A stretch of 64,000 bases of DNA from Acidobacteriota bacterium (lineage in GTDB: Bacteria > Acidobacteriota > Thermoanaerobaculia > Multivoradales > UBA5704). How positions within the stretch are numbered: the stretch's first letter is position 1; each line of letters begins with the position of its first letter. Positions 1 through 64,000 of this stretch are shown here, one piece after another. The stretch is taken from contig JBKPTH010000063.1 in the NCBI GenBank assembly GCA_046765915.1, positions 4,009 through 68,008 of the forward strand. Reading direction: 5' to 3'. Made by a program: the position numbers and the translations under genes. The notes under the pieces are model-generated. The model was not told the origin of the DNA, made no database searches, and was given only the letters and a program-made list of their open reading frames with translations.

Positions 1-2383
1 GAGACGTCCATTGTTCCCAGAGAATTTGCCACCGCAGGCGATTGTGCGTGTCCAGGCGGGCCGCGTTCTTACCCGGCGGGCGGGTCAGACTCTCGATTTC
101 GCGAGTGAGAGAGGCGCCGCAGATCATCAGCTCGACCCAGAGCAGTATCAGTCGGCGCACTCGCGGGTTCAGCTGGCGCGGCACTCCTGCCGCGTCGATG
201 GCGTCGAGCCCCTGGCGGACGGCGCTGAGACCTCCTTTCAAGTCGTTGACCATGCGGGCGATGAGCCTGGCTTTTTTCTCGTCCCAGGCGCCCGGTTCTC
301 TCCCGGGTGTGAGCGCGTGGATTTCAGTGCTCTGGAGAAGGAGACGCTCGACGCGGAGCTGGGCGCGCAGCTCGTAGAGGAAGATCCACCATTCGACGTT
401 GCGCCGCGCCTCGGCGAGAGTGAGCCCCGCCTGATCCAGGGATTCTTCGGCCCGGGTCAGGCGTCCGTCCGCTCGCTGGAGAGCGACCTCCAGCTCCTCG
501 CCCCAGTCCTCGATCTCGGCTATGCGGTCGGGAGCCCAGTGCGCAAGGGAAAGCCGCCGTGCAGCGGCGAGATCTTGCGGCCAGGAAGGTCCCTTCCTGA
601 GATCGGCCAATGCGCGGTCGATCTGGCGGCGATCGAGCGTCTCATCCCCGCCCTTTGGGGCTCGGTCTCCCAGCAGGCAGAGGCACCCCTCTGTCGATAG
701 CGTCTCGAGGTCGTCCCGATCCCGGCAACCCTCTAGCAGCCTGCGCTCGCAAGCCTCCGACAACACGTGGTCGGCGCGAAGCAGGAGGCACTCGGCGAGG
801 TGCAACAGGTTTACGGCGAACATTTCCCGGTCGGCGCCCGTCCTGGGGACCACGCCGGACTGGGCCAGGTCCAGCTCTCGATGGGCGGTCTTGAAGTCAC
901 CGAGCAGGGTTGCCGCCCTTCCGCGGAGGGAATGGAAATAGGATCTCTGGCGGTAATAATCCGATCCCGCGCTCCACTCGACGACTTGCAGGCCTCGTGC
1001 ACAGATTTTCAGGGCCTCTCGCGAGCTCTTCTCGACCTGCCGGTGTTGGTCGAGAGAATCTCCGCGCGCCTCCATGGAATTCACGGCCAGGAGCTGATCG
1101 GCGGTGTACCGGAGCCGGCGCAGCTCCATGGCGCAGATATCCGGCGAGGACTCGATCCGAGGAAGATGCGGCGTGACGATCCCTTTGACGATGCGCTCGA
1201 TATCTTCCATGCCTTCATCGTCGCGCAGGCTGCGCCGGCCGGCCCAGATATCACAGAGGTACTTGACCACCTTCCGGCGAGTGAGGACGGGGATGTCCTC
1301 GGCCAGTGTCCGCTGTGCGATTGCAGCGGCGTTCTCCTTGAGCCATGCCGCGACGGCGGCGGCCGGCGAGCCGGGAGCCTCGATCCCGAGGAGCCGGCGA
1401 ATCTGCGCCCACCGCAGCTCCGCGCAAGCTTCGACGTCCAACCGGTCGCGGAGCACGCTGGCTTTCAAATCATCGAGCTGATCCCAAAGATGCTGGAGAT
1501 CGGCCGCGATCCGCTCTTCGCCTGGCGATTTCCATCGCGGATCCAGTTGGCGCGCGAACACGGCGCTCTGAGCATTGGCGCGGCCCGAGGCATCTCTGTC
1601 GAGGCAGAGATCGATCCGGAAACGCGGGGTGTCCTGGTTCTGCATCCAATCGACCCAATCGACCAGGGTATCGGCCGCCACGCCGCTGAGCAGGAGCTCG
1701 CGCTCCCGCTCGAGCACGAGGCTCAGGGAGCGCAATCGGGATTGCCGGAGGCGTGTGATCCGTGCCGGGTCCGGCGGCGGTGCTTCGAGAGGGTCGGTCT
1801 TGTCCAGAGGAAGGTCGATCTCGTCCAGACGCTTCCAGACGGTGGCGGGGACGCGATCGAGCTGTCCGCCCCCTGCAAACAGGAGCAGGCAGCGGTTGAG
1901 CTTGGTCAGGTAGCGGAGGCCCGAGGCCCGGTGGTAGATGTGCTCCAGCAGGGCGTGCAAGTCCCGCGAGGCCGCGTAGAGACTGGAGAGGTAGTAGTCG
2001 GCGACATGATCGTGAACGGTGGCCAGCAGAGCGATCCGTTCCAGAACCGCGGGTTCGACAAGCCGGTCCGCCTTCAATTCCTCCTTCCGCAACGCGTCGC
2101 CGCGCGTGCCGTCCTGGACCGAAGCGTAGATCCGATCCCGGATCTTGCGGCTCATCCAGTAGCTGCCTCCTTCGACTCTCAGGACGTAGCCCCGCTTTTC
2201 GAGCGTGTCGAGAAACGTCTCGACCCGCTCGTCCGAGCTCTGTTCCTCGGGGAGCGGCGGCAGGTACCTGGGAAGCAGGCTGCGCAGGGCGACGATGCTG
2301 CGGCGGCGGCGGAACACCGCGAGCAGGAGGAGCGCCTCCAGCTCAGGTCCGGGATCGGCCGGTTTGGGGACGCGTTCCTCCAT
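1..2383 (-). CDS. Large alpha-helical-repeat protein, partial (C-terminus lies beyond window start). Not in ORF track. Putative partner of the upstream SIR2 gene.
   Basis: Manual reverse-complement translation of frame (x mod 3 = 1) is open from 2614 down to position 1 and reads protein-like (MEERVPKPADPGPELEALLLLAVFRRRRSIVALRSLLPRYL...GYVLRVEGGSYWMSRKIRDRIYASVQDG...TLVDWVDWMQNQDTPRFRIDLCLDRD...). The + frame of ORFs 11..700/767..2581 has pos1 GC ~87% and pos3 ~78%, inverted relative to confirmed genes (speA pos1 ~65%, pos3 ~90%), and contains no TTA/CTA/TCA codons. ATG at 2383..2381. The track omitted it presumably because no stop falls inside the window. Confidence 0.6.
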   Translation of the reverse strand, partial: MEERVPKPADPGPELEALLLLAVFRRRRSIVALRSLLPRYLPPLPEEQSSDERVETFLDTLEKRGYVLRVEGGSYWMSRKIRDRIYASVQDGTRGDALRKEELKADRLVEPAVLERIALLATVHDHVADYYLSSLYAASRDLHALLEHIYHRASGLRYLTKLNRCLLLFAGGGQLDRVPATVWKRLDEIDLPLDKTDPLEAPPPDPARITRLRQSRLRSLSLVLERERELLLSGVAADTLVDWVDWMQNQDTPRFRIDLCLDRDASGRANAQSAVFARQLDPRWKSPGEERIAADLQHLWDQLDDLKASVLRDRLDVEACAELRWAQIRRLLGIEAPGSPAAAVAAWLKENAAAIAQRTLAEDIPVLTRRKVVKYLCDIWAGRRSLRDDEGMEDIERIVKGIVTPHLPRIESSPDICAMELRRLRYTADQLLAVNSMEARGDSLDQHRQVEKSSREALKICARGLQVVEWSAGSDYYRQRSYFHSLRGRAATLLGDFKTAHRELDLAQSGVVPRTGADREMFAVNLLHLAECLLLRADHVLSEACERRLLEGCRDRDDLETLSTEGCLCLLGDRAPKGGDETLDRRQIDRALADLRKGPSWPQDLAAARRLSLAHWAPDRIAEIEDWGEELEVALQRADGRLTRAEESLDQAGLTLAEARRNVEWWIFLYELRAQLRVERLLLQSTEIHALTPGREPGAWDEKKARLIARMVNDLKGGLSAVRQGLDAIDAAGVPRQLNPRVRRLILLWVELMICGASLTREIESLTRPPGKNAARLDTHNRLRWQILWEQWTS

Positions 2384-2577
2384 CCTGGGAGGGACGGTCC
2401 GGACGAGCTTCGACTGGGACGATTCAACGTCACTATAGAAGGTCGGCGGCTTGCCCTCGCCTTCGAGGTCGACCGAGAAGGCGAGAATCGAATTCTTGAG
2501 GTGTACGCCTGGGGAAGGCTCTGTTCCGTTCTCCCCTTCCCAGTCGCTTCGCCGGTGCGCGGCTCGAAACAGGGCGG

Positions 2578-4197
2578 TTAAGAACCCCTGCCGCGCGGGC
2601 TCCTTTCCGCGTGCTCAGGGTCGACCGACGGCGCAGGCGTGCTGTGGTGAGATGTCGGGGGCCGGCCGAAGGAGCTGACGGCGTTGAAGGCCAGCAGGTA
2701 CTGCCCGCGGCTCAAGGCCTCGTAGATCCGGCGGATGGGCTTCTCGAAGGTGGCCGGGTCAACGGCTGCCGCCTCATCGGCGGCCAGGCCGACCGGCAGG
2801 ACGATCGGCAGCAGGGATGGATCGTACTTCCGGATCTGGCGGAAGATCTCGACCACCACGTCCGTGATCGTGTGCATGGCCTCCAGGTCGATCCAGATAG
2901 GAATATGCGTTTCCGCCTTCCGCGAGGCGAGGCGCGCCAACTCGCGGGACGAGCCCAGACCGAAGTCGCCGGGGTCATCGAGGAAGAACTGGATCGGAGC
3001 CTTGTCGGTGGCGGGCGCTGTGTCCTCGATCGGCTGCCCGGGATCGATGGGCCGGGAGACGTGGGGAGTGTAGGGCCGAGAAGCCGGAGGATGCGAGCCC
3101 GTGATCCTGCTGTACAACTCCAGCAGAAGGGCGCCGGGATCCTGGATGCGCACCGGAGAGATGGCTCCAGGGTAGAGATCCACGAGTTCCTGGACCGGCT
3201 CCGGGCAGCGCGACTCGAAATGCATCCAGTAGACCACGGTGTCGCCAGCGTGATTGCCCGGGGAGCGGCGCTGAGCTTCGCCAACCACCAGCTCCACCAG
3301 GTCGGTGATCCTCCGGTCCCAGCCGCCCAGGCCCATGACGAGAAGGACCGGGCGGTCGGGAAGGTAGCTCCGCAACCGGGCCTTGCTCTCTTCATCCAAG
3401 GGGTAGTCCAGTGACTCGCCGACGCGTAAACCGAAGACGCCGCCATGGAGCTTGACGACGGAAAGCTCCTGTTGGATCAGGTCGGGATGCGGCAGCGCGG
3501 CATTGTGGGAAACCTCGTACACGATAGGCAGGTGCCCCTCGATCCGCAACGCCTCTTCGAGCAGGTTGTCGAAGTTCGTCGTCAGGAACAGGCGAATTCC
3601 CAGGACCGGCGACAAGAGGGCCAGGAACCGGTGCGAGGTCCCAGGTTGGCGGTGCTGCACGAGTTGGTGGAACAGGGTGTCCGCGTAGTCCGGGGTGGCG
3701 CGCGTCAGGTGGGCCAGCAGGGTTTTCCAATTACCCTTGAGGCTCCAAAGTGCAGGCTGCGGAATGGGGTTCTGTTGCTCCCGCAGCGTCTTGATGGTTG
3801 AGGCCAGCTTCTCGTCCAGGCGCCCGATGTCTTCAATCAACTCTTCCTGGATCAGACGGTGAAGAGTGCCGCGGTAGGTCTCGCCTTCTCCCGTGGCATG
3901 GACCCAGAGGTCGGCGTCGAGCTGGTTCGGATCCGGCCACCCGAAGCTGCGCAGGTACCAGCTCGGATCCTTGCGGAAGCTCCGCCGGTCCGACGGCATT
4001 TCGCCCTGGCTCTTGGGGTTGTAGAGTCCCGTGCGGATGAAATACTCGACTTTGGCGAGATATTGAGTGAGGGACGACAAGGCGAGAATTCCGGATTCGA
4101 TCGAGAAGCCTGCACCGACCAGAGGAATGAACTCCCGTCCCTGATCGGAGGCTGCGATAAGCTCCCGAACCACCTCCAATTGCGACTTCGCGGGCAC
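2578..4197 (-). CDS. SIR2_2-family (DHS-like NAD-binding) protein, putative NADase effector
   Basis: Motifs GAGFSIESGI (GAGxS NAD-binding), TTNFD (TTNYD-like) and VVKLHGG (catalytic His) in SIR2 order. GTG start at 4197 is preceded by GGAGAGGGAG SD (spacing 5). The listed 739-aa ORF N-terminus overlaps gltX in another frame and is not real. GC3 looks lower than in core genes. Confidence 0.7.
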   Translation of the reverse strand: MPAKSQLEVVRELIAASDQGREFIPLVGAGFSIESGILALSSLTQYLAKVEYFIRTGLYNPKSQGEMPSDRRSFRKDPSWYLRSFGWPDPNQLDADLWVHATGEGETYRGTLHRLIQEELIEDIGRLDEKLASTIKTLREQQNPIPQPALWSLKGNWKTLLAHLTRATPDYADTLFHQLVQHRQPGTSHRFLALLSPVLGIRLFLTTNFDNLLEEALRIEGHLPIVYEVSHNAALPHPDLIQQELSVVKLHGGVFGLRVGESLDYPLDEESKARLRSYLPDRPVLLVMGLGGWDRRITDLVELVVGEAQRRSPGNHAGDTVVYWMHFESRCPEPVQELVDLYPGAISPVRIQDPGALLLELYSRITGSHPPASRPYTPHVSRPIDPGQPIEDTAPATDKAPIQFFLDDPGDFGLGSSRELARLASRKAETHIPIWIDLEAMHTITDVVVEIFRQIRKYDPSLLPIVLPVGLAADEAAAVDPATFEKPIRRIYEALSRGQYLLAFNAVSSFGRPPTSHHSTPAPSVDPEHAERSPRGRGS

Positions 4198-4301
4198 GGT
4201 TCTCCCTCTCCGATCCCCCTTGGGCGATCTCAACAGACAGGTTGCGTACGAGCGAAAAATAGTAGCAGGAAAGGGAGGCTGAAGCGACCAGACGAGCACG
4301 G

Positions 4302-5741
4302 TCAGCCTGACCGCATGAACGCGATGAAGCGCCCCAGCCGCCGATCCGCCGCTTCGCGGCCCAGGACCTCGACGAGATCGAAGAGCGGCGGCCCGGCCGC
4401 GGCGGCCGAGAGGGCCATGCGGGTGGGGTGGATCAGCACGGCCGGCTTGATCCCCCGCTCCTCCGCCAGCGACCGCAGCTCGGCCTCCAGCGTCTCCTTG
4501 TCGAAGCGCGGCAGTCTGGCGTAGCGCTCCCGCAGCGCCTCCAGGCGTTCCGGCAGGTCCGGATCTTTCACCCACTTGGCGGCGGCCGCCGGGTCGTACG
4601 CCAGCTCTTCCTGGAAGAAATACGCGACGGCGCCGGCCAGCTCCTTCAAGGTTTGAGCCCGGGTGCGGTGCAGCTCCAGGGCCGCCGTCAGACGCTCGCG
4701 GTCGGCGTCCTTCAGGCCGGCCTGCTCGAGGAAGGGCTCCAGATGCGGCCATAGCTCCTGGAGGCTCAGGCGCGACATGTACTGCGCGTTCATCCACCAG
4801 AGCTTCTCGCGGTCGAAGACGGCGGCCGAGGCGTTCAGCCGCTCGACGGAAAAGGCGGCGATCATCTCCTCCCGTGTCATGATCTCCCGCTCGTCCCCCG
4901 GGTTCCAGCCGAGCAGGGCGAGGAAGTTGTAGAGCGCCTGCGGCAGGATGCCCTCGTTGCGGAACTCCTCGACCGAGGTGGCGCCGTAGCGCTTGGAGAG
5001 GCGCTTCTTGTCCGGCCCCAGGATCAGCGGCAGATGTCCGAACGTGGGAACCGTGCCGCCCAGGGCCTGGAAGAGCGGGATGTGCTTGGGCGTGTTCGAG
5101 AGATGGTCCTCGCCGCGCAGCACGTGGGTGATCCGCATGTCGATGTCGTCCACGACGACGGACATGTGATACGTCGGATTGCCGTCGGAGCGCAGGAGGA
5201 TGAAATCGTCGAGCGCGTCCGGCGGAAAGTCCATGTCGCCGCGCACGAGGTCGTGAAAACGGATGTTGTCGTCCGGCATGCGGAAGCGGACGGCGAACGG
5301 CTGGCCGGCGGCCAGGCGCCGCTCGCTCTCCTCGGGCGAGAGCCGCAGGCAGGTGCGGGGATAGCGGAAGGCCTCGCCCCGCTTCTGGGCCTCCTCGCGC
5401 TGGGCGTCGAGCTCCGCGGGCGTGCAGAAGCAGCGGTAGGCCTTGCCCTGTGCCAGCAGCTCCTCGGCGCGCTCGTGGTGGCGGGGGAGCCGCTCGCTCT
5501 GCAGGAACGGCCCTTCGTCCCAGACGACGCCGATCCAGGCGAGGGCGGACTGGATCTGCCGCGTCATCGCCTCGTCAGAGCGCTCCTTGTCCGTGTCCTC
5601 GATGCGCAGCACGAAGGCGCCGCCGGCGCTCTGCCGCAGCAGATCGTTGTAGATCGCGGTGCGGGCGCCGCCCACGTGCAGGAAGCCGGTGGGCGAGGGC
5701 GCGAAGCGGACCCGCACGGGGCCGTGGATGGCGGTGCTCAT
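4302..5741 (-). CDS. gltX: Glutamate--tRNA ligase
   Basis: PSPTGFLHVGGARTAIYN (HIGH-type class I motif) and KRLSKRYG (KMSKS-type) present. Length 479 aa. Confidence 0.9.
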   Translation of the reverse strand: MSTAIHGPVRVRFAPSPTGFLHVGGARTAIYNDLLRQSAGGAFVLRIEDTDKERSDEAMTRQIQSALAWIGVVWDEGPFLQSERLPRHHERAEELLAQGKAYRCFCTPAELDAQREEAQKRGEAFRYPRTCLRLSPEESERRLAAGQPFAVRFRMPDDNIRFHDLVRGDMDFPPDALDDFILLRSDGNPTYHMSVVVDDIDMRITHVLRGEDHLSNTPKHIPLFQALGGTVPTFGHLPLILGPDKKRLSKRYGATSVEEFRNEGILPQALYNFLALLGWNPGDEREIMTREEMIAAFSVERLNASAAVFDREKLWWMNAQYMSRLSLQELWPHLEPFLEQAGLKDADRERLTAALELHRTRAQTLKELAGAVAYFFQEELAYDPAAAAKWVKDPDLPERLEALRERYARLPRFDKETLEAELRSLAEERGIKPAVLIHPTRMALSAAAAGPPLFDLVEVLGREAADRRLGRFIAFMRSG

Positions 5742-5819
5742 ACGACGCTCAAAGTATCACAGCGATAGGGACCGATCCGGCCGATGTCATAGCTCGAAAC
5801 GTGGTCCGTGCCGCCGGGC

Positions 5820-5995
5820 CCCTCACTCCCCCTGCCCCCTCTCTCCCACCGCACTCCCTTCCCCCCGGGAGAGAGGGGGTTGGAAAAAGCAAACTAATTC
5901 CTTCTTCTGCAGTCTCCCTCCTCTCCCCGGGCGGGTGGGCGTGAGGGGGGAGAGGAGGGCCGGGGAGGTGAGGGGCCTCGGCGGCGCGGCGGCGC
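5820..5995. repeat. GC-rich palindromic hairpins (REP-like variant) in the gltX-speA divergent intergenic region
   Basis: CCCCCTCTCTCCC...GGGAGAGAGGGGG and CTCCCTCCTCTCCCC...GGGGGAGAGGAGGG inverted repeats. The core resembles the CCCCCTCTCC/GGAGAGGGGG REP family found elsewhere in the window. Confidence 0.4.
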
Positions 5996-6162
5996 ACCGC
6001 TTCAGGAGTCCCCGGGATCGGCGTTCCCCCGGGAAGGTCACTCCACCGAATCATGTTATCGTCCCTGCGGCCGGGGTGCGTCCTCCTGGCGTCTCTTCGA
6101 ACCCGACCGCCGAACCCATCGTTTCGCCCCTCGGGGCAACAGAGAGGAGCACCCGCACCAAG

Positions 6163-8091
6163 ATGGCCACTGCCGCACTCAGCCGCCGTTGGACCCCGGC
6201 CGACTCTCTCGACCTCTACAACGTCCGGGGTTGGGGCAACAACTACTTTTCAGTCAGCGACGAGGGCCACATGCTGGTCCATCCCGGCGGGCCCGGCAGC
6301 AAGCCGGCCATCGATCTCAAGGAGCTGGTGGACGAGGTGCGCGAGCGCGGCATCACGCCGCCGCTGCTCATCCGCTTCGCGGAGATCATCCAGGCGCGCG
6401 TCGTCGAGCTCAACGAGGCCTTCGGCCGCGCCATCTCCGAGTACGGCTACCAGGGCCAGTACCGCGGCGTCTATCCGATCAAGGTCAACCAGGTCCGCTA
6501 CCTGGTCGAGCGGCTGGTGGAGTACGGCCGGCCGTATCACTTCGGCCTGGAGGCGGGCTCGAAGCCGGAGCTCCTCGCCGTCATGGCGATGCTGGAGGAC
6601 GAGGACGCTCTCATCATCTGCAACGGCTACAAGGACGAGGAGTACGTCGAGACGGCGCTCCTCGCCGGCAAGCTGGGCCGCCACGTGATCCTGGTGGTGG
6701 AGAAGCCCTCCGAACTGCCGCTCATCCAGGAGATCTCCCGCCGGCTCGGCGTGCGCCCGCACATCGGCATCCGCTCGCGGCTCTCCGCCAGGGGCGCCGG
6801 CCATTGGGAGGCCTCGGGCGGCGACCGCTCGAAGTTCGGCCTCTCCGGGCGCGACCTGCTGGACGCGATGGCCTTCCTGCGCGAGAACGGCATGCTCGAC
6901 TCCTTCGAGCTGCTCCACTTCCACCTCGGCAGCCAGGTCTCCTCCATCCGCTCGGTGAAGGACGGCCTGCGCGAGGCGGCCCAGGTCTACGCCAACCTGG
7001 TGCAGATGGGCGCGCCGCTCGGCTACCTCGACGTCGGCGGCGGCCTCGGCGTGGATTACGACGGCTCGCAGACGAACTTCACCTCGTCGCTCAACTACAC
7101 GCTGCAGGAATACGCCAACGACATCGTCTTCGGCATCATGGAGGTGTGCGACGCCAAGGGCGTGCGCCATCCGACGATCGTCTCCGAGTCCGGGCGCGCC
7201 ACGGTGGCCCATCACGCGGTGCTGATCATCGACGTGCTGGGGGTCTCCGAGTTCGAGGTCGGCAAGCTGCCGCGCAAGGCGCCGGCGAAGGCCGAGCCCT
7301 CGCTGCGCAATCTCTTCGAGACCTACCGCGAGGTGTCGCGCAAGAACCTGCTGGAGTCCTACCACGACGCGATCTCCTACCGCGACGAGTGCCAGAGCCT
7401 GTTCAACCTCGGCCACCTGTCGCTGGAGGACCGCGGGCTCGCCGAGGACCTGTTCTGGGCCACCTGCCGGAAGATCCTGCGCATCACGCGCACGCTGCCG
7501 CAGGGTCAGGTGCCGGAGGACCTGGAGGGTCTCGAGCGTCAGCTCGCGGACACCTACTTCTGCAACTTCTCGGTCTTCCAGTCCGTGCCCGACTCCTGGG
7601 CCATCGACCAGCTCTTCCCCATCGTGCCGATCCACCGCCTGGACGAGGAGCCGGCGGCGCGCGCCGTGCTCGCCGACATCACCTGCGATTCGGACGGCAA
7701 GATCGACCACTTCATCGACCGGCGCGACGTCAAGGACGTCCTCGAGCTCCACGACTACCGGCATGGCCAGCCCTACTATCTCGGCGTCTTCCTCGTCGGC
7801 GCCTATCAGGAGATCCTGGGCGACCTGCACAACCTCTTCGGCGACACCAACACCGTGCACGTCGCGCTCGACCCGGAGGAGGACTACACCATCGAAGGCG
7901 TGGTCAACGGCGACACGGTGAGCGACGTGCTGCGCTACGTGCGCTACAACCGCGACGACCTGGTGGCGCGGGTGCGGCGGGCCGCCGAAGCGGCGCTGCG
8001 GGCCAAGCGCCTGACCTTCGAGGAATCGCGGCAGCTCCTCCGCAGCTACGAGGAGGGGCTCTCGGGATACACTTATCTCGAGCAGGATTGA
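6163..8091 (+). CDS. speA: Biosynthetic arginine decarboxylase
   Basis: N-terminus MATAALSRRWTPADSLDLYNVRGWGNNYF typical of SpeA (fold III PLP decarboxylase). AGAGAGGAG SD upstream of ATG 6163. 642 aa. Confidence 0.88.
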   Translation: MATAALSRRWTPADSLDLYNVRGWGNNYFSVSDEGHMLVHPGGPGSKPAIDLKELVDEVRERGITPPLLIRFAEIIQARVVELNEAFGRAISEYGYQGQYRGVYPIKVNQVRYLVERLVEYGRPYHFGLEAGSKPELLAVMAMLEDEDALIICNGYKDEEYVETALLAGKLGRHVILVVEKPSELPLIQEISRRLGVRPHIGIRSRLSARGAGHWEASGGDRSKFGLSGRDLLDAMAFLRENGMLDSFELLHFHLGSQVSSIRSVKDGLREAAQVYANLVQMGAPLGYLDVGGGLGVDYDGSQTNFTSSLNYTLQEYANDIVFGIMEVCDAKGVRHPTIVSESGRATVAHHAVLIIDVLGVSEFEVGKLPRKAPAKAEPSLRNLFETYREVSRKNLLESYHDAISYRDECQSLFNLGHLSLEDRGLAEDLFWATCRKILRITRTLPQGQVPEDLEGLERQLADTYFCNFSVFQSVPDSWAIDQLFPIVPIHRLDEEPAARAVLADITCDSDGKIDHFIDRRDVKDVLELHDYRHGQPYYLGVFLVGAYQEILGDLHNLFGDTNTVHVALDPEEDYTIEGVVNGDTVSDVLRYVRYNRDDLVARVRRAAEAALRAKRLTFEESRQLLRSYEEGLSGYTYLEQD

Positions 8092-8102
8092 GAGGAGACA
8101 TT

Positions 8103-8675
8103 ATGAAAACAATGGCGCCCGTCGTGGATCCCCTGATCGACCGGCTGCGCGAGGCGGTGATGCTGGGCGATATCGCCGCCGTCACCGCGCGCATCAAGGG
8201 CGATCTCGAGTCGTTCATCCCCGCCGAGGGACTGACCCTGCCGGAGCACTTCCGCCAGGCCAGGCCGGACCGCTACGCGCGGCGGCTCCTCTACCGCGAT
8301 CCCGATCTCGGCTTCACGGCGCTCGTCATGACCTGGGGACCGGGGCAGCGTACGGCGCTCCACGACCACGCGGGCATCTGGTGCGTCGAGGGCGTGGTCG
8401 AGGGCAACATGGAGGTGACGCGCTACGAGCTGACGGAGGAGGGGGAGGATGGGATCTGCCATTTCGTCGAGCGCGGCAAGGTACCCGCCCGGGCCGGCAC
8501 GGCGGGAGCGCTGATCCCGCCCTTCGAGCACCATGTGCTGGCCAACGCGCGGCCCGATCAGGCTTCGCTCACCCTCCACGTCTACGGCGGCGAGATGACT
8601 CACTGCGACATCTTCGAGCCGCTCGGCGACGGCCTCTACCGGCGATGTACGAGGCAGCTCAGTTATGACGAGTAG
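8103..8675 (+). CDS. Cysteine dioxygenase type I-like cupin
   Basis: LHDHAGIWCVEGVVEGNMEV matches the CDO HDH...C motif. Cupin size (190 aa). ATG 8 nt after GAGGAGA, immediately downstream of speA stop. Confidence 0.72.
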   Translation: MKTMAPVVDPLIDRLREAVMLGDIAAVTARIKGDLESFIPAEGLTLPEHFRQARPDRYARRLLYRDPDLGFTALVMTWGPGQRTALHDHAGIWCVEGVVEGNMEVTRYELTEEGEDGICHFVERGKVPARAGTAGALIPPFEHHVLANARPDQASLTLHVYGGEMTHCDIFEPLGDGLYRRCTRQLSYDE

Positions 8676-9087
8676 GCCCGTTTTTCGGGTCAAGGCTGAG
8701 CACGGCGAGGTCGGGAAAGTATTGGCGCAGGTATCCGCGGTCTTTGGCAGCGAGACGGTCGGCCTGCACTTTGGCGTGGGCAGCGATCAAGAAGTCGGGG
8801 ATCAGGTGCTCTCGCGGTCCGCCCTCCGCACGATATCGCTTGAAGGTATGCCCTGCGAGCCAAGCCGCCTCGGCCCCGATCGGATCGAGATGAGCACCTA
8901 AATCCGCCAACACCTCGTCAAGCTCGGCTCGACTCTCAAAGGCAGGAGTTATCTCGGCATAGACGACCTCGCACAGCACCAGCAAGCCCTGGCGCCGCGC
9001 CTGGATCAAGATCTCCATCCAGTCCTCGGCACCAGGCTCCTGGTTGAACACTGTCAGGAGCGCCGACGCATCGAGGGCGAGCTTCAC
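8659..9087 (-). CDS. vapC: PIN-domain toxin VapC
   Basis: MKLALDASALL PIN N-terminus. 142 aa. GTGA overlap with upstream antitoxin stop. Confidence 0.8.
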   Translation of the reverse strand: MKLALDASALLTVFNQEPGAEDWMEILIQARRQGLLVLCEVVYAEITPAFESRAELDEVLADLGAHLDPIGAEAAWLAGHTFKRYRAEGGPREHLIPDFLIAAHAKVQADRLAAKDRGYLRQYFPDLAVLSLDPKNGPTRHN

Positions 9088-9326
9088 TGGTCCCTCTCAC
9101 CGACACGGCCACGAGTCTCGTCGAGCCACTCATCGGAGGTTTTCTTCAGCCGGCCGCGGGTACGACCGATAACCGCCCGCATCGCCTCTTCGTCGAAAAC
9201 CGGCACCGCCAGGACATATGGCGCCTTCTCGTCGAACTCGAGGACTTGGCCGGCTTGCAGACCGAGACGCCGCCGAATCGCCGTCGGAATGGTGACCTGG
9301 CCTTTGGACGTAAGCGTGGCTTTCAT
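9084..9326 (-). CDS. vapB: AbrB/SpoVT-type antitoxin VapB
   Basis: MKATLTSKGQVTIPTAIRRRLGL swapped-hairpin motif. Alternative TTG start at 9332. Confidence 0.72.
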   Translation of the reverse strand: MKATLTSKGQVTIPTAIRRRLGLQAGQVLEFDEKAPYVLAVPVFDEEAMRAVIGRTRGRLKKTSDEWLDETRGRVGERDQ

Positions 9327-9393
9327 ACCCAAAGCGTAATACGACGCAGTAAGGAATACAAGTAAGGAGTTGCCGGTGACTCTCTAGAGGTTG

Positions 9394-9870
9394 CGCAGAT
9401 CCGTTGGAAGCCTTCAATGGGCCTTTGGAGGCTTCCAACGAGTCATTGTACCTTCCAACGGCTCACCGGAAATCTTCGCTGGGCTTCGGTTTCTTCCCAT
9501 GGGCCGCTGGAAGTCTCGGCGGCGCGTTGAAAGCCTTCGACGGCTCATCGGAAATCTTCAAGAGTCGTCGAAAGTGCCGGTAAGCCGTTGGAAGCTCCCA
9601 AAGGGGCGTTGGAAGCCTCCACGAGGCGCCGAAGATCTCCAATGGCCCGTTGAAGGCTTTCGATGAGGTGTTGGAAGGAGCGATGGCCCTTTGGAAGCTT
9701 CCAAGGGTACGCCGAAGACTTCCAAGGAGCCGTCGAAGATCTCCGATGATCCGTTGGAGACTTCCAAACAACGTTGAAGACCTACAATGGCCCGTTGGAG
9801 CCTCCCATGGAGCTTTGGAGGTTTCCGGCGCGCCATTGAAAGTCTCCAAGAGCCGTTGTAAGCTTGGAAT
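9394..9870. repeat. Tandem array of ~23 degenerate 21-bp units, each containing a dyad (consensus CGTTGGAAGCCTCCAANGGNC; ideal unit CCCTTTGGAAGCTTCCAAGGG)
   Basis: Read directly: 21-bp periodicity. TTGGAAG(N0-2)CTTCCAA palindromes. No unique spacers. Stops in all frames across parts of the array. Confidence 0.7.
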
Positions 9871-9871
9871 G

Positions 9872-9904
9872 AAGCAAAAAGGGGAGCGTGCTGGGGGCAC
9901 GCTC
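9872..9904 (-). terminator. Rho-independent terminator of upstream hypothetical gene
   Basis: Minus strand reads GGGAGCGTGC-CCCCAG-GCACGCTCCC followed by CTTTTTGC, directly after the TAA at 9925. Confidence 0.6.
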
Positions 9905-9924
9905 CCGGAATCCTGCCTTACGGA

Positions 9925-10331
9925 TTACTGCTCATCGGTGTCAGGAGCCGGCTGAGGGCTCGCGACGGACTGCGGTGGCGGGACGTCGGGGGTCTCGGCC
10001 GGTTTCGCTTTGCGGCCGCGGAACGGCTGCAGGCCGAACTCCGTCAGCTTCTCGGCGCGGCTGCCGTAGCGATGCTTGAGGCCGCCTCGCATCACGGTCG
10101 CCAGCTTCGCGCCCTCGATCATCACCGTCTGCAGGCGCTTCGAGGTCTCCTGCTTGGCGGCCTGGTGAGCCGCCTGCTGCTTGGTGAGCTCGCGCGCCTC
10201 CTGGAGCAGCTTTCCAGGTCGATGCGGAGGAGCTCGAGCTGAGGCAGCTCGGAGGCGTTCGCGGCCGCGGAGGCCGTGATCTCTTCCCACTCCTTGAGGT
10301 GGTCGGCGTAACGACTCTTCTTGTCAGGCAC
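9925..10331 (-). pseudogene. Hypothetical coiled-coil protein interrupted by a -1 frameshift in a 3-nt A/T run (~10205-10215)
   Basis: Two overlapping minus ORFs (9925..10290 and 10122..10367) read as one coherent protein if one base is added in GGAAAGC: MPDKKSRYADHLKEWEEITASAAANASELPQLELLRIDLE|KLLQEARELTKQQAAHQAAKQ... GTG start at 10331 with AAAGGAG SD. Confidence 0.45.
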
Positions 10332-10638
10332 CTTCTCACTCCTTTCGGACCTTCGGGTCCAGTCCACTGACGCCTTTGTGGCGCCAGAGTCTCGATTTCG
10401 AAGCTCTTCCAGGGTACGAAGGTTGAACCTGCAGAGTCTAGCTTCTGAGAAAGCTCTTGTCGGCCGAAGATATTACAGGTCAGCATAATCCATTGAGGAG
10501 CAATGACTTAGCGCGATTCGCTCAAAAGCTCCAGGGGGGCGAGATTCGCCCCGAGGCGGGTGAAATTCCACCCGTTGCGGTTTGGTCGGCGCGCCGTAGG
10601 CCGCGGCTGATCCCACTCGGGAGATTTGCCGATTCGAC

Positions 10639-11016
10639 GTGTTTGTCAGCTATGCTGCAAAGGATAGCGAAGTGGCGAAGGAGCTGCAGCGAGCCCTCCA
10701 GAGAAAGGGTTTAGATTGCTTTCTCGCTGAGAAAGATTTAACCGCTGGCAAGGTTTGGCGCGAGGAGATAAGAGATGCGTTGCACCTGTCACGTGTGTTT
10801 GTGTTATTGCTGACCCCAAATTCGGTGACGAGCAAGTGGGCCATGTGTGAGGCTGGTGCCTTCTGGGCGCTCCGAAGGCCCATCGTCCCGGCTTATATGT
10901 TCGTTAATATAGGCGACGTTCCCGAGATAATATCCGAATATCAATGTAGGCGCATAGAATCTTACAGTGATCGAACTGATTTCGTTAGGGAAGTATATTC
11001 TCTCTGCCGTGGATGA
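10639..11016 (+). CDS. TIR-domain protein (standalone, 125 aa)
   Basis: MFVSYAAKDSEVAKELQRALQRKGLDCFLAEKDL...FVLLLTPNSVTSKWAMCEAG matches the bacterial TIR pattern F-SY-D...L...G...F-D...W...I...S...VLL-S-NS-S-W-E, including the conserved Glu. About 50% GC versus about 68% background. Confidence 0.8.
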   Translation: MFVSYAAKDSEVAKELQRALQRKGLDCFLAEKDLTAGKVWREEIRDALHLSRVFVLLLTPNSVTSKWAMCEAGAFWALRRPIVPAYMFVNIGDVPEIISEYQCRRIESYSDRTDFVREVYSLCRG

Positions 11017-11282
11017 TCGAGCAGGTGGGAGGGCTGCATGCAAATATCACAACGCATCGGTAGGGCGGCCAATCCTCGGAGCGAGCACTGAGGCGAGCAG
11101 ACCGCTGAAAGCGCCTATCCGGCCACAAATGGCAGGGCCGGAGGGAAGCTCCCTGCTGGGAACCGCGCTAACCGGTCTCTGGATCGGAGCTTCGCGGACG
11201 CATCGCGGAAAGCTGCCACAAACCACGCGTAGGCAGTCCAGAGCTCCTGACGCACCGACTTGTCTCACCGCATGGAACAACG

Positions 11283-11308
11283 GCGCCGGTGACTTCTTCG
11301 GCCGCATC
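11283..11308. repeat. 26-bp direct repeat, copy 1 (GGCGCCGGTGACTTCTTCGGCCGC)
   Basis: 25/26 identical to copy at 11724..11749. Both encode GAGDFFGR in frame. Confidence 0.6.
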
Positions 11309-11384
11309 GTATCGGTAGGGGCAGCCGCCGTCCTGTTCCGAGCGTGGTAGGATTTTTATGGAGAGACGCAACCACGGAGGTATC

Positions 11385-11585
11385 ATGGATCTGGAAGTTG
11401 TCGAGAAGGAAGTCGCAAGCTGGGCGCCGGAGGAGCAGGATCGCCTCGCAGCGTTTTTGACCGTACTCCGCTTGAAGAGAACACCGGACCATGTCCAAGA
11501 GCTGACCCGGCGCCTGGACGATCGCAATCCCACCAATTGGGTGAGCTTGGACGAAGTCAGGTCGCTTCGCGAACACCGTGGATGA
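11385..11585 (+). CDS. Small hypothetical protein, possible antitoxin of a RelE/ParE-like remnant pair
   Basis: GGAGG SD 6 nt before the ATG. ATGA overlap with the next small ORF. 66 aa. Confidence 0.35.
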   Translation: MDLEVVEKEVASWAPEEQDRLAAFLTVLRLKRTPDHVQELTRRLDDRNPTNWVSLDEVRSLREHRG

Positions 11586-11719
11586 AGCTCTCATACGACG
11601 TCTTCATCCGTCACGAGGTCTTCCGAACTCTTCAGGGGGCCAGCGCTAGCGACCAGGAGCGCGTCTTAGACGCCGACAAGGAAGTTCGAGTCGTCGATCT
11701 CGCTAACGCCGAAGGATGA
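11582..11719 (+). CDS. Truncated RelE/ParE-like toxin remnant (45 aa)
   Basis: MKLSYDVFIRHEVFRTLQGAS...ERVLDADKEV resembles a RelE/ParE N-terminus. Truncated just before direct-repeat copy 2. Confidence 0.3.
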   Translation: MKLSYDVFIRHEVFRTLQGASASDQERVLDADKEVRVVDLANAEG

Positions 11720-11723
11720 CAGC

Positions 11724-11749
11724 GGGCGCCGGCGACTTCTTCGGCCGCG
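11724..11749. repeat. 26-bp direct repeat, copy 2
   Basis: GGCGCCGGCGACTTCTTCGGCCGC. See copy 1. Confidence 0.6.
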
Positions 11750-11801
11750 CCGGGGCTCGGCGAGATTCTAACGCCCTGGTCAGATAGAATCGCGCACCGT
11801 C

Positions 11802-13352
11802 ATGGCCGAGCCGCTGCCCCATCCCCCGGAGCTAGGGCCTTCCGGCCTGCCGCTGAAGTGGGCCAAGGTGATCGACCAGGCGCGCTGCATCGGCTGTCAC
11901 GCCTGCACCACCGCCTGCAAGTCCGAGAACGAGGTGCCGCTGTCGGTCACCCGCACCTACGTCAAGTACGTCGAGGTGGGGACCTTCCCGCAGGCGCGGC
12001 GGGCCTTCCAGGTGACGCGCTGCAACCAGTGCGACCAGGCGCCTTGCACCGTCGCCTGCCCCACCACCGCCATGTACCGGCGGCCGGACGGCATCGTCGA
12101 CTTCGACAAGTCGATCTGCATCGGCTGCAAGGCCTGTATCGCGGCCTGCCCCTACGACGCCATCTTCATCAACCCCGAGGACCATTCGGCCGAGAAGTGC
12201 AACTTCTGCGCGCACCGGCTGGATATCGGACTGGAGCCCGCCTGCGTCGTCGTCTGTCCTACGGAGGCGATCCTGGTGGGAGACATGAACGATCCGGCGT
12301 CGCGGGTCTCGCAGATCGTCCACCGCGAGCCCGTGGCGGTGCGCCGCCCGGAGAAGGAGACGCGGCCGAAGCTCTTCTACCACGCGGCCCATCAGGCGAC
12401 CCTCGATCCCCTCGCCGCGCGGCGGCCGCCGGGCGGGCTCTTCATGTGGAGCGAGCAGCGCGCCGGGGCCGATCAGGTCGTCTCGGGCCATCCCGGGCCC
12501 GCCAGCTCGTCGGCCGCCGCGCTGCTGGCCTACGACGTTCCGCACAGCATCCCCTGGGACTGGCGGGTGAGCCTCTATACGCTGACCAAGGGGATCGCCG
12601 CCGGCGTCTATCTCGTGGCGTGGCTCCTGCTGTTGAGGGGTGACCTGAGCCCGGCGAGCCCGCTCTGGCTGCGGCTCGTGCCGATGGTCGGCGGCATCTT
12701 CCTCGCCCTGACCGGCGGCCTCCTCATCTGGGACCTCGAGCATCCGGAGCGCTTCTATCTCATCTTCACCCGGCTGCAGTGGCGGAGCTGGCTCACGCGC
12801 GGCGCTTTCGTGATCGCCGGCTACAGCGCGATCCTGGCCGTCCACTTCCTTGCCGGTGTCAGCGGCGGAGCCGGGATCGCCGGCGCTCTCGTTTGGCTCG
12901 GCGTGCCGCTGGCGCTGCTGACCGCGGTCTACACGGCCTACCTCTTCGCGCAGGCCAAGGCGCGCGACCTCTGGCAGAACCCCCTGCTGCCGCCGCATCT
13001 GGCGGTGCAGGCGGTGCTCGCCGGCGCCGCGGTGCTGTTGCCGTTGGCGCGGCTCGGCGCGCCGGACCTCCTGCAGCCGCTCGGCAGGATGCTGGCGATC
13101 GCGTGCCTGCTCCACCTCCTGCTCGTCGCCGGCGAATGCAGCGTGACGCACGGCACGGCGCACGCACGGCTGGCGATGCACGAGATGATCGCCGGGGGCT
13201 TCCGCGGCCTCTTCTGGCTGGGCGCCGCGCTGGTCGCCGCCGGCCTGCTGGCTCCCTGGATCGGCGCCGCGGCGGCGGTGCCGGCGCTCCTCGGGCTGCT
13301 CGCCTTCGAGCATGCCTACGTGCAGGCCGGCCAGGCGGTGCCGCTGGCCTAG
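11802..13352 (+). CDS. 4Fe-4S ferredoxin-type subunit fused to an NrfD/PsrC-like membrane anchor (Mo-oxidoreductase B/C fusion)
   Basis: Four Cys clusters (CIGCHACTTAC, CNQCDQAPC, CIGCKACIAAC, CNFCAH...C) followed by about 8 hydrophobic helices. Confidence 0.8.
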   Translation: MAEPLPHPPELGPSGLPLKWAKVIDQARCIGCHACTTACKSENEVPLSVTRTYVKYVEVGTFPQARRAFQVTRCNQCDQAPCTVACPTTAMYRRPDGIVDFDKSICIGCKACIAACPYDAIFINPEDHSAEKCNFCAHRLDIGLEPACVVVCPTEAILVGDMNDPASRVSQIVHREPVAVRRPEKETRPKLFYHAAHQATLDPLAARRPPGGLFMWSEQRAGADQVVSGHPGPASSSAAALLAYDVPHSIPWDWRVSLYTLTKGIAAGVYLVAWLLLLRGDLSPASPLWLRLVPMVGGIFLALTGGLLIWDLEHPERFYLIFTRLQWRSWLTRGAFVIAGYSAILAVHFLAGVSGGAGIAGALVWLGVPLALLTAVYTAYLFAQAKARDLWQNPLLPPHLAVQAVLAGAAVLLPLARLGAPDLLQPLGRMLAIACLLHLLLVAGECSVTHGTAHARLAMHEMIAGGFRGLFWLGAALVAAGLLAPWIGAAAAVPALLGLLAFEHAYVQAGQAVPLA

Positions 13353-13361
13353 GAAGGAACC

Positions 13362-16277
13362 ATGAGCCGCGAAGACGAGACTCAGCGGGTGAGCGCCGCG
13401 CGCGCGGAGACGGAAGCGCGGGGCGAGACTTTCTACCCCGGTCCCAGCCGGGTCCACCTCGCCTCCTATCCTCCCAAGGAGCGATGGGACGACTGGACGG
13501 AGCTGGATTCCCGCGCCTGGCCGCAGCGGGTCGAACGCCGCTATCTGCTCGTGCCCACGACCTGCTTCAACTGCGAGTCCGCCTGCGGCCTGCTCGCCTA
13601 CGTCGACCGCGAGACCCTGGAGGTGCAGAAGCTCGAAGGCAACCCCGAGCATCCGGGCTCGCGGGGGCGCAACTGCGCCAAGGGTCCCGCCACCCTGAAC
13701 CAGTTGACGGACCCCGACCGCATCCTCTTTCCGCTGCGCCGCGCCGGGCGCCGCGGTGAGGGCAAATGGGAGCGGGTGACCTGGGAAGACGCGCTCGCCG
13801 ACATCGCCTCGCGCATCCGCAAGGCGATCGTCGAGGGCCGCCAGCGCGAGATCATGTACCACGTCGGCCGGCCGGGAGAGGACGGCTTCACCGAGCGCAT
13901 CCTCGCCGCCTGGGGAGTGGACGGCCACAATTCGCACACCAACATCTGCTCTTCGGGCGCGCGCGCCGGCTATGAGCTCTGGTGCGGCATCGACCGGCCC
14001 AGCCCCGACCACGCCCGCGCCAAGGTCATCCTGCTGGTCTCCTCGCACCTGGAGACCGGCCACTACTTCAATCCGCACGCCCAGCGCATCATGGAGGGGA
14101 AGGCCAGCGGCGCCAAGCTCGTCGTCTTCGACACCCGCCTCTCCAACACCGCCACCCACGCCGATCACTGGGTGGCGCCGATTCCGGGCTCGGAAGCGGC
14201 GATCTTCCTCGCCATCGCCAACCACCTCGTCCAGACCCGCCGCTACGACCGCGAGTTCGTGCGCCGGTGGTGGAACTGGCAGGAATTCCTGGAAGCGGAG
14301 CACCCGGAGCTCGCCCCCACCTTCGAGAGCTTCGAGGCGGTGCTCTCCACCCTCTACGCCGACTACACCTTCGACTTCGCCGCCGCCGAATCGGGGGTGG
14401 AGGCGGCGGTGCTGGCGCAGATCGCCGAGCTGGTGGCGGGCGCCGGCACGCGCTTGGCGACTCATACCTGGCGCAGCGCCGCCGCGGGCAATCTCGGCGG
14501 CTGGCAGGTGGCGCGCACCCTCTTCCTGCTCAACGCGCTGATGGGCGCCGTGGCGACGGAGGGGGGCACCTACCCGAACGCCTGGAACAAGTTCGTGCCC
14601 AAGCCCATCCATCTGCCGCGCCATCCGGAGCACTGGAACGAGCTCACCTGGCCGGCCGAGTTTCCGCTCAGCATGTACGAGCTGTCCTTCCTGCTGCCGC
14701 ACTTCATCCGCCAGGGGCGCGGCCGCCTCGACGTCTACTTCACCCGCGTCTACAACCCGGTGTGGACGAACCCCGACGGCTTCTCCTGGATCGAGATGCT
14801 GCGCGACGAGGAGCGGGTCGGCTGCTACGTGGCGCTCACGCCAACGTGGAACGAGACCGCCTTCTTCGCCGACTACGTCCTGCCCATGGGGCATGGGTCC
14901 GAGCGGCACGACCTGCACTCCTACGAGACCCATGACTCGCAGTGGCTCGGCTTCCGCCAGCCCGTGCTGCGGGCGGCGCGCGAGCGGCTGGGCGAGACGG
15001 TGGCCGACACCCGCGCCGCCAATCCGGGCGAGGTCTGGGAGGAGAACGAGTTCTGGCTGGAGCTCACCTGGCGGATCGATCCCGACGGCAGCCTCGGCAT
15101 CCGTCCCTTCGCCGAGTCAAAGCAGCGCCCTGGCGAGCGCCTGACCGTCGACGAATACTACGGCTGGATCTTCGAGCATTCCGTCCCCGGCCTGCCGGAG
15201 CGGGCGGCGGCCGAAGGCCTGACACCGCTCGCCTGGATGCGCCGCTACGGTGCCTTCGAGATCAGCCGCGACCTGGGGCCGGTGTTCGAGCGCGAGGTGC
15301 CGCCGGAGGAGCTCGTCGATGCCGCCGAGGACGCCTACGGCCGCGTCTACACCCGCGCCCCGAAGCCTCCGTCGCCCAACATCGTGCCGATGGGCGCTCC
15401 CGAGCCCGACGCCGAGGGCCGCCGGCCGGCGGGCGTACGCCAGGGAGACAGGGTGCTGCAGGGTTTTCCCACCCCCAGCGGCCGGCTGGAGTTCTACTCC
15501 TCGACGCTGGCGAACTGGGGCTGGCGCGAAGTCGCGCTGCCGGCCTACATGGGGAGCCACGTCCATCCGCGGAGCCTCGGTCCGGACCGCATGTGCCTCA
15601 TCTCGACGTTCCGGCTGCCGGTCCACATCCATACCCGCAGCGCCAACGCCAAGTGGCTGGACGAGATCGCCCACACCAATCCGCTCTGGCTTCACCCCAA
15701 GGACGCGGAGCGTTTCGGCGTCGGCACCGGCGACCTGGTGCGGGTGGAGACGGAGATCGGCCGCTTCGTCGTCAAGGCCTGGGTGACGGAGGGGATCCGG
15801 CCGGGAGTGGTGGCCTGCAGCCATCACATGGGGCGATGGCAGCTCGCCGCGGCCTCCGGCCAGGCGCAGCGTCTGCACATGGCGACCGTCGGCCTGGAGC
15901 AGGACGGCAGCCGCTGGACGCTGCGCCGCGAGCGCGGCGTCGAGCCGTTTTCATCGAGCGATCCCGATACCGCGCGGCTCTGGTGGACCGACGTGGGCGT
16001 GCACCAGAACCTGACGTTCCCGGTCCACCCCGATCCCATCTCCGGCATGCACTGCTGGCATCAGGCGGTGCGGGTGACGAAAGCCGCCCCCGGCGATCGT
16101 TATGGCGACGTTGAAGTCGACACCGCGGCGTCGCGGCGGGTCTTCGAGGAATGGCTCGCCCAGGCCCGGCCGGCGACTCACCACTCCCCGGACGGCACCC
16201 GGCGGCCCTATTGGCTCATCCGTCCGCTCAAGCCCTCGCGGGAAGCCTACCGGCTCCCCCGAACCGCGCCGGCGTAG
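13362..16277 (+). CDS. Molybdopterin oxidoreductase catalytic subunit (DMSO-reductase family), no twin-arginine motif
   Basis: N-terminal CFNCESACGLL...C FeS motif and molybdopterin oxidoreductase signatures. 971 aa. The minus ORF 11832..14933 is its antisense shadow. Confidence 0.85.
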   Translation: MSREDETQRVSAARAETEARGETFYPGPSRVHLASYPPKERWDDWTELDSRAWPQRVERRYLLVPTTCFNCESACGLLAYVDRETLEVQKLEGNPEHPGSRGRNCAKGPATLNQLTDPDRILFPLRRAGRRGEGKWERVTWEDALADIASRIRKAIVEGRQREIMYHVGRPGEDGFTERILAAWGVDGHNSHTNICSSGARAGYELWCGIDRPSPDHARAKVILLVSSHLETGHYFNPHAQRIMEGKASGAKLVVFDTRLSNTATHADHWVAPIPGSEAAIFLAIANHLVQTRRYDREFVRRWWNWQEFLEAEHPELAPTFESFEAVLSTLYADYTFDFAAAESGVEAAVLAQIAELVAGAGTRLATHTWRSAAAGNLGGWQVARTLFLLNALMGAVATEGGTYPNAWNKFVPKPIHLPRHPEHWNELTWPAEFPLSMYELSFLLPHFIRQGRGRLDVYFTRVYNPVWTNPDGFSWIEMLRDEERVGCYVALTPTWNETAFFADYVLPMGHGSERHDLHSYETHDSQWLGFRQPVLRAARERLGETVADTRAANPGEVWEENEFWLELTWRIDPDGSLGIRPFAESKQRPGERLTVDEYYGWIFEHSVPGLPERAAAEGLTPLAWMRRYGAFEISRDLGPVFEREVPPEELVDAAEDAYGRVYTRAPKPPSPNIVPMGAPEPDAEGRRPAGVRQGDRVLQGFPTPSGRLEFYSSTLANWGWREVALPAYMGSHVHPRSLGPDRMCLISTFRLPVHIHTRSANAKWLDEIAHTNPLWLHPKDAERFGVGTGDLVRVETEIGRFVVKAWVTEGIRPGVVACSHHMGRWQLAAASGQAQRLHMATVGLEQDGSRWTLRRERGVEPFSSSDPDTARLWWTDVGVHQNLTFPVHPDPISGMHCWHQAVRVTKAAPGDRYGDVEVDTAASRRVFEEWLAQARPATHHSPDGTRRPYWLIRPLKPSREAYRLPRTAPA

Positions 16278-16283
16278 CGGCGT

Positions 16284-16457
16284 TCAATCCTCCGGAGGGC
16301 CAAACCAGACCCGCAACGGGCTGACCCCCTGGCGGCGCGCCACCCGCATGCGCATCCGCTGGATCCGGCTCCAGCGTACCAGGCCCGAGCCCCAGGTCTT
16401 TTCCATCGCGAAACCGGCAAAGGCCCCAACCAGCAGCGTACTTACGAACGTCAACAT
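16284..16457 (-). CDS. Possible small membrane protein (57 aa)
   Basis: MLTFVSTLLVGAFAGFAMEKTWGSG. High GC3. GAGGG 8 nt before the ATG. Weak call. Confidence 0.3.
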   Translation of the reverse strand: MLTFVSTLLVGAFAGFAMEKTWGSGLVRWSRIQRMRMRVARRQGVSPLRVWFGPPED

Positions 16458-16724
16458 CGCAGCTACCCTCAACAAAAGTAATTCCTGCTCTTGCAGCCGA
16501 CCCTGCGTCAGCCCTTCTCGCCAGGGTGTGGTGCAGCTCCTACCGATACCCCTTTGACTATTTTGTAGAACGAGAGTATAGCCCTCGCCTCGCCTTTCCG
16601 TCAACCTCCCCCGGCGTCTCTCGATTCCCGATCTCTATACGTAGACGAAGTCCGCGGTGTTTTTCCCTCACGCGGCGAGCTCAGGGAATTCCGCTTGGGG
16701 TAGGACTGATCTGTAGGGCCGCCC

Positions 16725-17297
16725 CTACAGTCCGAGCTCCTTCGAGGCGGCCTGGAGCGCGCGGATGACGTTCTCGATGTGCTCGTCGAGCGGCAGGCCG
16801 ATCTCCTCGGCGCCGTTGTAGACATCCTCGCGGTGGACACCGCGGGCGAAGGCCTTCTCCTTGAGGCGCTTCTTGACGGAGGCGAGGTCCACGTCGGCGA
16901 GCGACTTGCTCGGCTTGATGAGGGCCACCGCGACCACGAACCCGGCCAGCTCGTCGCAGGCGTAGAGGGCCTGGGCGAGCCGCGTCTGCCGCGGCACGCC
17001 GGTATAGGGCGCATGCCCTATGATCGCCGTGCGCATCGCTTCGGGGTACCCCTCGGCGGCGAGGATCTCGTTGCCCCGGTAAGGGTGGTTCTCCGCGTCG
17101 GGCCAGCGCTCGTAGTCGAAGTCGTGGAGCAGGCCGGTCAGGCCCCACAGCTCCTCGTCCTCGCCAAACCGGCGGGCGTACCAGCGCATCGCGGCTTCGA
17201 CGGCGAGGGCGTGCTTGCGCAGCCCTTCCTTCTCCGTGTAGCGGCAGAGCAGGCTCCAGGCCTCGTCGCGGCTGGGCAGGGGTTCGGTGGCGGGCAT
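16725..17297 (-). CDS. HD-domain phosphohydrolase
   Basis: HDxxxW/HD-family motifs (LLHDFDYERWPD, GHAPYTG). The listed 310-aa ORF N-terminus is a shadow. ATG at 17297. Confidence 0.7.
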   Translation of the reverse strand: MPATEPLPSRDEAWSLLCRYTEKEGLRKHALAVEAAMRWYARRFGEDEELWGLTGLLHDFDYERWPDAENHPYRGNEILAAEGYPEAMRTAIIGHAPYTGVPRQTRLAQALYACDELAGFVVAVALIKPSKSLADVDLASVKKRLKEKAFARGVHREDVYNGAEEIGLPLDEHIENVIRALQAASKELGL

Positions 17298-17333
17298 GGC
17301 GCGTAAGGTACCAGAAGTGGCTACAATGGAGCC

Positions 17334-17645
17334 ATGACCGAGGAGCACCGCAAGCTGACCGTCCGCTGCCCCGAATGCAACGCCGACCTGGTGATCGACG
17401 CGGCGACCGGCGAGGTCCTCTCCCACCGCAAGGCCAAGCAACCGCTGGCCGGCGGCAAAGACTTCGACGCCCTCCTCAAGGGCCTGGACGAGGACAAGTC
17501 CCGGGCCGAGGACATCTTCGAGCGCGAGAAGGCGGCCCTCAAGGATCGCGACCGCCTCCTGGAAGAGAAGTTCCGCGAGGCCATGCGCCGCGCCGAGGAA
17601 GAGCCGGACGAGGGGCGGCCGGTGCGGCCGTTCGATCTGGATTGA
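17334..17645 (+). CDS. Small zinc-ribbon-like protein
   Basis: CPECNADLVID motif. Charged coiled C-terminus. 103 aa. Confidence 0.5.
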   Translation: MTEEHRKLTVRCPECNADLVIDAATGEVLSHRKAKQPLAGGKDFDALLKGLDEDKSRAEDIFEREKAALKDRDRLLEEKFREAMRRAEEEPDEGRPVRPFDLD

Positions 17646-17838
17646 GGCAGACTTCAAAAATCTGTATAAGCTGTGCTAGAATCCTATCCCGGCCTTCGGT
17701 ATCCCTCCCGCCGCTCTGGCCCGAGCCTCAACCCCGGTCTGTTGCCGCTCGATCCGCCCGCTACGAAGCGTGCCTGATTTGATCCAAAGACCGATACGCC
17801 GCGATGGGCCTCGAAGGTCCCGCGAGAAGGAGTGAACT

Positions 17839-19269
17839 TTGAGTCCATGGTGGATGCGCCCTACGGCTGAGGGCCTGGAAGAAGAGAACCGAGAGCAGCC
17901 GAAATCCGAGACCGGCGAGACGCAGCAGCCGGCCGAAACCGCCCCCCCGATCCCGCCGCCGACATTTGACGAGCAGCCCGCTGACGAGCAGCCCGCCGAA
18001 GAGATCACCCGGCCCCATTGGCAGGTCGAGCCCACGTCTCCCCCTCCGGCGCCTGTCTTCGCCGAATCGGCGGCCGTCCTTCCCACTCCAGAAGCCTTGC
18101 CGGCCGAAGATCTTCCTTTTGACGAGGAATCTTTCGACGAGGAGGACGGCACCGAGGAGCCGGAGGAGATGGAAGCCTCCGACGCCGAGCCGGAGGAGAA
18201 GGAAGGCGAGGGCAAGGCGGAGGCCCGGCGGCGGCGCTCGCGCGGCCGGCGCGGCGGCAAGAAGCGCGTCGCCCGCACCGCCGCGGCGGCTCCGGCGGAA
18301 GCGGAGGAGGACGAAGAGGAGCCGGTTCGCGAGGAGCCCGCCCCGGCGGCGCCGCGGCGGATCGCTCCGGTCGCCGCTCCGCAGTACCGCGTGGCTCGCG
18401 GCGGCGACAGTTATGTGATCCCGCCGGCCGAAGCCGAGCAGATGTCCCGGGAGATCGTCATCTCCATCCCTGACCGGCAGCGGTCGGCCAGCGACGAGCG
18501 CAAGATCGCCCTGTTCTGCGATTTCGAGAACATCGCCCTCGGCGTGCGCGACTCCGAAATCGGCAAGTTCGAGATCAGCCTCGTCCTCGAGCGCCTGCTG
18601 GAGAAGGGCAAGATCATCGTCAAGAAGGCCTACGCCGACTGGGAGCGCTACTCCGACTACAAGCGCCCCTTCCACGAGGCCGCCATCGAGCTGATCGACA
18701 TCCCGCAGAAGTTCTATTCGGGCAAGAACAGCGCCGACATAAAGATGGTCGTCGACGCGATGGACCTCTCCTACGCCAAGGAGCACCTCGACACCTTCGT
18801 CATCCTCTCCGGCGACAGCGATTTCTCGCCCCTGGTCTCCAAGCTCAAGGAGAACAACAAGTACGTCATCGGCATCGGCGTCAAGAATTCGTCGTCGAAC
18901 CTGCTGGTCGACAACTGCGACGAGTTCATCTACTACGAGGACGTCTGGCGCGACGCCCAGAAAGGTCCCAAGCTCGACGGCCTCAACAAGAAGACCGCCG
19001 AGGCGTTCAGCCTGATGATCGAGTCCATCCAGGCGCTGATCCGCGAGAACAAGGACGTGCTTTGGGGCTCGATGATCAAGCAGACGATGCAGCGCAAGAA
19101 GCCCTCCTTCAACGAGGGCTACTACGGCTACAGCACCTTCTCCGAGCTGCTGGAGGACGCCGAGCGCAAGAACATCATCAAGCTGAAGAAGGACCAGCGC
19201 TCGGGCACCTACATCGTCACCGGCTTCGCCAAGACCGGCGACGGTGCCACGGCGGCCGGGCGGCGGTAG
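17839..19269 (+). CDS. NYN-domain / OST-HTH (LOTUS) protein with acidic Pro-rich N-terminal region
   Basis: KIALFCDFENIALG...ILSGDSDFSPLVSKLKENNKYVIGIG (NYN), then OST-HTH-like AFSLMIESIQALIRENKDVLWGSMIKQTMQRKK. AAGGAG SD 6 nt before the TTG. Confidence 0.75.
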   Translation: MSPWWMRPTAEGLEEENREQPKSETGETQQPAETAPPIPPPTFDEQPADEQPAEEITRPHWQVEPTSPPPAPVFAESAAVLPTPEALPAEDLPFDEESFDEEDGTEEPEEMEASDAEPEEKEGEGKAEARRRRSRGRRGGKKRVARTAAAAPAEAEEDEEEPVREEPAPAAPRRIAPVAAPQYRVARGGDSYVIPPAEAEQMSREIVISIPDRQRSASDERKIALFCDFENIALGVRDSEIGKFEISLVLERLLEKGKIIVKKAYADWERYSDYKRPFHEAAIELIDIPQKFYSGKNSADIKMVVDAMDLSYAKEHLDTFVILSGDSDFSPLVSKLKENNKYVIGIGVKNSSSNLLVDNCDEFIYYEDVWRDAQKGPKLDGLNKKTAEAFSLMIESIQALIRENKDVLWGSMIKQTMQRKKPSFNEGYYGYSTFSELLEDAERKNIIKLKKDQRSGTYIVTGFAKTGDGATAAGRR

Positions 19270-19282
19270 GCCCTCGCCAGGG

Positions 19283-19385
19283 GAAAAAAGGACCCAAGGG
19301 ACACCAAGGACAGCAAGGACAAGAGGACTCACCCGAACGGTATTTGTCCTTGGAATCCTTGCTGTCCCTTGGGTCCTTGTCGTCC
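19283..19385. promoter_or_regulatory. Cluster of about five CCAAGGACA direct repeats followed by about five inverted copies (TGTCCTTGG): long imperfect palindrome
   Basis: Read directly between the NYN gene stop and the ECF sigma promoter. Could be a terminator or operator array. Confidence 0.4.
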
Positions 19386-19386
19386 C

Positions 19387-19413
19387 TGAAACGTTCCGCC
19401 CCGCCCTACGTCT
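19387..19413 (+). promoter_or_regulatory. ECF-type promoter (TGAAAC-N16-CGTCT)
   Basis: Matches the ECF sigma autoregulated -35/-10 consensus, about 10 nt upstream of the sigma factor ATG. Confidence 0.5.
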
Positions 19414-19423
19414 TCTCTTCTGG

Positions 19424-19942
19424 ATGTTGACGGCCTTCGAGGACACCGCCCAGAGGTACCGGCGCCGGGTCTACTCGTTCGCCCGCTACTTCCTCTCCAA
19501 CCGGGAGGAGGCGGAGGACGTGACCCAGGAGGTGCTCCTCCGCCTGTGGCGCCATCGCAGCGGCGTCGACGAGGAGCGCCTCGGCGCCTGGCTGCTGCGG
19601 GTGACCCGCAACGCCTGCTACGACCTGCTGCGCAAGCGGCACGCGGACGCCGGCGCGGGGTTCGGCGCCAGCCTCGACGCCGAAGGGGCGGAGGAGGTCG
19701 CGAGCGCCGAGCCCGATCCGCAGGCGCGGGCCGAAGCCGCGGATTTCCGGCGGCGCCTGCTCGCGGCGCTGGCGGAGCTCGAAGAGCCGTACAAGAGCGT
19801 CGTCATCCTGCGCGAGGTCCAGGGCCTCGCCCACCGCGAGATCGGCGAGGCCCTCGGCGTCCCCGAGGTCACCGTGCGAGTCCATCTCCACCGAGGCCGG
19901 CGCAAACTGCGGGAACGACTGCGGGAGGTATCGCCATCATGA
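19424..19942 (+). CDS. ECF-subfamily RNA polymerase sigma factor
   Basis: Region 2 (YRRRVYSFARYFL...DVTQEVLLRLW) and region 4 (LREVQGLAHREIGEALGVPEVTVRVHLHRGRRKLR). Confidence 0.85.
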   Translation: MLTAFEDTAQRYRRRVYSFARYFLSNREEAEDVTQEVLLRLWRHRSGVDEERLGAWLLRVTRNACYDLLRKRHADAGAGFGASLDAEGAEEVASAEPDPQARAEAADFRRRLLAALAELEEPYKSVVILREVQGLAHREIGEALGVPEVTVRVHLHRGRRKLRERLREVSPS

Positions 19943-20517
19943 ACCGACTCGATCACGATCCGTTCTGCGAAGAGGCGCTGGGCCTCCTCGAACCCTTTAT
20001 AGATGGGGATCTATCCCCGTCCGAATCGACCCGGCTGCGCGAGCATCTGGAGCGCTGCCCCGCCTGCGCGGCCGAGCTGGAGCTCGCGGCGAGGATCCAG
20101 CGCGAGCTGCGGTCCCTGCCACAGCTCGATTGTCCTCCGGAGGTGTTGGAGAAGGTCGAACGGGCCGGCCGCAGCGAGGTCGTTCCATTCCCGCGTCGAG
20201 ACCGCGCGGGATTGCGGATCGCCGCCATCGCGGCCCTCCTGGCGTTGGCCGTGGGCGGCGGAGCGCTCTTCCTGCGCTTCGAGGAGCGCGATCGGCCGAG
20301 CCCGCAAGAGATCGCGCAGGCCACCGCGGAGGCCCGCTATGCCCTGGCCTACATCGGCAAGGTGACCCGCCGGACCCGCATGAATCTCCGCGAGGATGTT
20401 CTCGAGAAGCGTCTGGTCGAGCCGGCCAGCCGCAGCGTTTCCCGCACCCTCGGCGAGGCCCCGGGCCCCGCCGTGCCGTCGTCCGCTGCCGCCCGGCGGC
20501 GCGACAAGGAGTTTTGA
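19939..20517 (+). CDS. Anti-sigma factor with zf-HC2 putative zinc finger
   Basis: HLERCPACAAE (H-x3-C-x2-C). ATGA overlap with sigma stop. Predicted TM helix. Confidence 0.7.
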   Translation: MNRLDHDPFCEEALGLLEPFIDGDLSPSESTRLREHLERCPACAAELELAARIQRELRSLPQLDCPPEVLEKVERAGRSEVVPFPRRDRAGLRIAAIAALLALAVGGGALFLRFEERDRPSPQEIAQATAEARYALAYIGKVTRRTRMNLREDVLEKRLVEPASRSVSRTLGEAPGPAVPSSAAARRRDKEF

Positions 20518-20518
20518 C

Positions 20519-21076
20519 ATGCGCAAGACCATCCTGTTCACCCTCGTGCTCCTCGTGCTGACGGCCACCGCCGGCCGGGCCCAGAGGCTTGCCGATCAGC
20601 CCGGCTACGTGCCGATCGAGAAGCTGGACCTCTTCCCCTCGGACAAGCTGAGCGTCGAGATCAACCTCGAGGGAGCCCTGCTGAAGCTGATCGCCGCGGG
20701 CGCGAGAGGTGAAGACCCCGAGTTCTCGTCGCTGATCGCCGGCCTCAAGGGGATCACGGTGCAGGCCGTCCCGCTCAAGGACGTGGATGCCGGCTCGGTC
20801 CGCGCCAAGATCAGCCAGGCCGTCCGCTGGCTGGAGGACCGCGGCTGGAAGCCGACGATGCGGGTGCGCGAGGAGGGCGAGGAGACCTACATCTATCTCA
20901 AGGAGATCGACGGCCAGATCGCCGGGTTGACGTTGCTCGCCCTCGAGCCCGGCGACGAGGCCGTGGCCATCAACATCGTCGGCCGCATCGATCCGGAGCA
21001 GGTCGGCCGTGTCGTCGAGAACCTGCACGGTCTCCGCATCAAGAAAGTGCCGGCTCAAGTCAAGAAGCCGGAGTGA
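20519..21076 (+). CDS. Secreted protein, DUF4252-like (ECF operon accessory)
   Basis: Signal peptide MRKTILFTLVLLVLTATAGRA. Size and operon position resemble DUF4252 proteins. Family assignment is from memory. Confidence 0.5.
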   Translation: MRKTILFTLVLLVLTATAGRAQRLADQPGYVPIEKLDLFPSDKLSVEINLEGALLKLIAAGARGEDPEFSSLIAGLKGITVQAVPLKDVDAGSVRAKISQAVRWLEDRGWKPTMRVREEGEETYIYLKEIDGQIAGLTLLALEPGDEAVAINIVGRIDPEQVGRVVENLHGLRIKKVPAQVKKPE

Positions 21077-21110
21077 CCGGAGTCTGGATCTTTTCGAAGG
21101 GAGGCGTGCC

Positions 21111-21680
21111 GTGAAGCGAAACGTCGTGCTCTGTGCTGCTCTGCTGTGCCTCGCCGGCTGTGCGAGCTCGCCCTCCGTCGAGCAGGTGCGATGGGAGATC
21201 CAGCGGCGGTTTCCGGAGGCCCGATTCACGCTGGAGGAGCACGTCCATCTCGGCCGCTTGTCGCTGGGCCTGATCCGCGGCATCGTGGGCATGGTCCCCG
21301 GCAAGGTCGAGGGCCGGGAGATCCTGAACGCGATCCACCGCCTCGACGTCGCCACCTACCAGGTGAGCGCACTGGATCTCGACCGCCTCCAGGGCGAGAC
21401 GCGGTTCGAGCGCCGGCTCGCCAGCGCCGGCTGGAACATGACCGTGCGCGCGCGGGAGGAGGACTCGCGAACCTGGATCTTCACCCGCGGCGACGAGGAG
21501 AACGCGCTGAGCAGCCTCTTCATCGTCACCCTGGAATCCGGCGAGATGACCCTCGTCAGCATCGACGGCCGGCTCGACCGCGCCCTCGCCGAAGCGATCG
21601 CCCTGAATCCGAAGGAGGCCGTGCGGAAAGTGACGGCTGGAGAAGAAGAGAAGCCAGGGGAGCCTTCCGGCGTGCTCTAG
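21111..21680 (+). CDS. Lipoprotein (LAGC lipobox)
   Basis: MKRNVVLCAALLCLAGCASS. GAAGGGAGG SD 6 nt before the GTG. Confidence 0.55.
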   Translation: MKRNVVLCAALLCLAGCASSPSVEQVRWEIQRRFPEARFTLEEHVHLGRLSLGLIRGIVGMVPGKVEGREILNAIHRLDVATYQVSALDLDRLQGETRFERRLASAGWNMTVRAREEDSRTWIFTRGDEENALSSLFIVTLESGEMTLVSIDGRLDRALAEAIALNPKEAVRKVTAGEEEKPGEPSGVL

Positions 21681-21747
21681 GAAAACGCTTTCTCCGCCGT
21701 CCTTGACGGTCCGTGCATCGTCCGTGACCGTCCGTGTCGCCCGGGTC

Positions 21748-22272
21748 TCACCCTCCCGGTTCCGTCCACTCCGGCCGCCGCCAGGCGTTTTCCTTTCCGG
21801 CGATTCGCTCGAGCCCCGCACCCTCCAGCCGTTCGCCGAGCAGATCGAGAAAGCGGTGCTGCCCCTTCACCACCGCCAGGTTGAGGAACAGCTCGCGCGC
21901 CACGCCGTTCCGCTCGACGACGAAGCGCAGGGCCTCCGTGCCGGGGCGCGGGTTGCAGGCGAGGACGCGGGCGAACGGCACGCGGCGCGGCCGGAAGGTG
22001 TGGAGCGGCTGATACGAGAGCGCGTCGTCCTCCAGCGATACCGCCGGGCGGCCGGCGGTCCACCAGATCTTGACCAGGCTCACCCAGAAGAGAAGGCTGT
22101 AGGCGAGCAGCACGCCGAAAGCCCGTCCCCACGCCTCGCGGTCTCCCGAGCCGAGCGCGAGCATGATGCCGCCGATGGCGACCACTACAGCGACGCCCCA
22201 GAACAACGCCCGCCGGCACGTGCTCCGCACCCAGGGACGAAACGGGAAGGTGACCGCGGCCATCGGCGGCAT
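21748..22272 (-). CDS. Membrane protein with bacterial PH-like domain
   Basis: Two TM helices followed by a roughly 90-aa soluble domain. Only the C-terminal part of the listed ORF looks real. The start is uncertain because only 16 bp separate it from the divergent DAO gene. Confidence 0.45.
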   Translation of the reverse strand: MPPMAAVTFPFRPWVRSTCRRALFWGVAVVVAIGGIMLALGSGDREAWGRAFGVLLAYSLLFWVSLVKIWWTAGRPAVSLEDDALSYQPLHTFRPRRVPFARVLACNPRPGTEALRFVVERNGVARELFLNLAVVKGQHRFLDLLGERLEGAGLERIAGKENAWRRPEWTEPGG

Positions 22273-22288
22273 GCTAGCGTAGGCGGCC

Positions 22289-23449
22289 GTGCCCGGATCC
22301 CGTCCCCACGTCGCGGTCATCGGCGCCGGAGCCCTCGGCGGCTGGACCGCCCTGCACCTCCTGCGGCGAGGAGCGCGCGTAACCCTGCTCGACGCCTGGG
22401 GACCGGGAAACTCCCGCGCCAGCTCGGGAGGCGAGACGCGGGTCATCCGCACCGTCTATGGGACCGACCGGATCTACGTGGACTGGACGGCCCGTTCCTT
22501 CCCGCTCTGGCGCGAGGCGGAAGAACGCTGGCACCTGCCGCTCTACCGGCGGACCGGCTCCCTCTGGATGTGCGGCGACGACGAGGGGTACGTCCGCTCC
22601 GCCATCCCACTGATCGAGGACGCGGGCCTGTGCATCGCCGAGCTGAGCCTGCCGGAGGCGCGACAACGGTTCCCGCAGGTCGACTTCGACGGCGTCCGCA
22701 GCGCCTTCATCGAGGACGAGGCCGGCTATCTCTTCGCCCGGCGCGCCTGCCAGGCGGTGGCCGCGGGCCTGGCGATCGAAGGGGGTGAGGTCCGGCTGGC
22801 GGCCGCCTCGCCGGGTCCCATCCGCAACGGCGCCATGGAGCGGCTGGAGCTGCCGGGAGGCGAATCTCTCGCCGCGGACCTCTACGTCTTCGCCTGCGGC
22901 CCCTGGCTCGGACGGCTCTTCCCGGAGGTAATTGGCGAGCGGATCCTGCCGACCCGGCAGGAGATCTACTTCTTCGGCACTCCGGCCGGCGATCCGCGGT
23001 TCGGCGACGACCTCTTCCCCGTCTGGTTCGATCTCGGCGAGAGGATCCTCTACGGCATCCCGGGCAACGAGCACCGCGGCTTCAAGGTGGCGGACGACAC
23101 CCGCGGCGAGCCCTTCGATCCCACCGCCGGCGAGCGCACGCCGACCCTGGATCTGGTCGCCATGACCCGCGACTTCCTGGCGCGGCGTTTCCCCGCAATG
23201 GCCGGCGCGCCGCTGGTCGAGGCGCGGGTCTGCCAATACGAGAACAGTCCGGACGGCCACCTCCTCTTCGACCGCCACCCCGAGGCCGCCAACGTCTGGT
23301 TCCTGGGCGGCGGCTCGGGCCACGGCTTCAAGTTCGGGCCCGCGCTAGGCGAGTACGCGGCGGGGATCATCCTCGACGGCGGCGCTCCTCTCTCCCTCTT
23401 CGCGCTGGACCGCGCCGATGACGCGAGGAAAACGCAGTTCGAGCGGTGA
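22289..23449 (+). CDS. FAD-dependent oxidoreductase (DAO family)
   Basis: VAVIGAGALGGWTALHLLRRGARVTLLD Rossmann motif. 386 aa. Confidence 0.8.
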   Translation: MPGSRPHVAVIGAGALGGWTALHLLRRGARVTLLDAWGPGNSRASSGGETRVIRTVYGTDRIYVDWTARSFPLWREAEERWHLPLYRRTGSLWMCGDDEGYVRSAIPLIEDAGLCIAELSLPEARQRFPQVDFDGVRSAFIEDEAGYLFARRACQAVAAGLAIEGGEVRLAAASPGPIRNGAMERLELPGGESLAADLYVFACGPWLGRLFPEVIGERILPTRQEIYFFGTPAGDPRFGDDLFPVWFDLGERILYGIPGNEHRGFKVADDTRGEPFDPTAGERTPTLDLVAMTRDFLARRFPAMAGAPLVEARVCQYENSPDGHLLFDRHPEAANVWFLGGGSGHGFKFGPALGEYAAGIILDGGAPLSLFALDRADDARKTQFER

Positions 23450-23464
23450 CGCGGGCGGGATCGC

Positions 23465-23680
23465 CTACCCGTCTGGGTCGTGCCCAGGCTGCGGCAAGCG
23501 GTCGAAAAGAACGAGCACGCCGTGGGTGTAAGGAGGATCGAAGTCGTTCGTCGCCTGAGCAAGGGTGAACCAGAGATCCCACGCCTTGTCCAGTTCTTCG
23601 GGAGTCATGTCTTTTAGGTTCAAGTCGTCTTCACTGAGCAGTTCCATCTCCGGCCACCCTGACGCGAACGTCTCGTTCAT
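23465..23680 (-). CDS. Small hypothetical protein (71 aa); the listed 181-aa ORF continues through the 21-bp array
   Basis: MNETFASGWPEMELLSEDDLNLKDMTPEELDKAWDLWF... looks protein-like. The upstream in-frame portion is made of heptad repeats generated by the array. Confidence 0.35.
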   Translation of the reverse strand: MNETFASGWPEMELLSEDDLNLKDMTPEELDKAWDLWFTLAQATNDFDPPYTHGVLVLFDRLPQPGHDPDG

Positions 23681-23714
23681 CCATTGACGCTTGCATAGCG
23701 GGAGCCTATCGCAG

Positions 23715-23975
23715 ACCCCGCCGGTTGCGTTGGGGCGTCCGCCGGCTGCGATGGGAAGCGCATCGGTTGGGATGCGACATGCAGTGGCAGAAATGCGGCG
23801 CGCATCCGTTGGGATGGAATGCCCCTTGGCAGCACCGGGCGCGCATCGGTTGGGACATAGAGCCCATTGGCGCCGATGGGACTTGCATTGGATGCGATGG
23901 TGCGCCCATCGGTTGCGATGGGACATGCATCCGCTGCAAGGGGACTCCCTTCGCAGCGGCCGCCTACCCTCATGG
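23715..23975. repeat. Second tandem array, ~13 units of 21 bp (consensus CATCGGTTGCGATGGGACATG), each with a CCATC-N6-GATGG-type dyad
   Basis: Read directly. Same period and architecture as the 9394..9870 array. Lies in the divergent region directly upstream of the cPLA2-like gene. Confidence 0.7.
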
Positions 23976-24042
23976 CTCCTACCCAGCACTTGCTGTATTC
24001 TGAAGCGCACGCAACAACCCAGATTGCCGAAGGAGGCCCCTC

Positions 24043-25986
24043 ATGGAGAGGACGGGCGTGTCGGGCAGTTTCAAGGCGCAGCTCACGAAGACTTCGCAAT
24101 CCCTCACGGTCGGGCAGTTCGTCTCGCTGCCGAACACGCCCGGCAACGTCGGGATCTGCCTCAGCGGCGGGGGCTCGCGGGCGCTCTCGGCCGGCATGGG
24201 CCAACTCCGCGGCCTGGCCTATCTGCAGCTCAATGGCAAGAGCCTGCTGAGCCAGACCAGAGCCATCTCTACGGTCTCCGGCGGCTCGTGGCTCGGCGTG
24301 ACGTTCGAGTTCCTCACCTCAGGCACCGCCGACAGCGCTTACCTCAACGAGTACGTGCCGGACCCGGGCCGGCTCGTCCCCACCGCCACGGCCGGACACT
24401 CCCCGGCCGAGACTCTCGACGTACTGCCGCAAGGCAACATCGGCAACTCGATCAGCACGGATCTCTTCTCCATTCCGGCCCTGGCGGTCGAGGCCTTCCT
24501 GCTCTACAAGCTGCTCGGCACGCCGCTGGACTTCCTCTGGCAGGCCTTGATCGGCGCCCACATCCTGTGGCCTTATGGTCTCTTCAACCCGGGCCGCCGC
24601 GCCCTGCCGGTCTCGCTGTTCTCGTGGGATGAGGGGACTCTCCAATCTCAGGTGACCGGTCCCAACCCCGAGCTCGGAGACGAGATCGCCCATCTCATCA
24701 CCGGCGGTGCGGACCGCGCCCGCCGGCCGTTCGTGGTCTGCAATACGGCCATGTTCCTGATCGAGCCGGGGACGGTTTTTCAGCTTCTGGCGCCGGTACA
24801 GGCCACAGCCTTCATGACAGGGATCGTGGGGGCTCCCACGGGCAAGGACGTCAACGGCCGCGCGCCCGGCGGCGGCGGCGTAACCCCTTTCGCCTTCAGC
24901 TCGAACCCCACCGCCGTTCAGGGAACCGGCGTGACCGTCGACCAGCAGCGGCAGCTCTCGCTCACCGACATCGTCGGCTCGAGCAGCGCCGCCTTCGCGG
25001 AGACCCTGAAGAACCTGTTCGTCACCTGGGAGCAGGACGTGCAGCAGTTCGTGGCCGAGCTGGAGAAACGGGCGGATGAGCTCTGGGACTGGATCAAGGA
25101 GCGGTTCTCCCACCTCGACGCGATCGCGGATCTCATCGAGGACGTCGCCAAGGCGCTCGAAGGGCCCGCGGAACGTCTCGAGCCGCGCCTGAAGCTCGCG
25201 TCGCCCAGCGACCTGGCCAGCCTGAAGGCGGACTTCCAGGCCCTCCAAGGCTTGATCCCCCAGTACCAGTACTGGCCCGTGGCAGGCGTCCAACCGTACC
25301 CGCAGACGAAACCGACCGGCTTCGCCGATGGCGGCAGCCTGGAGAACAGCGGCGTCAACGCCATGCTCGCCTACTCGGACGTCGACAACCTCATCTCCTT
25401 CCTCAACTCCGCCACTCCCCTCTCCGCGGGCAATCTCGGCATGTTCGGCGCCGACGACAAGGAAGTGCCGAATACGCGGGTGATCATCACCGAGAACATC
25501 CCGCCGCTCTTCGGCTACCAACCCTATAATCCTCAGAAGGGCTACGTGCTCTACGCCGGAGACGAGAACCCCACCTTCCCGCAGGGGAAGAACAGCCAGG
25601 TCTTCGAATCTTCCCTGCTGGCCGAGGTGATCCAGGGCTTGTGGGCGGCGAGCGGCAGCGGCAACAACACCGGCCCTGCCTTCTTCAAGCAGACGCTCCT
25701 CGCCGTGCGGGACAACGCCTGGTTCGGAGTGCGAGGAGGCGGACGTACGGTCAACGTGCTCTGGGTTTATCCGAACCGCGACTCTTCGTGGTTCAACCTG
25801 CTGAGCCCCGGCGTCCAGGCGCTCCTCAATCCGTTCAGCGATCCCACGACGTTCAAACAGTTCCCGCACTACGGCACGTTCTACACGGACCTCTCGGCCC
25901 AGGAGATCAACCTGCTCGCCAACTACACGGCGTGGATGGTCGCCGATCCCGACAACGCGAAGCAGTTCCTGAGCCTGTACCAGTGA
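24043..25986 (+). CDS. cPLA2-like lysophospholipase catalytic-domain protein (PLA2_B family)
   Basis: GICLSGGGSRALSAGMGQL (cPLA2 Gly-rich/Arg motif SGGGxRA) and TVSGGSWLG (cPLA2 GxSGS-W nucleophile elbow). GAAGGAGG SD. No signal peptide. Confidence 0.65.
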   Translation: MERTGVSGSFKAQLTKTSQSLTVGQFVSLPNTPGNVGICLSGGGSRALSAGMGQLRGLAYLQLNGKSLLSQTRAISTVSGGSWLGVTFEFLTSGTADSAYLNEYVPDPGRLVPTATAGHSPAETLDVLPQGNIGNSISTDLFSIPALAVEAFLLYKLLGTPLDFLWQALIGAHILWPYGLFNPGRRALPVSLFSWDEGTLQSQVTGPNPELGDEIAHLITGGADRARRPFVVCNTAMFLIEPGTVFQLLAPVQATAFMTGIVGAPTGKDVNGRAPGGGGVTPFAFSSNPTAVQGTGVTVDQQRQLSLTDIVGSSSAAFAETLKNLFVTWEQDVQQFVAELEKRADELWDWIKERFSHLDAIADLIEDVAKALEGPAERLEPRLKLASPSDLASLKADFQALQGLIPQYQYWPVAGVQPYPQTKPTGFADGGSLENSGVNAMLAYSDVDNLISFLNSATPLSAGNLGMFGADDKEVPNTRVIITENIPPLFGYQPYNPQKGYVLYAGDENPTFPQGKNSQVFESSLLAEVIQGLWAASGSGNNTGPAFFKQTLLAVRDNAWFGVRGGGRTVNVLWVYPNRDSSWFNLLSPGVQALLNPFSDPTTFKQFPHYGTFYTDLSAQEINLLANYTAWMVADPDNAKQFLSLYQ

Positions 25987-25998
25987 GGATGCATCCGG

Positions 25999-27345
25999 CT
26001 ACGGACAGGTCGCGAAGGCGTTCGCATCTCGAACGGAACGGAAGGGCGTGCGCGGCGGGTTGTCGTAGGTCTTCACCTTTTGCGTGCGCGTATCCGTCAC
26101 CGTCAGCCGGACCTGGATGTCGGTCAGTCCGCCGGCATAGACCGCGAACCGCTGGCTGGAGGAGCAGGCGTTGAGCACCTTGGCGAACACCTCGATGTTG
26201 CCGGGATTGAAGAACCAGAAGTAGCCGGTCGTCGCCGTGAGGGCGACGGCGTGCCCGGCGCCGGTGGTGCCGCGCGCCGTCCATTGCGCCTCCACCTGGA
26301 AGCGGCCACCGTTGAGGCAGAGGCGGAAGTCGCCCGGCACGCAGGAGCCCGGCGGCGGGGTCGAGGAGGGCCGCCAGCCGAGCTGGACGACCTCGAAGTC
26401 GCTGGCGCGGAGGCTGGCGAAGGCGGGGTTCAGCACGTCGTTGTTCCAGCGGGCGTCGTAAGCACCGCTGATGAACATGTTCGAGCCGTTGTCGGCCACG
26501 ATGAGCCCGTAGGTCTTCATCGCCTGGAAGATCCGGCGCACCTCCGGCGGATATCCAGAGATGTCCTTGCCCGCCTTGAGGCGCAGGCGCGCGCCCATCG
26601 GCAGGGCGCCCGATGAGTCGCCGGCCTCGTGGGAGGCGGGGAAGACGTAGCCATCGCTCTCCTCGACGGTGAAACGGAAGGCGTGCCGGATCGGCTCGGC
26701 GCCGAAGGCCTCGTCGTAGCGCGCGAGGCCGGGCAGAATGGCGAGGCCCGCGGCGTCGGCGCTCGTCCATCCGTCCGTCCGGCGGAGGTTGGAATCGAGA
26801 GGAAATACCGCTCCGGAGCCCGCCTCCCAGCGGTTGTGGGACGCGCTCCAGTGCGCGTGATACAGCTCGAAGAGGATGCGGTGGTCGCGGTCGACGATCA
26901 GCAGGTGCCGGTCGCCGCCCGGATCGGCATTGCCGGGATAGCCGCCTTCGATCCACTTCGCCTGTGTCTTGGCCTCCTCCGGGATGGGATAGCCCGGCGG
27001 CCGGCCCGGAGCCCCGGCATCGCTCTCGTCGCCGAATTCGACGAAGGTGACCGGCACCAGCGGCTGGCTGCCGGGCACCACGAGGTAGACCATGCCGTAG
27101 ATCTCGGGGAAGGAATCGGCGTCGCCGCCGAAGTCGGGATGCAGCCCGACGTTGCCGCCGATGAAGTCGATGAAGCCCGCGCTGTGAGGATCCACCGGCG
27201 CCGAGCTGACGTCGACGTTCCACCAGTTGTCGGGCGGAAAGATCGGCAGCGGACCGGGCAATGCTCCGCCGGGCTGCGGCGGCTGGGCGAGAGCGGCGTA
27301 CGGGAGCAGGAAAGCGAGGGTGTAGACCCGCATCTTCTCATTCAT
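25999..27345 (-). CDS. Secreted hypothetical protein with conserved ~105-aa C-terminal domain shared with the CSLREA protein
   Basis: Signal peptide MNEKMRVYTLAFLLPYAALA. C-terminus CVPGDFRLCLNGGRFQVEAQW...VTDTRTQKVKTYDNPPRTPFRSVRDANAFATCP. Confidence 0.65.
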   Translation of the reverse strand: MNEKMRVYTLAFLLPYAALAQPPQPGGALPGPLPIFPPDNWWNVDVSSAPVDPHSAGFIDFIGGNVGLHPDFGGDADSFPEIYGMVYLVVPGSQPLVPVTFVEFGDESDAGAPGRPPGYPIPEEAKTQAKWIEGGYPGNADPGGDRHLLIVDRDHRILFELYHAHWSASHNRWEAGSGAVFPLDSNLRRTDGWTSADAAGLAILPGLARYDEAFGAEPIRHAFRFTVEESDGYVFPASHEAGDSSGALPMGARLRLKAGKDISGYPPEVRRIFQAMKTYGLIVADNGSNMFISGAYDARWNNDVLNPAFASLRASDFEVVQLGWRPSSTPPPGSCVPGDFRLCLNGGRFQVEAQWTARGTTGAGHAVALTATTGYFWFFNPGNIEVFAKVLNACSSSQRFAVYAGGLTDIQVRLTVTDTRTQKVKTYDNPPRTPFRSVRDANAFATCP

Positions 27346-27526
27346 GATTAACGATGAGTGTACAGGAGGCTGTGCCCTCCAACGGTCCTGCCTCAACAAG
27401 CAACGCCCGAAATGGCCGCACTCCCTGTCACACTCCCGTCACCCCCGTGCTAGGATCGGCAGGCACGAAATGGCACACATGCCTCCGCCCCCGCAGTGGG
27501 CGGCGGATGACTGGAGGGAGGCTCGT

Positions 27527-30265
27527 ATGGTTCGGAAAACTCAACCGTTCCTCTGGCTCTTGCTGTTGATGCTCGCGATGGCCGGGACTGCTCTCGCACA
27601 GCAGACCGGCTCGATCTCCGGCGTCGTCCGCGGCGCCGACGGCGCGCCGCTCCCCGGCGTCACGGTGACGGTGAGCGGTCCGCTCCTGCCGGCCGGCCGC
27701 ACGGTGGTGACGGACGAGGGCGGCGCCTACAGCGTCCTGCGCCTGCCGCCCGGCGACTACGAGGTGGCGGCCGAGCTGACGGGGATGGGCAGCGTCAAGC
27801 GGCCGGCCGTCGTGGCGCTCGACAAGGACACCCAGGTCGAGCTCGAAATCAAGCCGTCCGTGGCGGAGGAGATCACCGTCACCGCGGCGCTGCCGACGAT
27901 CGACGTCAAGTCGAGCGATGTGCAGTCGAACTACACCAACGACCAGATCGAGAACCTGCCGGTGTCGCGCACCTACCGGGGCCTCTTCCAGCTCGCGCCC
28001 GGCGTCTCGGAGAACGGGCACAACACGCCCAACGCCGGCGCCTCGCGCATGGACAACGTCTATCTGGTCGACGGCATCAACGTGACGAACCCCCACTACG
28101 GCGACATCCTGCCCGACATCACGGAGCTCGACATCGACCAGGCGAGCATCAAGCGCGGCGGCATCACCGCCGAGTACGGGCGCGCCGGCGGCATGCTGGT
28201 CAACGCCGTCACCAAGTCGGGGACGAACGACTTCAGGGGCCAGGTCCGCGGCGAGTATCAGCCGAGCAGCTTCGTCTCCGACAGCAAGATCGCGACGATC
28301 CAGAACAAAGTCGACCGCAGCCTGCTCGCCGGCGCGCTCGGCGGTCCGCTGGCGCACGACCGCTTCTGGTTCTACGCCTCGGCGAACCTGCCGCGCCAGA
28401 CGACGACCGACCGCGTGAACAACCTCGGCGGGGTGCCCGACTCGGACCGCGACACCGACGAGTACTTCGCCAAGGTCACCGCCAACCCGCTGCCCAGCCA
28501 CTTCTTCAACGCTTCCGTGCGCTCGCGGGACACGAAGACGAGCAACGCCGGCATCGGCACCAACACCCACCCGTCCGTGGCGACCACGGATTCGACCGAC
28601 TACCTGCTGGGTACCTTCAACTGGGTGTGGAATCTGACGGCGGACAGCCTGGCCGAGCTGAAGCTGAACCACAACAAGGAGGAGAACTCGAGCGTCCCGA
28701 TCACGGACCTCGGCTACCGTCCGGCCTTCAACGCCGCCCGGCCGGACCTCGCCGGCGCGTTCACCACCGCGACGGGCCACATCGTCGGCGGCGCCACCGC
28801 CGCCGGGCAGACCGTGGGCGGGGGAAGCCTCAACAACTTCCAGGACTTCAAGCGCGACGAGGCGCGGCTCACCTATCAGCGCTTCACCTCCTGGGGCGGC
28901 TCGCGGCACGACATCCGCGGCGGCATCACCTACGACAAGAACGAGGAGCGCCTCGACCGGGTGGCGAACGGCTGGGGAACCATCTCCTTCAGCACCACGA
29001 CGCAGCTGTACACGGCAAACTATGTCTCCACCCAGCCGCCGCACACCGGCCGCGCCGAGGTCTGGGGCGTCTTTCTCCAGGATCAGATGGCCCTGGGCGA
29101 CCGGACGACGCTGACCGCCGGTGTGCTGCTCAACAAGGACGAGTATTTCGGCGAGGGCCTGGGATCGACGCCGGGAACCAAGACCAAGGTCAAGATCCTG
29201 ACCTTCGACTGGGACCAGCAGATCCAGCCGCGGCTCGGCATCTCCTTCGTCCCCAGTCCCTCGCGGGGCGACAAGCTCTACTTCAACTTCGGCCGCTACT
29301 CCAACACCGAGAACAAGTCGCTCACCCGCGCCGCCTCGCCGACGCGCATCTTCACCACCCGCGCCACCTTCGACGTCAACGGCAACCTCATCTCGGACGT
29401 ACCGGCGGCCAACACCCAGAACAAGAAGATCGATCCCGGGCTCGACCCGATGTACACCGACGAGTTCCTCGCCGGCTACGCGCGGCCCCTCGGGCTGGTC
29501 TGGTCGGCCGAGGTCTGGGGGATGTACCGCGACGTCAACAACATCTTCGAGGACGTGAGCGCCGACGGTCTCGGCAACGGCCCGTTCCACGTCTCCCAAC
29601 TGCCGGGCGCCTACCGCAGGTACACGGCGGCCTCGATCGAGCTGAACCGCCGGCCGGCCAACGACCGCTTCCGGCACCTGTGGGTCAACGCCAGCTACAC
29701 CTGGAGCCGGTTGAAGGGCAACTGGGACATCGACTACGCCGACCAGCTCTTCTTCAACTCGTCGATCCTCCAGGACGGCCCCGGCGTGCTGATCACCGAT
29801 AACCGCAACGGCGAGCTGCTCGGCGACCGCACGCACGTCGTCAAGCTGTTCGCCACCATCGAGCCCATCGACCGCCTGCGCACCGGCGTCTACGTCCGCT
29901 ACCAGAGCGGCGCCGCCTGGGAGGCGCGGGGCCAACCTTCCACCAACGTCTCCAGCAGCTATTACCGCTACCTGGAGCCGGCGGGCTCGCGGCGGATGGA
30001 GGACTGGCTCAACGTCGACCTGCTCACCTCGTACGAATTGCGCTTCGGCGGCATCGGCGTCGAGTTGGAGGCCCGCATCAACAACCTGTTCGACGAGCAG
30101 GCGGAGCTGACGGTGGACAACCGCTACATCCTCAACCAGCCGCTGAACCCCGCGAACCCGGGACCCAATCCGCTGCTCGGACCGTCGAACAATCCGCAGT
30201 TCGGCAAGCCGACCCAGCTCTCGGACCCGCGGGCGATCGTGCTGTCGACGATCTTGCGGTTCTGA
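27527..30265 (+). CDS. TonB-dependent outer-membrane receptor with N-terminal carboxypeptidase-regulatory-like domain
   Basis: Signal peptide, SISGVVRGADGAPLPGVTVTV (CarbopepD_reg), plug/beta-barrel, C-terminal aromatic residue F. GGAGGG SD. Confidence 0.8.
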   Translation: MVRKTQPFLWLLLLMLAMAGTALAQQTGSISGVVRGADGAPLPGVTVTVSGPLLPAGRTVVTDEGGAYSVLRLPPGDYEVAAELTGMGSVKRPAVVALDKDTQVELEIKPSVAEEITVTAALPTIDVKSSDVQSNYTNDQIENLPVSRTYRGLFQLAPGVSENGHNTPNAGASRMDNVYLVDGINVTNPHYGDILPDITELDIDQASIKRGGITAEYGRAGGMLVNAVTKSGTNDFRGQVRGEYQPSSFVSDSKIATIQNKVDRSLLAGALGGPLAHDRFWFYASANLPRQTTTDRVNNLGGVPDSDRDTDEYFAKVTANPLPSHFFNASVRSRDTKTSNAGIGTNTHPSVATTDSTDYLLGTFNWVWNLTADSLAELKLNHNKEENSSVPITDLGYRPAFNAARPDLAGAFTTATGHIVGGATAAGQTVGGGSLNNFQDFKRDEARLTYQRFTSWGGSRHDIRGGITYDKNEERLDRVANGWGTISFSTTTQLYTANYVSTQPPHTGRAEVWGVFLQDQMALGDRTTLTAGVLLNKDEYFGEGLGSTPGTKTKVKILTFDWDQQIQPRLGISFVPSPSRGDKLYFNFGRYSNTENKSLTRAASPTRIFTTRATFDVNGNLISDVPAANTQNKKIDPGLDPMYTDEFLAGYARPLGLVWSAEVWGMYRDVNNIFEDVSADGLGNGPFHVSQLPGAYRRYTAASIELNRRPANDRFRHLWVNASYTWSRLKGNWDIDYADQLFFNSSILQDGPGVLITDNRNGELLGDRTHVVKLFATIEPIDRLRTGVYVRYQSGAAWEARGQPSTNVSSSYYRYLEPAGSRRMEDWLNVDLLTSYELRFGGIGVELEARINNLFDEQAELTVDNRYILNQPLNPANPGPNPLLGPSNNPQFGKPTQLSDPRAIVLSTILRF

Positions 30266-30369
30266 AACGCCGTTTTTCGTAGGGGTGGGGTGTCCCCCAC
30301 CCCCACCTCCCGGGCGGGGACAAGCCCCGCCCCTACGTCCTACGACCCTGCCTGCGGTAACGTTGGGGC

Positions 30370-31143
30370 GTGGAGATCCGCGACTTCGCCCGCACCGTTC
30401 TCCTCACGGAAGACCTCGGCGTCAAGCTCGCGCCGGCTGCCGCGGAGCTGACGGACGAGGATCCAGGTCCGCCGTTCCGCGCCGCCGCGCCGGGCCGGCC
30501 GCCGCACCTGCGGTTTCAGGCCGTCGAGGTGCCGGCGAGCGAGGGGATGCACGATCCCGCGCAGCGGCCGCGCATCCTCCACGCCCTCGCCAACCACGAG
30601 CTGCAGGCGGCCGAGCTGTTCGCCTGGGCCCTCCTCGCCTTTCCCGGCGCGCCCGCGGACTTCCGCCGCGGCCTCCTCCGCATCCTCGCCGACGAGCAGC
30701 GCCACACCCGCATGTACATCGCCCGCGTGGAGGACGCCGGCGCGCGCTTCGGCGACTTGCCGGTGAACGGCTACTTCTGGGGCAAGGTCGAGGCGATCAC
30801 CTCGCCGCTCCGCTTTCTCTGCGCCATGTCGCTCACCTTCGAGAACGCCAACCTCGACCACACCCTGGAGTACGCCGAGGCGGCGCGGCGGGCGGGCGAC
30901 GCGAAGACGGCCACCGTCATCGACGCGGTCCATCGCGACGAGATCGAGCACGTCCGCTTCGGCTGGACCTGGCTGCAGGTCTTCAAGGCGAGGGACGAAT
31001 CCGCCTGGGAAACCTTCCGCGCCAACCTGACCTGGCCGCTCCGTCCCGAGAAGGCGCGGGGCCGGACGTTCCATCGCCAGGAGCGCGAGGCGGCGGGGCT
31101 GGACGCGGAGTTCATCGCGCGGCTCGAGCAGAGCGAGCCGTGA
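30370..31143 (+). CDS. Ferritin-like DUF455 protein
   Basis: HELQAAELFAW...DEQRH...HRDEIEHVRFG di-iron-like ExxH pairs. Confidence 0.65.
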   Translation: MEIRDFARTVLLTEDLGVKLAPAAAELTDEDPGPPFRAAAPGRPPHLRFQAVEVPASEGMHDPAQRPRILHALANHELQAAELFAWALLAFPGAPADFRRGLLRILADEQRHTRMYIARVEDAGARFGDLPVNGYFWGKVEAITSPLRFLCAMSLTFENANLDHTLEYAEAARRAGDAKTATVIDAVHRDEIEHVRFGWTWLQVFKARDESAWETFRANLTWPLRPEKARGRTFHRQEREAAGLDAEFIARLEQSEP

Positions 31144-32138
31144 GGCGCATAGTCGCCAACCTGTTCTGCGAAGGCGAGCTCGGACCTGAACCGAACCGAA
31201 CCTCAGCACCGCGCTCCGTCCTCGTCACCGTCTCCAGGCTCGCCACGCTGCTCCGCGTCTTCGCGCGCGAAGGCGACCGGCTGTGGCTCCCGGCGCCCGT
31301 CAATCCTGAGAGTGTTCCCGACATGCCGGGACTGCCACGGCCGGTTTTCGAAACGGGACCGCTCCGCGAGCTCCCTACCGCGGACGAGGTTCTCGCCTGG
31401 TGCGAGACGCCTGCGGCCGCTGCGCATCGCGGCGGCGCGCGCGAATCCGCCGCGGTCCAGCTCGACGATCCCCTCTACGAGGTGCTCTGGAGATTGCCGA
31501 CGCCTGAGCCCTCCGTCGTTGCGGCCGTCCACCACCGGGCCTTCCATCTCCGGATTGCGGAAGAGATCGGCCGCGCGCTCCTCGGCGCCCGCATGGTGGA
31601 ATCCCTCTCCGAGCTCGACCGCATCCTTCAGCATGGCCCCCAGCGCTGGATCGTCAAGGCTCCCCTCTCGGCCGCGGGACGCGAGCGCTATATCGAGCGG
31701 AACGACACCGCCCTCTCCGATCCCAAGGCGCGGCGGACTGTCGAGCGTCTCCTCGCCCGTCACGGCACTCTCCTCTTCGAGCCCTGGATGGACAGGGTGG
31801 CCGACTTCGGTGTCTCGGCGCTCGTCACGCATACGGCGATGCGGATCGTGGGAATTCACCACCAGCGCATAGACGCCAGGGGCCGGTTCGTAGGGATCGA
31901 TCTCGTCGCGGATCTGTCCGCCGAGGAGCGGGGCCGCCTGGTGGAGACGACCGAGACCGTGGCCGACTCCCTCCGGCGCGCCGGCTACGTGGGTCCCTTC
32001 GGGATCGACGCCTGGCGATACCGCAGGGAGGATGGAGCCGTCGTCCTCCATCCGCTCGGAGAGATCAACGCCCGCATGACCTTCGGCCTGGTGGCGTGGA
32101 CGCTGGCGGAGAGGGTTCCGGGCACGCAACTGCTATAA
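31140..32138 (+). CDS. Hypothetical protein, possibly ATP-grasp-like, translationally coupled (GTGA) to DUF455
   Basis: Protein-like sequence with high GC3 in the tail of listed ORF 30285..32138. No family confidently recognised. Confidence 0.5.
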   Translation: MRRIVANLFCEGELGPEPNRTSAPRSVLVTVSRLATLLRVFAREGDRLWLPAPVNPESVPDMPGLPRPVFETGPLRELPTADEVLAWCETPAAAAHRGGARESAAVQLDDPLYEVLWRLPTPEPSVVAAVHHRAFHLRIAEEIGRALLGARMVESLSELDRILQHGPQRWIVKAPLSAAGRERYIERNDTALSDPKARRTVERLLARHGTLLFEPWMDRVADFGVSALVTHTAMRIVGIHHQRIDARGRFVGIDLVADLSAEERGRLVETTETVADSLRRAGYVGPFGIDAWRYRREDGAVVLHPLGEINARMTFGLVAWTLAERVPGTQLL

Positions 32139-32168
32139 TTCAGAGATCCACGCACAAGGAGACCGCGC

Positions 32169-32987
32169 ATGAAACGAGCCTCGATGGCCCTCGTTCTGTT
32201 GCTGACCACTCCCGCTTCGCTCCTCGCCTGGGGTCCGATCGGGCACCGCGTCGTCGGCCGGATCGCCGCCAACCATCTCACGGACGAGGCGGCGATCGCC
32301 GTCACCTGCCTGATCGGTCCCGAGGGTCTGGACCAGGCGAGCACCTGGGGGGACGAGATCCGCAACGATACGAATTGGCAGCCGCCGGCGAAGAACCCGA
32401 GCCCCTGGCACTTCATCAGCATCGACGACAACGAGACCCTGGAGACCACCGCGCGCGATCCCAACGGCGACGTGCTCGAGGCCATCGAGCGGTTCTCGGC
32501 CGTGCTGCGCGATCCCCAAGCGACGCGGCAGGCCAAGCAGGAGGCGCTGCGGTTCCTCGTCCACTTCGTCGGCGACGTCCACCAGCCCCTGCACGTCGGA
32601 CGGCGCGCCGACCGGGGCGGCAACTCCATCCAGGTGACGTTGTTCGGCCAGCAGACCAACCTCCACTCGGTGTGGGACGGCGGTCTCATCGACAGCGAGA
32701 AGCTGAGCTTCTCCGAGCTCGCCGCGTTCATCGATCATCCCACGCTGCTGGAGCTGCAGGCCTGGCAGAGCGCGCTCCCCGCCGACTGGGTCAAGGAATC
32801 GAAAGCCGTGCGGGAGCGGGTCTACAAGATCGGCGACGGCAAGCTCAGCTTCCAGTACGCGTTCGACAACATGCCGTTGATCAAGCAGCGGCTCCTGCAG
32901 GCGGGGGTGCGGCTGGCGGGGCTGCTCAACTCGATCTTCGCCCAGCCCGGGCCTTCGATTCCGGACCGCCAGCCGGCACAGCCTTGA
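32169..32987 (+). CDS. S1/P1-family zinc nuclease (secreted)
   Basis: Signal peptide followed by WGPIGHRVVG (N-terminal Trp/His zinc ligands). HFVGDVHQPLH. Confidence 0.8.
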   Translation: MKRASMALVLLLTTPASLLAWGPIGHRVVGRIAANHLTDEAAIAVTCLIGPEGLDQASTWGDEIRNDTNWQPPAKNPSPWHFISIDDNETLETTARDPNGDVLEAIERFSAVLRDPQATRQAKQEALRFLVHFVGDVHQPLHVGRRADRGGNSIQVTLFGQQTNLHSVWDGGLIDSEKLSFSELAAFIDHPTLLELQAWQSALPADWVKESKAVRERVYKIGDGKLSFQYAFDNMPLIKQRLLQAGVRLAGLLNSIFAQPGPSIPDRQPAQP

Positions 32988-33011
32988 TGGTGGGTCTGCT
33001 AGGCTTGGAGC

Positions 33012-33404
33012 ATGTCCACGGCGGAAGAGGACCGGATCAAGTCACTGGCGCGGGAGTTTTCGAGGCTCGACCTGCTCCTGCTTTTCGGCTCCCGCGCTCG
33101 CGGTGATGTCCATCCGCGCTCCGACTGGGACTTCGGTTATCTCGCGGGGCGGGGCTTCGATGCCGACGATTTTCTTGCTCGGCTGGTCCTCCTCCTGGGG
33201 ACCGACCGCATCGATCTCGTCGACTTGAGGCGCGCCAATGGCCTGCTCCGCTATCGCGCCGCGGCCGAGGGAAATCCGCTGTTCGAATCCGCTCCGGACA
33301 CCTTCGAGGATTTCTGGTTCGAAGCCGTTTCTTTCTGGTGCGACGCGGGGCCGATCCTTCAACGGAGTTACGAGGCAATCCTCCAAGGGCTGGCCAGAGC
33401 ATGA
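33012..33404 (+). CDS. MNT nucleotidyltransferase antitoxin (HepT/MNT pair)
   Basis: LLLFGSRARGD...SDWDFG nucleotidyltransferase motif. Confidence 0.75.
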   Translation: MSTAEEDRIKSLAREFSRLDLLLLFGSRARGDVHPRSDWDFGYLAGRGFDADDFLARLVLLLGTDRIDLVDLRRANGLLRYRAAAEGNPLFESAPDTFEDFWFEAVSFWCDAGPILQRSYEAILQGLARA

Positions 33405-33823
33405 GCCGGCTCGATCGGGCGTTGCTCGCGGAGAAAGCCGCCGCCATCGAGCGGCACCTGGCCCGAGTCGCACAGCGCTTGCCCGCAGACCCCGAAGAGT
33501 TTCGGCCCATGAGCGACGCCTCGGACGCCGTGATCCTCCATCTATGGCAGGCTGTCCAGTCGGTGCTCAATCTGGCCGTGTCGGCTTGCACCCACTTCGC
33601 GTTGGGGACTCCGCAAAATTACGGTGAGGCCTTCCATCGCCTGGCCGAGGCGGGACTGCTGGAGCCTGAGCTGGCCGTACGCCTCACCCGCGCTGCCGGG
33701 TTTCGCAATATCGTCGCCCATACCTACGACGATCTCGACATGGAGCGTGTCTACCGGGCCGCCAGCGAGGGTCCGGCCGATCTGCGCGCCTTCCTGGCCG
33801 CTCTACAGGAGAACCTAGGGTAA
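33401..33823 (+). CDS. HepT (DUF86) toxin
   Basis: FRNIVAHTYD (Rx4HxY). ATGA overlap with MNT. Confidence 0.75.
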   Translation: MSRLDRALLAEKAAAIERHLARVAQRLPADPEEFRPMSDASDAVILHLWQAVQSVLNLAVSACTHFALGTPQNYGEAFHRLAEAGLLEPELAVRLTRAAGFRNIVAHTYDDLDMERVYRAASEGPADLRAFLAALQENLG

Positions 33824-33853
33824 AGCAGGACTTCGGGGGCTCAGGGGAGGGAA

Positions 33854-33928
33854 TGGCTCCTCGGGAGGGACTCGAACCCCCAACATTTCGGTTAACAGCC
33901 GAACGCTCTACCATTGAGCTACCGAGGA
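33854..33928 (-). tRNA. tRNA-Asn (GTT)
   Basis: Reverse complement reads TCCTCGGTAGCTCAATGGTAGAGC...CTGTTAACCGAA...GGTTCGAGTCC...CCGAGGAGCCA. Cloverleaf pairs check out. Anticodon GTT. Encoded CCA. Confidence 0.85.
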
Positions 33929-34012
33929 AGGTGGAAAGAAGCGTCCCGGGACTGGGCCCGGGACGCGGAATTCTAGGGACATCGGGCACCGCTGTCAACG
34001 CGGACGGCGGCG

Positions 34013-35722
<1,710 letters not shown>

Positions 35723-35767
35723 GGGGCCTCCTCTTCAGCTACGCTCGGGGGGAACGCGGACGCGGGC

Positions 35768-37576
35768 TCAGCCGAGCCCGCGGTTCGCGTCATGCCGGGA
35801 TCCCCGATGCAAGCTGTGGCTCAAACGTGTCTTCTCGTCCGCGAGGCGGTCGCGGAGCGCATGATCCCCCTTGCGCTGCGCCTCGCTGATCTCTCCCTGC
35901 AATTCCTTGATCCGCTGCCGCCGCCAGCGGTCCGCCAGCTTGTCGAGGGACTCAAGAAGCCCGATTCGTCCGGGAGCAACCTCCCTTTCTAGCATGATTT
36001 TCGCTAATCGGGCAACCGATCCCTCGTCCTCGCCCAGCCGGGACTTCAACTTCTGGAAGTCCGGGGGGCGGCCGGCTTCTGCATATAGAGTGCGGAAGAC
36101 CCCGAAAATATTCCTGCATCCGGTGTCGCGGAACACCTCCGGAGAGGGGAGGGCCTCCAAGGGAGGGGCTGGGGCCGCCTCGTCCTCCCGCAGAAGCCGC
36201 TCCAGGACCTGCTCCTCCAGGCTGCGGACGATCCCGGAGCCCTGGCCGGCGGTGGGCGCCTGCGGCGGGCTCGTATCTCCCCTGGAGATACTGGTGCCGC
36301 CGACGCGCCGGGCGAGCATCTCGGCGGGGATCCCCAGGCGGTCGGCGGCGAGCCGGGAGTAGCTGAAGCGGAGGATGGAGTCCGGGATCGGCCGCAGCAG
36401 CTCCGCCACGGCGGCCGCCGCCTTGGCCTGGAGGCGCGGATCGCGGGCCGCGCCGGCCGGAATGGCGCGGTCGAGCTCGGCCGTCACCGCGTCCTCGGCG
36501 CGCTCGACCGCCGAGCGGACGGCCTCCTCCCCCTCCTCGAGGCGCAGAGAGTCCGGATCGTGCCGGCCCGGGAACCGCGCCCGCCGCACACCGAGCCCGT
36601 CCCCGAGCAGCAGCGGCAAGGCGCGCCGGAAGGCGTTCTCGCCCGCCTCGTCGCCGTCGTAGGCCACCACCACCTCCTCGGCGTAGCGCGAGAGGAGCTT
36701 CGCCTGCTCGGGGGTCAGCGCCGTGCCCATGCCGGCGACCGCTCCCTCGACACCGCTGGCCACCGTGCCGATGACGTCGAAGTAGCCCTCGCAAAGCACC
36801 GCCCGGCCGGTCTCCCGGATCTCGCGCTTGGCCAGGTGCAGACCGTAGAGGAGGAAGCCCTTGTGGAAACGGTCCGTCTCGTTGGTGTTGACGTACTTGG
36901 CCTTGTCGTCTCCCAGGGTGCGGCCGCCGAAGCCCACCAGCCGGCCGGCCTGGTTGTGGATGGGGAACATCAGCCGGTGCCGGAAGCGGTCGTAGAGGTC
37001 CCCCCGTTCCGAACGCCCGACGAGCCCCGCCGCCTCCAGGTCCGCCTGGGGAATCCGCGGATGCAGCGCCGGCAGGATGTTGTTGTAGCCGTCGGGCGCG
37101 TAGCCGAGGCCGAACTTCTCGATCAGCTCCGGCGGGATGCGCCGCCGCTCCAGGTACTCGCGGGCGAAAGAGGACCTGCGGAGCTGATCGCGGAAGAGCT
37201 CCGCCGCCGCCGTGAGCGCACCCTCGATGTCCCGCTCCGGCCTGCCGCCGGCGAAGCGCGCCTCGGCGCGGCTGGGCAGGGGGATGCCGTAGCGCGTGGC
37301 CAGCGTCTCGATGGCCGCCGGGAAGTCGTCGCCGCTGGTCAGCATGTGGAGCTTGATGGCGTCGCCGCCGGCGCCGCAGCCGAAGCAGTAGAAGAGCCCC
37401 TGCACGGGATCGACGCTGAACGAGGGCGTCTTCTCCTTGTGGATCGGGCAGAGCCCCTGGTACCGCCGGCCGGCCTTGCGCAGGCGCGTGTGATCGGAGG
37501 CGATGGAGACGATATCCACCGCGTCGCGCACCGCCTGCACGAGCTGGGGGGTGAGGTTGACGTTGCCTAGGGGCAT
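35768..37576 (-). CDS. dnaG: DNA primase
   Basis: CPIHKEKTPSFSV...FYCFGCGAGGDAIK zinc-binding CHC2 motif. TOPRIM region. Lies next to rpoD. Confidence 0.88.
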   Translation of the reverse strand: MPLGNVNLTPQLVQAVRDAVDIVSIASDHTRLRKAGRRYQGLCPIHKEKTPSFSVDPVQGLFYCFGCGAGGDAIKLHMLTSGDDFPAAIETLATRYGIPLPSRAEARFAGGRPERDIEGALTAAAELFRDQLRRSSFAREYLERRRIPPELIEKFGLGYAPDGYNNILPALHPRIPQADLEAAGLVGRSERGDLYDRFRHRLMFPIHNQAGRLVGFGGRTLGDDKAKYVNTNETDRFHKGFLLYGLHLAKREIRETGRAVLCEGYFDVIGTVASGVEGAVAGMGTALTPEQAKLLSRYAEEVVVAYDGDEAGENAFRRALPLLLGDGLGVRRARFPGRHDPDSLRLEEGEEAVRSAVERAEDAVTAELDRAIPAGAARDPRLQAKAAAAVAELLRPIPDSILRFSYSRLAADRLGIPAEMLARRVGGTSISRGDTSPPQAPTAGQGSGIVRSLEEQVLERLLREDEAAPAPPLEALPSPEVFRDTGCRNIFGVFRTLYAEAGRPPDFQKLKSRLGEDEGSVARLAKIMLEREVAPGRIGLLESLDKLADRWRRQRIKELQGEISEAQRKGDHALRDRLADEKTRLSHSLHRGSRHDANRGLG

Positions 37577-37620
37577 GGTCAGGGTCCAACAGGCTTTGCC
37601 GGTTGGGGCGGTCTGCCCTC

Positions 37621-37673
37621 CGAAACCTCACCCCCTGGCCCCCTCTCCAGCGAAGATGGAGAGGGGGAACGAT
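37621..37673. repeat. REP-like palindromic element copy A (CGAAACCTCACCCCCTGGCCCCCTCTCCAGC-N-GCTGGAGAGGGGGAACG family)
   Basis: Read directly. Near-identical copies at 37719..37778 (inverted), 40259..40312 and 59923..59980 (inverted). Confidence 0.7.
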
Positions 37674-37718
37674 GCAGAATCGTTCGCGCCATGATTTCTG
37701 ACAATCCCCCTCGCCCGT

Positions 37719-37778
37719 GTTCCCCCTCTCCAGCTCCGCTGGAGAGGGGGCCAGGGGGTGAGGTCTCGAAGGGCAGAC
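37719..37778. repeat. REP-like element copy B (inverted relative to A)
   Basis: GTTCCCCCTCTCCAGCTCCGCTGGAGAGGGGGCCAGGGGGTGAGGTCTCGAAGGG. Confidence 0.7.
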
Positions 37779-37790
37779 GCGCTCGATTCA

Positions 37791-40232
37791 CTATGCCCCC
37801 CGAAACGTCACCACCGTAGCCCCGTCCCCGCCTTCGTTCGGCGCGCCGGCGCGTACGTCGGCGATTCCCCGGTGGCCGCGCAGGTGCTCGCGTACGGCCT
37901 GGCGCAGGCGGCCGGAGCCGTGGCCGTGAATGACCCGCACCTGCCGCCGCGAGGCGAGCAGCGCCCGGTCGAGGTAGGAATCCAACTGCTCGAGCGCCGG
38001 CTCGACACGCAGGCCGATGAGGTTGATCTCCGGCGCCACCGCCGTAGCCTCGTCAAGGTCTCCGCGCTCCGGCCCTGACCGCGCCTCGCGCGCCGCCGTC
38101 TCCCGTCCTTTCCCTGAAGGTGCCTCGCCGGGCGTTGCGGGAGCCAGCTCCTCCGGACGGCAGCGCACGCGTTTGCCGCGCACCAGCACCTGCGCCCGGC
38201 CGTCCTCCAGCTTCTCCAGCACGCCCTGCCAGCCGAGCCCCAGATGGCGGACCGGCGCGCCCACTGTCAGCGGACCGGCGGGCTCGGGCGCCGCCTCCCC
38301 GAAGGTAGGCGCCTCGGCGAAGAGGCTCTCGACGGCCTCGGCGGCCAGGCCGCGCCGGCGACCCTCCTCGAAGCGCTCGCGCAGGCGGTCCACCTCGCGG
38401 CGCAGGCGCTCCGCCGTGTCGCGCCGGAAGGCATCCAGCTCCACCTTCATCTTCCTGGCGACGCTCCGCCGTTCCTCCTCCAGCGCCGACCGTTCGTCGG
38501 CCAGCCGGCGGCGGAGCTTGGCGGCGTCGGCGTGCTCGGTCTCCAGGCGGTCGCGGGTCTCGGCCAGCTCCCGCCGCACCCGCTCGACCTCGGCGAGCAG
38601 GCGCCGCAGGTCGCGGTGCTCGGAGCCCAGACGCGCTTCGGCCCGGTCGAGCCATTCCGCCGGCAGCCCCAGCCGGCGGGCGAGCGCCAAGGCCTCGCTC
38701 GCTCCCGGCGGGCCGGGGACGAGCCGGAAGGTCGGCCGTCCGGTCGCCGGATCGAACTCCATGGCCGCGCAGGAGGCGCCGTCGAGCTCCAGCGCCGCCG
38801 CGGCGAGCTGCGCCAGATGCGTCGTGATCACTCCGAGGCTGCGTTTCTCCAGCAGCCCTTCGAGCAGCGCCACGGCGAGCGCCGCGCCCTCCTCGGGATC
38901 GGTCCCCGAGCCCAGCTCGTCGAGGAGGATGAGACTGTCCGGCCCCGCCCCCTCCCATGCCTCCTTCAAGCGCAGCAACCGGCCGCTGAAGGTGGAGCGG
39001 TCGGCGAGCAGGTCCTGCTCGTCCCCCACCGTCGCCACCAGCCGCGCCAGGAACGGCACGCGGCTCCCCGGCGCCGCAGGGATCGGCAGGCCGCACTGCG
39101 CGAGCAGCGCGAGGATGCCCGCCGTCTTCAGCGCCACCGTCTTGCCGCCCGCGTTCGGGCCGGTGACGACGAGGATACGGCGGTCCGGCGACAGCTCGAA
39201 ATCGAGCGGCACGATGTCTCCCGAGTGCCCCGCCTGGCCCAGCGCCTCCTCGCGCACGTCGCCGAGGCACGGGTCAAGGAGCGGATGCCGCGCCGCAAGG
39301 AGCCGCAGGTCGTGCCGCGCCCCGATCTCCGGCAGGCTCCCGCCGCAGCGCTCGCCGAAGCGCGCCGAGGCCTGCAGCAGGTCGAGATCGGCGAGGAAGT
39401 GGGCGTGCTCGCGCAGCGCCGGCAAAGCCTCCCGGGCCGCCTCGATCAGCTCCATCAGGATCCGTCGCCGCTCCGCCTCCTCGTCCTCGACGGACTGCTG
39501 CAGCGAGTTGTTCGACTCGACGACGTGCAGCGGCTCGAAGTAGAGGCTGCGGCCGGTGGCCGAGCGGCCGTGGACGAGGCCGCCGCTGCGTCCGCGCGCG
39601 CCGGCTTGCAGCATCACCACCAGGCGGCCGCCACGCAGCGGAATGGTCTCCTCCGAGAGATCCTCCTGATGGCCGGCGACGAACTCGCCCAGCTCGCGGT
39701 AGATCTGGTCGCGCACCGTGCGGATCTGCCGGCGCAGCGCGGCGAGGCGCGGGCTCGCGTCCTCGCGCACCTCGCCGCGGCGATCGAGGGTGCGCTCGAT
39801 GCGCTGGAGGAGCGGCTGGACGTCGGGCAGCTCCCGCGCCGCCGCGGCGAGCGCGGGGCAGGGAGGGACCGCCTCGACGATCCTCGTCGCCGCGGCGCGA
39901 GTGGCCTTCCCCAGGTCCGCCAGACGCACCAGGTCGATGCCTTCGAGCGGCGGCCGGCCGGTCGACAGCCGCTCCATCAGCTCGCCCAGCGGCACCTCGA
40001 ACTCCGGCACCAGCCCGCGCTCGCCGACGAGCCGCGACGCCTCTTCGAACAACGTGCGCCGCGCCCGCAGCCCGCCCTCCTCCGCGAACGGCCGCAGGTC
40101 CAGCACGCGCTCGCGCCCCAGATCGCTCGCCGCGAAGCGCGACACCACGGCGAGCAGGCTGGGAAACTCCAGCGCCTGGGATGTGGCTTGGGAAAGGATG
40201 GGAGAGGAGGAAAGGAAAGCCTCGGTCACCAC
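37791..40232 (-). CDS. mutS2: Endonuclease MutS2 (Smr domain)
   Basis: Walker A GPNAGGKT. MutS domain V. C-terminal Smr (VRVIHGHGSGRLRQAV). Confidence 0.85.
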   Translation of the reverse strand: MVTEAFLSSSPILSQATSQALEFPSLLAVVSRFAASDLGRERVLDLRPFAEEGGLRARRTLFEEASRLVGERGLVPEFEVPLGELMERLSTGRPPLEGIDLVRLADLGKATRAAATRIVEAVPPCPALAAAARELPDVQPLLQRIERTLDRRGEVREDASPRLAALRRQIRTVRDQIYRELGEFVAGHQEDLSEETIPLRGGRLVVMLQAGARGRSGGLVHGRSATGRSLYFEPLHVVESNNSLQQSVEDEEAERRRILMELIEAAREALPALREHAHFLADLDLLQASARFGERCGGSLPEIGARHDLRLLAARHPLLDPCLGDVREEALGQAGHSGDIVPLDFELSPDRRILVVTGPNAGGKTVALKTAGILALLAQCGLPIPAAPGSRVPFLARLVATVGDEQDLLADRSTFSGRLLRLKEAWEGAGPDSLILLDELGSGTDPEEGAALAVALLEGLLEKRSLGVITTHLAQLAAAALELDGASCAAMEFDPATGRPTFRLVPGPPGASEALALARRLGLPAEWLDRAEARLGSEHRDLRRLLAEVERVRRELAETRDRLETEHADAAKLRRRLADERSALEEERRSVARKMKVELDAFRRDTAERLRREVDRLRERFEEGRRRGLAAEAVESLFAEAPTFGEAAPEPAGPLTVGAPVRHLGLGWQGVLEKLEDGRAQVLVRGKRVRCRPEELAPATPGEAPSGKGRETAAREARSGPERGDLDEATAVAPEINLIGLRVEPALEQLDSYLDRALLASRRQVRVIHGHGSGRLRQAVREHLRGHRGIADVRAGAPNEGGDGATVVTFRGA

Positions 40233-40258
40233 GCTCAGTGTAACAGCGGGGACATGCC

Positions 40259-40312
40259 CTTCGAGACCTCACCCCCTGGCCCCCTCTCCAGCGGAGCTGG
40301 AGAGGGGGAACG
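40259..40312. repeat. REP-like element copy C
   Basis: TTCGAGACCTCACCCCCTGGCCCCCTCTCCAGCGGAGCTGGAGAGGGGGAACG. It supplies the last codons and stop of the zf-HC2 gene. Confidence 0.7.
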
Positions 40313-40847
40313 AGGAGAGATATCCCGCCACCGCGAACAGCCCTTCGGGCGTGGCTCGGCCGGTCTCGACCAAATCGCGGAAAAACAGCAGCGCCACCGC
40401 CGCTCCCTGGCGGAGACCGCCGGCGCGGAGGATGGGGAACAGCTCTCCGGCGAGCCGGCGCACCTCGCGCATGCGGCCCTCCCGCTGGTAGAGGAGGGCG
40501 AGGTCGAGCAGCACCACGGCCGCCTCGCCACCGAGGCCGGCGAGGAGAAAGCCGCGGCGGGCCTCGAGGAAGGCGCGCTCCGCCTCCCGAAGCGAGCCGC
40601 GGGCCGCTTCGATCCGGCCTTCCAGGTGCCGCAGCCGCGGGAGGATCGGCCGCGCCAGCTCCTCCCCAGCAACGGCCGGCACGGCTTCCAGCCGCGTCTC
40701 GCCCAGCCGCCACAGGCGTCGCGTCACCTGGAGGCACTCCCCGCATCCGACAAGAAGATGTCGGACCACGACACGATTCTCATCCCGCGTTGCCTCATCG
40801 CGCATGAAACTTTCGAGGAGTTGCGGATCAGGATGGTCTTTCGGCAT
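40269..40847 (-). CDS. zf-HC2 (H-x3-C-x2-C) domain protein, putative anti-sigma/regulatory
   Basis: HLLVGCGECLQ motif. High GC3. The C-terminal codons run into the REP copy. Confidence 0.5.
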   Translation of the reverse strand: MPKDHPDPQLLESFMRDEATRDENRVVVRHLLVGCGECLQVTRRLWRLGETRLEAVPAVAGEELARPILPRLRHLEGRIEAARGSLREAERAFLEARRGFLLAGLGGEAAVVLLDLALLYQREGRMREVRRLAGELFPILRAGGLRQGAAVALLFFRDLVETGRATPEGLFAVAGYLSSFPLSSSAGEGARG

Positions 40848-41113
40848 GGCTTTCGGGATGCCTGGGGTCAGATCTTCGTCACTTCCTACGTCATTCGGAG
40901 CCCTCAGGGACTCGGGGTCCGGGACTCACGAAGAGAGTATTTTCGGACTGATTATAGAGCACATATTGTCGAAGGAGACAACTTTCTCACGGACCACAAC
41001 ACGGAACGGAGAGACAAGTCACGCCTTCCAAGAACATCTCTTGTCCGTCCAAGTCATTGACACACATAAGTTTGCGCTTGCATCAAGGCTCGGCAAGGGG
41101 TAGATTCCCGGGC

Positions 41114-41566
41114 ATGGCACTCTTCACAGGACTCGGAAGGGCACTCCGCTGGCTCCGCGACCGGCAGAACAAGCGGCAGTATCAGATTGCCGACACCGCC
41201 GGCATCACCAAGGCGATGCTCTCGGCCTATGAGACCGGCAAGCAGAAGCCGTCCCTCGATACGCTGGAAAAAATCCTGACCGCCCTGGAGTGCGATCTCA
41301 ACGACCTCCATAAGGCCCTGCGGATCGTCAACGACCAACCGGAAGCCCTCGGCCAACCCGGCATGCTGCGGGAGGAATCGCCGCCCTATCGCCGCGAGGA
41401 AGAAGGCGGCTCCCACCTCGATCTCTACCGCGTCCTCGGCCTCAGCCGCCGGATCCCGGTGGAAGAAGAGCGCGCCTTGAGCGAGATGCTGGAGGGCTTC
41501 CACAAGATGGTCCGCTACCTCCACAGCATGGCCCCGCAGCCCGCCGGCGGCGGCGAGGCGAGCTGA
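41114..41566 (+). CDS. XRE-family HTH transcriptional regulator
   Basis: QYQIADTAGITKAMLSAYETGKQKPSLDTLEKILTALECDL helix-turn-helix. Confidence 0.65.
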   Translation: MALFTGLGRALRWLRDRQNKRQYQIADTAGITKAMLSAYETGKQKPSLDTLEKILTALECDLNDLHKALRIVNDQPEALGQPGMLREESPPYRREEEGGSHLDLYRVLGLSRRIPVEEERALSEMLEGFHKMVRYLHSMAPQPAGGGEAS

Positions 41567-41656
41567 GCTCTCGCCACGCGCACGCTTCTTGCACCTCCCC
41601 CTCCAGCGGGCGGCTGGATGGCTGGGTTCAACGGGAGCGCCCAACGGAGATGATTC

Positions 41657-43480
41657 GTGGATGGAGATTTCGAGCGTCGATCGGCCCGCCTACGGCACGG
41701 CGATCACCTCTGCCTGATCTATCACAGCGCCGCCGAGCAGACGGCGGCCCTGGTGCCCTTTCTCAAGGCCGGCCTCGCGGCGGGAGAACGCTGCCTCTTC
41801 GTGGGCCATGCCACGAGCAGCCGGCGGCTCGTTCACGCCCTGGAAGACGCGGACGCCGACGTCGGCGCCGAGTGTGATCGCGGCGCGCTCCTTCTGCTGA
41901 CGCGGCGGGAAGACTGGCTGCCGCGGCGGACGTTCGATCCCGGCACGATGATGGATCTCCTCCGCCGGACGGAGCAGCAGGCGCTGGACGACGGCTTCTC
42001 CGGCCTGCGCGCCACCTGGAACCTGTGCTGGCTCCTGGAGGGGAACCCCGGAGCCGGCCGGCTGCTCGAGTATGAAGCGCAGCTCAATCGTTTCCTCGCC
42101 GGCAGCCGCATCTGCGCCCTCTGCCGTTATTCCCCCGATGCCTGTCCCGCTGAGGTGATTCAGGAGGCCCTCCACACCCATCCTCTGGCCGTGCTGGGCG
42201 ACCAGATCTGCTCCAACGCCTACTACGAGCCGCCTGAGATCGTGCTCGGCGACCGTTCCCCGGAAGAGCGCATCGACTGGATGATGGCCCAGCTCTGGCG
42301 CAACCGCCTCAACGAGCAGAAGCTTGAGGAGACCACTCTGCGGCTCTCCCAGAAGCGGGCGGCGCTGGCGCGGGCGGACCGGGCGAAGGAGGATCTGCTC
42401 GCCATGCTCGCCCACGAGCTGCGCAATCCGCTCGGCGTCATCAGCAACGCGCTGCAGGTGATCCGGATGAAGGGCGACGGCGACGGGACGAGGCTCCGGG
42501 CCATCGACGCCGCCGAGCGGCAGGTCCACCACCAGGCGATGCTCATCGACGACCTGCTGGAAGCCTCCGTCGTCCTCCGCGGCGACGTCGAGCTGCACCT
42601 GGAGAACCTGGACCTCGCGGAGCTGGTGCGCGAGACCGCCGAGGGGCACCTGCAGTCGTTCGAGGACGCCGGCCTGAAGCTCGACCTCGAGCTGCCGCGC
42701 GAGCCGTTGCCCGTGCGCGGCGACCGGCTGCGGCTCTCCCAAGCCCTCGCCAATCTGCTGGACAATGCCGTCAAGTTCACCGCGGCCGGCGCCACCATCG
42801 CCGTACGCGCGGCGCGCACGCCGGGCGGCCGGCGGGCCGAGGTCCGCGTCACTGACGAAGGCGCCGGCATCGAGCGGGAAGAGCTGCCGCACGTCTTCGA
42901 AGTCTTCACCCAGGCCGATCAAAGCCTCGACCGCGCACTCGGCGGCCTCGGCGTCGGCCTCGCCATCGTCAAGGGTCTCGTCGAGATGCACGGCGGCGAG
43001 GTCGAAGCGCGTAGCGAAGGACCGGGGAAGGGCGCGGAATTCATCTTCTGGATTCCCCTCGCCGCCGCGGCCGCAGTCGCAGACCAGCCCGCGGTGGCGC
43101 AGAGCGCGATGAAGGTCCTGGTCGTCGAAGACAATCCCGACGCCGGCGCCATGATGCGCGAATTCCTCGAGCTCTCGGGGCATGAGGTCGAGCTCGCGGC
43201 CTCCGGCAGGGACGGCGTCGAAGCCGCCCGCCAGTTTCATCCCGAGGTGGTGCTCTGCGATCTCGGGCTGCCCGGCATGAACGGCTACGAAGTCGCGGCC
43301 GAGCTGCGGCGCGATCCCTCCACCCGCTCCGCCAAGCTGATCGCCGTCACCGGCTATGGCCGCGACGAAGACCGCCGCCGCTCCAAGGAAGCCGGATTCG
43401 ACCTCCACCTCACCAAGCCTGTCGATCCCGCCCAGCTCCGCGCCTTGCTGGAAGAGCGGCAGGCAAGCCGGACGCACTGA
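41657..43480 (+). CDS. Hybrid sensor histidine kinase/response regulator with N-terminal MEDS domain
   Basis: HLCLIYHS (MEDS), LAHELRNPL (H-box), HATPase motifs, C-terminal receiver (VLVVEDNPD...LHLTKP). Confidence 0.8.
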   Translation: MDGDFERRSARLRHGDHLCLIYHSAAEQTAALVPFLKAGLAAGERCLFVGHATSSRRLVHALEDADADVGAECDRGALLLLTRREDWLPRRTFDPGTMMDLLRRTEQQALDDGFSGLRATWNLCWLLEGNPGAGRLLEYEAQLNRFLAGSRICALCRYSPDACPAEVIQEALHTHPLAVLGDQICSNAYYEPPEIVLGDRSPEERIDWMMAQLWRNRLNEQKLEETTLRLSQKRAALARADRAKEDLLAMLAHELRNPLGVISNALQVIRMKGDGDGTRLRAIDAAERQVHHQAMLIDDLLEASVVLRGDVELHLENLDLAELVRETAEGHLQSFEDAGLKLDLELPREPLPVRGDRLRLSQALANLLDNAVKFTAAGATIAVRAARTPGGRRAEVRVTDEGAGIEREELPHVFEVFTQADQSLDRALGGLGVGLAIVKGLVEMHGGEVEARSEGPGKGAEFIFWIPLAAAAAVADQPAVAQSAMKVLVVEDNPDAGAMMREFLELSGHEVELAASGRDGVEAARQFHPEVVLCDLGLPGMNGYEVAAELRRDPSTRSAKLIAVTGYGRDEDRRRSKEAGFDLHLTKPVDPAQLRALLEERQASRTH

Positions 43481-43574
43481 GCAAGCCGGCGCTCGCTCCT
43501 CCTACCTCCAAGGCCACAGGTCTCCACCGCCTGGCCCTCGACGGGAGCAACTGAGATAGCCTTGCGCCCGCGTC

Positions 43575-44915
43575 ATGCCTCGCCGCCTCTCCCTCGTCCT
43601 CCTGCTCGCCGCCGCCTTGCTCTCCTGCCACCGCGAGGCGCCGCGCCCGCGCAACGTGATCTTCATCCTGGTGGATACGCTGCGCGCCGATCGCCTGGGC
43701 ACCTATGGCTACGGGCGCGCCACCAGTCCGCACGTCGACGCCTTCGCGCGCGACGCCGTCCGGTTCGCCGACGCCCGCAGCCAGTCCTCGTGCACGTTTC
43801 CCTCCGCCAACTCGATGCTCACCTCACGCTGGCCGTCCGCCTTCCTCGATCAGCCGGGGAAGGCGCTGGGCATTCCCGCGACGATTCCCTCCCTCGCCGA
43901 GATCCTGCGCCGCCACGGCTTCCATACGGTCGCCGTGTCGGCGAGCGCGGTGGTGCGCGTTTCGCCCAGCCGCTTCAACCCGACCGGCGGCTTCGGCCGC
44001 GGCTTCGACGTGTTCCAGGAAGACTGCGTCTGGAAGCCCGCCGCCTGCGTCAACGAGAGGGCGGCAGAGCACCTGAAATCAGGCGGCCGGCCGCTCTTCC
44101 TCTACCTCCACTACATCGATCCGCACGGCCCGTACCGGCCGCCGCAGACCTGGCGCCGCAAGTTCGCCCATGGCCGGCCGGCGCAAGAGTGGCTCCGCCT
44201 CGGCAATCCCAATCCGATCGGCGATTGGCTCTACAGCGGCAAGCCGAATCCCGGCCTCACGCCCGCCGGCCTGCGCTTCCTGAAGGATCTCTACGACGAG
44301 GAGATCGCCTACTTCGACGCCCGCTTCGGCGAGTTGCTGGCGGCTATGCGCGCCACCGGCCGGCTCGACGATTCGCTCGTCGTCTTCGCCTCCGACCACG
44401 GCGAGGAGTTCCTCGAGCATGGCCACATCAAGCACTGCCGGAACCTCTTCGACACCTCGATCAGGGTGCCGCTCCTGTTGCGGATTCCCGGCGTCGAAGG
44501 CAAGACGGTCTCGCGGCCGGTGCAGAACCTCGACCTCGTCCCCACCATCCTCGATTACCTCGGCCTCGAAACCAAAGCCCCCTTGGAAGGAAAGAGCCTG
44601 CGGCCGGTCATCGAGGAGCGCGCGAAGACGGACGAGCTCCAGTTCGCCCTGCAGGGGACCTACCGCAGCGCTTCCGACGGACGCTTCAAGCTGATCCAGG
44701 ACCTCGGCTCCGGCGCCGTCTCCCTCTTCGATCTCGCCGCCGATCCCGGCGAGACGGCGGACGTCCTGCGCCGCGAGCGCCGCGCCTACGCCCGCCTGCG
44801 CGACGCCCTCACCGCCTGGATCGGCCGCAGCGAAGGACGAGGGATGGAGACCGAGAGCCTGCGGAAGGCGCGCGAGGCCGAGGAGAGGCTGCGGTCACTC
44901 GGATATATCGAGTAG
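43575..44915 (+). CDS. Sulfatase-family (alkaline-phosphatase superfamily) protein, secreted
   Basis: NVIFILVDTLRADRLGTYGY...SSCTFPSANS. Atypical C-x-P-x motif lacking the canonical Arg. Confidence 0.72.
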   Translation: MPRRLSLVLLLAAALLSCHREAPRPRNVIFILVDTLRADRLGTYGYGRATSPHVDAFARDAVRFADARSQSSCTFPSANSMLTSRWPSAFLDQPGKALGIPATIPSLAEILRRHGFHTVAVSASAVVRVSPSRFNPTGGFGRGFDVFQEDCVWKPAACVNERAAEHLKSGGRPLFLYLHYIDPHGPYRPPQTWRRKFAHGRPAQEWLRLGNPNPIGDWLYSGKPNPGLTPAGLRFLKDLYDEEIAYFDARFGELLAAMRATGRLDDSLVVFASDHGEEFLEHGHIKHCRNLFDTSIRVPLLLRIPGVEGKTVSRPVQNLDLVPTILDYLGLETKAPLEGKSLRPVIEERAKTDELQFALQGTYRSASDGRFKLIQDLGSGAVSLFDLAADPGETADVLRRERRAYARLRDALTAWIGRSEGRGMETESLRKAREAEERLRSLGYIE

Positions 44916-45023
44916 ACAGACCGCGGAGCCTGCGGGCCGGGAATGCCGTTGACCTCTCCGGCGTTCTCGTGAGAGCATCCTTCCCTCGCTTCCCAAGCGA
45001 GGCGAAAGAAGCTAGGATACTGA

Positions 45024-45101
<78 letters not shown>

Positions 45102-45132
45102 CCTCGACAGATCCGCCACAGAGGCGTTGAAG

Positions 45133-45165
45133 GCAGGGTCGGCGAAAGCCCCCTGCTTTTTTGCT
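45133..45165 (+). terminator. Rho-independent terminator after tRNA-fMet
   Basis: GCAGGG-TCGGCGAAAGCC-CCCTGC followed by TTTTTT. Confidence 0.5.
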
Positions 45166-45191
45166 ATTCGGCGCCGCAAGGAGAGAAGCGC

Positions 45192-46820
45192 TTGAACCTG
45201 GAGAATCGCAAGATCCTCGTGCTGGGCGGCTACGGCCTGGTCGGCATGGCCGTCTGCCGCGAGCTGTTGGTCCGCAGGCCGCGGGAGATCCAGATCCACA
45301 GCCTTCGCATCGAAGAGTCGGAGAAGGCGGCCGAGGAGCTGCAGGCCGAGGCCGGATCGACCGTGCTCTCCACCTCGGCCGGCAACATCTTCGGCCTGGT
45401 CCGGCAGGGCTCCGTCCGCGAGCGCATCCGCGCCGAGCTGCGCCGGCTGGACGACGAAGACCTCGGCACGTTCGTTCTCTACGACGTCCTCGTCCGCTCG
45501 CGCCCCGACGTGGTGATCGACTGCGTCAACACGGCGACGGGCATCGCCTACGGCGACCTCTTCCGTTCCGCCGAAGAGCTGCTGCGGCAGTTGGAGGGAG
45601 GCGAGGTCGATCCCGGCGCCGCCGAGCGCCTGCTGGACGCTCTCTACATGCCGCGGCTCATCCGCCACATCCAGGTCATGTACCGCGGCATGATCGACTC
45701 CGGCACCCTCGCCTACGTCAAGGTGGGAACCACCGGCACCGGCGGCATGGGGCTCAACATCCCCTACACCCATTCCGAGGAGCGGCCGAGCCGCGTGCTG
45801 CTCTCGAAGAGCGCCCTCGCCGGCGCACAGTCCATGCTCCTCTTCCTGATGGCGCGCACCCCGGGCGCCCCCATCACCAAGGAGATCAAGCCGGCGGCGG
45901 CCATCGCCTGGAAGCGCATGGGCTACGGTCCCATCGCGCCGCGCGGCAAGCCGCTGCAGATGATGGATGCCCGGCCCATGCCTATGGGAATGACCTTCTC
46001 CACCGAAGACCCAGACGCCGCGCGGGTCCGCGACGAGCCCTATCAGAACGTCTTCATCGACACCGGCGAGAACGGCGTCTTCAGCCTGGAGGAGTTCTCG
46101 GCCGTCACCAGCCACGAGCAGATGGAGTTCGTCACGCCCGAGGAGATCGCCCGCTACCTGGTCTTCGAGATCGAGGGGCAGGGCTCCGGCTACGACATCG
46201 TCAACGCCCTCGACAGCGCCGTGCTGGGTCCCACCTATCGCGCCGGCATCCTGCGGCACTGGGCGCTGGAGCGGCTGCGCGAGCTGGAACAGGAGCACGG
46301 CGTGCGCAGCGTCGCCTTCGAGATGCTGGGACCGCCGCGCGTCTCGAAGCTCCTTTTCGAGGCTCACCTGCTGCGTCTGGCCTACCCGAACATGAAGGCG
46401 GCGCGGGAGTCGACCCCTGAGCAGGTGCGGGATGCGCTGAACCGCCTGGTGCGGGAAAACCCCGAAGAAGCCAACCGCGTCGTCTCCGTGGGGATCCCCA
46501 TCCTGCTGGACTCGGGAGAGATCGTGCGCGGCGTGAAGGTGTTGGTCCCTGAAGACGCCGCGGACGAGCCCGTGACACCCGAGAAGCTCGAGCGTTGGGT
46601 GCGCGACGGCTGGGTGGACCTCCGCCTCGCCAACTGCGCCGTCTGGATCGAGCGCTTCCAGAAGATCCACGCCGAAGTCGAAGCCATACCGCCTGGAGAC
46701 AGCTCCAGCCGCTATCTCCGCAGCCGTCGCTTCTGGCACAAAGTGGACGAGATCCAGCCCGGCAAGGTGGTGGCCTGGATCCTCGGCTCGGAAGAGGACG
46801 GATACCGGAACAAGCGGTAG
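45192..46820 (+). CDS. NAD(P)-binding Rossmann-fold protein (saccharopine-dehydrogenase/epimerase-like N-terminus) with large C-terminal extension
   Basis: KILVLGGYGLVGMAV. AAGGAGAGAAG SD before the TTG. 542 aa. Confidence 0.6.
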   Translation: MNLENRKILVLGGYGLVGMAVCRELLVRRPREIQIHSLRIEESEKAAEELQAEAGSTVLSTSAGNIFGLVRQGSVRERIRAELRRLDDEDLGTFVLYDVLVRSRPDVVIDCVNTATGIAYGDLFRSAEELLRQLEGGEVDPGAAERLLDALYMPRLIRHIQVMYRGMIDSGTLAYVKVGTTGTGGMGLNIPYTHSEERPSRVLLSKSALAGAQSMLLFLMARTPGAPITKEIKPAAAIAWKRMGYGPIAPRGKPLQMMDARPMPMGMTFSTEDPDAARVRDEPYQNVFIDTGENGVFSLEEFSAVTSHEQMEFVTPEEIARYLVFEIEGQGSGYDIVNALDSAVLGPTYRAGILRHWALERLRELEQEHGVRSVAFEMLGPPRVSKLLFEAHLLRLAYPNMKAARESTPEQVRDALNRLVRENPEEANRVVSVGIPILLDSGEIVRGVKVLVPEDAADEPVTPEKLERWVRDGWVDLRLANCAVWIERFQKIHAEVEAIPPGDSSSRYLRSRRFWHKVDEIQPGKVVAWILGSEEDGYRNKR

Positions 46821-47025
46821 GGGTGCGTTTACCATAATTCAGGTATCCACACCCCGATTCAGCGCCGGTCCGATCCCGCTCTCACCTCTCAAGTTGTTGA
46901 TTCCACTCGGTATCGGTGCCTTCGTCCTGTCTGGCACCGGGCTTGCCTTTCTCCTTTCCTGCGCGCGACAACAGCGGATCACCAACGAACCGGGTCCCAT
47001 GAGAGACCCAGAAGGAGACAGGATC

Positions 47026-47703
47026 ATGCGTTCCAAGGCTCGTACCCTCTCGCTTTCGCTCGCCCTCGGCCTTCTCGCGGTGGCAACGGCGCATGCCGCA
47101 TGCCCGACCGCCCCGGTGTACGTCGACCTCAAGACCGGCACCGCGATTGCGATTGGTGGCGCCAATCCCAATATCACGCTCTCCGGTTTCATCCCCAGCC
47201 CCGTGGTGGGGTGCGGAGGATGGAGAGAGGGAGTGCTCAAGATCAACTTCGCCGGTGGCTGCACCAAGGCCACCTTCACGGCCCAGTGGGAAGGGCTGCC
47301 CAAGGCTTGGACGCTCAACATCGGCGACTCGCCGACCGATGACGGCTTCGGCGGCGACGCGGGTACCACGACAAAGGATGCCGAGATGTGGATCAACAAC
47401 GAAGTGATGGGCGTCGCCGCCAATGACGTGAGCCCAGGCGTAATCTACAATCAGCACCTCTCGCTGACCGACGGCGCGCTCGAGTTCGTCGTCAAGAACC
47501 AATTCCTCAGTTGGGGCCAGCCTTACGCCTTCCTCCAGACGCCGGTCAGCAATCAGCTCTTTGCTTTGGCTGCGGTGGATCCGTCGGACGTCACCAGCGG
47601 CGCCAACAACATCTATGCGGGACTGAACCGGGTGATCTTCAACGCACCAGCCAACGGCCGCCGCGGGTGCGGGCTGCGCCGGGTGATCGTCGCGCTGCAG
47701 TAG
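47026..47703 (+). CDS. Secreted hypothetical protein
   Basis: Signal peptide MRSKARTLSLSLALGLLAVATAHA. AAGGAGACAGG SD. Confidence 0.55.
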   Translation: MRSKARTLSLSLALGLLAVATAHAACPTAPVYVDLKTGTAIAIGGANPNITLSGFIPSPVVGCGGWREGVLKINFAGGCTKATFTAQWEGLPKAWTLNIGDSPTDDGFGGDAGTTTKDAEMWINNEVMGVAANDVSPGVIYNQHLSLTDGALEFVVKNQFLSWGQPYAFLQTPVSNQLFALAAVDPSDVTSGANNIYAGLNRVIFNAPANGRRGCGLRRVIVALQ

Positions 47704-47861
47704 TCGTCCTGAGCCCTCTCCTCTGGGCGCCGTCGCGGCCTTGTTCGCGGCGGCGCTCTTCCGCGGCGAGGCTTTCCACGCTACGATCGCTACGCACCTT
47801 CGAAACACGCCCGCCACACCAATCAACGCGCCATCTCCGTCCGGCGCATGGAGGACAGGCG

Positions 47862-48401
47862 ATGAAGAGAATCGCGATCGCGGCGATCGCCGGCGGAGTC
47901 ATCATCTTCCTCTGGAGCTTCATCTCCCACATGCTGCTCCCCCTCGGGACCATGGGCTTCAGCGCGCTGCCCAACGAGACGGCGGTGCTCGAGGCGCTCA
48001 AGACCTCGATCCCCCAGCCCGGCCTGTACATCTTCCCGAACCCCGCGACGCGGCCGCCCGGACCCACGGATACGCGACCAGCGGGGCTCCTGGTCTTCCA
48101 CCCGGAAGGCGGCTGGGACATCTCGCCCGGGCGGCTCGGGAATGAGCTCCTCAGCAACGTGTTGGCCGCCGCCGTCGCCGCCTGGATCGCTTCTCTGCTA
48201 GCTGCGGCCTATGGCCGACGGGTGCTGGCGATCGCGCTCCTCGGGATCTTCGGATGGCTGTCGCTGATCGTCAGTTACTGGATCTGGTACGGATTCCCGG
48301 CGCCTTACATCCTCGGCGAGGGGATCAACGAGGTCGTGGGCTGGTTCCTCGCTGGCCTGTCGATCGCGAAGATCGTGCCCCCGGCGGGGGCGGCCACGTA
48401 G
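47862..48401 (+). CDS. Integral membrane protein (4 TM), hypothetical
   Basis: GGAGGA SD 5 nt before the ATG. Hydrophobic segments. Confidence 0.55.
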   Translation: MKRIAIAAIAGGVIIFLWSFISHMLLPLGTMGFSALPNETAVLEALKTSIPQPGLYIFPNPATRPPGPTDTRPAGLLVFHPEGGWDISPGRLGNELLSNVLAAAVAAWIASLLAAAYGRRVLAIALLGIFGWLSLIVSYWIWYGFPAPYILGEGINEVVGWFLAGLSIAKIVPPAGAAT

Positions 48402-48440
48402 GACCGCCCCACAGCATCGCCGAGCTCGGCGTGCCGAAAC

Positions 48441-48743
48441 TCATAGCGGGGGTCCATTGCCGCGCCTTACGTGCCACAGAGCCAAGATCTCTACTGTGTC
48501 TTCATCCACGAGGTGATAGTAGAGATGGTAGTGAATACGGAGGAGGTGAAAACGCCGCACACCCCGAATTGGAACATCGAGCGCCTGCGTGCCAACGCCC
48601 GGTCGCATCGTGATGAGTTCCAAGCCGCGATCCAACTCCTGTCGGAACAAGCCTTGCGCGGCCGGACGATTTTTGAGCCACCACCTGGCGGCTTCACGAA
48701 TCTGGCGCTGCGTAGTGGCGGTGAACTGCAGCCGAAGCGGCAA
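48441..48743 (-). CDS. parE: ParE/RelE-family toxin
   Basis: RIHYHLYYHLVDEDTVEILALWHVRR matches the ParE C-terminal pattern. Confidence 0.75.
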   Translation of the reverse strand: MPLRLQFTATTQRQIREAARWWLKNRPAAQGLFRQELDRGLELITMRPGVGTQALDVPIRGVRRFHLLRIHYHLYYHLVDEDTVEILALWHVRRGNGPPL

Positions 48744-48745
48744 GC

Positions 48746-48967
48746 TCAGTCCTCGATCTCCTTGAGAAACTGCCAGCCATCTACGACCTCACCGCGTCGA
48801 CCCTCGGCAATCGATTCGAGCAGAAGAGCTTGATCCTCCGGTGAGAGCCTGAAGCCTTCTTCCTCATCATCCTCAGGAACCAGAAGGGTAACCGTCGCGC
48901 CTTCCTCAAGGCTCCCCTCAGGCACGTCCAACCGGCCGTCGACGACTTTCGCGCTAAAGACTTTCAT
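48746..48967 (-). CDS. Antitoxin (ParD/Phd-like) upstream of ParE
   Basis: 73 aa, acidic. 2-nt gap to toxin. Confidence 0.55.
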   Translation of the reverse strand: MKVFSAKVVDGRLDVPEGSLEEGATVTLLVPEDDEEEGFRLSPEDQALLLESIAEGRRGEVVDGWQFLKEIED

Positions 48968-49040
48968 ACCGCTATTCTACTCGATGAGACGGTGTAGGGG
49001 CACAGCATGCTGCGCCCCTACGATCCTGCGGAGTAACGTC

Positions 49041-52000
49041 CTACCGCGGAGCCCCGCCCTTCGGAATCGGCGGCACCGTCACTTTCTTCGGCGGATTCTT
49101 CTGCAGCGCCTCCATGAGGACCTCGATGCCTTTCGCCAGCGTCGGGTCTTCGCCGCGGGCCAGCGCGTCGGGCCGGTCTACGATCTCGATGTCCGGCGCC
49201 ACGCCTTCGTTCTCCACCCCCCACTGGCCTTGCGGGGTCATGAAGCGGAACGTCGGCACGGTGAGTGATCCTCCGTCCACCAGCCCCGGGCTGCCCGAGA
49301 TGCCGATCAGGCCGCCCCAGGTGCGCGTGCCGATCAGCGGCCCCAGGCCGAGCTCGCGGAAGTAGAACGGGAAGGCGTCGCCGCCCGAGCCTGCCTGGCC
49401 GTTGATCAGAGTCACCTTGGGACCCGTGTTGACGAAGGTCGGAGTCGGGTTCGGCTGCCCGTCGCGGGTCACCCAGTAGTTGACCAGCGGCCGGCTGATC
49501 AGCGCGATCATGCGGTCGGGGATGAAGCCGCCGCCGTTGTAACGGTCGTCGAGGATCAGCGCGTCCTTGTGCGACATGGGGTAGAAGTACTTGAACAGCT
49601 CGCGATTGCCTTCCACCGCCGTGTTCGGCAGGTGGATGTAGCCGATGCGGCCGCCGGAGGCCTTCTCGACCTTGGCGCGGGTGGCCAGCACCCAGTCCAG
49701 GTAGCGCAGGTTCTGCTCGCTGCTCACCGGCCGCACCAGCTCCTCGCGCGCTCCCTCACGCGAAGGCTTGCCGTTGACCAACAGGGTGACCACGCGGTCC
49801 GCCTTGTTCTCCAGCAACCGGTAGAAGTTGTCGACCTTGTCGGTGGGCTGGCCGTCCACCGCCAGGATGAGCTCGCCTTCCTCGACGTGGACCCCCGGCT
49901 CGGTGAGCGGCGAGCGGAAGTCGGGATGCCAGTTCTCGCCCGGGAAGATGTGGGCGACGCGGAAGTAGCCCGACTTGTCGGCTTCGATCTCCGCTCCCAG
50001 CAGGCCGCCCTCGACCCGCGCGGGTCCGGCATCGTTGCCCGACTGCACGTAGGCGTGACCGGCCGAAAGCTCGCCGCCGAGCTGGGCGAGGACGAAATCG
50101 AGATCGGCGCGGGTGGCGACGTAGGGGACGAGCTCGGCGTAGCGGTCGCGCATCGCCTGCCAGTCGAGCCCGTGCATGGCCGGGTCGTAGAACCAGTCGC
50201 GCGTGATGCGCCAGGCGTCGGTGAACATCTGCTTCCACTCGGCGCGCGGCTCGACGCGCATCTGCAGGTTGTCGAGCGCCAGCTTGCCGTCGCCCGCCTT
50301 CTGGCCCGGCTTGGGATCGATGATGCCGTAGGTCTCCTGCCCCTGGCGGTAGAGGATCTTCTTGCCGTCGGCGGAGAGGTCGTAGCCCGCCGTCCGGTCG
50401 AGGATGGTGTCCTCCTTCCGCTCCTTGAGGCTGAACATCTTGAGCGCCAGCGGGCCGTCGCCGTTGTTGAAGCGGTAGAAGATGGCGTCGGCGCCGACAG
50501 CAAGGTTCTGGTAGTTGCCCGAAGGGCCGGGGATGGCCCGCACCCGCTGCTCGAAACCGTCGAAATCCACCCTCACCCGCACCGGCGCCTTCTTCGCGGC
50601 GTCGGGCTTCTCCTCTCCCTCCGCTCCGCCGGCGGCCTTTTTGGGCTTCCCTTCGGCGTCGGCGATGCGGACAGAGGGCGGCGCCTCCTTGGACGGCGCC
50701 TCCTCGTCGCTCTCCGGCAGGAAGAGGGCCGGGCCCGCCTCGGCCAGCACGCCGACGTAGACCCGCGTGGGGTTGGTGTAGACGTAGTCGAACTCGTAGC
50801 CGCTGAACGTCAGGTTGAAGTCGCGGTTGGAGAGGAAGTAGAGATAGCGGCCGTCCGGCGACCAGGTCGGTTCCGCCTCGGCGGTGAGGTCGCTGGTGAG
50901 CTGCCGGGCCTTGTCCTCGTCGAGCGCGTAGAGCCAGATCGACGGCATCTGCGTCTCGCCGACCTTGGTGTAGGCCAGCCAGCGGCTGTCGGGCGACCAC
51001 TTGTAATCCGTGATGTCACCCCGGATGGACTGGTCCGCCTCCTTCACCTTGCCGGAGGCCACGTCCACCCATTGCAGCTTGCGGTTCTTGTCGCTGAAGG
51101 CGAGCTTCCTCGAATCAGGGGACCACGAGGGCGGGAAACGCCAGATCCTGCCGTCGGTGGTGACGCGCCGTTCCTGCCCCGAGCCGTCGGCGGGGCGGAC
51201 GTAGACCTCGTACTCGCCCGTGCGGTCGGAGAGATAGGCGATCCAGCGGCCGTCCGGCGACCAGGCGGCGTCCATCTCCCGCACGCCGGGCGATTCGGTG
51301 AGGTTGCGGATCTCGCCCTTCTCCGCCGGCACGCTGAAAACGTCGCCGCGGGCCGTCAGCAGCGCCCGCTTGCCGGTGGGCGAGATCGTCATCGCGTCGA
51401 CGTCGGCGGTGACGTTCTTGAAATAGGGCAGGGTATGGGGAAGGTCGCTCTCGACGTGGATGGAGACCTTGCCGCTCTTCCCGGCCGCCGGATCGAGCAG
51501 GTAGATCCAGCCGCCGTTCTCGTAGACGATGCGGCTGCCGTCGCCGCTCGGCCAGAGCGCGTCGAAGACGTCATGGCTCGTCACCTTGCGGGTGGCCTTG
51601 GTGGCGGGATCCCAGGCGAAGAGGTTGATGACGCGGTCGCGGTTGGAGGCGAAGTAGATGGTGTCGCCGATCCACACCGGCTGCTCGTCGATCGCGGGGT
51701 TGTCGGTGATCTGCTCCGCCGCGTTCGTCTTGAGGTTGTAGATCCAGATGTCCGAGGCGCGGCCGCCGTAGTAGCGCTTCCACTCGCGCCACTCGTTCAT
51801 CACCGGCGCGAAGGCGAAGCGGGTGCCGTCGGCGGAGAGGCTGCCGACCGAGCTCTCCTTGAGCGGCAAGGGCGTCTCCATGCCGCCGGCGGCCGGCACC
51901 AGGTACGGCCGGGCGATGCGCTCGCTCCACGGCACGCGGTGGGCGAGGAAGAGCACCTGCTTGCCGTCCGGCGTCCAGTCGATCACCTGGTGGTCCACGC

Positions 52001-52352
52001 CGCCGCGGTATGGCAGCGGGCCGATGTCGTTGTGGAAGGTGAGCTGGCGCGGCATGCCGCCGTCGACGCTGATGACGTAGACCTGGCGGGTGCCGGTGTA
52101 CTGGCCGGTGAAGGCGATCGAGCGCCCGTCCGGCGAGAACTTGGGAAACAGCTCCTCCCCGAGATCCGAGGTCAGGCGGCGCGCCGGGCCGCCGCCGGCG
52201 CCGGCCAGCCAGATGTCGCCGCCGTAGACGAACGCGATGGTGTCCTTGTAGATGTCGGGGTAGCGCAGCAGGCGCGTCTCTCCCGCCGCCTGCGCGCCGG
52301 CGAGCACCGGCAGGAGCAGCAGGAGGGCCGCCATCCAGATCGATTTACGCAC
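49041..52352 (-). CDS. Tricorn protease homolog (S41 peptidase with beta-propellers and PDZ)
   Basis: Signal peptide, TolB-like WSPDG repeats, PDZ, C-terminal S41 (LILDDRYNGGG...GTRTWGG). Confidence 0.85.
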   Translation of the reverse strand: MRKSIWMAALLLLLPVLAGAQAAGETRLLRYPDIYKDTIAFVYGGDIWLAGAGGGPARRLTSDLGEELFPKFSPDGRSIAFTGQYTGTRQVYVISVDGGMPRQLTFHNDIGPLPYRGGVDHQVIDWTPDGKQVLFLAHRVPWSERIARPYLVPAAGGMETPLPLKESSVGSLSADGTRFAFAPVMNEWREWKRYYGGRASDIWIYNLKTNAAEQITDNPAIDEQPVWIGDTIYFASNRDRVINLFAWDPATKATRKVTSHDVFDALWPSGDGSRIVYENGGWIYLLDPAAGKSGKVSIHVESDLPHTLPYFKNVTADVDAMTISPTGKRALLTARGDVFSVPAEKGEIRNLTESPGVREMDAAWSPDGRWIAYLSDRTGEYEVYVRPADGSGQERRVTTDGRIWRFPPSWSPDSRKLAFSDKNRKLQWVDVASGKVKEADQSIRGDITDYKWSPDSRWLAYTKVGETQMPSIWLYALDEDKARQLTSDLTAEAEPTWSPDGRYLYFLSNRDFNLTFSGYEFDYVYTNPTRVYVGVLAEAGPALFLPESDEEAPSKEAPPSVRIADAEGKPKKAAGGAEGEEKPDAAKKAPVRVRVDFDGFEQRVRAIPGPSGNYQNLAVGADAIFYRFNNGDGPLALKMFSLKERKEDTILDRTAGYDLSADGKKILYRQGQETYGIIDPKPGQKAGDGKLALDNLQMRVEPRAEWKQMFTDAWRITRDWFYDPAMHGLDWQAMRDRYAELVPYVATRADLDFVLAQLGGELSAGHAYVQSGNDAGPARVEGGLLGAEIEADKSGYFRVAHIFPGENWHPDFRSPLTEPGVHVEEGELILAVDGQPTDKVDNFYRLLENKADRVVTLLVNGKPSREGAREELVRPVSSEQNLRYLDWVLATRAKVEKASGGRIGYIHLPNTAVEGNRELFKYFYPMSHKDALILDDRYNGGGFIPDRMIALISRPLVNYWVTRDGQPNPTPTFVNTGPKVTLINGQAGSGGDAFPFYFRELGLGPLIGTRTWGGLIGISGSPGLVDGGSLTVPTFRFMTPQGQWGVENEGVAPDIEIVDRPDALARGEDPTLAKGIEVLMEALQKNPPKKVTVPPIPKGGAPR

Positions 52353-52391
52353 AGAATCTCCTTTCCAAGACAGAGTCTCCCCGGTGAGGAT

Positions 52392-53477
52392 TTACGCGGA
52401 ATCGCGCTTTGAGTTTCCCGCCGCCGGCCCGCGCTCCAGGATCACGGTTTGCGTGGGATAGGCGAAGCCGATCCCTTCTTCCTCGAAAGCCCGCAGGAGG
52501 CCGAGGTTGATCGCCTGCTGGCGGTCCATGAAGGCGTTTAATTCGGGCGTCAGGATCCAGTAGGCCGCTTCGAAATCGAGCGAGGAGGCGCCGAAGCCTT
52601 TGAAGTGGGCGCGCTCGAAGCGGGTGAGGTCCTGCCGCTCGACGATTTCGCGCACCAGGCCCGGGATGCGCTCGATGGCGCCGGCCGGCGTCTGGTAGGG
52701 CACGCCGAAGGCGAGGACGACCCGGCGCTCGGCCATGCGCGTCCAGTTGCGGATGCGGCTCTTCAGCAGCTCGCCGTTGGCGAGCACGAGCTGCTCGCCC
52801 GAGGCGCTGCGCAGCCGGGTGGTCTTCATGCCGATGCTCTCGACCGTGCCCATGAGGTCGTCGACGGTGATGCTGTCGCCGATCACGAAGGGCTTGTCGA
52901 AGACGATGGAGAGGGAGGCGAAGAGGTCGCCCAGCACGTTCTGCAGCGCCAGCGCCACCGCCACGCCGCCGATGCCCAGGCCGGCCACCAGGGTGGTGAC
53001 GTCGACGCCCAGGTTGTCCAGCGCCAGCAGCAGGATGACCGACCAGAGGACGATCTTGGCGGTGAAGCGGAGCACACCCAGCAGGGCGGCCGACGTGGCG
53101 TCCTGCTCCAGCCGCCGGCGCTGCCGGTGCGCCATCCAGAAGTCGATGCCCACCGACGCCCAGAGGGCGACCTGGAGGAAGACGGCGAGGGCGGCGGCCC
53201 CCTTGAGGAAGCGCGCCGCGGCAGCCGGCAGGTGGAGGTAGAGGCTGCCGAGATAGGCCGCCGGCACGGCCACCAGCAGGGTGCGGGTGCGCCGCGCCAG
53301 CGCGATGGCGAAGTCGTCGAGCTGCGTCGCCGTCCGTTCCGCGAGCGCTCCCAGGCGGCGGACGGCGAGCCGCTTCAGCAGCAGGAGGGCCAGCAGGACG
53401 ACGACCGCGAGGCCGAGCGCCGCCAGCCAGTCGAGCAGCCGGTCGCCCAGCAGGATGGTGGTCTCGAGCCAGCGCAT
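52392..53477 (-). CDS. Mechanosensitive ion channel, MscS family
   Basis: TM helices followed by [25 protein letters not shown] (MscS beta domain). Confidence 0.85.
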
Positions 53478-53602
53478 GCGGAGGAGGCGTCAGAAGAAGC
53501 GGGGTCCAGTGGCGCCGAAGCCGCCGGGGGTTGCGGCGGCCGGGCAAGAATGCTATCACTCCCGTCGCCTCGAACCTCCATCCCGGGCAAGGAAACCATC
53601 TC

Positions 53603-55021
53603 ATGGCCAACCAGCACATCAGCTTTTTCGAGCAGGTGAACCGCAACTTCGACCGCGCGGCGGCGCTCACCAGCCACCATTCCGGCCTGCTCTCCATCAT
53701 CAAGGCGTGCAACAGCATCTATCACTTCACCTTCCCCCTGGAGCGGGACAACGGCGACGTGGAGGTGATCCACGCCTGGCGGGCCGAGCACAGCCATCAC
53801 AAGCTGCCCACCAAGGGCGGCATCCGCTACAGCCTCGACGTCAACGAGGACGAGGTGATGGCGCTGGCGGCGCTGATGACCTACAAGTGCGCGGTGGTCG
53901 ACGTGCCTTTCGGCGGCGCCAAAGGCGGCATCAAGATCGACAGCAAGAAATACAGCAAGGACGAGCTGGAGCGGATCACCCGCCGTTATACCTTCGAGCT
54001 GGTGAAGAAGAACTTCATCGGCGCCGGCATCGACGTGCCGGCCCCGGACTTCGGCACCGGCGCCCGGGAGATGGCGTGGATCGTGGACACCTTTACGGCG
54101 CTGGCTCCCGACAAGCTGGACGGTCCGGCGTGCGTCACCGGCAAGCCGCTCGCCCAGGGCGGCATCCGCGGCCGGGCCGAGGCGACGGGCCGGGGCGTGG
54201 CCATCGTCACCTGCGAGGCCTGCAACGTGGCGGAGGACATGAAAGCGCTCGGCCTGACCCCCGGGCTCGCAGGCAAGCGGGTCATCGTGCAGGGGCTCGG
54301 CAACGTCGGCCACAACGCCGCCAAGTTCCTGGAGGAACAGGGAGCGGTGCTGGTAGGCCTGGTGGAGTACGAGGGGGCGATCTACGATCCGAAGGGATTC
54401 GATTACGAGAAGGTCTGGGCCTACCGGCTGGAGACCAAGTCGCTGCGCGACTTCCCCGGCGCCACCAACTTCTCCAACCGCCTGGAAGGGCTGGAGCAGG
54501 AGTGCGACATCCTGGTGCCGGCGGCGCTGGAGAATCAGATCACGGCCGAGAACGCGCCGCGCATCAAGGCGCGCATGATCGTCGAAGGGGCCAACGGCCC
54601 GGTCACCAGCGACGCGAGCGAGATGCTGGAGCAGCGGGGCGTGCTCATCATCCCGGACCATTACGCCAACGCCGGCGGCGTGCTGGTCTCCTACTTCGAG
54701 TGGCTGAAGAACCTCTCGCACGTCCGCTTCGGGCGCATGGAGAAGCGCTTCGAGGAGCAGGCCTTCCGGCGCATCCTGAAGACCGTGGAGCGCAAGACCC
54801 AGGGGACTTTCAGCGAGGAGGAGATCGCCGACGCCTCGCAGGGCGCCGACGAGCTGGACCTCGTCAACTCCGGCCTCGAGGACACCATGGTGACGGCCTA
54901 CCACCGGCTGCGCGACATCCGCAACAAGCACGCCGGCAAGGCGGACCTCCGCACCGCCGCCTTCATCGACGCGATCGACAAGATCGCCGTCTGCTACCAG
55001 GATCTGGGGATCTTCCCCTAG
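53603..55021 (+). CDS. gdhA: Glutamate dehydrogenase (Glu/Leu/Phe/Val DH family)
   Basis: KGGIRYS...[13 protein letters not shown]...GLGNVG. Confidence 0.88.
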
Positions 55022-55608
55022 GCCCGCGACAGCCGGTTGAGACTTGCCCGCAGCAGCTCGTTGAAGGCGGCCTCGGGCTTCTCGCGGCGGGTGTCGGCGA
55101 CGGCGCGCTCGGCCAGGCTGGCCTTGTACCCGAGGTTGACCAAGGCGGAGACGACGTCGTGATCGGCGGGCGCGGCGGCCTTCTCGGGGAGCTCGGCGGC
55201 GAGCTCGCGCATCTTCTCCCGCAGCTCCAGCACCATCCTTTCGGCGGTCTTCTTGCCGACGCCGGGGATCGTCGCCAGGCGGCCGAGGTCGCCGCCGGCG
55301 ATGGCACCCAGGAGGTCGTCCGGCGGCATGCCCGAGAGGATCACCCGCGCCAGGCGCGGGCCGATACCGGAGACCGCGATCAGGCGCTCGAAGAGCAGCT
55401 TCTCGCGCTCGGTCCAGAAGCCGAAGAGGGCGATGCCGTCCTCGCGCAGATGGGTGTAGATGAACAGTTGGAGGCGCTCGTTCGGCCGGCGCTCGATCTC
55501 GTACCAGGTGGAGAGCGAGATCTGCACCTCATAGCCCACTCCTCCGACGTCGAGAAGCAGGCGCTCCGGCGTGGCGCGGATCAGGTTGCCCTGCAGATAG
55601 CCAATCAT
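55018..55608 (-). CDS. ruvA: Holliday junction branch migration protein RuvA
   Basis: MIGYLQGNL...GVGYEV...[11 protein letters not shown]...[12 protein letters not shown] (HhH motifs). Confidence 0.88.
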
Positions 55609-55671
55609 CCGGCGGGGATTCTAGTACGCGTAGGGGCGCAGCAGGCTGCGCCCCTACCGAGGCTGTCTCGA

Positions 55672-57153
55672 CTACGGGCAGGCGAAGGCGTTCGTGTCCA
55701 TCACCGTACGGAAGGGCTGGCCCGCCGGGTTGGTGTACGTCTTGGTCGCATTGGCCTGTGTGTCGGTCACCGTGATGTCGACGCGGACGTTGGTCATGCC
55801 GCCGGCGAAGACCCAGAAGCGGCCGTTGGCATTGCAACTGTTGAGGATCTTGACCGTCAGCTCGACATTATCGGGAGACAAGAAGTAGAAGGCGCCGCTC
55901 GCTTCGGTGAGACTGATGGCCTGGGCAGGGCTGACCGTGCGGCCTCGCCGCCAGGTGGCCGTCACCTTGAAACGGTCGTTGCTGAGGCAGAGCGTATTCC
56001 CGCCCGCGACGCAGGCGGAGGTCACCTCGAAGGCGCCGATGTCGCAACGCGCGCCGGCCGGACGCGCGGTGCCCCGCTGGTCCGTGGCCTCGCAGGCGCC
56101 GCCTCCGGAACCAGGCGCCGCCGGATTGCCGGCGTCGATCGCCGGGCTGCCGGCGAGGAGCGCGCGGGTGGAGACCGGCCCGCCGTTCTTGGCCAGCGGA
56201 CCCACGAGCGGATTGATGAGGCTTCCCGGCGCGGCCACGAGATCGTGCCGGGCCGCCGAGGGACCCAGACAGCCGGCTCCGTTGCCGATCAGGTCATAGC
56301 CCGATTCGAGATCGCCGGCGCAATCCGGACTGGTAGAGGCGGTATTGCCGGCCACGATCGAGTTGGTGACGCTGGGCGGGAAGCCGACGAAGGCCGAGAC
56401 CTCGGCGAAAATCCCGCCGCCGCTGAGGCCCGCGGTGTTGCCGGCGATGGTGGCGTTGTTCACCGCCGCCCGGGCGTCGGCGAACACGTAGAGGCCGCCG
56501 CCGTGGTCGGCCACCGACCGGTTGCCGGAGACCGTGACGTTGCCGAGCTCCACCTCCCCGCCGGCGGCGATGGCTCCGCCCCCGCCCTGCGACGTGTTGC
56601 TGGCAAGAGTGCTGTCGGTCACGGTCAGCGACGAGCCCTGACCGTTCGTCAGGATGGCACCGCCGAAGCCGACGGTGCTGGAGTTGCCCGAGAGGACGCT
56701 GCGCAGGAGGGTCACCCCTCCCAGATTCAGGATGGCGCCGCCGGTCTGCGCCCGGCCGTTGCGCAGGGTCACGTCGCGCAACTCGAGCGTGAGGCCGCCG
56801 GGGATCTCGAAGATGCGGTCGATGCCGCCGCCGTCGATGATCGTGCTCGCCGCGTCGGCGCCGAGGATGATGAGATCGTCCTGCACGTCGAGGTCGCCGG
56901 TGGCGCCGAGGTTCTCGTTGCCCGCGAGCGACAGCACATAGACGCCCGGGCGCAGCAGGATGACGTCATCGCCGGGCTTGACGTTGGCGGCCAGCACCGC
57001 TTCGCGCAAGGAGCAGTCGGCGTTGCAGGCGCCGTCCGCGGTGTCGGCCGTCTTGGTGGGGATGTAGACCGCCGCGCTCGCGGCGGAGGTGGAAGCGGCC
57101 AGCGCCAGCAGGACGGCGGCCGCTTCAAGGGTACGGCGAAGACTGCGTTTCAT
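55672..57153 (-). CDS. CSLREA-domain / right-handed beta-helix secreted protein with the shared ~105-aa C-terminal domain
   Basis: Signal peptide. CSLREAVLAAN. Repeated G-rich beta-helix turns. C-terminus CVAGGNTLCLSNDRFKVTATW...VTDTQANATKTYTNPAGQPFRTVMDTNAFACP. Confidence 0.7.
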   Translation of the reverse strand: MKRSLRRTLEAAAVLLALAASTSAASAAVYIPTKTADTADGACNADCSLREAVLAANVKPGDDVILLRPGVYVLSLAGNENLGATGDLDVQDDLIILGADAASTIIDGGGIDRIFEIPGGLTLELRDVTLRNGRAQTGGAILNLGGVTLLRSVLSGNSSTVGFGGAILTNGQGSSLTVTDSTLASNTSQGGGGAIAAGGEVELGNVTVSGNRSVADHGGGLYVFADARAAVNNATIAGNTAGLSGGGIFAEVSAFVGFPPSVTNSIVAGNTASTSPDCAGDLESGYDLIGNGAGCLGPSAARHDLVAAPGSLINPLVGPLAKNGGPVSTRALLAGSPAIDAGNPAAPGSGGGACEATDQRGTARPAGARCDIGAFEVTSACVAGGNTLCLSNDRFKVTATWRRGRTVSPAQAISLTEASGAFYFLSPDNVELTVKILNSCNANGRFWVFAGGMTNVRVDITVTDTQANATKTYTNPAGQPFRTVMDTNAFACP

Positions 57154-57313
57154 GATCGTTCTCCTTCAGCTCTACGATCGGTTGGTTGAACCCCTCCAAG
57201 CTACATGAACGCGCGTTTCTGAATATGTCTACGGGGCATGAAATAAGGGCGTCTAGTAAGGAGCGGCTTCAAAACAGCCGATGCTAGACTCCCCTCCCGA
57301 TCTGGAGCCCTCG

Positions 57314-59908
57314 ATGACGCGATTCGCGAAGCACCTCGCTCTCCTGCTCCTCCTTCTCGGCCTGCCGCTGCCGCCCGCCGCGACGCAGGTGGCTCCCTCG
57401 CCGCTCGAGCCGGCCGCCACAGGCGGTGTGGCGGCGGTGGACCGCGCGCTCGCCAAGCTCTCCACTCACAAGCGCCTGCTGGTGATCGGCGCGCATCCGG
57501 ACGACGAGGACACCTCGCTCATCGCCCTCGTCTCGCGCGGTATGGGCGGCGAGGCGGCCTATCTCTCGCTCAGCCGCGGCGAGGGCGGGCAGAACCTCAT
57601 CGGCCCCGAGCTGGGGGTGGGGCTGGGGCTCCTGCGCAGCCGCGAGCTGCTGGCGGCGCGGTCGGTGGACGGCGGCCGGCAGTTCTTCACCCGCGCCTAC
57701 GACTTCGGCTACACGCGCTCGCTCGACGAGACCCTGCGCCTGTGGCCGAAGGACGCGCTGGTGGAGGACGCCGTGCGGGTGATCCGGCGCTTCAAGCCGC
57801 AGGTGGTGGTCTCGGTCTTCCCCGGCATCCCGCATCCCAATCACGGGCAGCACCAGGCCGCCGGCGTCACCGCCTACGCCGCCTTTCCCCTGGCCGGCGA
57901 CCCGAACGCGGTGCCGCAGCTCACGGCCGAGGGGTCCGTGCCGTGGACGCCGCAGGCGCTCTACCGCTCGACCCGTTTCGATCCAGAGACGCCCAGCCTC
58001 ACGCTGCCGTTGAGCGGCATCGATCCGCTCGCCGGCAAGTCGATCTTCCAGCTCGCCATGGCCAGCCGCAGCATGCACCGCTCGCAGGACATGGGGATGG
58101 TGCAACGGCTCGGGCCTCAGAGCACGAGCGTCGGCTGGGTGGAGGGCGATGCCGGCAAGGAGGCCAAGGATCTGTTCGGCGGCGTCGACACGAAGCTCTC
58201 CGCCATCGCCGAAACGGTGGCCGACGCCGGACGGCGGCAGACCGCCGAGGATCGCCTCGGCGCCGTCCAGGCGTCGGCCGAACGCGCCCGGGCCGCGCTC
58301 AACCCGGCGAAGCTGGACGACAGCGTGCCGGCCTTCGTCCAGATCCTCAGAGATCTCCGCGAGGCACGGGCCGCCCTGGCGGAAGGGGACCGGCCGGCGC
58401 GCGAGCTGATCGACGAGAAGATCGAGGTGGCCGAGGCCGGGCTCGGCGCCGCGGCGGGGATCGCCGTGGACGCCGTCACGGACCGCGAGGCGCTCGTCGA
58501 CGGCGAGACCTTCACCGTGCAGGCCAGCCTCTGGAATGGCGGGTCGCGGTCGATTCCGAGCGTCGCCGTCTCCCTCGCGCCGGCTCCGGAGTGGGGAGGC
58601 GAACCGGTCGCGGGCGAGGCCAAGGACCTCGCGGCGGGGGCCCTCGGCTCGTGGGAGCTCAAGCCCGCGGTGCCGGCGCAGGCCCCGGCCACCATTCCCT
58701 ATTTCCTGCGCAAGCCGCTGGCGGGGAGCCTCTACGACTGGTCCGCGGCCACGCCCGCCGAGCGCGGCGAGCCGTTCGGTCCGCCGCTGCTGACCGCGCG
58801 GTTCTCCTTCACCGTCGACGGCGTGCCGGTGACGCTGGAGCGCGAGGTCGTCCACATGCACCGGGACCAGGCCATCGGCGAGGTCCGCCGGCCCCTCCGG
58901 GTGGTGCCGAAGGTCGAAGTGGCGGCGGCGGACGAGCTGCTGGTCTGGCCCATCGCGAGCCGCGAGCCGCGGCGCCTCCACGTCACTCTCACCTCGCATT
59001 CCAAGGAGCCCCTGAGCGGCCGCCTGGAGGCGCAGGGAGGTCCTGCCGTCACCCCGAAGCCGTTCACGCTGCAGGCCGCCGACGAGCCGCTCGATCTGGA
59101 GCTGACGCTCAATCCGTCCAAGGACCTGAAGCCGAGCCGTACAGTCCTGCGGATCGCCGCGGTGTTGGAGGATAACGCGCGCTTCGACGTCTCCGTGCCG
59201 GTCATCGACTATCCCCACGTCCGCCCGACGCCGCGGCCGGCACCGGCGCAGGTGGTGATCCAGACCGCCGATCTGCGCCTGCCGCCGCTGAAGAAAGTCG
59301 GCTACGTCCGCGGCGCCTCGGACCGCGTCCCCGAGTTCCTGCGCCAGGTGGGCGTGCCGATCGAGCTGCTCGGAGCCGACCCGCTCGAATCGGCCGATCT
59401 CTCACGCTACGACGCCATCGTCGTCGGCAGCCGCGCCTACGAGACCGATCCCGCGCTCGCGCGCGCCAACCACCGGCTGCTCGACTACGTCCGCAACGGC
59501 GGCCTGATGATCGTCCAGTATCAGCAGTATCCATTCGTCGAAGGCAAGTTCGCGCCCTTCCCGCTGGAGATCGCGCGGCCGCACGACCGCATCACGGACG
59601 AGACGGCGCCGGTGACGGTGCTCGATCCGAGCTCGCCGGTCTTCAACACGCCGAACAAGATCGGCCCGGAGGATTGGAACGGCTGGATGCAGGAGCGCGG
59701 CCTCTACTTCGCGCACACCTGGGACCCCGCCTACAAGCCGCTGCTGTCGATGAAGGATCCCGATACGTCCGACCTCCAGGGAGGCCTGCTGGTCGCACCG
59801 CTCGGCAAGGGCCGCTACGTCTACACCGGCCTCGCCTTCTTCCGCCAGCTCCCCGCCGGCGTGCCGGGAGCGTACCGGTTGTTCGCGAACTTGTTGGGGG
59901 TGAAGTGA
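57314..59908 (+). CDS. PIG-L/LmbE-family deacetylase domain protein with large C-terminal extension
   Basis: Signal-like N-terminus. VIGAHPDDEDTSLIA. 864 aa. Confidence 0.7.
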   Translation: MTRFAKHLALLLLLLGLPLPPAATQVAPSPLEPAATGGVAAVDRALAKLSTHKRLLVIGAHPDDEDTSLIALVSRGMGGEAAYLSLSRGEGGQNLIGPELGVGLGLLRSRELLAARSVDGGRQFFTRAYDFGYTRSLDETLRLWPKDALVEDAVRVIRRFKPQVVVSVFPGIPHPNHGQHQAAGVTAYAAFPLAGDPNAVPQLTAEGSVPWTPQALYRSTRFDPETPSLTLPLSGIDPLAGKSIFQLAMASRSMHRSQDMGMVQRLGPQSTSVGWVEGDAGKEAKDLFGGVDTKLSAIAETVADAGRRQTAEDRLGAVQASAERARAALNPAKLDDSVPAFVQILRDLREARAALAEGDRPARELIDEKIEVAEAGLGAAAGIAVDAVTDREALVDGETFTVQASLWNGGSRSIPSVAVSLAPAPEWGGEPVAGEAKDLAAGALGSWELKPAVPAQAPATIPYFLRKPLAGSLYDWSAATPAERGEPFGPPLLTARFSFTVDGVPVTLEREVVHMHRDQAIGEVRRPLRVVPKVEVAAADELLVWPIASREPRRLHVTLTSHSKEPLSGRLEAQGGPAVTPKPFTLQAADEPLDLELTLNPSKDLKPSRTVLRIAAVLEDNARFDVSVPVIDYPHVRPTPRPAPAQVVIQTADLRLPPLKKVGYVRGASDRVPEFLRQVGVPIELLGADPLESADLSRYDAIVVGSRAYETDPALARANHRLLDYVRNGGLMIVQYQQYPFVEGKFAPFPLEIARPHDRITDETAPVTVLDPSSPVFNTPNKIGPEDWNGWMQERGLYFAHTWDPAYKPLLSMKDPDTSDLQGGLLVAPLGKGRYVYTGLAFFRQLPAGVPGAYRLFANLLGVK

Positions 59909-59922
59909 AAGTGGCCGTCCGC

Positions 59923-59980
59923 GTTCCCCCCTCTCCATCTTCGATGGAGAGGGGGCCAGGGGGTGAGGTCTCGAAGGGCA
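59923..59980. repeat. REP-like element copy D (inverted orientation), embedded in the 5' end of the ABC SBP gene
   Basis: GTTCCCCCCTCTCCATCTTCGATGGAGAGGGGGCCAGGGGGTGAGGTCTCGAAGGGCA. Confidence 0.7.
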
Positions 59981-61020
59981 TACCGCACCGACTGGCAAAA
60001 CCCCTTGCAGCCCTCATCCTCGCTCTCCTCCTCACCTCCTGCAACGACAACCGCACGCCGCTGGTGGTCTACTCGCCGCACGGCCGCGATCTTCTGACGC
60101 TGATGGAGAAGCGCTACGAGCAGGCGCATCCGGAGATCGACGTCCGCTGGCTCGACATGGGCTCCCAGGAGGTCTACGACCGCGTGCGCTCCGAGGCCGC
60201 GAACCCGCAGGCCGACGTCTGGTACGGCGGCCCGCAGACGATCTTCACCCGCGGCGCCGCGGAGGGCCTGCTGGCGCCCTTCCGGCCGAGTTGGGCCGGC
60301 GCGGTGCCGGAGTCGAGCCGCCAGCCGCAGAACTTCTTCTTCGGCGCCTATCGCACCGCACCCGTGCTGGTCTACAACTCCGCGGCCGTCAAGCGCGAGG
60401 AGGCTCCCGCCGACTGGAACGACCTGCTCGCGCCGCGCTGGAAAGACAAGATCCTCATCCGCGATCCGCTGGCGAGCGGCACCATGCGGACCCTCTTCGG
60501 CATGATCCTGGCGCGCTCGGTGCGCGAGACGGGCAGCGAGGAGCGCGGCTGGGAGTGGCTGCGCCGGCTGGACGCGCAGACCAAGGAGTACGTGCAGAAC
60601 CCGGCGCTGCTGATGGAGAAGCTCAACCGCCAGGAGGGACTGATCACCGTCTGGGAGCTCACCGACATGCTCTGGCAGGCCAAGCGGGGCGCGCCTCTCG
60701 GCTACCGCTTCGCCCGCAGCGGCGTGCCGGTGATCGACGACTCGATCGGCCTGGTGAAGGGCGCGCGCCACGCGGACGAGGCGAAGGCCTTCATCGAGTT
60801 CGTGGGCAGCGTCGAAAGCCAGGAGCTGGCGGCGCGCGAAGCCTTCCGCCTGCCGGCGCGCACCGATCTGCCGCCCGCGCGACTGCCGCAGTGGGCGCAG
60901 GAGGTGCTGCGCGACCTCAAGCCGGCCGACGTCGACTGGGACCTCATCGCCAAGAACGGCCAGAAGTGGATGGCCACCTGGGACCGCACCGTGCGCAGCC
61001 GCGGGGCGTCGACCCGGTAA
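59944..61020 (+). CDS. ABC transporter periplasmic substrate-binding lipoprotein (family 1, iron(III)/FbpA-like)
   Basis: LALLLTSC lipobox. Type II SBP fold. Start is uncertain: ATG at 59944 lies inside the REP copy. GTG at 59905 or 59911 are alternatives. Confidence 0.65.
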   Translation: MERGPGGEVSKGIPHRLAKPLAALILALLLTSCNDNRTPLVVYSPHGRDLLTLMEKRYEQAHPEIDVRWLDMGSQEVYDRVRSEAANPQADVWYGGPQTIFTRGAAEGLLAPFRPSWAGAVPESSRQPQNFFFGAYRTAPVLVYNSAAVKREEAPADWNDLLAPRWKDKILIRDPLASGTMRTLFGMILARSVRETGSEERGWEWLRRLDAQTKEYVQNPALLMEKLNRQEGLITVWELTDMLWQAKRGAPLGYRFARSGVPVIDDSIGLVKGARHADEAKAFIEFVGSVESQELAAREAFRLPARTDLPPARLPQWAQEVLRDLKPADVDWDLIAKNGQKWMATWDRTVRSRGASTR

Positions 61021-61025
61021 TCCTC

Positions 61026-62117
61026 ATGCCCTTCCTCATTCTCGACCGGCTCGACAAGAGCTTCGGCGCCCAAACTGTTCTCCGTGATCTCTCGCTGGCG
61101 GTGGAGAGAGGCGAGATCCTCGCTCTGCTGGGACCCTCGGGCAGCGGCAAGACGACGGCGCTGCGGCTGATCGCCGGCTTCGAATCACCGGACCGCGGGC
61201 GTATCCTGGTGCAGGACGAGGAGGTCACCCGCCTCCCGCCCGAGCGCCGGAACTTCGGCATGGTCTTCCAGCACTACGCGCTCTTTCCTCACCTGACCGT
61301 CGGCGAGAACGTCGCCTTCGGCCTCGCTTCCCGGCAACGCGGCGGCAAGGAGGAGACGGCGCGCCGGGTGGCGGAGGCGCTGACCCTGGTGGATCTCCCC
61401 GGCTTCGAAGACCGCCGGGTGGGCGAGATCTCCGGCGGCCAGCAGCAACGGGTCGCGCTCGCCCGCGCGCTGGCGCCGGAGCCGCGCGTGCTGCTGCTCG
61501 ACGAGCCGCTCTCCAATCTCGATCCCACGCTGCGCGAGCGCACGCGCCGCGAGCTCAAGCGCGCCATCCAGCGGGTGGGCATCACTACCGTGCTGGTCAC
61601 CCACGAACAGGAAGAGGCGTTTCATCTCGGCGACCGCATCGCCGTGCTCCAGGGAGGCACCCTGCACCAGGTGGGAACCCCCGAGGACCTCTACGAGCGG
61701 CCGGCGACGCGCTTCGTCGCCACCTTCGTCGGCCGCGCGAGCGCTTTGCAGGCGGTACTGGAAGGGGACGGCGCCGTCCGGGTGGGTCAGGTTCGCTGGC
61801 CGGCCGAGCCCTCTCCGGAGCTCGCGGGCACCGCACCCGGCGAGGAGGTGGACCTCGTCGTGCGGCCCGAGTCGCTGGCCTTCGCGTCCGCGGGCGATGC
61901 ACGCGCGCTGGCCGGCCGCGTCACCGAGCGGCGTTACGCGGGACCGGTCAGCTACTACCTGGTGACTCTCGCGGCCGGCGGCGAGGTGGAGGTGCTGGCG
62001 GCGTCGGGTGATGCAGCGGTGGGTGATGAGGTTTGGGTGGTGCCGAATGAGGAGGGTCCGAGGCCGAGATTGTTCAGGAGAATTCCTGGGAGCGCCGGCG
62101 TCCTCGCCGGCAGATGA
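61026..62117 (+). CDS. ABC transporter ATP-binding protein (FbpC/PotA-like)
   Basis: GPSGSGKTT, LSGGQQQRVALARAL, LLLDEP. C-terminal TOBE-like domain. Confidence 0.85.
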   Translation: MPFLILDRLDKSFGAQTVLRDLSLAVERGEILALLGPSGSGKTTALRLIAGFESPDRGRILVQDEEVTRLPPERRNFGMVFQHYALFPHLTVGENVAFGLASRQRGGKEETARRVAEALTLVDLPGFEDRRVGEISGGQQQRVALARALAPEPRVLLLDEPLSNLDPTLRERTRRELKRAIQRVGITTVLVTHEQEEAFHLGDRIAVLQGGTLHQVGTPEDLYERPATRFVATFVGRASALQAVLEGDGAVRVGQVRWPAEPSPELAGTAPGEEVDLVVRPESLAFASAGDARALAGRVTERRYAGPVSYYLVTLAAGGEVEVLAASGDAAVGDEVWVVPNEEGPRPRLFRRIPGSAGVLAGR

Positions 62118-63857
62118 ATGAAGAGAAAAAGGAAGAGGCCGGCGAGGACGCCGGCGCTCCCAGGAATTTACACAACCTTGACAACGCGACCCGTACCTAT
62201 TGAAGCCGTGAAGCGCCAATCCCTCCTCCCCGCCCTCGCCATTGCCGCGCTCCTCGCGTGGCTGGTGGGCTATCCCCTGCTGATGACGCTGATCGAGGCG
62301 CTCGGGGGGTCTGGTCATTGGACGCTCGGTTTCTTCTCCGAGTTCTTCAACCGGCCCGACGAGTGGATGGCGCTGTGGCGCAGCCTGTGGATCTCCGCCG
62401 CGTCGGTGGTCCTGGCGGCGCTGGTCGGCGTGCCGCTCGCCTTCCTCTTCGAGCGCACCGAGTTCCCGGGTCGGCGGATTCTCGGCGCGGTCGTGGCGTT
62501 GCCGGTCGCCTTGCCGCCGCTCGTCGGCGTGATCGCCTTCCTCTTCCTCTATGGCGAGAGCGGCTTCGTGTCGCGCGCCGTCCAGTCCCTGCTCAATCTT
62601 TCGCAGCCGCCTTGGAGGCTGGCGGGGCCGGGCGCCATCCTGCTGGTGCACGCCTACTCGATGTACGTCTACTTCTATCTCTTCACCCGCGCGGGCCTCG
62701 CTCGGCTCGACGCGGCGCTCCTCGAGGCCGCCGCCTCGCTCGGCGCCAGCCGGACGCGCGCGCTTTTCCGCGTCACCCTGCCGCTGCTGCGGCCGGCGCT
62801 GGCGGGAGCGGCGCTGCTCACTTTCATGACGGCGCTCGCCTCCTTCTCCGCGCCCTATCTCTTCGGCGGCGGCTTCCGTGTCATGACGACGCAGATCGTC
62901 GCCTCCAAGCTCAACGGCGAGCTGGCCCTCGCGCAGGTGGAGACGGTGATGCTGGCGCTCCTCGCCCTCCTCGCGCTTGGCGCCATGCGGCGGGTCGACC
63001 GCGTCTCTGCCGTGGGCACCGGCGTGCGCGGCATCGCTCCGGCCCGCCGGCGCCTGCGCAGTCCGCTGGCGCGCGTCTCGGCCGGCGTCTTCGGCTGGCT
63101 GCTCGCCGCCGTCCTGCTGCTGCCGCACGCGGTGCTCCTGCTGGTCTCCCTCGTGCCCGCCTTCACCTGGACGGTCGAGCCCTTCCCGCCGGTGCTCAAC
63201 CTCGGCAACTGGACGGCGCTCTTCACCGAGGCGGAGCGGGTGCGCCCGATGGTCAACTCGCTATGGATGGCCGCCGTCGCCACCGTCGCCGCACTGGGCC
63301 TGGGACTGGCCGCGGCTCGCTTCGCCGTGGCGCGCCGGGACCGCGTAGGCGGATTGTTGGAAGGTTTGATCGCGGTGCCGTGGGCGGTGCCCGGCACCGT
63401 CTTCGCCGTGGCGCTCGCCACCACCTTCAGCGCCAATCAGCCGTGGATCGGCCGCTTCGTGCTCATCGGCACGCCGTGGATCCTGCCGCTCGCCTACCTG
63501 GTGCGCAACCTGCCGCTCACCGGCCGCGCGGCGCTGGCCGGCCTGCGGCAGCTCGATCCCGCGCTGGAAGAGGCGGCGGCCTCGCTCGGCGCCGACCGCT
63601 TCCGCCGGCTGGTACGTGTGACGCTGCCGCTGCTTCGTCCCGCCCTCGCCGCCGGCGCCGGCCTCGCCTTCATCACCGCTCTCGGGGACTTCGTGGTCTC
63701 CATCGTGCTCTACACTTTCGACACCCGCCCCATCTCGATCGAGATCCTCTCCAGCTTGCGCCTTCAGGATCTCGGCACGGCGGCGGCTTATGGCGTCCTT
63801 CTGATGACGGCGAGCGCCGCAGCGTTCCTGCTCTGGGGGCAGGAAGAGGCGCGCTGA
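62118..63857 (+). CDS. ABC transporter permease, duplicated (FbpB-like)
   Basis: Two EAA-type permease halves (LGASRTRALFRVTLPLLRPAL and LGADRFRRLVRVTLPLLRPAL). Possible alternative GTG start at 62218. Confidence 0.8.
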   Translation: MKRKRKRPARTPALPGIYTTLTTRPVPIEAVKRQSLLPALAIAALLAWLVGYPLLMTLIEALGGSGHWTLGFFSEFFNRPDEWMALWRSLWISAASVVLAALVGVPLAFLFERTEFPGRRILGAVVALPVALPPLVGVIAFLFLYGESGFVSRAVQSLLNLSQPPWRLAGPGAILLVHAYSMYVYFYLFTRAGLARLDAALLEAAASLGASRTRALFRVTLPLLRPALAGAALLTFMTALASFSAPYLFGGGFRVMTTQIVASKLNGELALAQVETVMLALLALLALGAMRRVDRVSAVGTGVRGIAPARRRLRSPLARVSAGVFGWLLAAVLLLPHAVLLLVSLVPAFTWTVEPFPPVLNLGNWTALFTEAERVRPMVNSLWMAAVATVAALGLGLAAARFAVARRDRVGGLLEGLIAVPWAVPGTVFAVALATTFSANQPWIGRFVLIGTPWILPLAYLVRNLPLTGRAALAGLRQLDPALEEAAASLGADRFRRLVRVTLPLLRPALAAGAGLAFITALGDFVVSIVLYTFDTRPISIEILSSLRLQDLGTAAAYGVLLMTASAAAFLLWGQEEAR

Positions 63858-63866
63858 CGGAGACGT

Positions 63867-64000
63867 ATGGAGTCCAGCTCTCTCAAGCGGCTCAGCGTGC
63901 TCATGGCCACGGTGTTCGTGGACATGATCGGCTATCTCATCGTGCTGCCGACGCTGCCTTTCTACGCCAAGCGGCTCGGCGCACGGCCCGTCGTCATCAC
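63867..64000 (+). CDS. MFS transporter, partial (N-terminus only)
   Basis: MESSSLKRLSVLMATVFVDMIGYLIVLPTLPFYAKRLGA is typical of a DHA-family MFS N-terminus. Runs off window end. Confidence 0.6.
   Translation, partial: MESSSLKRLSVLMATVFVDMIGYLIVLPTLPFYAKRLGARPVVI

What the first reader, a model, noticed from the sequence alone, without database searches (positions are those of the whole stretch)
1..4197. Candidate two-gene SIR2-based module: SIR2_2 protein plus large helical partner immediately downstream of gltX
The 539-aa protein has the SIR2_2 hallmarks in order: GAGFS...SGI, TTNFD and KLHGG. This family supplies the NADase effector in several anti-phage systems (ThsA, DSR1/2, SIR2-HerA). 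The partner is neither HerA, STAND, pAgo nor TIR. It looks like one long helical-repeat protein, an arrangement I do not recognise as a named system. It could be a split DSR-like or a new SIR2 pairing. The two genes are co-directional with a 195-bp gap. The SIR2 gene has a strong SD (GGAGAGGGAG) and more A/T-ending codons than gltX or speA, hinting at acquisition. It may equally be a housekeeping regulator pair, and I cannot tell from sequence alone.
Basis: partly seen in the sequence, partly recalled or inferred. Interest (0 to 1): 0.7.

Follow-up and report, generated by a model that had tools for sequence, protein, structure and literature searches.

The report
Frameshift-split single SIR2 immune-sensor gene
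The two "genes" are one 1,460-residue SIR2 (NAD-degrading type) sensor gene, broken by a one-base deletion, that sits in a 4.5-kb segment missing from this bacterium's closest relatives; it belongs to a sizeable uncharacterised family resembling known single-protein anti-phage sensors.

Summary
The ORFs, SIR2_2 motifs, Shine-Dalgarno site and low GC3 are all real. The two-gene reading is not supported.

- **One gene in relatives.** Every full-length homologue (1,336-1,951 aa; 367 clusters at 50% identity) is a single polypeptide.
- **The gap is coding.** The "195-bp gap" carries conserved family motifs in the partner's frame. That frame lies -1 from the SIR2 frame, and spacing matches relatives exactly, so one base was lost between window 2581 and 2614.
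- **The break is damaging.** It cuts a central alpha/beta domain in half. No start codon, promoter, slippery site or RNA structure rescues it, so this copy is probably a very recent pseudogene. It keeps 68 of 69 family-conserved residues.
- **Architecture.** SIR2, then an alpha/beta domain with no Walker A, then a winged helix, then a ~700-residue TPR solenoid. This is laid out like Avs5, DSR2 and SAMD9. Outside the SIR2 core, nothing matches PADLOC, Pfam, NCBIfam or PDB sequences.
- **Acquisition.** The gene lies in a 4.5-kb segment at the 3' end of gltX. Thermoanaerobaculia relatives with 94% and 88% identical GltX lack it.

Most likely function: a trigger-activated NADase acting in abortive infection. 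This is inferred, not shown.

The parts
4202..4211 (-). Shine-Dalgarno-like GGAGAGGGAG, 4 nt upstream of the GTG start
   Evidence: Read directly from the sequence.
2578..4197 (-). Upstream ORF, 539 aa. It holds the SIR2 domain, the first half of the central alpha/beta domain, and at most 11 out-of-frame residues (from the shift, which lies after His-526, to the TAA).
3103..4140 (-). SIR2_2 domain, residues ~20-365. GAG lies at 4108-4116, catalytic-type Asn208 at 3574-3576 and His251 at 3445-3447. There is a P38L change at 4084-4086 in the near-invariant GIP motif.
   Evidence: Pfam 29.2 bits. PADLOC SIR2 models hit. Foldseek finds SPARSA, ThsA, KomC, DSR2 and HerA-associated SIR2 domains. Conservation.
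2653..3000 (-). First half of the central P-loop-less alpha/beta domain (three strands). The FGRPPTxHH family signature sits at its end.
   Evidence: Models. No GxxxxGK[ST] in any of 147 family proteins. The loop at the P-loop position is variable.
2581..2614 (-). Frameshift zone. One base was lost here. It is bounded by the TGA of the partner frame (2615-2617) and the TAA of the SIR2 frame (2578-2580).
   Evidence: tblastn of fused homologue P0002 switches frame between 2644 and 2605. Frames and spacing. The HH-to-FL spacing is 20 residues, as in P0002.
2384..2614 (-). The "195-bp gap". It is the coding remnant, in the partner frame, of the second half of the central domain (one helix, two strands, with motifs FLxxLxRAAHR and LKDSILAFSxD). 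No ATG, GTG or TTG precedes 2383 in this frame.
   Evidence: In this frame GC3 is 0.74 and GC2 is 0.52.
1..2383 (-). Downstream ORF, the "partner". 794 aa lie in the window, and it is 855 aa in full in L001. The ATG has a poor ribosome-binding site and aligns with a non-conserved linker residue.
2105..2350 (-). Winged-helix domain, with the FRRRRS and YWMSxxxRxxIY motifs
   Evidence: Models. Weak wHTH Pfam hints.
1..2104 (-). TPR-like alpha-solenoid, the presumed sensor. It continues past the window edge.
1..4308 (.). Strain-specific 4,539-bp segment, of which 4,308 bp lie in the window. It carries only this gene and replaces 74 bp in the closest relative. Its left edge is at the gltX stop codon.
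   Evidence: blastn of L001 against L031. Gene orders. No terminal repeats.
4302..5741 (-). gltX, the conserved flank. It is 479 aa here and 482-495 aa in most relatives.

Best explanation
Window 1-4197 holds one gene, not two.

**What it is (shown).** It is a roughly 1,460-residue single-chain protein of an uncharacterised family. Its order of domains is:
1. an N-terminal SIR2_2 NADase-type domain;
2. a central Rossmann-like alpha/beta domain with no Walker A motif;
3. a winged helix;
4. a TPR-like solenoid of about 700 residues.

In this genome a one-base deletion between 2581 and 2614 puts the 3' two thirds in the -1 frame. Gene callers therefore see a 539-aa ORF, a 194-nt "gap" and an 855-aa ORF. 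The gene sits in a 4.5-kb segment at the 3' end of gltX. The closest Thermoanaerobaculia relatives lack that segment.

**State of this copy (inferred).** The break lies inside the central domain, and about 80 conserved residues cannot be translated. This copy is most likely a very recent pseudogene.

**Function of the intact family (inferred from architecture).** It most likely acts as an Avs5/DSR2-like immune sensor. The TPR solenoid would bind a phage-derived trigger. The P-loop-less core and winged helix would drive oligomerisation without nucleotide hydrolysis. The clustered SIR2 domains would then deplete NAD+ and abort the infection.
For: **One gene split by a frameshift.**
- Fused homologues P0002 and P0004 span the junction. 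tblastn of P0002 changes frame between 2644 and 2605.
- Four full-length homologues of 1,336-1,439 aa align colinearly with the reconstructed protein. The motifs in the gap align too.
- A profile of the partner region finds 367 cluster representatives. Nearly all are 1,350-1,950 aa, with the match at about residues 550-1500 and SIR2 motifs at the N-terminus.
- The gene is a single ORF in short-read MAGs and in a complete Singulisphaera genome.

**The break is disruptive and unrescued.**
- It falls between strand 3 and the next helix of the central domain.
- The partner frame has no start codon between 2614 and 2384.
- There is no promoter or terminator in the gap.
- There is no canonical X_XXY_YYZ site (read from the sequence). 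RNA folding gives z = 0.59.

**The event is recent.**
- 68 of 69 columns conserved at 90% or more are retained.
- Two assemblies agree over 5,134 nt.

**Acquisition.**

**Immune-type SIR2.**

**STAND-like layout.**
Against: - No experiment exists for any family member.
- Neighbourhoods of family members are mostly housekeeping genes, not defence islands.
- Two Thermoanaerobaculia keep the gene in a syntenic position.
- The central domain matches no STAND family by sequence. Its STAND-like status rests on a predicted model.
- Without a P-loop, the activation mechanism cannot simply be copied from Avs5.
- A functional split cannot be excluded from sequence alone. I could not inspect the reads.
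- P38L in the GIP motif might already impair the SIR2 domain.
Confidence: 0.72

Rival explanations
1. A real, functional two-gene module. After the split, a SIR2 protein carrying half of the central domain and a winged-helix/TPR protein assemble non-covalently and still work.
For: Both ORFs are otherwise intact, and 68 of 69 conserved columns are kept. The upstream ORF has a strong SD. Split versions of fused defence proteins are known in general (my own knowledge).
Against: No relative is organised this way. The 700-950-aa hits that could be checked are contig fragments. About 80 conserved residues, including two strands, would be missing from both products. The partner ATG has a poor RBS and aligns with a variable residue.
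Confidence: 0.12
2. A sequencing or assembly artefact. The gene is intact in the organism.
For: The shift is a single base in a G+C-rich stretch. Long-read MAG contigs of relatives show several such breaks.
Against: The NCBI contig and an independent Logan k-mer assembly are identical over 5,134 nt, including the junction. The Logan contig runs through the site without a break. There is no long homopolymer at the site.
Confidence: 0.08
3. Programmed -1 ribosomal frameshifting or transcriptional slippage yields the full-length protein, plus a short SIR2-only product.
For: The downstream frame is -1, the commoner direction for programmed frameshifts. An AAGGAG sequence lies inside the overlap zone. 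Contig L002 also breaks frame within about 10 codons of the same motif.
Against: There is no X_XXY_YYZ heptamer in the 36-nt overlap. There is no stable downstream structure (z = 0.59). L002's shift is +1, not -1, and that contig has further breaks. Reliably assembled relatives (short-read MAGs, a complete genome) are in one frame.
Confidence: 0.03
4. The family is not immune. It is a housekeeping or regulatory sirtuin-like enzyme that uses the TPR region as a scaffold.
For: Neighbourhoods are housekeeping genes, and two Thermoanaerobaculia keep a syntenic position.
Against: Classical sirtuin models fail (PF02146 scores 11.2 bits against 24; NCBIfam deacylase 11 bits against 243). There is no Cys4 zinc ribbon; the ORF has one Cys. 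The nearest sequence and fold relatives are all immune NADases. The gene is present or absent among close relatives. It evolves faster than its neighbours, 52% against 63-83% identity.
Confidence: 0.12

Closest known systems
Avs5 (AVAST type 5; SIR2-STAND), e.g. EfAvs5 (PMC11897194, PMC12931631)
   Same: It is a single polypeptide with an N-terminal SIR2 NADase-type domain, a central alpha/beta domain with a winged helix, and a C-terminal sensor. It is encoded as a single stand-alone gene.
   Different: Avs5 needs Walker A K379 and Walker B D426 and binds ATP (PMC11897194). This family has no Walker A in any of 147 members, and the window has Asn at the Walker B position. No PADLOC or Pfam STAND model hits. 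Its sensor is a long TPR solenoid.
DSR2 (defence-associated sirtuin 2)
   Same: SIR2 is fused to a large helical-repeat sensor in one chain. The SIR2 folds match (8wyb, E 2e-5).
Inactive STAND (iSTAND, iSTAND2) modules of bacterial conflict systems (Kaur et al.; PMC8195603)
   Same: The same concept: a STAND-like module whose NTP-binding motifs have eroded, joined to effector and sensor domains.
   Different: Those modules act in MoxR-vWA ternary systems. This family is a stand-alone gene with a SIR2 effector. No sequence relationship could be tested here.
SAMD9/SAMD9L and MalT/PH0952-type STAND-TPR proteins
   Different: Those proteins have working P-loops and other effector or output domains. 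Similarity is at fold level only.
Two-gene SIR2 systems: Thoeris (ThsA/ThsB), SIR2-HerA (Nezha), SPARSA (SIR2-APAZ/pAgo)
   Same: Closest SIR2 domains by sequence and fold.
   Different: Their defining partners (TIR, HerA, pAgo) are absent. Here the "partner" is the rest of the same protein.

Membership tests
Pfam SIR2_2 (PF13289), NADase-type SIR2 | HMM score above the gathering threshold | tested here: met
   29.2 bits against 24.5, residues 203-324.
Pfam SIR2_2 (PF13289), NADase-type SIR2 | GAG loop, the Asn of the TTNFD-type motif and the His of the HG motif | tested here: met
   G28-A29-G30, N208, D210 and H251 are invariant in A1 and at least 90% conserved in 50 sequences. P38 of the GIP motif is Leu here.
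Classical sirtuin deacylases (PF02146) | HMM match and a Cys4 zinc ribbon | tested here: not met
   11.2 bits against 24. NCBIfam deacylase 11 bits against 243. The ORF has a single Cys.
Avs5 / AVAST type 5 | N-terminal SIR2 effector in the same chain as the sensor | tested here: met
   Fused in all full-length relatives.
Avs5 / AVAST type 5 | STAND NTPase with Walker A GxxxxGK[ST] and an acidic Walker B residue | tested here: not met
   No Walker A in any of 147 proteins. The loop at that position is variable. The window has LLAFNAV at the Walker B position. No STAND Pfam hit in 22 members.
Avs5 / AVAST type 5 | Winged helix followed by a C-terminal sensor | tested here: met
   Model: winged helix at 229-307, then a helical solenoid; pLDDT 86.
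STAND superfamily (fold level) | NBD-WHD-repeat architecture recognisable against solved STAND proteins | tested here: inconclusive
DSR2 | DSR2-type C-terminal sensor, or a PADLOC DSR2 model match | tested here: not met
   No DSR model appears among the PADLOC hits. Fold similarity to DSR2 is confined to the SIR2 domain.
Thoeris | An adjacent TIR (ThsB) gene and a SLOG/STALD domain on ThsA | tested here: not met
   The ThsA models match only the SIR2 core. The partner has no TIR. The only TIR ORF is 6.4 kb away, beyond gltX and speA.
SIR2-HerA and SPARSA | A HerA ATPase or short pAgo/APAZ partner | tested here: not met
   The partner region gives zero PADLOC hits. Its fold is winged helix plus TPR.
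Programmed -1 frameshift genes | A slippery heptamer, a stimulatory structure, and the shift conserved in homologues | tested here: not met
   No X_XXY_YYZ site. RNA z = 0.59. Relatives are in one frame, and the only nearby break is +1 in a long-read contig.
Anti-phage defence gene (generic genomic signature) | Presence or absence among close relatives, and atypical composition | tested here: met
   Absent from genomes with 94% and 88% identical GltX. GC3 is 0.79-0.82 against about 0.93.
Anti-phage defence gene (generic genomic signature) | Enrichment next to known defence genes | tested here: not met
   In the flanks of 7 loci, only protein kinases hit PADLOC models. One locus has an integrase. 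The sample is small.
Anti-phage defence gene (function) | NAD+ depletion and phage protection | not testable with these tools
   Needs experiments.

The most novel reading that the evidence does not exclude
The intact family would be an unnamed class of single-chain immune receptors. It has at least 367 clusters at 50% identity, in Acidobacteriota, Planctomycetota, Myxococcota and others. A SIR2 NADase would be controlled by a STAND-like core that has lost nucleotide binding altogether. Activation would then be nucleotide-independent: trigger binding to the TPR solenoid alone would cause oligomerisation. The invariant FGRPPTxHH motif might replace the P-loop functionally.
Probability: 0.35. 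Interest if true: 0.6.

Novelty: new variant of a known kind. Interest (0 to 1): 0.4.

Why it matters
- **For annotation.** Public gene calls list a 539-aa "SIR2" protein and an 855-aa hypothetical protein. Scans that look for new gene pairs could be misled by this. The pair is a frameshift artefact of one gene.
- **For biology.** The underlying family is fairly large and confined to poorly studied phyla. It is invisible to PADLOC, Pfam and NCBIfam beyond its SIR2 core. It combines an immune-type SIR2 with a STAND-like scaffold that has no P-loop. If it defends against phage, it would show how an NLR-like receptor can work without a nucleotide switch. It would also extend SIR2-based immunity to Acidobacteriota and Planctomycetota.
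- **For this copy.** It illustrates rapid gain and decay of such genes.

Tried and rejected
- **Two-gene module.** Rejected because all relatives are fused and the gap is conserved coding sequence.
- **Naturally split relatives.** The 700-950-aa hits were considered. The one checked, P0019, lies on a 2.4-kb contig and is a fragment. Look-ups of the others were not possible.
- **Programmed frameshift.** No slippery site, no RNA structure, and the shift is not conserved.
- **Alternative start for an extended partner.** None exists.
- **Promoter or terminator in the gap.** None found.
- **Known defence systems.** PADLOC, Pfam and NCBIfam hit only the SIR2 core.
- **PDB sequence searches.** The partner region and the central module gave zero hits.
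- **Mobile-element signature.** No terminal direct or inverted repeats at the insertion edges.
- **Defence-island context.** Not seen in relatives.
- **L002's nearby frame break as evidence of a conserved shift.** Rejected, because it goes in the opposite direction and the contig is error-prone.
- **Thoeris-like pairing with the TIR ORF at 10639-11016.** Rejected on arrangement.
- **Technical note.** It was redone within the window.


Full report
**Observation**

All features lie on the minus strand.
- gltX runs 5741..4302.
- A 539-aa ORF follows at 4197..2578, with a GTG start, GGAGAGGGAG four bases upstream and a TAA stop.
- After 194 nt, a frame opens at ATG 2383 and stays open to window position 1, 794 codons.
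- An independent Logan assembly (L001) is identical to the window over 5,134 nt. It shows the second ORF is 855 aa and is followed by a fatty-acid desaturase gene.
- The first ORF passes the Pfam SIR2_2 threshold, 29.2 bits against 24.5.
- In PADLOC it hits only the SIR2 cores of pAgo-associated SIR2, PDC-S65 and ThsA. The second ORF hits nothing.
- GC3 is 0.815 and 0.79, against 0.93 for gltX and 0.95 for speA.

**One gene, not two**

- A search of 5.8 billion proteins with the SIR2 ORF found only seven relatives. The closest, P0002 (47% identity, 672 aa), and P0004 (905 aa) run past the end of the window ORF into sequence homologous to the start of the "partner".
- tblastn of P0002 against the window matches the SIR2 frame up to residue 542 (window 2644). 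It matches the partner frame from residue 557 (window 2605).
- Searching with the partner returned four proteins of 1,336-1,439 aa. One is annotated "SIR2 family protein" from a Thermoanaerobaculia MAG.
- A reconstructed 1,461-aa window protein aligns colinearly with these four at 40-45% identity. It was built from the SIR2 frame up to ...VDPEH and then the partner frame from ARGKE...
- Two conserved motifs, FLxxLxRAAHR and LKDSILAFSxD, fall inside the "195-bp gap".
- The partner frame is -1 relative to the SIR2 frame. The spacing from the HH motif to the next motif is 20 residues, exactly as in P0002. The lesion is therefore a single lost base. It lies between the partner-frame TGA (2617-2615) and the SIR2-frame TAA (2580-2578).
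- A profile of the partner region, scored against 1.84 billion representatives, found 367 proteins at E <= 1e-3 and 114 at E <= 1e-30. Almost all are 1,350-1,950 aa, with the match at about residues 550-1500. They carry GAGxS and NFD motifs at the N-terminus.
- Short hits are fragments. P0019, for example, lies on a 2.4-kb contig.
- In short-read MAGs and in the complete Singulisphaera sp. Ch08 genome the gene is a single ORF of 1,378-1,642 codons.

**What the break does**

- A model of reconstructed residues 1-700 (pLDDT 71) places an alpha/beta domain after the SIR2 domain. Its strands are at 402-406, 432-437, 500-505, 572-577 and 600-603. A winged helix follows at 618-699.
- The frameshift, at about residues 520-530, falls between the third strand and the next helix. 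The fold is cut in two.
- The partner frame has no ATG, GTG or TTG between 2614 and 2384. About 80 conserved residues would therefore be missing from both products.
- The partner's ATG aligns with a variable linker residue and has a weak ribosome-binding site.
- The gap has no promoter or terminator.
- No X_XXY_YYZ slippery heptamer lies in the 36-nt overlap, and the downstream RNA is not unusually stable (z = 0.59).
- A frame break near the same motif in contig L002 is +1, not -1. That contig is a long-read assembly with further breaks.
- Otherwise the window gene is pristine. It keeps 68 of the 69 columns that are at least 90% conserved across 49 relatives. The exception is P38L in the GIP motif.

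I conclude this is a very recent inactivating frameshift. A functional split, a sequencing error and programmed frameshifting are less likely alternatives.

**Architecture of the family**

- A second model covers residues 390-1400 and used a 50-sequence alignment. It is confident, with pLDDT 86.1 and pTM 0.90. It shows the alpha/beta domain, the winged helix and an all-helical solenoid of about 700 residues.
- Foldseek against the PDB gave nothing below E = 1e-3. The hits were generic TPR/HEAT proteins, SAMD9 at E 0.013 and Cdc6/Orc1 at E 0.076.
- The SIR2 domain is closest in fold to immune NADases: SPARSA (E 5e-8), ThsA, KomC, DSR2 and HerA-associated SIR2. By sequence it is closest to SPARSA SIR2.
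- None of 147 family proteins has a Walker A motif. The equivalent loop varies in length and sequence. The window has Asn at the Walker B position.
- The central module matches no Pfam STAND family and no PDB sequence.
- What is conserved instead is IWIDL, RGxY, FGRPPTxHH and FRRRRS.

The layout therefore resembles Avs5 (SIR2, NOD, then sensor; PMC11897194). The core, however, is eroded and has no P-loop, reminiscent of the "inactive STAND" modules described by comparative genomics (PMC8195603).

**Genomic context**

- GltX places the host in Thermoanaerobaculia, at 78-83% identity to named MAGs.
- In genomes with 94% identical GltX (GCA_044867135.1, GCA_044868925.1) and 88% identical GltX, the order is speA, gltX, desaturase, then a 561-aa gene. 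Only 19-36 bp separate gltX from the desaturase gene.
- blastn shows 92% and 91% identical flanks. A 4,539-bp segment (window 4308 to beyond the window start) replaces 74 bp. It has no terminal repeats.
- The gene is therefore accessory and, judging by its GC3, probably foreign.
- Elsewhere, family members sit among housekeeping genes with varied neighbours.
- Two Thermoanaerobaculia keep the gene in a syntenic position. There it is 52% identical, against 63-83% for its neighbours.

**Mechanism**

*Shown:*
- the domain order;
- the conserved SIR2 catalytic-type residues;
- the absence of a P-loop;
- the frameshift;
- the presence/absence polymorphism.

*Inferred for intact family members:*
1. 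The TPR solenoid binds a trigger.
2. The core and winged helix oligomerise.
3. SIR2 depletes NAD+, and the infection aborts.

The window copy is probably inactive. For the family's function, the main rival is a non-immune regulatory role.

**Verdict**

SIR2-based, DSR-like and acquired are all correct. A two-gene system is not.
- The family is a new variant of a known kind, a single-chain SIR2 sensor with a STAND-like core that has no P-loop.
- Interest is moderate.

Noticed in passing
window 8781-11790: A second strain-specific segment of 3.0 kb, with GC 0.53-0.60 against about 0.66. It replaces about 313 bp in the closest relative, L031. The relative keeps a 48-aa ORF that overlaps the 3' end of the PIN gene, which may be a remnant of it and would suggest a deletion in the relative.
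   Followed up: partly
window 10639-11016 (+): A stand-alone 125-aa TIR-domain ORF in the low-GC segment. Pfam TIR_2 scores 4e-20, and PADLOC SAVED-TIR, PDC-S66 and ThsB models hit. It lies 6.4 kb from the SIR2 gene, separated by gltX, speA and a CDO_I gene. It is therefore not an operon partner.
   Followed up: partly
window 8659-9332 (-): A VapBC-like toxin-antitoxin pair. The PIN-domain ORF is at 8659-9087 (Pfam 2e-9). It overlaps by 4 nt an AbrB/MazE-type antitoxin ORF at 9084-9332.
   Followed up: partly
window ~9388-9838: A degenerate array of units of about 21 nt (60-78% identity, with spacings of 20-21 nt and multiples of that). It lies between the antitoxin and the TIR ORF. Its function is unknown.
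   Followed up: no
window 4084-4086 (-): Leu replaces the near-invariant Pro of the SIR2 GIP motif; 48 of 49 relatives have Pro. It is the only departure among 69 highly conserved columns. It may be a first sign of relaxed constraint, or an independent impairment of the NADase.
   Followed up: partly
L002/L013, L003, L012: Family members in long-read (contig_N) metagenome assemblies carry several frame breaks and fragmented neighbouring genes. Short-read MAGs and a complete genome carry one ORF. These breaks are probably assembly indels. Public protein sets from these assemblies contain truncated family members such as P0003 and P0004.
   Followed up: partly
window 4302-4309 / L031 11433-11488: The edge of the inserted segment lies within a few bases of the gltX stop. 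GltX here is 479 aa and lacks the C-terminal tail of about 9-16 residues seen in relatives of 488-495 aa.
   Followed up: partly

Follow-up and report, generated by a model that had tools for sequence, protein, structure and literature searches.

In the type Ia partition system of the F plasmid, the gene for the binding protein SopB is directly followed by sopC, a tandem array of about 0.5 kb that comprises 12 units of 43 bp, each with a short inverted repeat that takes one SopB dimer. Centromere-binding proteins of different systems, SopB among them, share little sequence (PMC2910045). Type II and type Ib centromeres (parC/ParR of pSK41 and R1; parH/ParG) are built of contiguous, phased 10- or 20-bp repeats, direct or inverted, that stand beside a small cognate gene, usually upstream of it, and their DNA wraps on a protein superhelix (PMC5016525). 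They have 4-10 units, and their proteins are ribbon-helix-helix (RHH) repressors with a ParM or ParA motor.

Type III toxin-antitoxin (TA) loci (toxIN, cptIN, tenpIN) combine a tandem-repeat array, an intrinsic terminator and one small protein gene, in the order promoter, tandem repeats, terminator, toxin gene (PMC3401426). REP/BIME/REPIN elements are extragenic palindromic units of alternating orientation situated just after a terminator, and REPs form one sequence family with many copies dispersed across the genome (PMC3733652). Finally, the nucleoid proteins H-NS and Lsr2 have an N-terminal helical oligomerisation region and a flexible C-terminal segment with a Q/RGR motif, which is documented as an AT-hook-like minor-groove motif (PMC4466236).

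The locus compared with these systems here is a repeat array with its neighbouring gene in the window, by which we mean the whole 64-kb stretch of Acidobacteriota DNA that was analysed (Table 1). Segmentation and unit alignment give 23 head-to-tail units between 9401/9404 and 9873/9876, 13 of them 21 bp and 10 of them 20 bp long (mean 20.57), with autocorrelation maxima at 20/21, 41 and 61/62; the count of 23 made in the preliminary description therefore stands, but its uniform length of 21 bp does not. The unit consensus is cCGTTGGAAGC(t)TCCAAnGG, with TTGRA as the conserved core and GAA present in 8 of the 23 units. The internal dyad that had been ascribed to every unit is a property of this consensus only (a 20-bp palindrome, CCGTTGGAAG followed by CTTCCAACGG): a perfect 14-mer palindrome occurs a single time in the array, at 9691-9704, and about seven units can form no hairpin. 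The array can be described as 46 half-sites of about 10 bp each, alternating in orientation.

Table 1. Positions, in the window, of the array, its terminator-proximal unit and the elements of the adjoining HP125 gene.
Feature	Position	Strand	Description	Basis
Repeat array	9401..9873	.	23 degenerate, non-coding units	Segmentation, alignment, motif enrichment
First (terminator-proximal) unit	9853..9873	-	Minus-strand sequence TTCATTCCAAGCTTACAACGG; atypical	
Intrinsic terminator of HP125 gene	9876..9906	-	10-bp GC-rich stem 9882-9906, T-run 9876-9880 (plus-strand scale)	Terminator scan
HP125 CDS	9925..10331	-	135 aa, GTG start	ORF call, orthologue, family search
HP125 frameshift site	10211..10213	-	One A missing from A4 run: GGAAAAGC -> GGAAAGC	Alignment of window HP125 with intact L114 gene
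Conserved 5' leader of type-A HP125 genes	10339..10387	-		Seven-locus alignment

Within the window, the unit is private to this array. The motif TTGGAAGCTTCCAA (up to 3 mismatches) has 8 matches inside it and 1 elsewhere in the 64 kb, as against a mean of 1.04 in shuffled sequence, where 0 of 100 shuffles reached 9. A search for further copies of the consensus had been proposed, and PWM and pattern scans of the window returned only background-level matches outside the array; a weak unit-like stretch at 10395 was rejected as a further copy because it is not significant. Among 80 related loci the unit has no match except in the orthologous array of L070, and blastn with the array as query returned none from PLSDB plasmids or INPHARED phages. 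The array is no assembly artefact, since positions 7813-9902 recur with 100% identity in a short-read assembly made independently (Logan SRR20019834, L001).

Immediately upstream on the minus strand is the gene of a small protein, HP125. The terminator reported at 9872..9904 is real, with a slightly different stem and T-run (Table 1); it lies on the minus strand and ends this upstream gene, and the array begins about 2 nt past the T-run. In the other type-A loci printed, the same hairpin or a compensated variant of it, with a T-run, likewise separates the array from the stop codon. The unit next to the T-run (...CCAAGCTTACAACGG or CCAGTCTACAACG in L070, L082, L083, L084, L085 and L114) is conserved across loci even where the remaining units differ. 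Within the 5' leader, one hairpin, CTGGCGCC...GGCGTCAG, occupies 10367-10387 and a second, GGACCCGAAGGTCC, occupies 10347-10360, followed by the Shine-Dalgarno sequence AAAGGAG at 10339-10345; compensatory changes are seen in L084 and L085 in the seven-locus alignment. The intact orthologue (P0003/L114) differs by 1 aa, and the frameshift of the window copy is either a homopolymer assembly error or a recent inactivation. The HP125 gene of L070 is frameshifted too, at a different place.

The family of HP125 falls into about 1,400 clusters at 50% identity. Single genomes contain several paralogues, and all members with a named source are from Thermoanaerobaculia. The AlphaFold2 model (mean pLDDT 80) predicts a helix at 4-24, a 60-residue helix at 30-89 and a disordered basic tail, which carries the conserved motif EKLxEFGLQPFRGRK. 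Sequence and fold comparisons with Pfam, NCBIfam, PADLOC and the PDB gave no match, the fold search against the PDB yielding nothing meaningful; a weak hit to the NCBIfam 'PQLLE family' (E = 0.005) was set aside as far below cutoff and without a lead in the literature. No HTH, RHH or winged-HTH fold is recognisable, and outside the tail the protein is not strongly basic. Types B and C of HP125 have only degenerate forms of the RGR motif (RRRR, RRPRKK). This degeneracy, the lack of a recognisable DNA-binding fold and the frameshift in the window copy are observations that run against DNA binding by HP125.

The association of gene and array extends well beyond the window. Eighteen of 20 assessable loci (the window, L070, L114, L082-L087, L090, L092-L095 and L097-L100) have the type-A layout of gene, GC-rich hairpin with T-run, and array, with 17-36 units in about 0.3-0.6 kb and periods of 20.0-21.2 bp whatever the unit sequence. 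The array is upstream of the gene in type C (10 loci) and type B (3 loci), where the repeats come first, then promoter, leader and gene, and no terminator intervenes. Related loci totalling 1.4 Mb, of which arrays make up only a few per cent, contain five HP125 copies, and 4/5 of these (3/4 counted independently) lie within 400 bp of an array; the linkage holds down to about 40% protein identity while all other neighbours change. Unit sequences are subfamily-specific, unrelated between subfamilies, and track protein relatedness: protein identity correlates with array 7-mer similarity (Spearman 0.62, Mantel p = 2e-4), a correlation that could stem from co-inheritance of linked DNA alone. Proteins that go with TTGGAAG-type units (window, L084, L085) differ from those of the TTSAAGG type (L082, L083) at E48D, H55L, A58G/S, I/V71K/R and A/G74K. 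One candidate pair of HP125 gene and array, L051, was rejected on inspection because no clear array was seen.

It is thus very probable that the array belongs to HP125, the small gene across the terminator, and the package of gene, terminator and array is inherited as one block across Thermoanaerobaculia, with varying flanking genes. The terminator had been treated as a boundary; the gene beyond it is the constant partner of the array. Similar orphan arrays, of 20-22-bp units and with no HP125 gene nearby, also exist (L002, L008, L019, L056, L059, L064 and window positions 23740-23950), and a search with the C-terminal motif found no cryptic HP125-like genes beside them; therefore, another factor or a general generating process may be involved.

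In the searches made here, no described system matches this module, in agreement with the earlier statement that no described element has such an architecture, which was upheld in Rfam, in plasmid and phage databases and in the literature. As with sopC, the gene of a putative binding protein is directly followed by its tandem array of about 0.5 kb, and an inverted repeat is present, here as a consensus. Unlike sopC, the window array has 23 units of 20-21 bp, several kb around it contain no SopA/ParA gene, the module occurs in multiple copies and on the chromosome, and HP125, the putative binder, is helical and without HTH. In nearly all loci that could be assessed, the gene of this presumed binding protein has an array beside it, on the 3' side in type A and on the 5' side in types B and C. 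No partition NTPase (ParA/SopA, ParM or TubZ) is found among the ORFs around the window array (8103-11719), nor among called genes and Pfam matches within about 4 kb in L082, L083, L084, L114, L115 and L116; a partition-type HTH, RHH or winged-helix fold was likewise sought in HP125 in Pfam, NCBIfam, the AlphaFold2 model and the PDB, and not seen. A plasmid, prophage or extrachromosomal location is not indicated either: the window contains housekeeping genes and tRNAs, HP125 orthologues are on Mb-scale chromosomal contigs, and none was found in PLSDB plasmids or IMG/VR viral contigs.

The resemblance to type II/Ib centromeres lies in the contiguous phased repeats beside a small gene, with types B and C having the array upstream as is usual in those systems. 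HP125 differs in having no RHH fold, its arrays are longer (17-36 units as against 4-10), and type-A promoters have no array-like operators. These promoters show no excess of 8-mers from their own array (4.8, versus 4.6 for the arrays of other loci), and autoregulation of HP125 via unit-like operators is therefore unsupported. HP125 recalls H-NS and Lsr2 in combining a long helix with a conserved PFRGRK tail, and the array resembles their targets in being less GC-rich than the genome; unlike HP125, H-NS and Lsr2 possess a C-terminal DNA-binding domain that is folded, their recognition is of base composition and not of a private array, and they are present in one or few copies per genome. A CRISPR array, with conserved repeats, unique spacers and cas genes, had been ruled out at the outset, rightly so, as the units are contiguous and all mutually related and the neighbours include no cas genes. 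With regard to plasmid iterons or a replication origin, which would have a Rep initiator gene beside them together with DnaA boxes and an AT-rich region of unwinding, no Rep-family match was found among the neighbouring ORFs scanned or the precomputed Pfam matches of the neighbours.

The layout is promoter, structured leader, HP125, strong intrinsic terminator and about 0.5 kb of 20-21-bp units. We judge the chances to be even that this is a compact module of two parts, with HP125 as one and the array as its cis element. Somewhat less assured, at a little under even chances, is the mechanism that we infer from the architecture, in which the array would be a phased binding-site array on double-stranded DNA for HP125 oligomers. 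HP125 would oligomerise via its long helix and bind the phased units at about one dimer per two helical turns, all sites facing the same side, and an extended nucleoprotein complex of about 23 sites would result. The invariant RGR-containing tail might anchor in the minor groove at A/T patches of the units, and the specificity of each paralogue for its own array would reside in variable residues of the helices. The terminator in type A, or the position of the array upstream of the promoter in types B and C, would keep the array outside the transcription unit, such that RNA polymerase would not strip the HP125 complex. The two-turn phasing pointed out earlier is borne out, being common to many unrelated arrays, and it fits a protein-binding platform better than an RNA; A/T content in family arrays is also often phased, at 10.3-10.6 bp. 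Such a module could serve as a locus-positioning or centromere-like site, as a local silencing or insulating structure, or as a platform for HP125 titration.

A more tentative proposal, which we hold with distinctly lower confidence, is that HP125 and its private array constitute an unrecognised class of self-contained chromosomal nucleoprotein modules of Acidobacteriota, in which about 25 dimers of a small coiled-coil protein would form a filament on a phased 0.5-kb array shielded from transcription, with >1,000 specificity pairs. If so, the role of these modules could be to mark, position, silence or insulate the accessory DNA next to them, and they would amount to a natural library of orthogonal pairs of protein and DNA array whose recognition needs no known DNA-binding fold. 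Binding of HP125 to its array would mean that an abundant uncultured soil lineage has a large, fast-diversifying family of this kind without a motor partner, and that sequence-specific nucleoprotein filaments can be built in a new manner; the conspicuous 20-22-bp arrays of these genomes, which repeat and CRISPR finders likely flag as unexplained, would be accounted for as well, and orthogonal pairs of array and binder could be used for locus tagging. For annotation, such arrays should be paired with the small gene across the terminator and not with the cassette on the far side.

The alternative that survives best, unlikely as we consider it, is that the binder is a host factor other than HP125, for instance gyrase, a nucleoid protein or a protein of replication or recombination, and that the link of HP125 to the array is a genetic one. 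Orphan arrays of like geometry, the absence of a known DNA-binding domain in HP125, and two-turn phasing with A/T periodicity, which is generic for protein-wrapped DNA, would all be accommodated by this explanation. However, array-specific units that are unrelated between subfamilies fit a single host factor poorly, and one would not expect linkage to HP125 to be kept to about 40% protein identity while other neighbours change.

It is improbable, too, that the array is a functionless minisatellite, generated by slippage or unequal crossing-over in gene-poor DNA and hitch-hiking beside the gene. Units are degenerate, and their number varies among close strains (23; 23 by loss of 2 and gain of 2; 22; and a further variant), as the proposed comparison with related strains brought out: the L070 array has 23 units with two 2-unit indels relative to the window, and that of L114 has 22. 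Recently homogenised higher-order repeats of 82 bp with 90-95% identity are present in some arrays. Against this stand the architecture, period and overall size, which remain constant despite unrelated unit sequences, and an uneven conservation governed by position within the unit (chi2 = 59.4, df 19, p = 5e-6). Moreover, the array diverges more slowly than neighbouring synonymous sites in the one species pair compared, on few substitutions (window versus L070, about 22/430 in the array and 28/214 at third codon positions of vapBC; Fisher p = 8e-4), and individual aberrant units are retained between species.

A structured-RNA role had also been raised, and the tests made here lend it no support. 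The array could act as RNA if a transcript arising by read-through or from an unmapped promoter bound the arginine-rich tail of HP125, as a sponge or as a partner in the manner of type III TA, and we give this a low probability. Arginine-rich tails can bind RNA. Type III TA loci (PMC3401426) group a gene, a terminator and tandem repeats in a similarly compact way, and the array folds more strongly than shuffles on both strands (z = -9.7 and -7.8), which would be expected of any palindromic repeat. However, the order of elements is opposite: here it is gene, terminator, array, or array, promoter, gene, and in none of types A, B and C is it repeats, terminator, toxin. Type III TA repeats number 2-6, are near-identical (ToxI, 36 nt) and form pseudoknots, unlike the 23 or so degenerate 20-21-bp units here, and the toxin there is a ToxN/Kid-like endoribonuclease, whereas HP125 is all-helical, with no Pfam, PADLOC or PDB match that would relate it to ToxN, AbiQ, CptN or TenpN. 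Between T-run and first unit there is no space for a promoter, in types B and C the promoter comes only after the array, and arrays are outside the HP125 transcription units. There is no per-unit hairpin covariation, native units folding no better than chimeric ones (p = 0.29), nor any asymmetry of G:U versus A:C in the dyads (111 vs 120), and many family arrays are not palindromic (L092, L093, L095 and type C). Rfam, at gathering and permissive thresholds over the window and 7 related loci, gave only spurious miRNA-like matches caused by palindromy, and GGA, which a Csr/Rsm sponge would present in hairpin loops, would fall in the stem.

The array was first described as lying upstream of vapBC, like an oversized operator. 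It is indeed 61-70 bp from the vapB start codon on the same strand, and its units contain TGGNA-like cores; such cores are an AbrB preference. An oversized operator or decoy for VapB, an antitoxin of AbrB/MazE fold, would accord with this, but such a role in controlling vapBC is very improbable. The near-identical strain L114 has terminator, 22-unit array, 6 bp and the CDO stop codon, with no vapBC, and the array is therefore not the vapBC operator, as sites of that kind would travel with the TA operon. A conserved, compact promoter/operator region with direct repeats, at 9327-9375, is retained by vapB itself. Within this pair of strains, vapBC is a separate cassette between array and CDO gene, found in that of the window only. 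Among the 80 related loci, VapB homologues are confined to the window and L070, with a vapC remnant in L002 in addition, and no other homologous array printed or annotated adjoins vapBC; downstream neighbours are unrelated between loci (ADH, an AF_1845-like gene, an HTH gene, CDO and others).

That the array encodes a heptad-repeat protein, or is a remnant of one, is extremely improbable: 21 bp equal 7 codons and ORFs of 90-145 aa traverse the array on both strands, but 10 of its 23 units have 20 bp, the period of sister arrays is strictly 20 bp, the longest ORF begins within the terminator, and the translated ORF found a single 'homologue', a strain variant, among 5.8 billion proteins, which rules it out as a protein family. 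The array was rightly called intergenic, given a mixed 20/21-bp period that is not a multiple of 3 and 1-nt indels that distinguish the orthologous arrays of the window, L070 and L114; stop codons, noted before in all frames over parts of it, occur in all six. The translated search overlooked the sister arrays of L084 and L085, and is thus not a sensitive census of arrays. Signals of 21-bp autocorrelation in L054, L080 and L022:16894 are coding repeats and were excluded.

The array shares with REP/BIME/REPIN elements its extragenic palindromic units, their alternating orientation and the position just after a terminator. In contrast to REPs, the unit is seen in a single array of the 64 kb, units differ from locus to locus, and the constant partner is HP125 and not a RAYT (an IS200-like Y1 transposase). 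A common genome-wide REP had been named as what would overturn the first description; dispersed copies are absent from the 64-kb window and, the L070 orthologue excepted, from the 80 related loci. No IS200/RAYT-like gene is annotated near the arrays of L082-L084 or L114, whereas L070 has one at 15361-16323, 3.5 kb from its array (a weak Y1_Tnp match, E = 2.6e-4, below the Pfam cutoff), and the window has an IS200/RAYT-like remnant at 11115-11255.

Read in register, the array resolves into 23 contiguous head-to-tail units, 13 of 21 bp and 10 of 20 bp (mean 20.57 bp), and over 7813-9902 the window matches an independent short-read contig (Logan SRR20019834) without a single difference. This bears out the array given in the preliminary description, but its 21-bp period holds for the 13 longer units only. 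Because unit lengths are mixed, the autocorrelation maxima at 20/21 (0.435/0.443), 41 (0.477) and 61/62 are not clean multiples of 21, and because the units are ~65-70% alike, TRF reports just 3.6 copies. Unit alignment gives the consensus cCGTTGGAAGC(t)TCCAAnGG, a 20-bp palindrome equal to 10-bp half-sites alternating in orientation, with conservation somewhat higher in its left half (G7 in 23/23 units, C3 and A9 each in 22/23). The claim of a palindrome in every unit was overstated, since about seven units lack a foldable dyad. With up to three mismatches, the 14-mer TTGGAAGCTTCCAA is found at eight sites within the array and at one other site in the 64 kb, versus a mean of 1.04 in shuffles, none of 100 reaching 9. 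Stops are present in all six frames, as had been proposed, and the array is non-coding. The reported terminator exists as well, but it is a minus-strand element that terminates the upstream gene, HP125 (our working name).

Features of the window around the array and around a second array
Feature	Position	Strand	Remark
Low-GC island	8676-11750		GC 0.48-0.63; flanks ~0.68
speA		+	same region as CDO
CDO, cysteine-dioxygenase-like gene	8103-8675	+	
vapC, PIN	9087 to 8659	-	
vapB, MazE/AbrB fold	9326 to 9084	-	
vapB upstream segment	9327-9375	-	~50 bp
Array	9394-9876		23 units
HP125 terminator	stem 9882-9906, T-run 9876-9880	-	
HP125, 135 codons	10331 to 9925	-	
HP125 5' leader	10339-10387	-	two hairpins
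TIR-domain gene	10639-11016		divergent from HP125; ThsB-like hits in PADLOC
IS200/RAYT-like Y1 transposase	11115-11255		C-terminal remnant; intact copy at L070:15361-16323
Two small ORFs without family	region reaching 11358-11719		in island, beside module
Second array	23740-23950		~10 units
72-aa ORF	23683 to 23465	-	no Pfam hit
647-aa gene	from 24043		

On the minus strand of this genome, which belongs to the class Thermoanaerobaculia (Acidobacteriota), the order is HP125, terminator, array, a 61-bp spacer, vapB and vapC, and the preliminary description read the array, upstream of vapBC, as positioned like an oversized operator, iteron or centromere-like site. Comparison with related loci (L-numbers) shows an assignment to vapBC to be wrong. 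In L070, another species with a CDO 86% identical, vapC, vapB, the array and the upstream gene are all present as a block; its array also has 23 units, traceable to those of the window one by one, with a 41-bp deletion fusing u6 and u8 and two additional units between u10 and u11. At the metagenomic locus L114 (JGI) the chromosomal site is unchanged and the product of the upstream gene differs by one amino acid; the array, with 22 units (one 21-bp unit is missing), stops 6 bp short of the CDO stop codon, and vapBC is absent altogether. The array is therefore independent of vapBC. A third allele, in which another of the units is missing, is revealed by P0001, a spurious ORF read through a strain-variant array, so repeat number does vary among related strains, the comparison that had been proposed. 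In addition, the segment upstream of vapB, near-invariant with respect to L070 and carrying CCTTACT direct repeats, probably serves as the true promoter and operator of vapBC. Only ~11 nt separate its -10-like TATTAC from the ATG, and the vapB mRNA may therefore be leaderless.

In L002, the closest relative by CDO (91%), the chromosomal site of the window island (L002:10573-10985) retains only ~120 bp of the vapC 3' end. Beyond this remnant, ~12 units of an unrelated 22-bp repeat (written CTCACACACTGTGAG... or CTCACACACTGTGAGGnnnnnC) extend up to a 4Fe-4S/NrfD gene, and no HP125 gene is found there. The vapC/vapB/array/HP125 block (window 8600-10605, L070:10499-12554) is 94-96% identical, versus 87-88% for speA and CDO, which suggests that the island either was exchanged more recently or is more strongly constrained.

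Scanning of 80 related loci by TRF and autocorrelation revealed many arrays of 20-22-bp units, each with its own unit sequence. All-against-all BLAST of the ORFs flanking them returned one recurring family unexplained by synteny, namely the window's 135-codon gene, L070:2684-3070 and L027:11912-12277, each adjoining a different array. No fewer than 385 homologues were recovered in a profile search; none has a protein name, and those with a named source are all Thermoanaerobaculia; the family comprises 1,422 cluster representatives at 50% identity (E <= 1e-3). No relative was found in Pfam, NCBIfam, PADLOC or the PDB. Context look-ups and one metagenome scan supplied 32 further loci, which fall into three subfamilies. 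In type A (at least 37% identity to the window protein), 18 of 20 assessable loci show the stop codon, 30-60 nt, a GC-rich hairpin with T-run and then directly the array, the remaining two being L091 (array upstream) and L096 (not closely inspected). Unit counts in these arrays are 17-36, at 20.0-21.2 bp per unit; conservation of the unit adjoining the terminator (...CCAAGCTTACAACGG) persists at loci whose later units have diverged, and the genes beyond are unrelated between loci. Type-B genes have a 21-bp-unit array 150-250 bp upstream, and type-C genes a ~300-bp array preceding a conserved promoter and a leader with the mini-ORF ATGACCTGA. Thus the array is part of a module of HP125, terminator and array, and this module is widespread and diversified in the lineage.

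The spectrum of unit sequences extends from close variants of the one in the window (L084, CCATTGGAAGCTTCCAATGG; L085, TTGGACG/TTGGAAG; L082 and L083, TTGAAGG/TTCAAGG; L086, CGTCGGAAGCTTCCGACG) to unrelated, non-palindromic ones (L093, CCGCCAAACTTTACGGCGCN x 29; L092 and L095, ...ACATCGTGAC...). Protein identity correlates with array 7-mer similarity (Spearman 0.62, Mantel p = 2e-4), which shows that the two have long been inherited as a unit but does not by itself establish that their specificity co-evolved.

Regardless of unit sequence, the period remains two helical turns (20.0-21.2 bp), and many arrays show A/T phasing at 10.3-10.6 bp; both features argue for a role at the DNA level. The evidence speaks against the reading as structured RNA: no Rfam family matches the array, native units fold no better than chimeras assembled from left and right halves of different units (-3.88 vs -3.65 kcal/mol, p = 0.29), imperfect dyads on the sense strand of eight palindromic arrays show no excess of G:U over A:C (111 vs 120, p = 0.6), several family arrays have no dyad, and arrays lie outside transcription units, either ~2 nt past a strong terminator or upstream of a promoter. 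In favour of constraint are the strongly uneven conservation across unit positions (chi2 = 59.4, df 19, p = 5e-6), the conserved core beside free spacer in the L008 and L093 arrays, and slow divergence. Between the window and L070, ~22/430 sites differ in aligned units, versus 28/214 vapBC third codon positions (p = 8e-4) and 22/237 sites in non-coding 10368-10605 (p = 0.05), figures from one species pair with few substitutions and from an island more similar overall (94-96%) than speA/CDO (87-88%).

For HP125, modelling by AlphaFold2 from 33 homologues (mean pLDDT 80) gives predicted helices at 4-24 and 30-89 (60 residues), followed by a short helix and a disordered tail; coiled-coil oligomerisation would be expected of such a fold. 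The N-terminal third differs between subfamilies; the best-conserved elements are QQAALxASKQE, within the long helix, and EKLxEFGLQPFRGRK, where the tail begins. RGR is the AT-hook-like minor-groove motif of Lsr2 and H-NS (PMC4466236), and by analogy that of HP125 may act likewise. We infer that, on double-stranded DNA, HP125 oligomers would occupy the phased units and that the resulting extended complex would be kept free of transcription. However, HP125 has no known DNA-binding fold, type-A promoters carry no array-like sites, and orphan arrays exist without HP125. The preliminary reading as a protein-binding array is plausible, apart from its assignment to vapBC. The window gene is frameshifted, its A4 run (10211-10213) being one A short by comparison with the intact gene of L114 (P0003), and that of L070 is frameshifted at a different position, reflecting either homopolymer assembly error or real lesion or decay.

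The closest functional analogues are sopC/SopB, parC/ParR and parH/ParG, in which a centromere array is paired with a cognate small protein (PMC2910045, PMC5016525). However, the HP125 module has no NTPase partner and is not on a plasmid or phage, and the protein has neither RHH nor HTH fold. Type III toxin-antitoxin systems share the parts list but differ in order, unit properties and protein type (PMC3401426), and within the 64 kb scanned the window unit lacks the dispersal that defines REP/BIME elements. CRISPR, iterons and Csr-type sponges are dismissed, their defining features being absent. Literature searches returned no description of such arrays in Thermoanaerobaculia. Overall, we assign the element to a lineage-wide and previously undescribed module of gene and array, known in kind as a cis array with cognate protein; the chance that it represents a new class is substantial, though less than even.

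Several other features accompany these modules. The two hairpins of the conserved 5' leader shared by type-A genes lie directly upstream of the Shine-Dalgarno sequence and show compensatory changes in L084 and L085, possibly marking a post-transcriptional control element. In some type-A arrays, 82-bp higher-order repeats (4 units, 90-95% identity; L097:3519-4148, L098:3492-4084, L099:3572-3929) indicate recent amplification or homogenisation by unequal exchange. Type-C genes (L107:1090-1320, L111:1290-1480, L112:2800-2985, L109:2800-2985, L105:455-645) have a promoter-like TTGACA...TAnnAT in common, and their conserved leader, without Rfam match, combines a two-codon mini-ORF AGGAGGTCTCCATGACCTGA with a GAGGGCGGGAAnCCCTC hairpin. 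A group II intron domain (RF02005, 80 bits; L027:14286-14443) lies at a contig end 1.3 kb from a type-C array. In two type-B loci, an ArgR-like repressor gene is divergent across the array from HP125 (L115:1507-1956, L070:3739-4236).

Non-coding arrays of 20-21-bp units also occur without nearby HP125 (L008:1-445, L019:94-529, L019:2435-2650, L026:660-1189, L030:3852-4094 and 19603-19825, L042:603-803, L056:19196-19505, L059:2734-3019, L064:4870-5348), all in Thermoanaerobaculia loci, and several adjoin toxin-antitoxin pairs. The L008 array has a 10-bp core (CCACCGCAAC) in a strict 20-bp period, and that of L064 consists of two sub-arrays in inverted relative orientation. Units at L019:2435 match type-C arrays, with a PIN/antitoxin pair in the gene's place. 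The second array of the window, unrelated to the first, has an exact 21-bp period and internal dyads (unit ~CGATGGGACATGCATCGGTTG), and occupies the divergent intergenic region between the 72-aa ORF and the 647-aa gene.

Follow-up and report, generated by a model that had tools for sequence, protein, structure and literature searches.

A degenerate, non-coding 21-bp tandem array of Thermoanaerobaculia and its sequence-unrelated sister arrays

Tandem repeats in bacterial intergenic DNA

Bacterial minisatellites, including the VNTRs, are intergenic head-to-tail arrays of 10–100-bp units that feature higher-order periods, copy numbers varying between strains, decay from the edges inward, and no conservation between species. 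Other arrays form part of dedicated systems: The sopC-type centromere of the F plasmid consists of 12 units of 43 bp with a palindromic SopB site in each, while the ToxI RNA antitoxin of type III toxin-antitoxin systems is encoded by 36-nt repeat units upstream of toxN. Palindromes of 14–18 bp spaced 21 bp from centre to centre are also a common operator geometry, as seen for ArgR boxes or tandem GlpR operators. In Porphyromonas gingivalis, some MITEs carry internal tandem repeats of 23 nt (BrickBuilt) or 41 nt (MITEPgRS/464), and BrickBuilt forms a family dispersed over 19 sites per genome, all of which share one unit together with a leader, a tail, and IS5-like terminal inverted repeats (PMC4596501). 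REPs are genome-wide families of a single sequence that bear a GTAG or CGTC tag and are frequently accompanied by a RAYT transposase (PMC3733652).

The tandem array described here, A2, is found in 64 kb of DNA (hereafter the window, meaning the whole stretch that was analyzed) from a soil Acidobacterium. Literature searches found no descriptions of such arrays in Acidobacteriota. Taken as a group, A2 and its sister arrays in related genomes share the features of minisatellites listed above, with a copy number that differs between strains in one sister array (locus L043 versus L044), but typing VNTRs are much less degenerate than A2, and the arrays of this lineage are uniform in period (~20.6–20.8 or 42 bp) despite unrelated sequence. 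To our knowledge, such uniformity across sequence-unrelated arrays is no described property of VNTRs. Like BrickBuilt and MITEPgRS/464, these arrays have spacer-less units of ~22 and ~41 nt and are always intergenic and promoter-proximal, and one of them (in L058) is likewise bounded by terminal inverted repeats; A2 itself, however, lacks such repeats as well as a leader and a tail, and in all sequence compared its unit is found only there. The arrays resemble REP/BIME elements in their short palindromic units that can form tandem clusters in intergenic DNA, and a 42-bp unit in L056 looks like two inverted 21-bp halves as in a REP dimer. Yet each array has its own sequence, the unit alignments contain no conserved GTAG/CGTC tag (CGTC occurs in a few units of one sister array, A1, only), and the units are not dispersed over many intergenic sites, either within the window or across 519 kb of DNA from relatives. 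With plasmid iterons and sopC, the arrays have in common a phasing of units at about two or four helical turns, palindromes in some units, and ~10–25 units per array. Unlike these, A2 is situated in chromosomal housekeeping DNA with units far more degenerate (54% identity) than functional iterons, and no rep or par genes were detected by Pfam among ~25 of the 44 window ORFs (those at 5.6–33.8 kb). Finally, arrays that immediately precede a small accessory operon of toxin-antitoxin-like character recall type III systems such as ToxI, and unit sizes of 36–45 nt are comparable to the 42-bp arrays. The differences are that no terminator separates array and gene here, that the arrays are dispensable (most operon copies lack one), degenerate, and not co-conserved with the proteins, and that the putative toxin gene is deleted in the window.

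Anatomy and non-coding status of array A2

A2 (23719–23948) comprises 11 related, degenerate 21-bp units with the consensus CATCGGTTGCGATGGGACATG and a mean period of 20.83 bp by wrap-around alignment. A sequence-only reading had placed a 21-bp tandem array here, between a minus-strand 71-aa ORF (23465–23680) and the ATG of a phospholipase-like gene at 24043, and this is borne out by TRF and by autocorrelation against shuffles. TRF calls a 42-bp period at 23758–23855 (79% matches) and a 21-bp period at 23874–23945 (68% matches), and the autocorrelation of the intergenic gap at 23681–24042 reaches 0.43 at lag 21 and 0.42 at lag 42 compared to a maximum of 0.37 in 200 shuffles. Of the gaps between genes in the window, 16 were tested, and none but this gap and the one holding A1 (9333–9924) surpass their own shuffle maximum with a dominant repeat period; three long gaps lie marginally above it at scattered multiples of 3.

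The 11 units match each other at 8–19 of 21 positions over a background of ~6/21 (mean 11.4/21, corresponding to 54% pairwise identity in the identity matrix) and match the consensus at 13–17 positions, with the most degenerate units at the edges. The consensus proposed in the sequence-only reading is found exactly in one unit only (at 23907). A weak higher-order period of 42 bp is apparent from better matches at offset 2 (12.8/21) than at offset 1 (11.0/21), and one unit, at 23824, is 20 bp long. These are head-to-tail copies with a periodicity beyond chance, as expected of a tandem repeat or minisatellite. The count of 13 units given previously was too high: The 21-mer at 23949 agrees with A2 units at 5–10 of 21 positions, which is the background level, and from 23983 on, the sequence belongs to the conserved stretch that precedes the downstream gene. 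Between them, a degenerate tail (23949–23982) is not recognizable as a repeat unit. The last unit and this tail form an inverted repeat (23931–23959; 14-nt arms, 86% complementary) that is followed by no T-run on either strand and at which a terminator scan finds no site. In a copy-number comparison, the only other instance of A2 was an identical 3.5-kb contig.

The array is non-coding. Five of six frames are open across A2 with a period of 7 codons, but at 68% G+C frames tend to stay open by chance. The 20-bp unit shifts the frame midway, so that the repeat is not read in the same frame on both sides of it, which counts for non-coding status, and neither of the two ORFs through the array has a Pfam match. 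The ORFs with an ATG every 7 codons are an illusion, as had been suspected from the sequence. Homologues of the minus-strand ORF, most of them 55–90 aa long, align with its last ~60 residues only.

Each unit had further been said to hold a CCATC-N6-GATGG dyad. A pattern search finds this motif exactly once in 64 kb, in a single A2 unit (23906–23921; CCATCGGTTGCGATGG), while CATC-N6-GATG is present in 3 and CATY-N6-GATG in 5 of the 11 units. Across the array, the 7-pair dyad is Watson-Crick paired in 65% of cells, or in 75% once G-T pairs are counted, compared to 68% in column shuffles (12 of 500 attain the observed 75%) and 33–60% in slid controls; the covariation score is 0.275 versus 0.204 in column shuffles (26 of 500). 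Given this partial pairing and the control values, the dyad is a property of the consensus and of about half of the units, not of every unit. Some palindrome constraint is therefore possible, as pairing of the arms is slightly above the column shuffles, and the balance of 8 G-T and 6 A-C mismatches means that neither strand is favored. The predicted fold of the plus strand (−123.6 kcal/mol) is barely better than that of shuffles (−110.7 ± 6.8 kcal/mol; z ~ −1.9), and the minus strand shows no gain (−108.0 kcal/mol; z = 0). Intrinsic curvature as a common denominator of the arrays was dropped for A2: A wedge model, whose output is indicative only, ranks it as straighter than 91% of genomic windows and predicts strong curvature for the array in L004.

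Flanking genes and sister arrays

The downstream gene (24043–25986, plus strand) encodes a cPLA2/lysophospholipase-like protein of 647 aa with GGGxR and GxSGG motifs and 681 homologues, mostly from Thermoanaerobaculia. The protein has no direct Pfam match, and PF01735 is recorded on two distant homologues. Immediately upstream of this gene, the plus-strand region 23983–24042 is 88% identical to the orthologous locus L011 and alignable to other orthologous loci, and it probably contains the promoter, 5' UTR, and RBS of the phospholipase-like gene. Homology to L011 starts at ~23983, 3' of A2, and the array is missing from all 18 orthologous loci including L011, the 87%-identical relative, which has an AT-rich insert in its place. 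The neighborhood of A2 and the phospholipase-like gene is not conserved, and A2 was rejected as a conserved control element of this gene because the 18 orthologous loci lack it. The earlier description of A2 as directly upstream of a cPLA2-like gene is thus accurate as to position but misleading. Relatives have other insertions upstream of the phospholipase-like gene: L005 and L010 contain palindromic inserts that resemble MITEs, and L011 contains an IS fragment.

The closer partner of A2 is the minus-strand ORF, and it is this flank, not the phospholipase-like gene, that ties A2 to similar arrays elsewhere. This "71-aa" ORF (23465–23680) appears to be made up of the first ~8 codons of a conserved gene of 260–270 aa fused to a conserved, strongly acidic protein of ~60 aa (MELLSEDDLNLKDMTPEELDKAW...). 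Its 307 homologues cover only the C-terminal 65–90%, the DNA homology around it ends at 23658, and in L033, L042, L043, L052, and L054 the small gene follows, and overlaps with, a gene of ~267 aa. A deletion in a conserved two-gene operon (~265 aa + 60 aa) probably gave rise to the "71-aa" ORF, and tblastn finds no trace of the ~267-aa gene in the window. A2 as a pseudogene of that missing gene was discarded on the same blank tblastn search and because the 267-aa protein has no heptad repeats. Searches of Pfam, NCBIfam, PADLOC, PHROGs, and PDB sequences gave nothing usable on the function of the operon proteins, and the 267-aa protein was not found in viral contigs; its sequence may contain nucleotidyltransferase (AbiEii/DUF1814-like) motifs. 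The small protein is ~80–90% identical among homologues, and the one next to A2 has a net charge of about −11 calculated from its sequence, which makes DNA binding unlikely.

A unique spacer of 60 bp (23659–23718, minus strand) separates A2 from this ORF. Pairwise alignments show it to be weakly similar to the part of L056 that holds the promoter and start of the conserved operon, and with a −10-like TATGCA at 23692–23697 it may be the promoter of the minus-strand ORF, though a scan of the spacer for the sigma-70 consensus gave no match. A scan around A2 found no promoter-like or terminator-like sites, with no terminator between A2 and either gene.

The sister array in the window, A1 (9402–9875), is located between the terminator of a minus-strand gene and the start of a vapBC operon and contains 23 units with the consensus CGTTGGAAGCTTCCAATGGGC, a mean period of 20.55 bp, and a higher-order period of 41 bp. 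Its unit lengths vary from 18 to 23 bp, and it has stops in several frames. Altogether, ~330 kb of Thermoanaerobaculia DNA contain eight arrays with periods of 21 bp (six) or 42 bp (two), which thus make up 8 of the 10 non-coding arrays that were found. Besides A1 and A2, the 21-bp class includes arrays in L004 (3710–3960), L033 (4660–4890), L052 (8600–9140), and L058 (1575–1925), and mean periods across the class are 20.55–20.83 bp where measured. The 42-bp arrays of L043 and L056 have units of 92–95% identity (92% in L056). In L043, the unit is a terminator-like hairpin after a stop codon and occurs in 4 copies compared to 2 in L044/L049, although these contigs are otherwise near-identical. 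All arrays are located 5' of at least one gene, and each consists of its own unit that is found nowhere else. No match to the array sequences was detected in 485 kb compared, the flanks match other loci in the sequence compared here only via the neighboring genes, and the array units have no match in plasmids and only single chance matches, never arrays, in viral contigs.

The best cyclic alignment of the A1 and A2 consensus scores 8 versus 6.1 ± 2.3 in shuffled units (p = 0.20), so that the CGTTGG(A/G)A core ascribed to both arrays in the sequence-only reading is not distinguishable from chance. Only two pairs of consensus units exceed shuffles without correction, L052/L056 (p = 0.007) and A2/L033 (p = 0.043), and homology between arrays was rejected because neither pair survives correction for 27 comparisons. 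The view that A1 and A2 follow one design holds for their period and general layout; the dyad is intact in a minority of A2 units. Palindromes with arms of 7–9 bp are present in the consensus units of A1, L004, and L052, and these three arrays fold far better than shuffles, while self-complementarity beyond shuffles is absent from the L033 array and small in A2. Of the two mechanisms offered previously, a common repeat-generating process is supported by the six further 21/42-bp arrays with unrelated units in related genomes. A shared family of regulators with differing half-sites is not supported, as the motifs occur only inside their own arrays and the L033 array shows no self-complementarity beyond shuffles.

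Arrays are also found directly upstream of the same two-gene operon in L052 (~25 units of 21 bp) and L056 (~10 units of 42 bp), both unlike A2 in sequence. The operon in these two loci is intact or truncated, and A2 sits upstream of an operon remnant. An array thus occupies the same upstream position in 3 of ~8 operon contexts, while four or five others have none. This exceeds the prediction from the background rate in phospholipase loci (1 array per ~190 kb), which hints at function or at a hot spot.

Possible origins of A2 and what they imply

Given that relatives harbor unrelated arrays with the same 21/42-bp period, A2 is most likely a locally amplified, decaying repeat, and the lack of sequence relationship between the arrays argues against shared-regulator operators or conserved control of the phospholipase-like gene. 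We therefore favor, with somewhat better than even confidence, the explanation that A2 is a non-coding minisatellite that arose by slippage-type local amplification, has since been decaying, and is one of a lineage-wide population of arrays. Slipped-strand mispairing or unequal recombination would have multiplied a 21-bp segment with a small palindrome, and later a 42-bp dimer, locally within a permissive spacer that immediately precedes the promoter of the minus-strand two-gene operon. Point mutations and one 1-bp deletion would then have eroded the copies to ~54% pairwise identity, and most of the operon's first gene would have been deleted. More generally, arrays in Thermoanaerobaculia may start out as near-perfect 42- or 21-bp repeats whose copy number differs from strain to strain, and later degenerate and disappear. 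Slippage alone gives no fixed period, so that something must set the unit length of the arrays, be it selection or mechanism. A phasing constraint may lie behind the constancy of 21/42 bp, which corresponds to two or four turns of the helix, and we infer that this period could survive since insertions of whole turns leave the rotational setting of flanking promoter elements undisturbed.

A related but considerably less probable explanation is that the arrays are structural elements independent of sequence. Arrays phased at two helical turns would then be retained in front of promoters, most of all that of the conserved operon; their period or palindromic character would be what matters, and concerted evolution would continually replace the sequence itself. 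They might, for example, serve a nucleoid-associated or structure-specific protein as a scaffold, or separate divergent promoters as an insulator or as a spacer that preserves phase. Several observations are in line with this idea: The period of 20.55–20.83 bp is constant over unrelated sequences, the position upstream of the same operon recurs in L052, L056, and the window, every array lies 5' of at least one gene, and the weak similarity of L052 and L056 units before correction would be expected of diverged homologous arrays. However, four or five other operon contexts and the close relatives at the A2 locus have no array, self-complementarity is weak in A2 and absent in L033, and predicted curvature, for what this indicative model can tell, is not common to the arrays. 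To the same tentative degree, promoter-upstream elements of Thermoanaerobaculia might be set by geometry (~20.7-bp units, often palindromic, with a 42-bp higher order) and keep their position upstream of a conserved toxin-antitoxin-like operon while their sequence turns over completely. Such elements could serve a nucleoid or structure-reading protein as a phased scaffold, or act as a spacer that is tunable by whole helical turns.

The chances appear slim that A2 is an array of operators in which each unit is a palindromic site for a dimeric DNA-binding protein, with paralogous regulators for the different arrays. This would fit the common operator geometry described above, the palindromic consensus units of A1, L004, and L052, and the location of A1 upstream of vapB, which encodes a DNA-binding antitoxin. 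Yet half-sites are not conserved in most A2 units (the dyad is exact in one and relaxed in five of the 11), neither the window nor 519 kb of DNA from relatives contains the core motifs of A1 and A2 outside their own arrays, at other promoters or elsewhere, and the charge of the protein next to A2 speaks against DNA binding. In addition, arrays that are unrelated or faintly related precede an operon whose small protein is well conserved, which is unlike the behavior of operators of conserved proteins, and we know of no precedent for 11–25 operators in one array.

We give slightly less credence still to A2 being the remnant interior of a minisatellite-bearing MITE (BrickBuilt/PgRS-like) that has lost its terminal inverted repeats. 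In favor of this, the array of L058/L059 is enclosed by inverted repeats (perfect over 61 nt and 91% identical over ~120 nt) in a MITE-like element, and the inserts upstream of the phospholipase-like gene in L005, L010, and L011 as well as the internal 23-nt and 41-nt repeats of P. gingivalis MITEs (PMC4596501) point in the same direction. No inverted repeats flank A2, A1, or the arrays of L004, L033, L052, and L056, though, and multiple copies sharing unit and flanks are not seen: The sequence compared contains no second copy of any unit or flank, in contrast to the 19 BrickBuilt copies per genome.

A transcribed array of small hairpins, acting as a REP/BIME-like stabilizer or terminator of mRNA or as a type III RNA antitoxin for the adjacent operon, seems marginally more doubtful again. 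The 42-nt units of L056 (92% identity) directly upstream of the putative toxin-like operon do show a ToxI-like layout, the L043 unit forms a terminator-like hairpin, and the A1, L004, and L052 arrays fold far better than shuffles. For A2 itself, by contrast, we found neither strand-specific pairing nor a promoter, a terminator, or co-conservation with a toxin: Its fold is barely above shuffles on the plus strand and not on the minus strand, its mismatches favor no strand, none of the arrays has an Rfam match, and most copies of the operon lack an array while the proteins are conserved and the repeats are not. A sponge RNA of the CsrA/Rsm type with GGA motifs in every unit was likewise rejected, since the L004 and L033 arrays lack GGA and there is neither an Rfam match nor a strand bias. 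Translation of A2 as a heptad-repeat protein, either from minus-strand ORF 23465–24010 or from plus-strand ORF 23725–24003, is effectively refuted despite the open frames, as no single frame passes through all units, no homologues cover the repeat, DNA homology ends at 23658, and sister-array units vary from 18 to 23 bp.

Taken alone, the favored decaying minisatellite is an ordinary one of its kind in bacteria without any sign of conserved function, and its annotation as a gene, an RNA, or a regulatory site of the phospholipase-like gene would be unwarranted. The wider interest lies in a little-studied class of Acidobacteriota whose long non-coding tandem arrays nearly all have units of ~21 or 42 bp with any sequence, and of which several precede one small operon. 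If this regularity of period were true genome-wide, it would point to a length-selective filter that tolerates whole-turn insertions near promoters or to a length-specific mechanism of amplification. These arrays would then offer a simple case in which to test whether selection acts on the geometry of DNA but not on its sequence.

Anatomy and coding status of the array

The 21-bp tandem array between the 71-aa ORF and the phospholipase-like gene (A2, 23719-23948) has a real periodicity, as the sequence-only reading had proposed. With Tandem Repeats Finder, 23758-23855 came out as a repeat of 42 bp (79% matches) and 23874-23945 as one of 21 bp (68% matches). Across the gap 23681-24042, identity is 0.43 between positions 21 bp apart and 0.42 between positions 42 bp apart, with all 200 shuffles at or below 0.37. 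Among 16 intergenic gaps of the window, a dominant repeat period beyond the gap's own shuffle maximum is seen only here and at the first array (A1; gap 9333-9924); in three long gaps the maximum is passed marginally, at scattered multiples of 3. Aligned by wrap-around to a cyclic consensus, the units start at 23719, 23740, 23761, 23782, 23803, 23824 (a 20-bp unit), 23844, 23865, 23886, 23907, and 23928, a mean period of 20.83 bp. Agreement with the consensus ranges from 13 to 17 of 21 positions per unit, and units agree with one another at a mean of 11.4 of 21. That value is slightly higher for next-but-one units (12.8) than for adjacent ones (11.0), which reflects a 42-bp higher order. We count 11 related units rather than the 13 first described because the 21-mer at 23949 resembles them only at background level; the right end lies near 23948-23970, and the sequence from 23983 on is conserved DNA upstream of the phospholipase-like gene.

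The array is also more degenerate than had been thought. The CCATC-N6-GATGG dyad ascribed to every unit occurs in exact form once (23906-23921), three units have CATC-N6-GATG and five have CATY-N6-GATG, and every match to these relaxed motifs in the 64-kb window falls within A2. Scoring a 7-pair helix over 12 unit windows, 75% of cells pair with G-U allowed (column shuffles 68%, with 12 of 500 reaching the observed value; slid controls 33-60%), and 50 of 77 cells pair under Watson-Crick rules only. From these counts and scores, the palindrome belongs to the ancestral A2 unit and is kept in about half of the copies. A role as RNA is unsupported: G-T and A-C mismatches are balanced (8 and 6), so that neither strand is favoured, fold stability is marginal (plus strand -123.6 and minus strand -108.0 kcal/mol; shuffles -110.7 +/- 6.8), and a scan found no promoter-like or terminator-like sites for A2.

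Five frames are open across A2, as expected at the G+C content of the window (67.8%). We reject a genuine repeat protein, since the 20-bp unit puts the repeat into another frame midway (plus-frame HRLGCDM... before and IGCDGTC... after), Pfam matched neither array ORF, and homologues of the minus-strand ORF 23465-24010 cover only its last ~60 residues. The apparent heptad-repeat ORFs are thus illusory, as first suggested, and translation of ORF 23465-24010 through the array, which would have refuted that reading, is not borne out.

Genomic setting and flanking genes

A2 lies among ordinary chromosomal genes, encoding an ECF sigma factor, two DUF4252 proteins, a DAO-family FAD oxidoreductase (22289-23449, plus strand), a TonB-dependent-receptor-like protein, DUF455, an S1/P1 nuclease, and a HepT toxin; Pfam found no replication or partition genes among the ~25 of the window's 44 ORFs that were scanned. 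The closest relatives of the window's proteins come from MAGs labelled Thermoanaerobaculia (Acidobacteriota), and the sole other public copy of the A2 locus is an identical 3.5-kb contig in run SRR20019834.

The 647-aa phospholipase-like protein (24043-25986) has hundreds of homologues, only two of which, both distant, have PF01735 recorded. The position of A2 directly upstream of this gene holds, but a tie to it does not, as the array is missing from all 18 orthologous loci examined, which came from a genome collection, a metagenome collection, and a single direct look-up. L011, the closest of these (87% protein identity), shares homology with the window only from 23983 on, and an AT-rich insert with an IS5-like fragment takes the place of A2; L014, L016, and L017 have a 20-bp operon junction upstream of the gene, and L004 has a different array at the same position (units TGAAAACCCCAGGGGTTTTAT). 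The region upstream of the phospholipase-like gene is a landing pad for variable DNA, with different inserts in different genomes. The L011 segment (9193-9900) comprises an IS5-like transposase fragment and AT-rich DNA carrying a 93-aa ORF, and long palindromic MITE-like inserts are seen upstream of the gene in L010 (~3720-3960) and L005 (~3760-3950).

On the other, more informative side of A2, the 71-aa ORF encodes one of a family of over 300 small proteins (55-90 aa) whose highly conserved core begins at MELLSEDDLNLKDM; its own product is strongly acidic (~14 acidic and 3 basic residues). In the related loci L033, L042, L043, L052, and L054/L058, the small-protein gene is preceded and overlapped by a gene of 260-270 aa, whose product has no match in Pfam, NCBIfam, PADLOC, PHROGs, or a PDB sequence search. 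As a two-gene unit, the operon occurs widely in Thermoanaerobaculia and was matched by no Pfam, NCBIfam, PADLOC, or PHROG family. The larger gene was not found in the window by tblastn, and window-L033 DNA homology is limited to 23463-23658. The window ORF begins with MNETFAS, and these codons and the adjacent upstream sequence align weakly with the start (MHNLYFD) and promoter-proximal region of the larger gene in L056, which retains just a 52-codon remnant of the larger gene. Judging from the compared sequences (window 23465-23680, minus strand; L033 3211-4183; L052 9215-10189; L056 5855-6207), the 71-aa ORF looks like a deletion derivative of the operon in which ~8 codons from the start of the larger gene are fused to the conserved acidic 60-aa protein, whose gene normally overlaps the end of the larger one. 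A2 would then lie just upstream of the operon's former start.

Other arrays in the lineage

Further arrays of 21 or 42 bp occur in related loci. That of L052/L053 spans ~540 bp in ~25 units (21 bp each, consensus ATGATCCCGGCCGAGCTCGGG) and stops ~75 bp short of the ATG of the 260-aa gene, and L056 has ~10 copies of a 42-bp unit (92% identity) in the same place before the operon. On each side of the L052 array (8560-8580 and 9186-9199) lies a near-identical 12-mer, TCCCGGGCGGGG or TCCCGGGCGGGA, in direct orientation; it may have seeded the amplification or be a duplication scar left by it. The 21-bp array of L033 (4660-4890), at a locus syntenic with the window through the DAO gene and the 60-aa gene, lies directly upstream of a 137-aa gene (4194-4607, minus strand); the Lys/Arg-rich product, which has a predicted coiled-coil and no family match, might bind nucleic acid. 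In L058/L059, a 21-bp array with a 126-bp higher order (1575-1925) lies between inverted repeats (perfect over 61 nt, 91% over ~120 nt), making the element (1384-2150) MITE-like; the 227-aa gene called across it by JGI is probably spurious. The 42-bp unit of L043 (13340-13560) is a terminator-like hairpin (11-bp stem) right after a stop codon and is present in four copies there and in two in L044 (13340-13480) and L049, both otherwise near-identical to L043, which makes it a live VNTR.

A1 (9402-9875; 23 units of 21 bp, 41-bp higher order) is bordered on one side by a terminator and on the other by the start of a vapBC operon. This clear intrinsic terminator (9882-9906, minus strand; 10-bp stem with 8 G-C pairs, then a T-run) serves the minus-strand gene ending at 9925 and marks the right boundary of the array. 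A1 is part of a small accessory islet of lower G+C between arginine decarboxylase and molybdopterin oxidoreductase genes (features at 8659-9332, minus strand, and 10639-11016 and 11358-11585, plus strand), with a PIN toxin and MazE/AbrB-type antitoxin pair (vapBC), a 75-aa ORF, and a 125-aa ORF (MFVSYAAKDSEV...) that looks like a putative TIR domain.

Mean periods of the measured arrays are 20.55, 20.83, 20.55, 20.79, and 20.82 bp, and the only other non-coding arrays of at least 3 copies in ~300-330 kb of non-redundant sequence are short (13 bp x 4.1 and 10 bp x 3.9). The 21- and 42-bp arrays are unrelated in sequence. When consensus units were compared by best cyclic alignment against shuffles, A1 and A2 agreed at chance level (p = 0.20), so that the core they were said to share is not borne out; only L052/L056 (p = 0.007) and A2/L033 (p = 0.043) exceeded chance, both uncorrected for 27 comparisons. 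Local alignment of three operon-upstream regions recovered only a promoter/start segment shared by L052 and L056, each core motif is restricted to its own array in the 519 kb searched, and BLAST of arrays and flanks against all compared loci gave links only via neighbouring genes. The arrays had no match to plasmids or Rfam and only single chance hits to viral contigs.

Origin of the array and of its period

Of the two shared mechanisms first proposed, a common repeat-generating process stands, in keeping with the further 21/42-bp arrays. Amplification of this kind is ongoing in the lineage, as shown by the near-perfect young arrays of L043 and L056 and the copy difference between L043 and L044. 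A2 most likely began as a 21-bp segment with a small palindrome that was duplicated and then diverged; the 42-bp dimer would then have been amplified by slippage or unequal exchange, the array would have decayed afterwards, and most of the neighbouring gene would have been deleted. According to general surveys, prokaryotic intergenic DNA is also enriched in divergent tandem repeats (PMC12418385).

The other proposal, one regulator family with different half-site specificities, is unsupported: motifs are not reused, dyads are mostly broken, the self-complementarity of the L033 array does not exceed that of shuffles, the operon has different arrays across loci although its small protein is ~80-90% identical across homologues, and the protein adjacent to A2 is acidic. 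With no terminal inverted repeats and no further copies in the sequence searched, A2 does not qualify as a BrickBuilt-like MITE (PMC4596501). The L058/L059 sister array does have such repeats. The 23-nt and 41-nt tandem repeats carried by P. gingivalis MITEs (PMC4596501) are strikingly similar in length to the units of the lineage arrays. Nor is A2 a REP/BIME element, as its units are not dispersed in the 519 kb searched and lack a conserved GTAG/CGTC tag (PMC3733652).

Slippage leaves the uniform period of the arrays unaccounted for. Among integer lengths, 21 bp (two helical turns) and 42 bp (four) are the shortest to equal whole multiples of 10.5 bp. Arrays with these periods could therefore grow or shrink beside promoters without rotating the flanking elements against each other, and such helical-turn neutrality is the most economical candidate reason for the uniformity. 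Shared intrinsic curvature does not explain it, as an indicative wedge-model calculation predicts strong curvature for the L004 array and none for A2.

A2 is thus a real, ordinary non-coding minisatellite, untied to the phospholipase-like gene and without sequence in common with the first array. It is the lineage-wide 21/42-bp regularity, together with its recurrence upstream of one operon, that merits a genome-wide check.
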